This document shows positions 1-12,083 of a DNA stretch of 12,083 bases, one piece after another. How positions within the stretch are numbered: the stretch's first letter is position 1; every line of letters starts with the position of its first letter. Location: positions 1-12,083 of the forward strand of contig CAZPLO010000033.1 of NCBI GenBank assembly GCA_964587725.1. Reading direction: 5' to 3'. The translations under genes and the position numbers were made by a program. The notes beneath the pieces were generated by a model, which ran no database searches, was not told the origin of the DNA, and was given only the letters and a program-made list of their open reading frames with translations. Source of the DNA: an uncultured archaeon (GTDB lineage: Archaea; Altiarchaeota; Altiarchaeia; IMC4; SCGC-AAA252-I15).

Positions 1-1071
1 CTGGTTAAACTGGCCAAAGCGTTGGTCGAAGAAGGATACGATGTCAACTACGTGTCATTCTACAGGACATCCCAGTTCAGAATCCCCGAAGAGGACATGA
101 GACTGTTCAAGAACTCGTTCACCCTCGCAGGGTCAAGGGGCTCTAATCTGAAGGACACGCTCATGTGCATCCTGAAGACCCCGCTGTTCCTGCTGTGGGC
201 CGCCCGCAGAAGGGGGGCGGTCATTGGAGTAAGCGAACCCAACTGGTTCGTAGCGCTCGTGTTCCTGGCGTTCAAGCCGTTCGCCTCTGCGCTCATATAC
301 TCCCCCTACGACATCACCTACCTCCGGTTCAAAGACTACCTGAGGAATCCGTTGAGGGAGCGCATTGCAGAAAGATTCAACTTCAGACTATGCGACGGCA
401 TAATGCACAAGGGTCCGGAAGACGAGCTGAAACTCCTCCCTGGTTGGGCGGACGGCAAACCAAGCCTCCAGTTCCTGCCGTATGCGAGGGACGACTTTAT
501 CGTCGAACCAGCTTCGAAGGGCGGCACAGAACTCGCGTACGTCGGCGGCGTACCGTTAACCAACCCGGAACTCAACGTCCTCGAAGTGTTCACGTCGCTC
601 GCGGACCAGGGGTTCACCATACACGTGTACGCGCTCACTCACCCGGAGCTGAAAGACGAGGAGAGCATTAAGTCGCTGGTAGACTCCGGCTCCCTGGTAC
701 TACACGAACCACTTTTCGGGAAGGCACTGGCGGAGGAGATAAGCAGGTTCGACTGGGGTCTGCTGCTGTTCTTCCACAGTTTCAAGGACATGAGGAGGGA
801 GTGGGTCGACACAGCATACAGCAACAAAATAGCCACATACCTGGAGGCCGGGCTACCAATAATAGTGAACTCGGAACTCGCGTTCCAGGCGCAGGTGATA
901 CGTGAGAACCGCCTGGGGTTGGTGGTTGACGGAGTGGAGGAAGTGGGGGATAAGGTTAGAAAAGCCGATTACGGGAAGATGCTGGAGGAACTGGCCGCAG
1001 GCAGACATAAATTAATGCTGTCCCATAATATAGACAGGTTGATGGACTTCATGGAGGGACTGTGCGGATGA
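1..1071 (+). CDS. Glycosyltransferase, GT-B fold (GT4-like), 5'-truncated by the window edge
   Basis: Frame 1 is open from base 1 (LVKLAKALVEEGYDV, resembling the 'LAKAL..GHEV' N-terminal GT4 segment), so the TTG at 22 is probably not the true start. The C-terminal half has 'LAYVGG' and 'SNKIATYLEAGLPIIV', matching the GT4-like donor-binding 'PNKxxEYxAxGLPVI' region. Confidence 0.75.
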   Translation: MVKLAKALVEEGYDVNYVSFYRTSQFRIPEEDMRLFKNSFTLAGSRGSNLKDTLMCILKTPLFLLWAARRRGAVIGVSEPNWFVALVFLAFKPFASALIYSPYDITYLRFKDYLRNPLRERIAERFNFRLCDGIMHKGPEDELKLLPGWADGKPSLQFLPYARDDFIVEPASKGGTELAYVGGVPLTNPELNVLEVFTSLADQGFTIHVYALTHPELKDEESIKSLVDSGSLVLHEPLFGKALAEEISRFDWGLLLFFHSFKDMRREWVDTAYSNKIATYLEAGLPIIVNSELAFQAQVIRENRLGLVVDGVEEVGDKVRKADYGKMLEELAAGRHKLMLSHNIDRLMDFMEGLCG

Positions 1072-2162
1072 ACCGGCTGAGCTTCGACAAAATATTCCAC
1101 CACCACGAGCACTTGAACCGGGTATTGAGCGAAGGCGACGCATACCCGCTGCACCTGGAGCTGGGGCTGAACAACTTCTGCAACCACGACTGCGAATTCT
1201 GCGCAGCCGCCCAGTCCAAGTTCGAGGTCGGCGGCGACCGCGTTGAAATCGACAAAAACCGGTTCCTCGAAATAGTTGGGGAGATGCAGTCCCTCGGCCT
1301 CAAATCCACAAACATAGTCGGCTCCGGTGAGCCGACCCTCCACCGACACTTTCCCGAGATAGTGTCGGGCATAAAAGAGAGGGGGGTTGAAATAGGTTTG
1401 TTCACCAACGGCAGCAACGCCCGCGGCCGCGTCGCCCAGGCCATAATAGACAACCTCACCTTCGTACGTTTCAGCGTCACCGGCGCATCCAACCGCGTTC
1501 ACGAAATGGCCCACGGAACCCGCGACTTCTACCGCATAATAGACAACCTCAGCAGCCTGGTGTCCATGCGAGGCGACAGCGTCTTCCCCACCATCGGCCT
1601 ACAGTTCATACTCATACACTACTCCGCCCCCGACCTCCCCAGGATAGTGGACATCGCCAGGGACGTGGGCGTAGACTACCTGGCGATAAAGCCGGTGATA
1701 GGTGTGGAAGGCACCCGCTCCAGCAAAAGCGAACTAACAATAGACGAGACGTTGAAGCTGCTGAAGGAGGTTAAGAGGATGGAGGGCGACGGCCTTGAAA
1801 TACATGTGAAGCCGGAGCAGACAAAAATCGTTTACGAAAACGACCCCGGCGACCGCGGCTACAGCCGCTGCCTAGGATGCCTCACCACCACCACATTAGA
1901 GGCTAACTTTAACCTGTACATATGCGACAACCGCAAGAAAGACCAGTTCCTCCTCGGAAACCTAAGGGACAAAGGTTTCCGGGAGGTGTGGGACAGCGAC
2001 CGCCGGAAAAAGGTTATGGCGGACGTGGACGTCGGCACATGCCCTGTGGCCTGCAGGATGGACCCCCTCAACCGCCTCTACCAGAAGATACTGGACGGGG
2101 AGGTGGAGATACCCTATAGCCTGCCGGACCCCCGTCCGGAAGACCACATAAACTTCCTATGA
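1068..2162 (+). CDS. Radical SAM protein with C-terminal SPASM/twitch-like auxiliary Fe-S domain
   Basis: CxxxCxxC motif CNHDCEFC (1179-1202), 'GSGEPTLH' (GGEP variant) and 'FTNG'. The C-terminal pattern is 'RCLGC...LYICD...LGNL...FREVW...CPVAC'. ATG at 1068 overlaps the upstream stop (ATGA) and is preferred over GTG at 1062. Confidence 0.9.
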   Translation: MNRLSFDKIFHHHEHLNRVLSEGDAYPLHLELGLNNFCNHDCEFCAAAQSKFEVGGDRVEIDKNRFLEIVGEMQSLGLKSTNIVGSGEPTLHRHFPEIVSGIKERGVEIGLFTNGSNARGRVAQAIIDNLTFVRFSVTGASNRVHEMAHGTRDFYRIIDNLSSLVSMRGDSVFPTIGLQFILIHYSAPDLPRIVDIARDVGVDYLAIKPVIGVEGTRSSKSELTIDETLKLLKEVKRMEGDGLEIHVKPEQTKIVYENDPGDRGYSRCLGCLTTTTLEANFNLYICDNRKKDQFLLGNLRDKGFREVWDSDRRKKVMADVDVGTCPVACRMDPLNRLYQKILDGEVEIPYSLPDPRPEDHINFL

Positions 2163-2178
2163 AAAAAAGGTGTGAACT

Positions 2179-3129
2179 ATGGCAGGGAAAAAGATAAACG
2201 TGTTAGTGGGTAGCATAGGCTCTACCGGTTCCATAAACATAGTTAAGACGCTGAAGAGCCAGAGGAAATACAGGGTGCGGGTGTACGGAATCGACTGTAT
2301 GGACAACGTGGCGGGCAAATATCTCTGCGACGGATTTCAGGAGGTGCCTCGGGGAGACCACCCCGACTACATATCAGCCGTCCTGGAATTGTGCGAAAAC
2401 AGGGGGATAGACATATTCATACCCATCTTCATGGAGGAACTCCTCTCCGTCTCAGATAACAGAAAGTTATTCGCCGGCAAAGGAATCATGGTTCCCATGT
2501 CTGAAAGGCGAGTGATAGATGTATGCAGGGATAAGTCAAAAACCAACGATTTTTTCAGAAAGCACGAAATACCCCACATACCATTCATAACAGCCGAAGA
2601 AGCAGCAGAAAGGTTTCCCGTGTTTGTTAAGCCGAGGACTGGAAGGGGTACTACAGACTGCTTCAAAGCCGAAAACGAGAAGGAACTCAAGTTCTACTTG
2701 GACAAGCTCAAGGACCCTGTGATACAGGAATACGTTTCCGGGGATGAATACAGCATAGACGCATTTAACGACTTGGAAGGTAGATTCATAGGGGCGGTTC
2801 CCAGGGAGAGACAAGAGATGAAGGGGGGCATAGCCGTTAAAACCCAGACCGTATACGATAAGGAATTAATAGAATACACGGAGAAGATAACCACTTCATT
2901 GGGTCTGGTAGGTGCCTCAAACATACAGTGCTTCAGGACGCCGGAGAAGGTGCTCTTCTTCGAGGTAAATCCCCGTTTTGGGGGTTCATACATACTGAGT
3001 ATCAAAGCGGGGTTAAACGCTCCACTCTTCCTCCTCGACATGTTCAAGGGGAATACTCCAGACTATGAAGGATTCCAGGACTCCCTCTACATGGTCCGGT
3101 ATTGGACAGAGGAATACGTTAAACTATGA
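2179..3129 (+). CDS. ATP-grasp domain protein (CarB-like/PylC-like stand-alone ligase family)
   Basis: 'CRDKSKT', 'FPVFVKPRTGRGT', 'IQEYVSGDEYSID', 'NIQCF' and 'FFEVNPRFGG' are ATP-grasp motifs. Preceded by AAAGGTG. Confidence 0.88.
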   Translation: MAGKKINVLVGSIGSTGSINIVKTLKSQRKYRVRVYGIDCMDNVAGKYLCDGFQEVPRGDHPDYISAVLELCENRGIDIFIPIFMEELLSVSDNRKLFAGKGIMVPMSERRVIDVCRDKSKTNDFFRKHEIPHIPFITAEEAAERFPVFVKPRTGRGTTDCFKAENEKELKFYLDKLKDPVIQEYVSGDEYSIDAFNDLEGRFIGAVPRERQEMKGGIAVKTQTVYDKELIEYTEKITTSLGLVGASNIQCFRTPEKVLFFEVNPRFGGSYILSIKAGLNAPLFLLDMFKGNTPDYEGFQDSLYMVRYWTEEYVKL

Positions 3130-3773
3130 CGAACATGTACATCGACTTGGACGGCACCTTGATTGATGTGCGAAAAAGATTTTATGAAACCTACAGTTGC
3201 ATCATGAGGGTGGAAAACCAGGAAACCCTGGGTTACACAGACTACCTTACTCTTAGACTGAATCATGTTCCTCTCAAGGAGATTCTGGAAAAAACCAGAA
3301 GCCAGGGAATCTATGGGGAGTTCATACGACAGAGAAACCAGTTATTCGAATCTATGGAAATGCTCGACTACGATAAGCTGATTCCAGGGGTCAAGGACAC
3401 CTTGGGGGAGCTCCGGAAGAAACACGTCCTCACTATGGTGACCAACAGAGACAAACAGGAAAACCTGTTTAAACAGCTGGAATGGTTCGGATTGAGGACA
3501 TACTTCGTTGAAATAATGGTGGGAAGCCAGTTCGGGGGGTGGGAGGCAAAGCAGAAACTAATATCGAGCAGTGGAGAACCCCCCATTTATTCCATGATTG
3601 TTGGAGATACTGAAGCTGACATAAAAGCGGGTAAAAACCTTGGAATCAAAACATGCGGGGTGCTGACGGGCATGCGGGCCAGGAAACTCTTAGTGGAGGA
3701 GGAACCCGACTACCTCATTAAGGACTTTAACAAAATATTTGATGTGCTTGAAACAGAAGACGGTGTTGGGTGA
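3126..3773 (+). CDS. HAD-superfamily hydrolase (phosphoglycolate-phosphatase-like, C1 cap)
   Basis: Motif I 'IDLDGTL', motif II 'MVTN', motif IV 'VGDTEADIKAG', C-terminal 'PDYLI'. ATGA overlap with the ATP-grasp gene. Confidence 0.9.
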   Translation: MTNMYIDLDGTLIDVRKRFYETYSCIMRVENQETLGYTDYLTLRLNHVPLKEILEKTRSQGIYGEFIRQRNQLFESMEMLDYDKLIPGVKDTLGELRKKHVLTMVTNRDKQENLFKQLEWFGLRTYFVEIMVGSQFGGWEAKQKLISSSGEPPIYSMIVGDTEADIKAGKNLGIKTCGVLTGMRARKLLVEEEPDYLIKDFNKIFDVLETEDGVG

Positions 3774-3813
3774 CCCGCTGTAAGTGTTTAAAGTAAATAA
3801 TTTAAGTGATACC
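3774..3813 (+). promoter_or_regulatory. Possible internal archaeal-type promoter (TATA-like TTTAAA at 3787-3792) upstream of the aminotransferase
   Basis: Largest internal intergenic gap (40 bp), AT-rich, with TTTAAA ending about 21 bp before the ATG at 3814 and GTGAT just before the start. No transcript data. Confidence 0.35.
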
Positions 3814-4908
3814 ATGGATGTGTCGTTCGTGAACTTGAAGGAGCAGCAGAAGAACATCAAGCAGGAGTTGTTGGATGCGGTCGCAGACGTACTGGATGAA
3901 TCATACTTCATCCTCGGCGAGGACGTGAAGGAATTCGAGAAACGGTTCGCCGGCTACTGCGGCACCGAATACGCGGTGGGCGTGAACTCCGGCACAGACG
4001 CCCTGACCCTGTCGCTGAAGGCCCTCGGAGTCGGTCCAGGGGATGAAGTTATCACAGTTTCCAACTCCTTCCTCGCCACGGCATCGTGCATCGCTGCTGT
4101 CGGAGCGAAGCCCGTGTTCGTAGACGTGCTGGAGGACATGAACATGAACCCCGAGTTGATAGGGGATGCGGTGACAGGCAATACGAAGGCGATAATACCA
4201 GTGCACCTCACCGGCAGGCCGGCGCGGATGGACGCCATAAAAGACGCTGCGGAAGACCATGGACTGTTCATCGTCGAGGACGCGGCGCAGGCGGTAGGCG
4301 CCGAATATAAGGGTGAAAGGGTGGGTTCGTTCGGAGTAGGATGCTTCAGCCTGCACCCCCTGAAGAATCTTAACGCGTGCGGCGACGCCGGCATCATAAC
4401 GACAGACGACGAGGAAATCTTCGCCAAACTCACGCAGCTCCGCAACATAGGGTTGAAGGACCGTAACCATGCGGACGTGTGGGGGTACAACAGCAGACTA
4501 GACACAGTCCAGGCGGCGATACTGAACGTTAAATTCAAATACCTAGACAAATGGACTGAAAAGAGACGGGAGAACGCAAGGTACTACTGCCAGCAGCTGG
4601 AGGATGTGGTAGACTACGTCCCCGCCGAAAAAGACGGGGAGAAATGCGTTTACCACACCTACGTCATCCAAACCGACAGAAGGGATGAGCTGCAGAAGCG
4701 CCTGGGCGAAAAAGGAATAGGCTCCAAGATACACTATCCCATACCAATTCACCTGCAGAAGGCAGCCGAATACCTGGGCTACGGGAAAGGCAGCCTGCCG
4801 GTGACCGAAGAACAATATAAGAAGATTCTGTCGCTGCCCATATACCCTGAGCTGACAGGCGAGCAGCTGGAGTACGTGGCAGCCGAAATAAAGACTTTTA
4901 TGACCTAA
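3814..4908 (+). CDS. DegT/DnrJ/EryC1/StrS family PLP-dependent sugar aminotransferase
   Basis: 'VNSGTDAL', 'GPGDEVIT', 'IIPVHLTG', 'IVEDAAQA', 'FSLHPLKNL' (catalytic Lys retained), 'GYNSRLD' and 'LSLPIYP'. ATG at 3814 (MDVSFVNL) fits the family N-terminus better than GTG at 3784. Confidence 0.95.
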   Translation: MDVSFVNLKEQQKNIKQELLDAVADVLDESYFILGEDVKEFEKRFAGYCGTEYAVGVNSGTDALTLSLKALGVGPGDEVITVSNSFLATASCIAAVGAKPVFVDVLEDMNMNPELIGDAVTGNTKAIIPVHLTGRPARMDAIKDAAEDHGLFIVEDAAQAVGAEYKGERVGSFGVGCFSLHPLKNLNACGDAGIITTDDEEIFAKLTQLRNIGLKDRNHADVWGYNSRLDTVQAAILNVKFKYLDKWTEKRRENARYYCQQLEDVVDYVPAEKDGEKCVYHTYVIQTDRRDELQKRLGEKGIGSKIHYPIPIHLQKAAEYLGYGKGSLPVTEEQYKKILSLPIYPELTGEQLEYVAAEIKTFMT

Positions 4909-4924
4909 CTCCATGTGAATTACT

Positions 4925-5914
4925 ATGAATGTCGCCGTCACAGGGGGTGCAGGGTTCATCGGCAGCCACATGGTCGACCGCTGCCTCGCGGAAGGCCACA
5001 ACGTCACCGTGGTAGACAACTACAGCACCGGCAGGCCGCAGAACCTCAGCCACCACGAAGGCAACGAAAACCTCACCCTCGCGGAGTCGGACATCAACGA
5101 CACCGATAAACTCACCGAAGCATTCGAGGGCGTGGACTGGATATTCCACTACGCCGCCTTAGGCGATATTGTGCCGTCGATTCAGAAGCCACGTGAATAC
5201 TTCCGCTCCAACGTAGACGGCACATTCAGCGTGCTGGAGGCGGCGCGGAAAAACAACACCCAAAAACTTGTGTATGCGGCGAGCAGCTCCTGCTACGGCA
5301 TACCCGACCAATACCCTACGAGAGAAGACGCTGAAATCCGCACAGAGTACCCTTATGCTCTAACAAAGTATCTGGCGGAGCAGATGATACTCCACTGGGG
5401 GAAAGTATACGGGCTGCCGGTGAACTCGCTGAGGATATTCAACGCCTACGGCCCCCGCAGCAGAACATCAGGCACATACGGTGCAGTGTTCGGGGTGTTC
5501 CTCGCGCAGAAGCTGGCGGGCAAACCCTTCACGGTCGTCGGAGACGGAAAACAGACCCGCGACTTCGTGTATGTGACGGATGTTGTCGACGCCTTCTATA
5601 AGGCGGCTGAAACGGACGTTTCAGGGGAGGTGATGAATGTGGGCGCAGGAAACCCGCAGAGCGTCAACCGCCTCGTCGAACTGCTGGAGGCGCCGGACGT
5701 AATACACATTCCGAAGAGGCCGGGTGAGCCGGACTGCACCCACGCGGACATAACCCGGATAAGGAAGCTGCTTGGTTGGAAGCCGAAGGTCGGCTTCGAA
5801 GACGGGGTGAAAGAAATGCTCGACAACATAGACTACTGGCGGAACGCCCCCGTATGGGACCCGGAGAAAATACGGGATGCCACGAAGGACTGGTTCAAAT
5901 ACCTTGGAAAATGA
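4925..5914 (+). CDS. NAD-dependent nucleotide-sugar epimerase/dehydratase (extended SDR)
   Basis: 'TGGAGFIGSH', 'AASSSCYG', YxxxK 'YALTK', 'RIFNAYGPR' and 'GDGKQTRDFVYV'. Confidence 0.93.
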   Translation: MNVAVTGGAGFIGSHMVDRCLAEGHNVTVVDNYSTGRPQNLSHHEGNENLTLAESDINDTDKLTEAFEGVDWIFHYAALGDIVPSIQKPREYFRSNVDGTFSVLEAARKNNTQKLVYAASSSCYGIPDQYPTREDAEIRTEYPYALTKYLAEQMILHWGKVYGLPVNSLRIFNAYGPRSRTSGTYGAVFGVFLAQKLAGKPFTVVGDGKQTRDFVYVTDVVDAFYKAAETDVSGEVMNVGAGNPQSVNRLVELLEAPDVIHIPKRPGEPDCTHADITRIRKLLGWKPKVGFEDGVKEMLDNIDYWRNAPVWDPEKIRDATKDWFKYLGK

Positions 5915-7443
5915 AAAACAATTATCTGTCGAAGATTAAGTCGAGGGAGGAGCTGAAGAAGATAATCGGGAGCCCGCCGCGGAAGAAGACCGTGGTAATG
6001 TGCCACGGCACATTCGACATCGTCCACCCAGGGCACCTACGCCACCTCATGTACGCGAGGGAGAAAGGCGACGTACTGATTGCCACCCTCACAGCCGACA
6101 GATTCATAGACAAGGGCATGGGCCGGCCGTTCGTGCCGGAGGATTTGCGCGCCAAAAACCTCGCAGCCATAGAGTTCATAGACTACGTCGTCATAGACTA
6201 CGAGAAGAAACCCCTCAAAAACATCAAGTACCTGAAGCCCGACATATTTTTGAAGGGGTTCGAGTACACGAAAGACGGGCTCCACCCCAACACCCAGGAG
6301 GAGGTGAAGGCCGTGTCATCTTACGGGGGGAAGGTTATGTTCAGCCCCGGCGACATCGTGTACTCGTCAACCCACCTCCTGTCCGTCCACAAGCCCAGGA
6401 TTTCCATAGACAAGCTGGTTGCTGTGATGGAGGCGGAGGGCGTCACCTTCGAGGACGTGCTCGAATACCTGCAGGGCCTGGACAAGCTGAAGGTCCACGT
6501 CATCGGAGACACCATAGTCGACAAGTACTCGTACTGCAGCGTCCTGGGGCCGTCCACGAAGACGCCCACGTTCTCGGTGAAATTGAACGAGTCTAAATCG
6601 TTCGTCGGTGGGGCAGGTGTCGTAGCCAAGCACCTGAAGAGCCTCGGCGCGGACGTAACATTCACCACCGTGTTGGGAGACGACGACATGGGAGCGTACG
6701 TCCAAGAAGACCTGAAGAAGTGGGGCATCAAAACCCATGCGATAGTCGACGACACCCGACCCACAACCGTTAAGGAACGATTCTGGGCGGACGGCTACAA
6801 GCTCCTGCAGGTCGATGTCGTAGACAACCGCATAGTGTCGGACGACGTCCTCAAGAAAATAGGGCAGTCGATTAAAAAACACAAGGCCGACATCGTGGTG
6901 TACAGCGACTTCCGCCACGGCATCTTCCAGGAGGAGACCATCAAATACCTGGACGGCAGGGTTCCCAAAAAGACGGTGAGGGTGGCTGACAGCCAGGTCA
7001 GCAACCGGTGGGGCAACATACTCGAGTTCAAGGGCGCGGACATCATATTCCCCAACGAAAAGGAGGCGCGGTTCGCGTTGGGCGATCAGGACACCGCCAT
7101 ACGCCCGCTGGCGGAGAAACTCTACAGGAAATCCAAGGCCAAGTACCTGGTACTGAAGCTGGGTGAAGCTGGGCTGATACTCTACCGTGAGCGGGGCTCC
7201 GACCCGCGGAACTTCATCGCATTGGAGAGCTTCGTCGAGGAACTGGTGGACGGCATAGGGGCCGGCGATGCGCTGCTGGCGGCGGCGACGCTTGTCTACC
7301 GGAAGACGGGGGACATCTTCACCGCCGCGTTGGCGGGGAACCTGGCCGCCGCAATAGCGTGTGAGACGGAAGGGAACGTCCCCGTCAGCGTGGACAAGAT
7401 ACGGGAGAAAATCGAAGCAATAAGGCGCAGGGAACTCTTATGA
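5911..7443 (+). CDS. Bifunctional nucleotidyltransferase (RfaE domain II/cytidylyltransferase-like) + PfkB sugar kinase (RfaE domain I-like); HldE-like with reversed domain order
   Basis: N-terminal 'HGTFDIVHPGH' (HxGH at 6025-6036) and 'KPDIFLKG'. C-terminal 'VIGDTIVDKY', 'GGAGVVA', 'RPTTVKERF', 'PNEKEA' and 'DGIGAGDA' (PfkB signature at about 7249-7272). ATG at 5911 overlaps the upstream TGA. Confidence 0.9.
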   Translation: MKNNYLSKIKSREELKKIIGSPPRKKTVVMCHGTFDIVHPGHLRHLMYAREKGDVLIATLTADRFIDKGMGRPFVPEDLRAKNLAAIEFIDYVVIDYEKKPLKNIKYLKPDIFLKGFEYTKDGLHPNTQEEVKAVSSYGGKVMFSPGDIVYSSTHLLSVHKPRISIDKLVAVMEAEGVTFEDVLEYLQGLDKLKVHVIGDTIVDKYSYCSVLGPSTKTPTFSVKLNESKSFVGGAGVVAKHLKSLGADVTFTTVLGDDDMGAYVQEDLKKWGIKTHAIVDDTRPTTVKERFWADGYKLLQVDVVDNRIVSDDVLKKIGQSIKKHKADIVVYSDFRHGIFQEETIKYLDGRVPKKTVRVADSQVSNRWGNILEFKGADIIFPNEKEARFALGDQDTAIRPLAEKLYRKSKAKYLVLKLGEAGLILYRERGSDPRNFIALESFVEELVDGIGAGDALLAAATLVYRKTGDIFTAALAGNLAAAIACETEGNVPVSVDKIREKIEAIRRRELL

Positions 7444-8330
7444 AATACGTCATCGTCGGGTTGGGCAACATCGGCAGAAAAAGAAAAGAGGTGCTGGGAA
7501 GCCGGTGCGTCGCAACAGCCGACCCCAACGCCGACGCAGACTACGGAGACTACCGTGAAATCTCCCTCGAAGAATTCGACGCCTCCATATTAGCTGTCCC
7601 CAACGATTTGAAGGCGGAGATGGCCGAATACTTCATGGCATCGGGGAAACACGTGCTGTGCGAGAAGCCCCTGATGATTGATGAAGACACGATGAAGAAG
7701 CTCTCCCGGCTCGCCAAAGAAAACCGCGTATCATGTTACACGTCATACAACCACCGGTTCGAACCTAATATGGTGGAGTTGAAGAAGCTCCTGGACGGGA
7801 TAGGGGAAATATACTTCGCAGACCTCACCTACGGCAACGGCACCGTTCGGAACCTCGCCGGCAGCTGGCGTGACGACGGCGCCGGAGTCGTGGAAGACCT
7901 GGGATGCCACCTCCTGGACCTCGCGGAATACCTGTTCGACAGAAGTGACGGCTACAGGATAACCGGACTGGGCAGCAGGGAGGCGAACGCGTACGACTGG
8001 TGCCGTTTCACAACCGAAGACGGCATGATAAATTTCCAGTGCTCGTTCCTGATGTGGAAGAACACGTTCACGGTGAACGTATATGGGGGCGAAGGCTCCC
8101 TCCACATTGACGGCCTAGACAAATGGGGCGGCTCCCGCCTCACACGCAGGAAACGGGTGTACCCCAGCGGCGTGCCAGAAGAGAAGATAACCGAAACCAT
8201 GGGGCCGGACAAGACGTGGGCCGCGGACATCCAATACTTCGAACAACTTGCGGTGGATGGAATGAATACGCTGGAGAAGGATTATAGAATCGCGTCAGCA
8301 ATCAACGGCATGTTGGGGTGTGTGGAATGA
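7440..8330 (+). CDS. Gfo/Idh/MocA family NAD(P)-dependent oxidoreductase
   Basis: 'IVGLGNIG', 'GKHVLCEKP', 'YNHRFEP' and 'GAGVVEDLGCHLLD'. ATGA overlap. Confidence 0.92.
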   Translation: MKYVIVGLGNIGRKRKEVLGSRCVATADPNADADYGDYREISLEEFDASILAVPNDLKAEMAEYFMASGKHVLCEKPLMIDEDTMKKLSRLAKENRVSCYTSYNHRFEPNMVELKKLLDGIGEIYFADLTYGNGTVRNLAGSWRDDGAGVVEDLGCHLLDLAEYLFDRSDGYRITGLGSREANAYDWCRFTTEDGMINFQCSFLMWKNTFTVNVYGGEGSLHIDGLDKWGGSRLTRRKRVYPSGVPEEKITETMGPDKTWAADIQYFEQLAVDGMNTLEKDYRIASAINGMLGCVE

Positions 8331-9172
8331 ACGTCGTTGTCACAGGCGGCGGAAGCGGCATAGGCGCGGCGGTGGCTGAAAACCTCGCAGCAGACGGCCA
8401 CCGAATACTGGTATGCGGCCGGACCGAAGGGAAACTCCGTGAAGTCGCCTCCAAGGGTATGTTGTGGTGTGTCTGCGACGTCGCCGACGAAAAACAGGTG
8501 AAGGGGTTCGCAGAATACGCTGGGAAAGAACTGGGTCACGTGGACGTGCTCATAAACGCTGCCGGGGTTCAAGGCGAAATAGGGCGCTTCGACGAAACAG
8601 ACTCCGAAAAATGGTTGAACACCTTCAAGACCAACATGTTCGGCGTCTACCTGATGGCGAAGCACATGCTGCCGCTGATACTGAAGTCCGAAACCAGGAG
8701 GATAATCAATTTCTCCGGCGGCGGCGCATTCAATGCGTTCCCAAACTACAGCGCCTACGCGGTGTCTAAGGCCGGCGTCATCCGCTTCACCGAAAACATC
8801 GCCGAAGAACTTCGGGAACTGGGTGTCGCCGTCAACTGCGTGGCTCCGGGGTTCGTCGCCACCGGCATACACGGTGAAACCCTGGAGGCGGGGGAGCGCG
8901 CGGGCAGAGACTACCTCGAATTCACGAAACAGAAGCTCAAGGAAGGGTCGGTGCCGATGAAGGTCCCGGTCGCATGCGTCCGGTTCCTCATACACGACTC
9001 CGGCGGCCTCACCGGCAAGACGCTGAGCGCCGGCTTCGACCCCTGGGACAAAAAAGAGTTCAAGGACTTCATAGATGGGTTGAACGAATCGGACCTTTAT
9101 ACGATGAGGCGCATAAACTTAGTCAACCTCGATTTGAGGGACAGGCTGAGGAAACTGGGTGAACTGAAGTGA
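8327..9172 (+). CDS. Classical short-chain dehydrogenase/reductase
   Basis: 'VTGGGSGIG', 'CDVAD', 'LINAAG', YxxxK 'YAVSK' and 'VNCVAPG'. ATG at 8327 forms an ATGA overlap and is preferred over 8318. Confidence 0.92.
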   Translation: MNVVVTGGGSGIGAAVAENLAADGHRILVCGRTEGKLREVASKGMLWCVCDVADEKQVKGFAEYAGKELGHVDVLINAAGVQGEIGRFDETDSEKWLNTFKTNMFGVYLMAKHMLPLILKSETRRIINFSGGGAFNAFPNYSAYAVSKAGVIRFTENIAEELRELGVAVNCVAPGFVATGIHGETLEAGERAGRDYLEFTKQKLKEGSVPMKVPVACVRFLIHDSGGLTGKTLSAGFDPWDKKEFKDFIDGLNESDLYTMRRINLVNLDLRDRLRKLGELK

Positions 9173-10149
9173 ACGTTTTGATAATAGGCGGGACGGGATA
9201 CGTTGGCTCGAAGCTCGCGCCGAAGCTGCTGGAAGACGGATACGACGTAACAGTAGCTGACTGGATGATGTACGGCAACCACCTCCCGTTCGACAGAAAC
9301 CTGAGGTGCGTGAAAACAGACATACGCGACAGAGAGGGGGTGGAAGGGCTCTTTGAAACAGGCTACGACGCGGTGGTGATGCTCGCTTCGATATCCAACG
9401 ACCCCATGGGCGACCTGAACCCAAAGCTCACGGAATCCATCAACGTCGACGCAACAGAAAACATAATCGATTTGTGCGTGGGCAAAGGCGTGCCACGCTT
9501 CATATTCGCGTCCAGCTCCAGCGTATACGGGGTCAACGACCAAGAGAACATTACAGAGGATGTTCCCACAGCCCCGATTTCACTGTACAGCAGAACCAAG
9601 GAGTGGGTGGAAGACTACCTGCGTGAGAAATCGTCCGACTCCTTCCAGCCCACCATCGTACGGCCCGCTACGGTATGCGGATACAGCCCCCGCCAGCGCC
9701 TCGACCTGATAGTGAACCTCCTCGCCTACAAAGCATACTTCGACGGAGGAATAACCATCGAAGGCGGGGAACGCATACGGCCTCACATACACGTGGACGA
9801 CATGGTCTGCGTATACCAGAGCCTCCTTGAAGCTCCTGAGGAGAAGGTCGCTGGGATGACGTTCAACTGCGGCGCAGAAATCATGAGTCTGCTGGAACTG
9901 GGGGAGAAGGTTCAGAAACACACGGGCTGCAAGTTAGGCGAAGCGGAGGGCCCTGACAAGAGAAGCCACCGTCTGAACTCCGACCTCATCAAAGAAACCC
10001 TGGACATAAAGTTCACGAAAACCGTCGACGACGCAATTTCAGACCTCATATGGGCGTTCGAAAACCATCTGGCAGACCCGTCGGACGGCCGCTTATTTAA
10101 TCTGAAGTGGTATAACTACCTACTCGACAAAGGCTCCATAAGCCTCTGA
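9169..10149 (+). CDS. NAD-dependent nucleotide-sugar epimerase/dehydratase/reductase (extended SDR), second copy
   Basis: 'GGTGYVGS', 'LASISNDP', 'FASSSSVYG', 'YSRTK', 'RPATVCGYSPRQRLDL' and 'RPHIHVDD'. GTGA overlap start. Confidence 0.9.
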   Translation: MNVLIIGGTGYVGSKLAPKLLEDGYDVTVADWMMYGNHLPFDRNLRCVKTDIRDREGVEGLFETGYDAVVMLASISNDPMGDLNPKLTESINVDATENIIDLCVGKGVPRFIFASSSSVYGVNDQENITEDVPTAPISLYSRTKEWVEDYLREKSSDSFQPTIVRPATVCGYSPRQRLDLIVNLLAYKAYFDGGITIEGGERIRPHIHVDDMVCVYQSLLEAPEEKVAGMTFNCGAEIMSLLELGEKVQKHTGCKLGEAEGPDKRSHRLNSDLIKETLDIKFTKTVDDAISDLIWAFENHLADPSDGRLFNLKWYNYLLDKGSISL

Positions 10150-10151
10150 AA

Positions 10152-10757
10152 ATGCAGTACGTTGAACATTACCTTGAAGGCGCCAAGAAGATACTGGATG
10201 AGGTGAGCAGGGAGGACATCGAAGCCGTCGTCAAAGAGGTGGCGGCGGTCAGGGACCGCGGCGGCAGAGTATTCTTCATAGGCGTCGGCGGCGGAGCCGC
10301 GAACGCCTCCCACGCAGTCAACGACTACCGCAAGATATGCGGCATAGAGGCTTACACGCCAACAGACAACGTCGCCGAACTGTCTGCCAGGGCCAACGAC
10401 GAAGGCTGGGAGACCGTTTTCCGGGAGTGGCTGCGGCAGAGCCGCCTTAACGAAAAAGACATGGTGTTCGTGTTCTCCGTCGGCGGAGGCAACGTGGAGA
10501 AGAACGTGAGCGTCAACATCGTGAACGCGCTGTCGTATGCGAAGGAGGTCGGAGCCTCCATATGCGGTGTCGTAGGCCGCGACGGCGGATACACCCGGAA
10601 GGTGGCGACCGCATCCGTTTTAATACCGACGGTCGACTCGGGTTCTGTGACGCCGCACACGGAGTCGTTTCAGATGCTAGTATCCCATTTGATAGTGTCG
10701 CATCCGGAGTTGTGCGCGCACGGGATGAAGTGGGAGTCGATTGATGAGGTGAAGTGA
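10152..10757 (+). CDS. SIS-domain sugar-phosphate isomerase, GmhA (phosphoheptose isomerase)-like but divergent
   Basis: 'GGRVFFIGVGGGAANASHAVND', 'LSARANDEGWETVF' (cf. GmhA 'xAxxNDxGYxxVF'), 'NIVNAL', 'GRDGG' and 'HTESFQMLVSH'. Confidence 0.85.
   Translation: MQYVEHYLEGAKKILDEVSREDIEAVVKEVAAVRDRGGRVFFIGVGGGAANASHAVNDYRKICGIEAYTPTDNVAELSARANDEGWETVFREWLRQSRLNEKDMVFVFSVGGGNVEKNVSVNIVNALSYAKEVGASICGVVGRDGGYTRKVATASVLIPTVDSGSVTPHTESFQMLVSHLIVSHPELCAHGMKWESIDEVK
10746..10752 (+). promoter_or_regulatory. Shine-Dalgarno-like GAGGTGA for the transaldolase gene
   Basis: GAGGTGA lies 7 nt upstream of ATG 10760 and is complementary to the 16S rRNA 3' end. This form is common in archaea. Confidence 0.6.
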
Positions 10758-10759
10758 AT

Positions 10760-11449
10760 ATGGCGATTTTTCTGGATTCAAGCAAGGTGGAGGAGATACG
10801 GAAATACCATGAGATGGGAGTAATCAGGGGCGTGACAACCAACCCCACCATCATGTTCAAGGACGGCGTCAAAGGCTGGTTGAAGGGCATAGAGAAACGG
10901 AGCAAGGAGATTGCGGCCCTCGTCAACCCCTACCCGGTGTCCGTTGAAGTGCTTACAAACGAACCGGAGAAGATGCTGGAGCAGGCGATAGAGTTCTCCA
11001 AGTGGGCCGGCAACATAAACGTGAAGATAACCATACACGGCCCCAACGGGGAGCTGGACAACCTGAAGGTCGTGCATGAACTCGAAACCGAGCACGATGT
11101 CCGCGTCAACGTCACGGCAATGATGAGCGCCCAACAATGCTATCTCGCCGCGGAAGCCGGCGCAACCTTTGTTTCATTGTTCGGCGGCCGCGTCAACAAC
11201 ATGGGCTACAACTGCTGCGAGGAGATAATGAAGACCCGTGAGTTATTGGACGACTTCGGCTTGGACGCCAGAATCATTATCGGCTCCACCCGGGAGATAC
11301 TCAACATCGTCGAATGGCTGAACGCCGGTGCACACATCGTAACTGTGGTGCCGAAGTTCATAGAGGGCATGATAGTCCACCCCTACTCTAAGGAGACGGT
11401 GCAGATGTTTTTGGGCGACGCCGAGAACCTGCAGGCGAAGCTCAAGTAA
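10760..11449 (+). CDS. Transaldolase, small TalC/FSA (MipB) subfamily
   Basis: 'IFLDS', 'GVTTNPT', 'VSVEV', Schiff-base Lys in 'NINVKIT', 'NVTA', 'GATFVSLFGGR', 'GSTR' and 'HPYS'. Glu in VSVEV plus Phe in SLFGGR is the transaldolase-type rather than FSA-type (Gln/Tyr) pairing. An alternative GTG start exists at 10754. Confidence 0.9.
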   Translation: MAIFLDSSKVEEIRKYHEMGVIRGVTTNPTIMFKDGVKGWLKGIEKRSKEIAALVNPYPVSVEVLTNEPEKMLEQAIEFSKWAGNINVKITIHGPNGELDNLKVVHELETEHDVRVNVTAMMSAQQCYLAAEAGATFVSLFGGRVNNMGYNCCEEIMKTRELLDDFGLDARIIIGSTREILNIVEWLNAGAHIVTVVPKFIEGMIVHPYSKETVQMFLGDAENLQAKLK

Positions 11450-11451
11450 GT

Positions 11452-11970
11452 ATGGACGCAGTCTTCCTGGACCGCGACGGTGTGTTGAACGAGCCGGTGT
11501 TCCGTGGTTCAGGGAAGCCCATCGCCCCCTGGACCCTGGACGAATTTCATATACTCGACGTCGGCGAACCGTTGAACCGGCTGAAGGACATGGGTTACCT
11601 GCTGTTCATCGTCACCAACCAGCCTGACATAGCCAAGGGGATTGTTGATGCGGAGGTCGTGGACGAGATGAACGCCATGCTCTTGGAACGATATCCTATT
11701 TCTGAGGCCGCCGTCTGTCCGCATGCCGACGAAGACGGCTGCAGCTGCAGGAAGCCGAAGCCGGGCATGATACTGTCGCTCGCCGAAAAATGGAATGTTG
11801 ACCTGGGCAAATCCTATCTGATAGGCGATAACTGGAAGGACATCGAAGCAGGGAGGAACGCGGGCGCCACCTCCATACTGCTGGGCAGAGAATACAACAA
11901 AGGGGTTGAAGCAGACCACCGCGCCGAAGACCTGCGGGAGGCGGTGGACCTGATGCGCCTCCTCCAATAG
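11452..11970 (+). CDS. gmhB: D,D-heptose 1,7-bisphosphate phosphatase-like HAD-IIIA enzyme
   Basis: 'AVFLDRDGVLN', 'VTNQP', Zn site 'CPH....CSCRKPKPGM' and 'IGDNWKDIEAG'. Confidence 0.88.
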   Translation: MDAVFLDRDGVLNEPVFRGSGKPIAPWTLDEFHILDVGEPLNRLKDMGYLLFIVTNQPDIAKGIVDAEVVDEMNAMLLERYPISEAAVCPHADEDGCSCRKPKPGMILSLAEKWNVDLGKSYLIGDNWKDIEAGRNAGATSILLGREYNKGVEADHRAEDLREAVDLMRLLQ

Positions 11971-11981
11971 TCGAACCGCCC

Positions 11982-11993
11982 CCTTTATAAAGG
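11982..11993. promoter_or_regulatory. Perfect 12-bp palindrome CCTTTATAAAGG containing a bidirectional TATA-like box
   Basis: Read directly from the sequence, 12 bp after the gmhB-like stop. Function unknown. Confidence 0.35.
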
Positions 11994-12013
11994 AAAAAAT
12001 ACAAGAAAGTCAC

Positions 12014-12039
12014 GAAAGATACACTTTAGTGTATCTTTC
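12014..12039. repeat. Perfect inverted repeat GAAAGATACACT-tt-AGTGTATCTTTC (12-bp arms, 2-nt spacer); candidate operator or terminator
   Basis: Arms 12014-12025 and 12028-12039 are exact reverse complements. Outer AAAGT (12006-12010) and ACTTT (12044-12048) extend it imperfectly. Confidence 0.8.
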
Positions 12040-12053
12040 ATACACTTTTGTGT

Positions 12054-12071
12054 AACCGCTAGGTTTTTATG
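12054..12071 (+). promoter_or_regulatory. Possible archaeal BRE/TATA promoter for a gene beyond the window
   Basis: AACCGCTAGG followed by TTTTTATG resembles archaeal BRE-TATA arrangements. The downstream gene is not visible. Confidence 0.35.
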
Positions 12072-12083
12072 TGCGTAACACCC

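Follow-up and report, generated by a model that had tools for sequence, protein, structure and literature searches.

A widespread, uncharacterised gene cassette that probably makes a nucleotide-activated higher-carbon sugar

What sugar would be made by a locus in which a dedicated transaldolase sits beside relatives of the heptose-activating enzymes and a series of sugar-tailoring enzymes? The locus lies on a contig (C33) of an uncultured archaeon, the whole of which, 12,083 bases, was analysed and is called the window here; the host genome (G000) is 1.56 Mb and 92% complete. The tetranucleotide make-up of the contig is inside the host range, and 33% of 108 12-kb host chunks deviate more from the genome mean. 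Nine genes are contiguous on the plus strand (3784/3814-11970; ORF map and Pfam), separated by spacers of at most 16 bases or overlapping. Pfam confirms the inventory of families proposed in the sequence-only reading. That reading started the DegT gene at 3814, where there is an in-frame ATG, but the open reading frame begins at 3784. The genes are, in order:

3784..4908, plus strand: DegT/DnrJ/EryC1-family PLP aminotransferase (Pfam PF01041, E 1e-115; alternative ATG at 3814)
4925..5914, plus strand: extended short-chain dehydrogenase/reductase (SDR) 1, a GalE-like epimerase/oxidoreductase (Pfam Epimerase/GDP_Man_Dehyd; Epimerase E 6e-62)
5911..7443, plus strand: fusion of an N-terminal nucleotidyltransferase with a C-terminal PfkB sugar kinase (Pfam PF01467, PF00294)
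7440..8330, plus strand: Gfo/Idh/MocA NAD(P) oxidoreductase (GFO), a putative sugar-ring dehydrogenase (Pfam PF01408/PF22725/PF02894)
8318..9172, plus strand: classical SDR, a putative ketoreductase (Pfam adh_short, E 1.3e-47)
9169..10149, plus strand: extended SDR 2 (Pfam Epimerase, E 1.7e-39)
10152..10757, plus strand: SIS-domain ketose/aldose phosphate isomerase (Pfam SIS_2, E 1e-9)
10760..11449, plus strand: small transaldolase, 229 aa (Pfam TAL_FSA, E 4e-34; upstream GTG at 10754)
11452..11970, plus strand: GmhB-like HAD-IIIA sugar bisphosphate phosphatase (Pfam HAD-IIIA, NCBIfam)

The isomerase, kinase/nucleotidyltransferase and phosphatase families are shared with the ADP-L-glycero-beta-D-manno-heptose pathway (GmhA, HldE, GmhB and HldD), from which the cassette differs in its reversed fusion order, in an altered SIS signature and loop, and in the addition of a dedicated transaldolase, GFO, extra SDRs and DegT. 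In the fusion protein, CTP_transf_like (PF01467) spans residues 31-140 and PfkB (PF00294) residues 194-489; by BLASTP, residues 9-143 align with residues 322-454 of E. coli HldE (36%) and residues 187-493 with residues 5-304 (23%). Judged by these alignments it is an HldE-like protein with the domain order reversed, and this order is identical across its best 120 database homologues (54-100% identity). The kinase and nucleotidyltransferase that had been proposed are thus both represented by their domains, but in a single fused protein. The phosphatase shares 34% identity with E. coli GmhB, has the DxDG and CPH...CxCRKP motifs, and scores 116 bits against TIGR01656, over its cut-off, and 109 bits against NF006506 (cut-off 178). 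The NCBIfam heptose equivalogs are missed widely by the cassette proteins: 43 bits against 209 for gmhA (TIGR00441, with the SIS protein), 176 against 521 for HldE and 121 against 275 for HldD.

In general terms, the cassette very likely builds a ketose phosphate and makes a nucleotide-activated higher-carbon sugar. The transaldolase would move the C3 dihydroxyacetone unit of fructose-6-P (F6P) onto an aldose phosphate, most likely ribose-5-P, to give octulose-8-P. The cassette-specific SIS protein would convert this ketose phosphate to an aldose phosphate, the PfkB half of the fusion would phosphorylate C1, the GmhB-like phosphatase would take off the terminal phosphate, and the nucleotidyltransferase half would yield an NDP-sugar, which the two extended SDRs and GFO may then oxidise and epimerise on the ring. 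In the window copy, DegT would turn a keto group, probably at C3, into an amine, and the classical SDR would adjust another centre. The scheme first proposed, a ketose phosphate of the locus's own that is activated and then oxidised, epimerised and aminated, has a logic that fits all the family calls, although amination of the C6 type is less likely and DegT proves to be accessory. On metabolic context we tentatively favour an eight-carbon product over a seven-carbon one.

The seven-carbon alternative seems to us doubtful, yet it has the best claim among the competing explanations. Here the transaldolase boosts or secures sedoheptulose-7-P (from F6P and E4P), making a mobile cassette self-sufficient; the divergent SIS protein gives heptose-7-P, possibly the C2 epimer of the GmhA product; and the product is an NDP-amino-heptose. 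The kinase, phosphatase and nucleotidyltransferase all belong to heptose-type families by NCBIfam, which counts against C8, and best fit the HldE/GmhB models and E. coli HldE and GmhB. We know of no free octose from a surface glycan, and glycan clusters often bring their own precursor-supply genes. The top solved relative of extended SDR 2 is 6VO6 ("putative sugar-nucleotide epimerase/dehydratase", E 5e-34), which we take to be Cj1427, a GDP-heptose C4-dehydrogenase. Additionally, in a genome of the same genus (G001) an ordinary transaldolase gene immediately precedes a GmhA-type SIS_2 gene, with GmhB also alongside, so a transaldolase can accompany canonical heptose genes.

However, the host already encodes a canonical GmhA (TIGR00441, 209.8 bits with the cut-off at 209.45) adjoining a GmhB-like gene, a housekeeping transaldolase adjoining an Rpe-like gene, a transketolase and RpiA; therefore sedoheptulose-7-P and a normal isomerase are already on hand. 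The cassette transaldolase and SIS protein are also distinct lineages with changed active-site neighbourhoods. In a tree with six references only (four archaeal housekeeping transaldolases, E. coli FsaA and TalB), 47 of 47 cassette transaldolases form a single separate clade (SH-aLRT 99), which bears out the earlier claim of a dedicated transaldolase. The window enzyme keeps the catalytic Asp/Asn/Glu/Lys/Thr and the Ser-Phe-x-Gly-Arg motif, with Phe in place of Tyr, and there are clade-specific changes adjoining the catalytic residues; the clade could mirror shared descent with the cassette and not a new specificity. In the window SIS protein a loop is extended by six inserted residues, and the signature positions that read H/E/R/D/T/(D or P)/Q/H in canonical GmhA read H/D/-/D/V/P/E/H. 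An insertion of 6-9 residues, in the loop matching the STSG segment of GmhA, is common to all 39 SIS proteins of the cassette, as are four changed GmhA positions; both features are absent from three of three canonical GmhAs. By these sequence features the SIS protein is a cassette-specific subfamily, distantly related to GmhA.

Further evidence against the seven-carbon alternative comes from methanogens. One (G203, main contig 2.17 Mb) carries the same SIS-transaldolase pair, 58% and 67% identical; the cassette transaldolase is its sole TAL_FSA gene, and a profile search gave no Transketolase_N match. In another with the pair (G041), whose assembly may be incomplete, there is no Transketolase_N or Transket_pyr match, while RpiA and an archaeal type II DHQ synthase are encoded. 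Neither genome therefore has an evident E4P source. Both bear another type of cassette, with an HpcH aldolase and a CMP-transferase, and the argument carries to the NDP type only if the product of the shared pair is identical in the two types. Given the separate host pathway genes, the distinct transaldolase clade, the distinct SIS protein and the gene content of G203, the cassette is not a routine ADP-heptose synthesis locus, as the sequence-only reading had held.

Is the nine-gene grouping particular to this contig? Eighteen metagenome loci were counted in which a fusion homologue had at least 6 kb of upstream and at least 3 kb of downstream sequence. GFO is present in 18/18, extended SDR 2 in 17/18, extended SDR 1 and the transaldolase each in 15/18, SIS in 13/18 and GmhB in 12/18; DegT occurs in 6/18 and the classical SDR in 4/18. 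The grouping is not due to chance, since the same families recur around fusion homologues in other organisms, and the suspicion that similar cassettes exist elsewhere was correct. Both extended SDRs and GFO are core, while DegT and the classical SDR, first counted as pathway members and indeed present here, are accessory. By record names, cassette hosts include Methanoperedens, Deltaproteobacteria and Methylomirabilota, and transaldolase homologues of 70-79% identity are found in records from Methanoperedens, Marinimicrobia and Promethearchaeota. A point against the favoured scheme is that TPP/transketolase-like genes, and no transaldolase, accompany distantly related fusion homologues on plasmids of Azospirillum and Solidesulfovibrio.

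Extended SDR 1 is encoded directly 5' of the fusion gene (48-65% identity across its loci); it scores 177 bits against NCBIfam GalE, under the cut-off, and its top PDB matches are 6DNT and GalE entries. GFO, directly 3' of the fusion gene, has weak matches to an archaeal UDP-GlcNAc 3-dehydrogenase (NCBIfam, E 1.9e-13) and to inositol dehydrogenases and WbpB (PDB; WbpB E 6.6e-7). The classical SDR (50-54% identity) comes after GFO in loci L021, L023 and L078. The closest solved relatives of DegT are 7B0D, QdtB (3FRK), 2OGA and WbpE (E 4e-71); QdtB and WbpE are presumably 3-aminotransferases, and DegT resembles sugar 3-aminotransferases in sequence.

Four further genes occupy the start of the window:

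1-1071, plus strand: GT-B-like protein, 5' open (weak NCBIfam match and protein Atlas)
1062-2162, plus strand: radical SAM/SPASM protein (family assignment)
2179-3129, plus strand: ATP-grasp protein (family assignment)
3126-3773, plus strand: HAD-IA protein (family assignment)

They overlap or closely abut the cassette in the same operon, but were near the fusion gene in 0/18 metagenome loci and are outside the conserved cassette. GC drops to 0.46-0.47 across about 2500-4000. The neighbouring glycosyltransferase of the earlier reading is a lead only: the 1-1071 protein has GT-B/GT4-like features in the protein Atlas (score 0.98), but a Pfam search gave no family, and its weak NCBIfam matches to PRK09814 sugar transferases (E 4e-10) are far under the cut-off. 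The cassette product would probably be handed to this protein for a surface glycan.

These genes matter to an improbable explanation in which two pathways are side by side: the transaldolase, SIS protein, fusion halves and phosphatase make an unmodified NDP-sugar, and a separate NDP-hexose is modified by DegT and the classical SDR, which would belong with the radical SAM, ATP-grasp and HAD genes of the upstream block. DegT might serve another sugar, as it and the classical SDR are accessory, it stands at the cassette edge in each of its six loci, here at the border with an upstream block of differing GC, and its solved relatives act on NDP-hexoses. On the other hand, DegT genes recur beside the cassette in independent loci, in varying positions and orientations, a 59%-identical homologue adjoins the fusion homologue of a family-mate genome (G014), and GFO and both extended SDRs are nearly invariant fusion partners.

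The eight-carbon scheme has its closest parallel in lincosamide biosynthesis. There LmbP and LmbO are presumably separate proteins of other families, and amination is at C6, following 6,8-dehydration. The cassette has a single HldE-type fusion for kinase and nucleotidyltransferase, and its amination chemistry is probably different from that at C6 because DegT is nearest QdtB and WbpE. According to PMC4351081 and PMC12945683, the Streptomyces GDP-octose route proceeds through LmbR, LmbN, LmbP, LmbK and LmbO, then LmbM, LmbL, LmbZ/CcbZ and LmbS/CcbS; for lincomycin, the transaldolase LmbR, the C8 isomerase LmbN, the C8 phosphatase LmbK and the C8 guanylyltransferase LmbO are given there as confirmed and the kinase LmbP as predicted only (PMC4351081, Table 2). 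The order of activities is common to both systems as so described: transaldolase, isomerase, kinase, phosphatase, nucleotidyltransferase, epimerase, oxidoreductases and aminotransferase. Of the lincosamide-type families, Pfam finds transaldolase, SIS, HAD-IIIA, SDR, oxidoreductase and DegT-type proteins in the cassette. The parallel is functional only, an analogy of activities, and unlike lincosamide clusters the window is without antibiotic-assembly genes, the setting being a glycan locus. SDR-type tailoring of an NDP-higher sugar, through oxidation, epimerisation and reduction, is also seen in the Campylobacter jejuni capsule GDP-heptose enzymes (the C4-dehydrogenase Cj1427, epimerases and C4-reductases; PMC10680097). 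The characterised heptose routes considered, however, begin at sedoheptulose-7-P, as does this one, with GmhA, HddA, GmhB and HddC, and "transaldolase" occurs zero times in the main text of PMC10680097. The pairing of a Gfo/Idh/MocA dehydrogenase with DegT resembles WbpB/WbpE-type 3-oxidation and 3-transamination, although the GFO match is weak and the WbpB/WbpE substrate is UDP-GlcNAcA, against a putative C7 or C8 NDP-sugar here.

The second, uncharacterised cassette seen in the methanogens consists of SIS, transaldolase, an HpcH/HpaI aldolase, HAD, two SDRs and a CMP-transferase-type enzyme. Adjacent SIS (51-62% identity) and transaldolase (62-72%) lineages are common to both cassettes; downstream, one has the aldolase and a CTP_transf_3 enzyme and the other the HldE-like fusion and GmhB. 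Least probable of all is another chain length or role, with a hexose-6-P acceptor (C9), another aldose phosphate or a transaldolase run in the cleavage direction: the pair likewise supplies the second cassette, with its aldolase, HAD phosphatase and CMP-transferase-type enzyme, and sequence does not reveal acceptor range, but the downstream enzymes here are closest to heptose-type enzymes, and a C9 sugar phosphate made by a transaldolase is, to our knowledge, without precedent in glycan synthesis.

The presence of the SIS-transaldolase pair in two cassette types implies that a shared intermediate feeds two very different uses. Literature searches found no description of the NDP-type cassette. 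It is widespread yet uncharacterised, and the window locus is one copy of this conserved cassette, spread by horizontal transfer.

The genome of the host, an uncultured Altiarchaeota archaeon (G000), is 1.56 Mb in size and 92% complete, and the window, 12,083 bases long, makes up its entire contig C33. The 13 genes are all on the + strand and either overlap or lie no more than 16 bases apart; the nine from the DegT aminotransferase onwards constitute the cassette proposed to produce an NDP-activated C7/C8 amino sugar.

Genes of the window (coordinates, strand, product)
1-1071, +, GT-B-like protein, open at the 5' end
1062-2162, +, radical SAM/SPASM protein
2179-3129, +, ATP-grasp protein
3126-3773, +, HAD-IA protein
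3784-4908, +, DegT aminotransferase
4925-5914, +, extended SDR 1 (extSDR1)
5911-7443, +, nucleotidyltransferase-PfkB kinase fusion
7440-8330, +, Gfo/Idh/MocA enzyme (GFO)
8318-9172, +, classical SDR
9169-10149, +, extended SDR 2 (extSDR2)
10152-10757, +, SIS protein
10760-11449, +, transaldolase (TAL)
11452-11970, +, GmhB-like phosphatase

Family searches agree with the enzyme inventory of the sequence-only reading except that the kinase and the nucleotidyltransferase are a single protein, in which the halves of HldE are reversed. PF01467 lies ahead of PF00294, the opposite of HldE, where the kinase is N-terminal and the adenylyltransferase C-terminal; residues 9-143 of the fusion align to residues 322-454 of E. 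coli HldE, and residues 187-493 to residues 5-304. The extSDR1, fusion and GFO genes follow one another in that order, with 4-base overlaps between them.

The synteny search that the same reading had proposed recovers a conserved cassette around fusion homologues in 18 metagenome loci, namely those, out of 80 with a fusion homologue in the metagenome scan, that extend at least 6 kb upstream and at least 3 kb downstream of the fusion. GFO accompanies the fusion in 18/18, extSDR2 in 17, TAL and extSDR1 in 15 each, SIS in 13, GmhB in 12, DegT in six and the classical SDR in four, and some misses may stem from the coverage filter (the TAL of L024, for example, is seen by tblastn and was not counted). 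On these frequencies the core therefore comprises seven genes, most commonly ordered SIS, GmhB, TAL, extSDR2, extSDR1, fusion, GFO, while DegT and the classical SDR, both present in the window, make up an accessory branch. The window fits this reversed-HldE cassette: its fusion has extSDR1 immediately upstream and GFO immediately downstream, and a TAL of the cassette clade, an insertion-bearing SIS and a GmhB-like phosphatase occupy 10152-11970. A literature search without most subscription journals or supplements found no description of such a cassette. The ATP-grasp, HAD-IA, radical SAM and GT-like genes occur in 0/18 of the related loci. Between positions 2500 and 4000, across the ATP-grasp and HAD-IA genes, GC content falls to 0.46-0.47, compared with 0.54-0.59 elsewhere in the window; this dip and the absence of the upstream genes from the 18 loci suggest that the operon is a mosaic.

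The earlier claim that this is not standard heptose synthesis is borne out: all NCBIfam heptose equivalogs are missed, the TAL and SIS belong to dedicated lineages, and G000 has separate canonical genes. The window SIS scores 43.4 bits against the gmhA model TIGR00441 (cut-off 209.45), the fusion 176.5 bits against the HldE model NF008454 (cut-off 521) and the GmhB-like phosphatase 109.4 bits against NF006506 (cut-off 178). The phosphatase does match the HAD-IIIA domain models, is 34% identical to E. coli GmhB, and has the catalytic and Cys/His motifs. On the HldD model TIGR02197, extSDR1 reaches 120.8 bits and extSDR2 57.5 bits, below the cut-off of 274.6, and GalE models score above the HldD model.

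The host serves as an internal control, since the genome that holds the cassette also has canonical GmhA and GmhB genes as well as a transketolase and a housekeeping TAL. The canonical GmhA, the other SIS_2 gene of G000, which scores 209.8 bits on TIGR00441 and is thus right at the cut-off, is encoded with a GmhB-like gene (NF006506, 174.5 bits) at C1:133726-134831 (locus L107:4727-5832). This pair adjoins a GT2-type transferase, with an archaeal GlmM nearby. The genome carries an archaeal-type GlmM (TIGR03990, 438 bits) and a type II DHQ synthase, the latter present, among the control genomes, only in archaea. The housekeeping TAL is next to an Rpe-like gene on contig C13, the transketolase is on C9, and RpiA is also present. 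With the fusion as query, no second PfkB-type heptose kinase was found in G000. Given the canonical GmhA, housekeeping TAL and transketolase, sedoheptulose-7-P and an ordinary isomerase are therefore already at hand. A role for the cassette in supplying sedoheptulose-7-P to an organism without a pentose phosphate pathway is rejected for G000, which has genes for TAL, transketolase and RpiA and an Rpe-like gene.

A tree of 53 transaldolases places all 47 TALs from cassettes in one clade (SH-aLRT 99), with the only six references (four archaeal housekeeping TALs, E. coli FsaA and TalB) outside it. The window TAL sits in a sub-clade that otherwise mostly accompanies a second, HpcH-type cassette; most fusion loci carry the other sub-clade, at 28-39% identity to the window TAL. 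Further sub-lineages of TAL and SIS occur in loci L021, L022, L025 and L026 and in L015, L016 and L043, and include a small TAL group, the third, at 35-39% identity. In alignments to B. subtilis Tal (3R8R), the T. maritima enzyme (1VPX) and E. coli FsaA, the cassette TALs keep the Schiff-base Lys and the catalytic Asp, Glu and Thr, and their S-x-F-x-G-R motif contains Phe, not Tyr; residues adjoining the catalytic ones show clade-specific changes. These residues presumably play the catalytic and discriminating roles that the transaldolase literature gives them. By the kept catalytic residues and the Phe, the cassette enzymes look like transaldolases proper rather than fructose-6-P aldolases.

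The SIS proteins are equally distinct. All 39 from cassettes, including that of the window, have an insertion of 6-9 residues (6 in the window SIS) in a loop aligning with the STSG segment of GmhA, and all 39 depart from E. coli GmhA at four positions: Asp replaces Glu at 65, Arg is lost at 69, Val replaces Thr at 120 and Glu replaces Gln at 172. Positions 61, 94 and 180 are kept. We take these positions to have functional roles in GmhA. The insertion and the position changes are found in 0/3 canonical GmhAs. In one SIS group the insertion has 9 residues (SVHGG...WSQN), and its members partner either TAL type. A transaldolase is present in the same locus for 33 of 38 SIS genes drawn from related loci.

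The SIS-TAL pair also heads the second cassette, in which SIS is 51-62% and TAL 62-72% identical to the window proteins. The gene order there is GFO, methyltransferase-like, SIS, TAL, HpcH/HpaI aldolase, HAD phosphatase, two SDRs, CTP_transf_3 cytidylyltransferase and 2-hydroxyacid dehydrogenase.

Loci of the second cassette type (coordinates, basis)
L013:7256-15377, Pfam scan
L116:4792-13028, tblastn and ORF sizes

Two methanogen genomes with this second cassette bear on the chain length of the sugar, and they are the only ones of 301 genomes in their class (that of G041) with a cassette TAL. In G203 (main contig 2.17 Mb) there is no Transketolase_N match and the cassette TAL is the only TAL_FSA gene; in G041, which may be incomplete, there is no Transketolase_N or Transket_pyr match, and RpiA and type II DHQ synthase are present. 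Another genome, G043, was dropped from this argument owing to a Transket_pyr match and a marginal Transketolase_N match. A genome lacking transketolase has ribose-5-P to draw on but no evident erythrose-4-P, and the TAL product in G203 and G041 is therefore more likely to be octulose-8-P, as for LmbR in lincomycin (PMC4351081). We place a C8 sugar for the cassette at close to an even chance, although the argument draws on two genomes only, both with the second cassette type rather than that of the window.

A C7 sugar is rather unlikely, but it would suit the heptose-type downstream enzymes of the cassette, and it has a parallel in the same-genus genome G001. There, in the stretch C11:64096-65886 (locus L113:4096-5886), a GmhA-type SIS_2 gene directly follows the only transaldolase (TIGR00875, 327 bits), and next come a GmhB gene scoring 179.6 bits on NF006506 and one that is LonB-like, in what looks like a TAL-heptose operon of ordinary enzymes, with the TAL directly beside GmhA-type and GmhB genes. 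Against seven carbons stand G203 and G041, which have the SIS-TAL pair but no transketolase match, so that a source of erythrose-4-P is not evident. Some other chain length or front-end role is improbable, and what chance is left falls to the nine genes not being one pathway. Returning to eight carbons, it may be, though we would wager somewhat against it, that SIS and TAL act together as a portable front end, making octose-8-P from fructose-6-P and ribose-5-P and feeding at least two activation routes, one to an NDP-octose (the window) and one via aldolase and CMP to a very long ulosonic acid.

The tailoring enzymes have relatives of several kinds. GFO shows weak likeness to archaeal UDP-GlcNAc 3-dehydrogenase and to WbpB, and the best solved relatives of DegT include QdtB and WbpE, which we take to be sugar 3-aminotransferases. 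From these relatives we infer that ring oxidation and amination would occur at C3, unlike in lincosamides, where amination is at C6. A functional link of DegT to the cassette is supported by the family-mate G014, in which the neighbour of the fusion homologue (31-33% identity) is a DegT with 59% identity to that of the window. The same homologue lies about 1.2 kb from the only Transketolase_N gene of that genome; the stretches concerned are L002 (G014:C82:1733-5236) and G014:C82:1308-2081. ExtSDR1 is GalE-like and matches no dehydratase equivalog. The best solved relative of extSDR2 is 6VO6, presumably the GDP-heptose C4-dehydrogenase Cj1427. PMC10680097 describes that function of Cj1427.

The cassette pathway would work like the Lmb octose route and the NDP-heptose routes but is a member of neither. 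The lincosamide route has a separate kinase (LmbP) and guanylyltransferase (LmbO), which belong to other families, whereas the window has one fused HldE-type protein. The window has members of the transaldolase and SIS families, each from a dedicated lineage, which may be counterparts of the pair that makes octose-8-P for lincosamides. Among the 13 window genes there are no antibiotic assembly genes (condensation, mycothiol/ergothioneine handling, resistance), going by the Lmb gene list of PMC4351081. Septacidin was rejected as a close model: PMC9978623 describes SepI as a FAD oxidase of the GMC family, and there the heptose is modified while nucleoside-bound.

Among the database matches listed, fusion homologues with the same domain order (54-67% identity) come from records labelled Methanoperedens, Deltaproteobacteria and Methylomirabilota, and TAL homologues (70-79% identity) from records labelled Methanoperedens, Marinimicrobia and Promethearchaeota. 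Because several contigs, matched by size, recur in both lists, the two genes appear to travel together. Of 40 host relatives searched with the fusion, only G014 has a full-length homologue (33% identity), and none was found in G001. In the order of G043, matches at E <= 1e-30 occur in 3/151 genomes, all of them kinase-only (28-34% identity). Rarity among host relatives, though the cassette is found in distant lineages, points to horizontal acquisition in G000; the composition of C33 is nonetheless normal for the genome, and gives no sign of mis-binning. The plasmid collection yields two distant fusion homologues only (29-33% identity), in the cultured bacteria Azospirillum oryzae (L114, NZ_CP054615.1) and Solidesulfovibrio carbinolicus (L115, NZ_CP026539.1). 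Their neighbours include SIS and radical SAM genes, SDR and DegT genes in L114, and TPP E1/transketolase-like genes in place of a transaldolase. Both strains might serve as starting points for experiments.

The window adds an archaeal copy of the cassette with an amino branch, and an argument from metabolic context, that of the SIS-TAL pair in methanogen genomes without a transketolase match. Should the product prove to carry an amino group on an NDP-octose, or on an unusual heptose, it would be a new class of monosaccharide in archaeal and bacterial surface glycans. Several large unnamed enzyme families would then gain a function: the HldE-like fusion of reversed order, the TAL clade of the cassettes and the SIS isomerase with the loop insertion. 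Sugars of eight carbons and longer have so far been known mainly from the antibiotic lincomycin. If SIS and TAL do make octose-8-P for both activation routes, C8 and longer sugars would be common building blocks in the surface glycans of uncultured archaea and bacteria.
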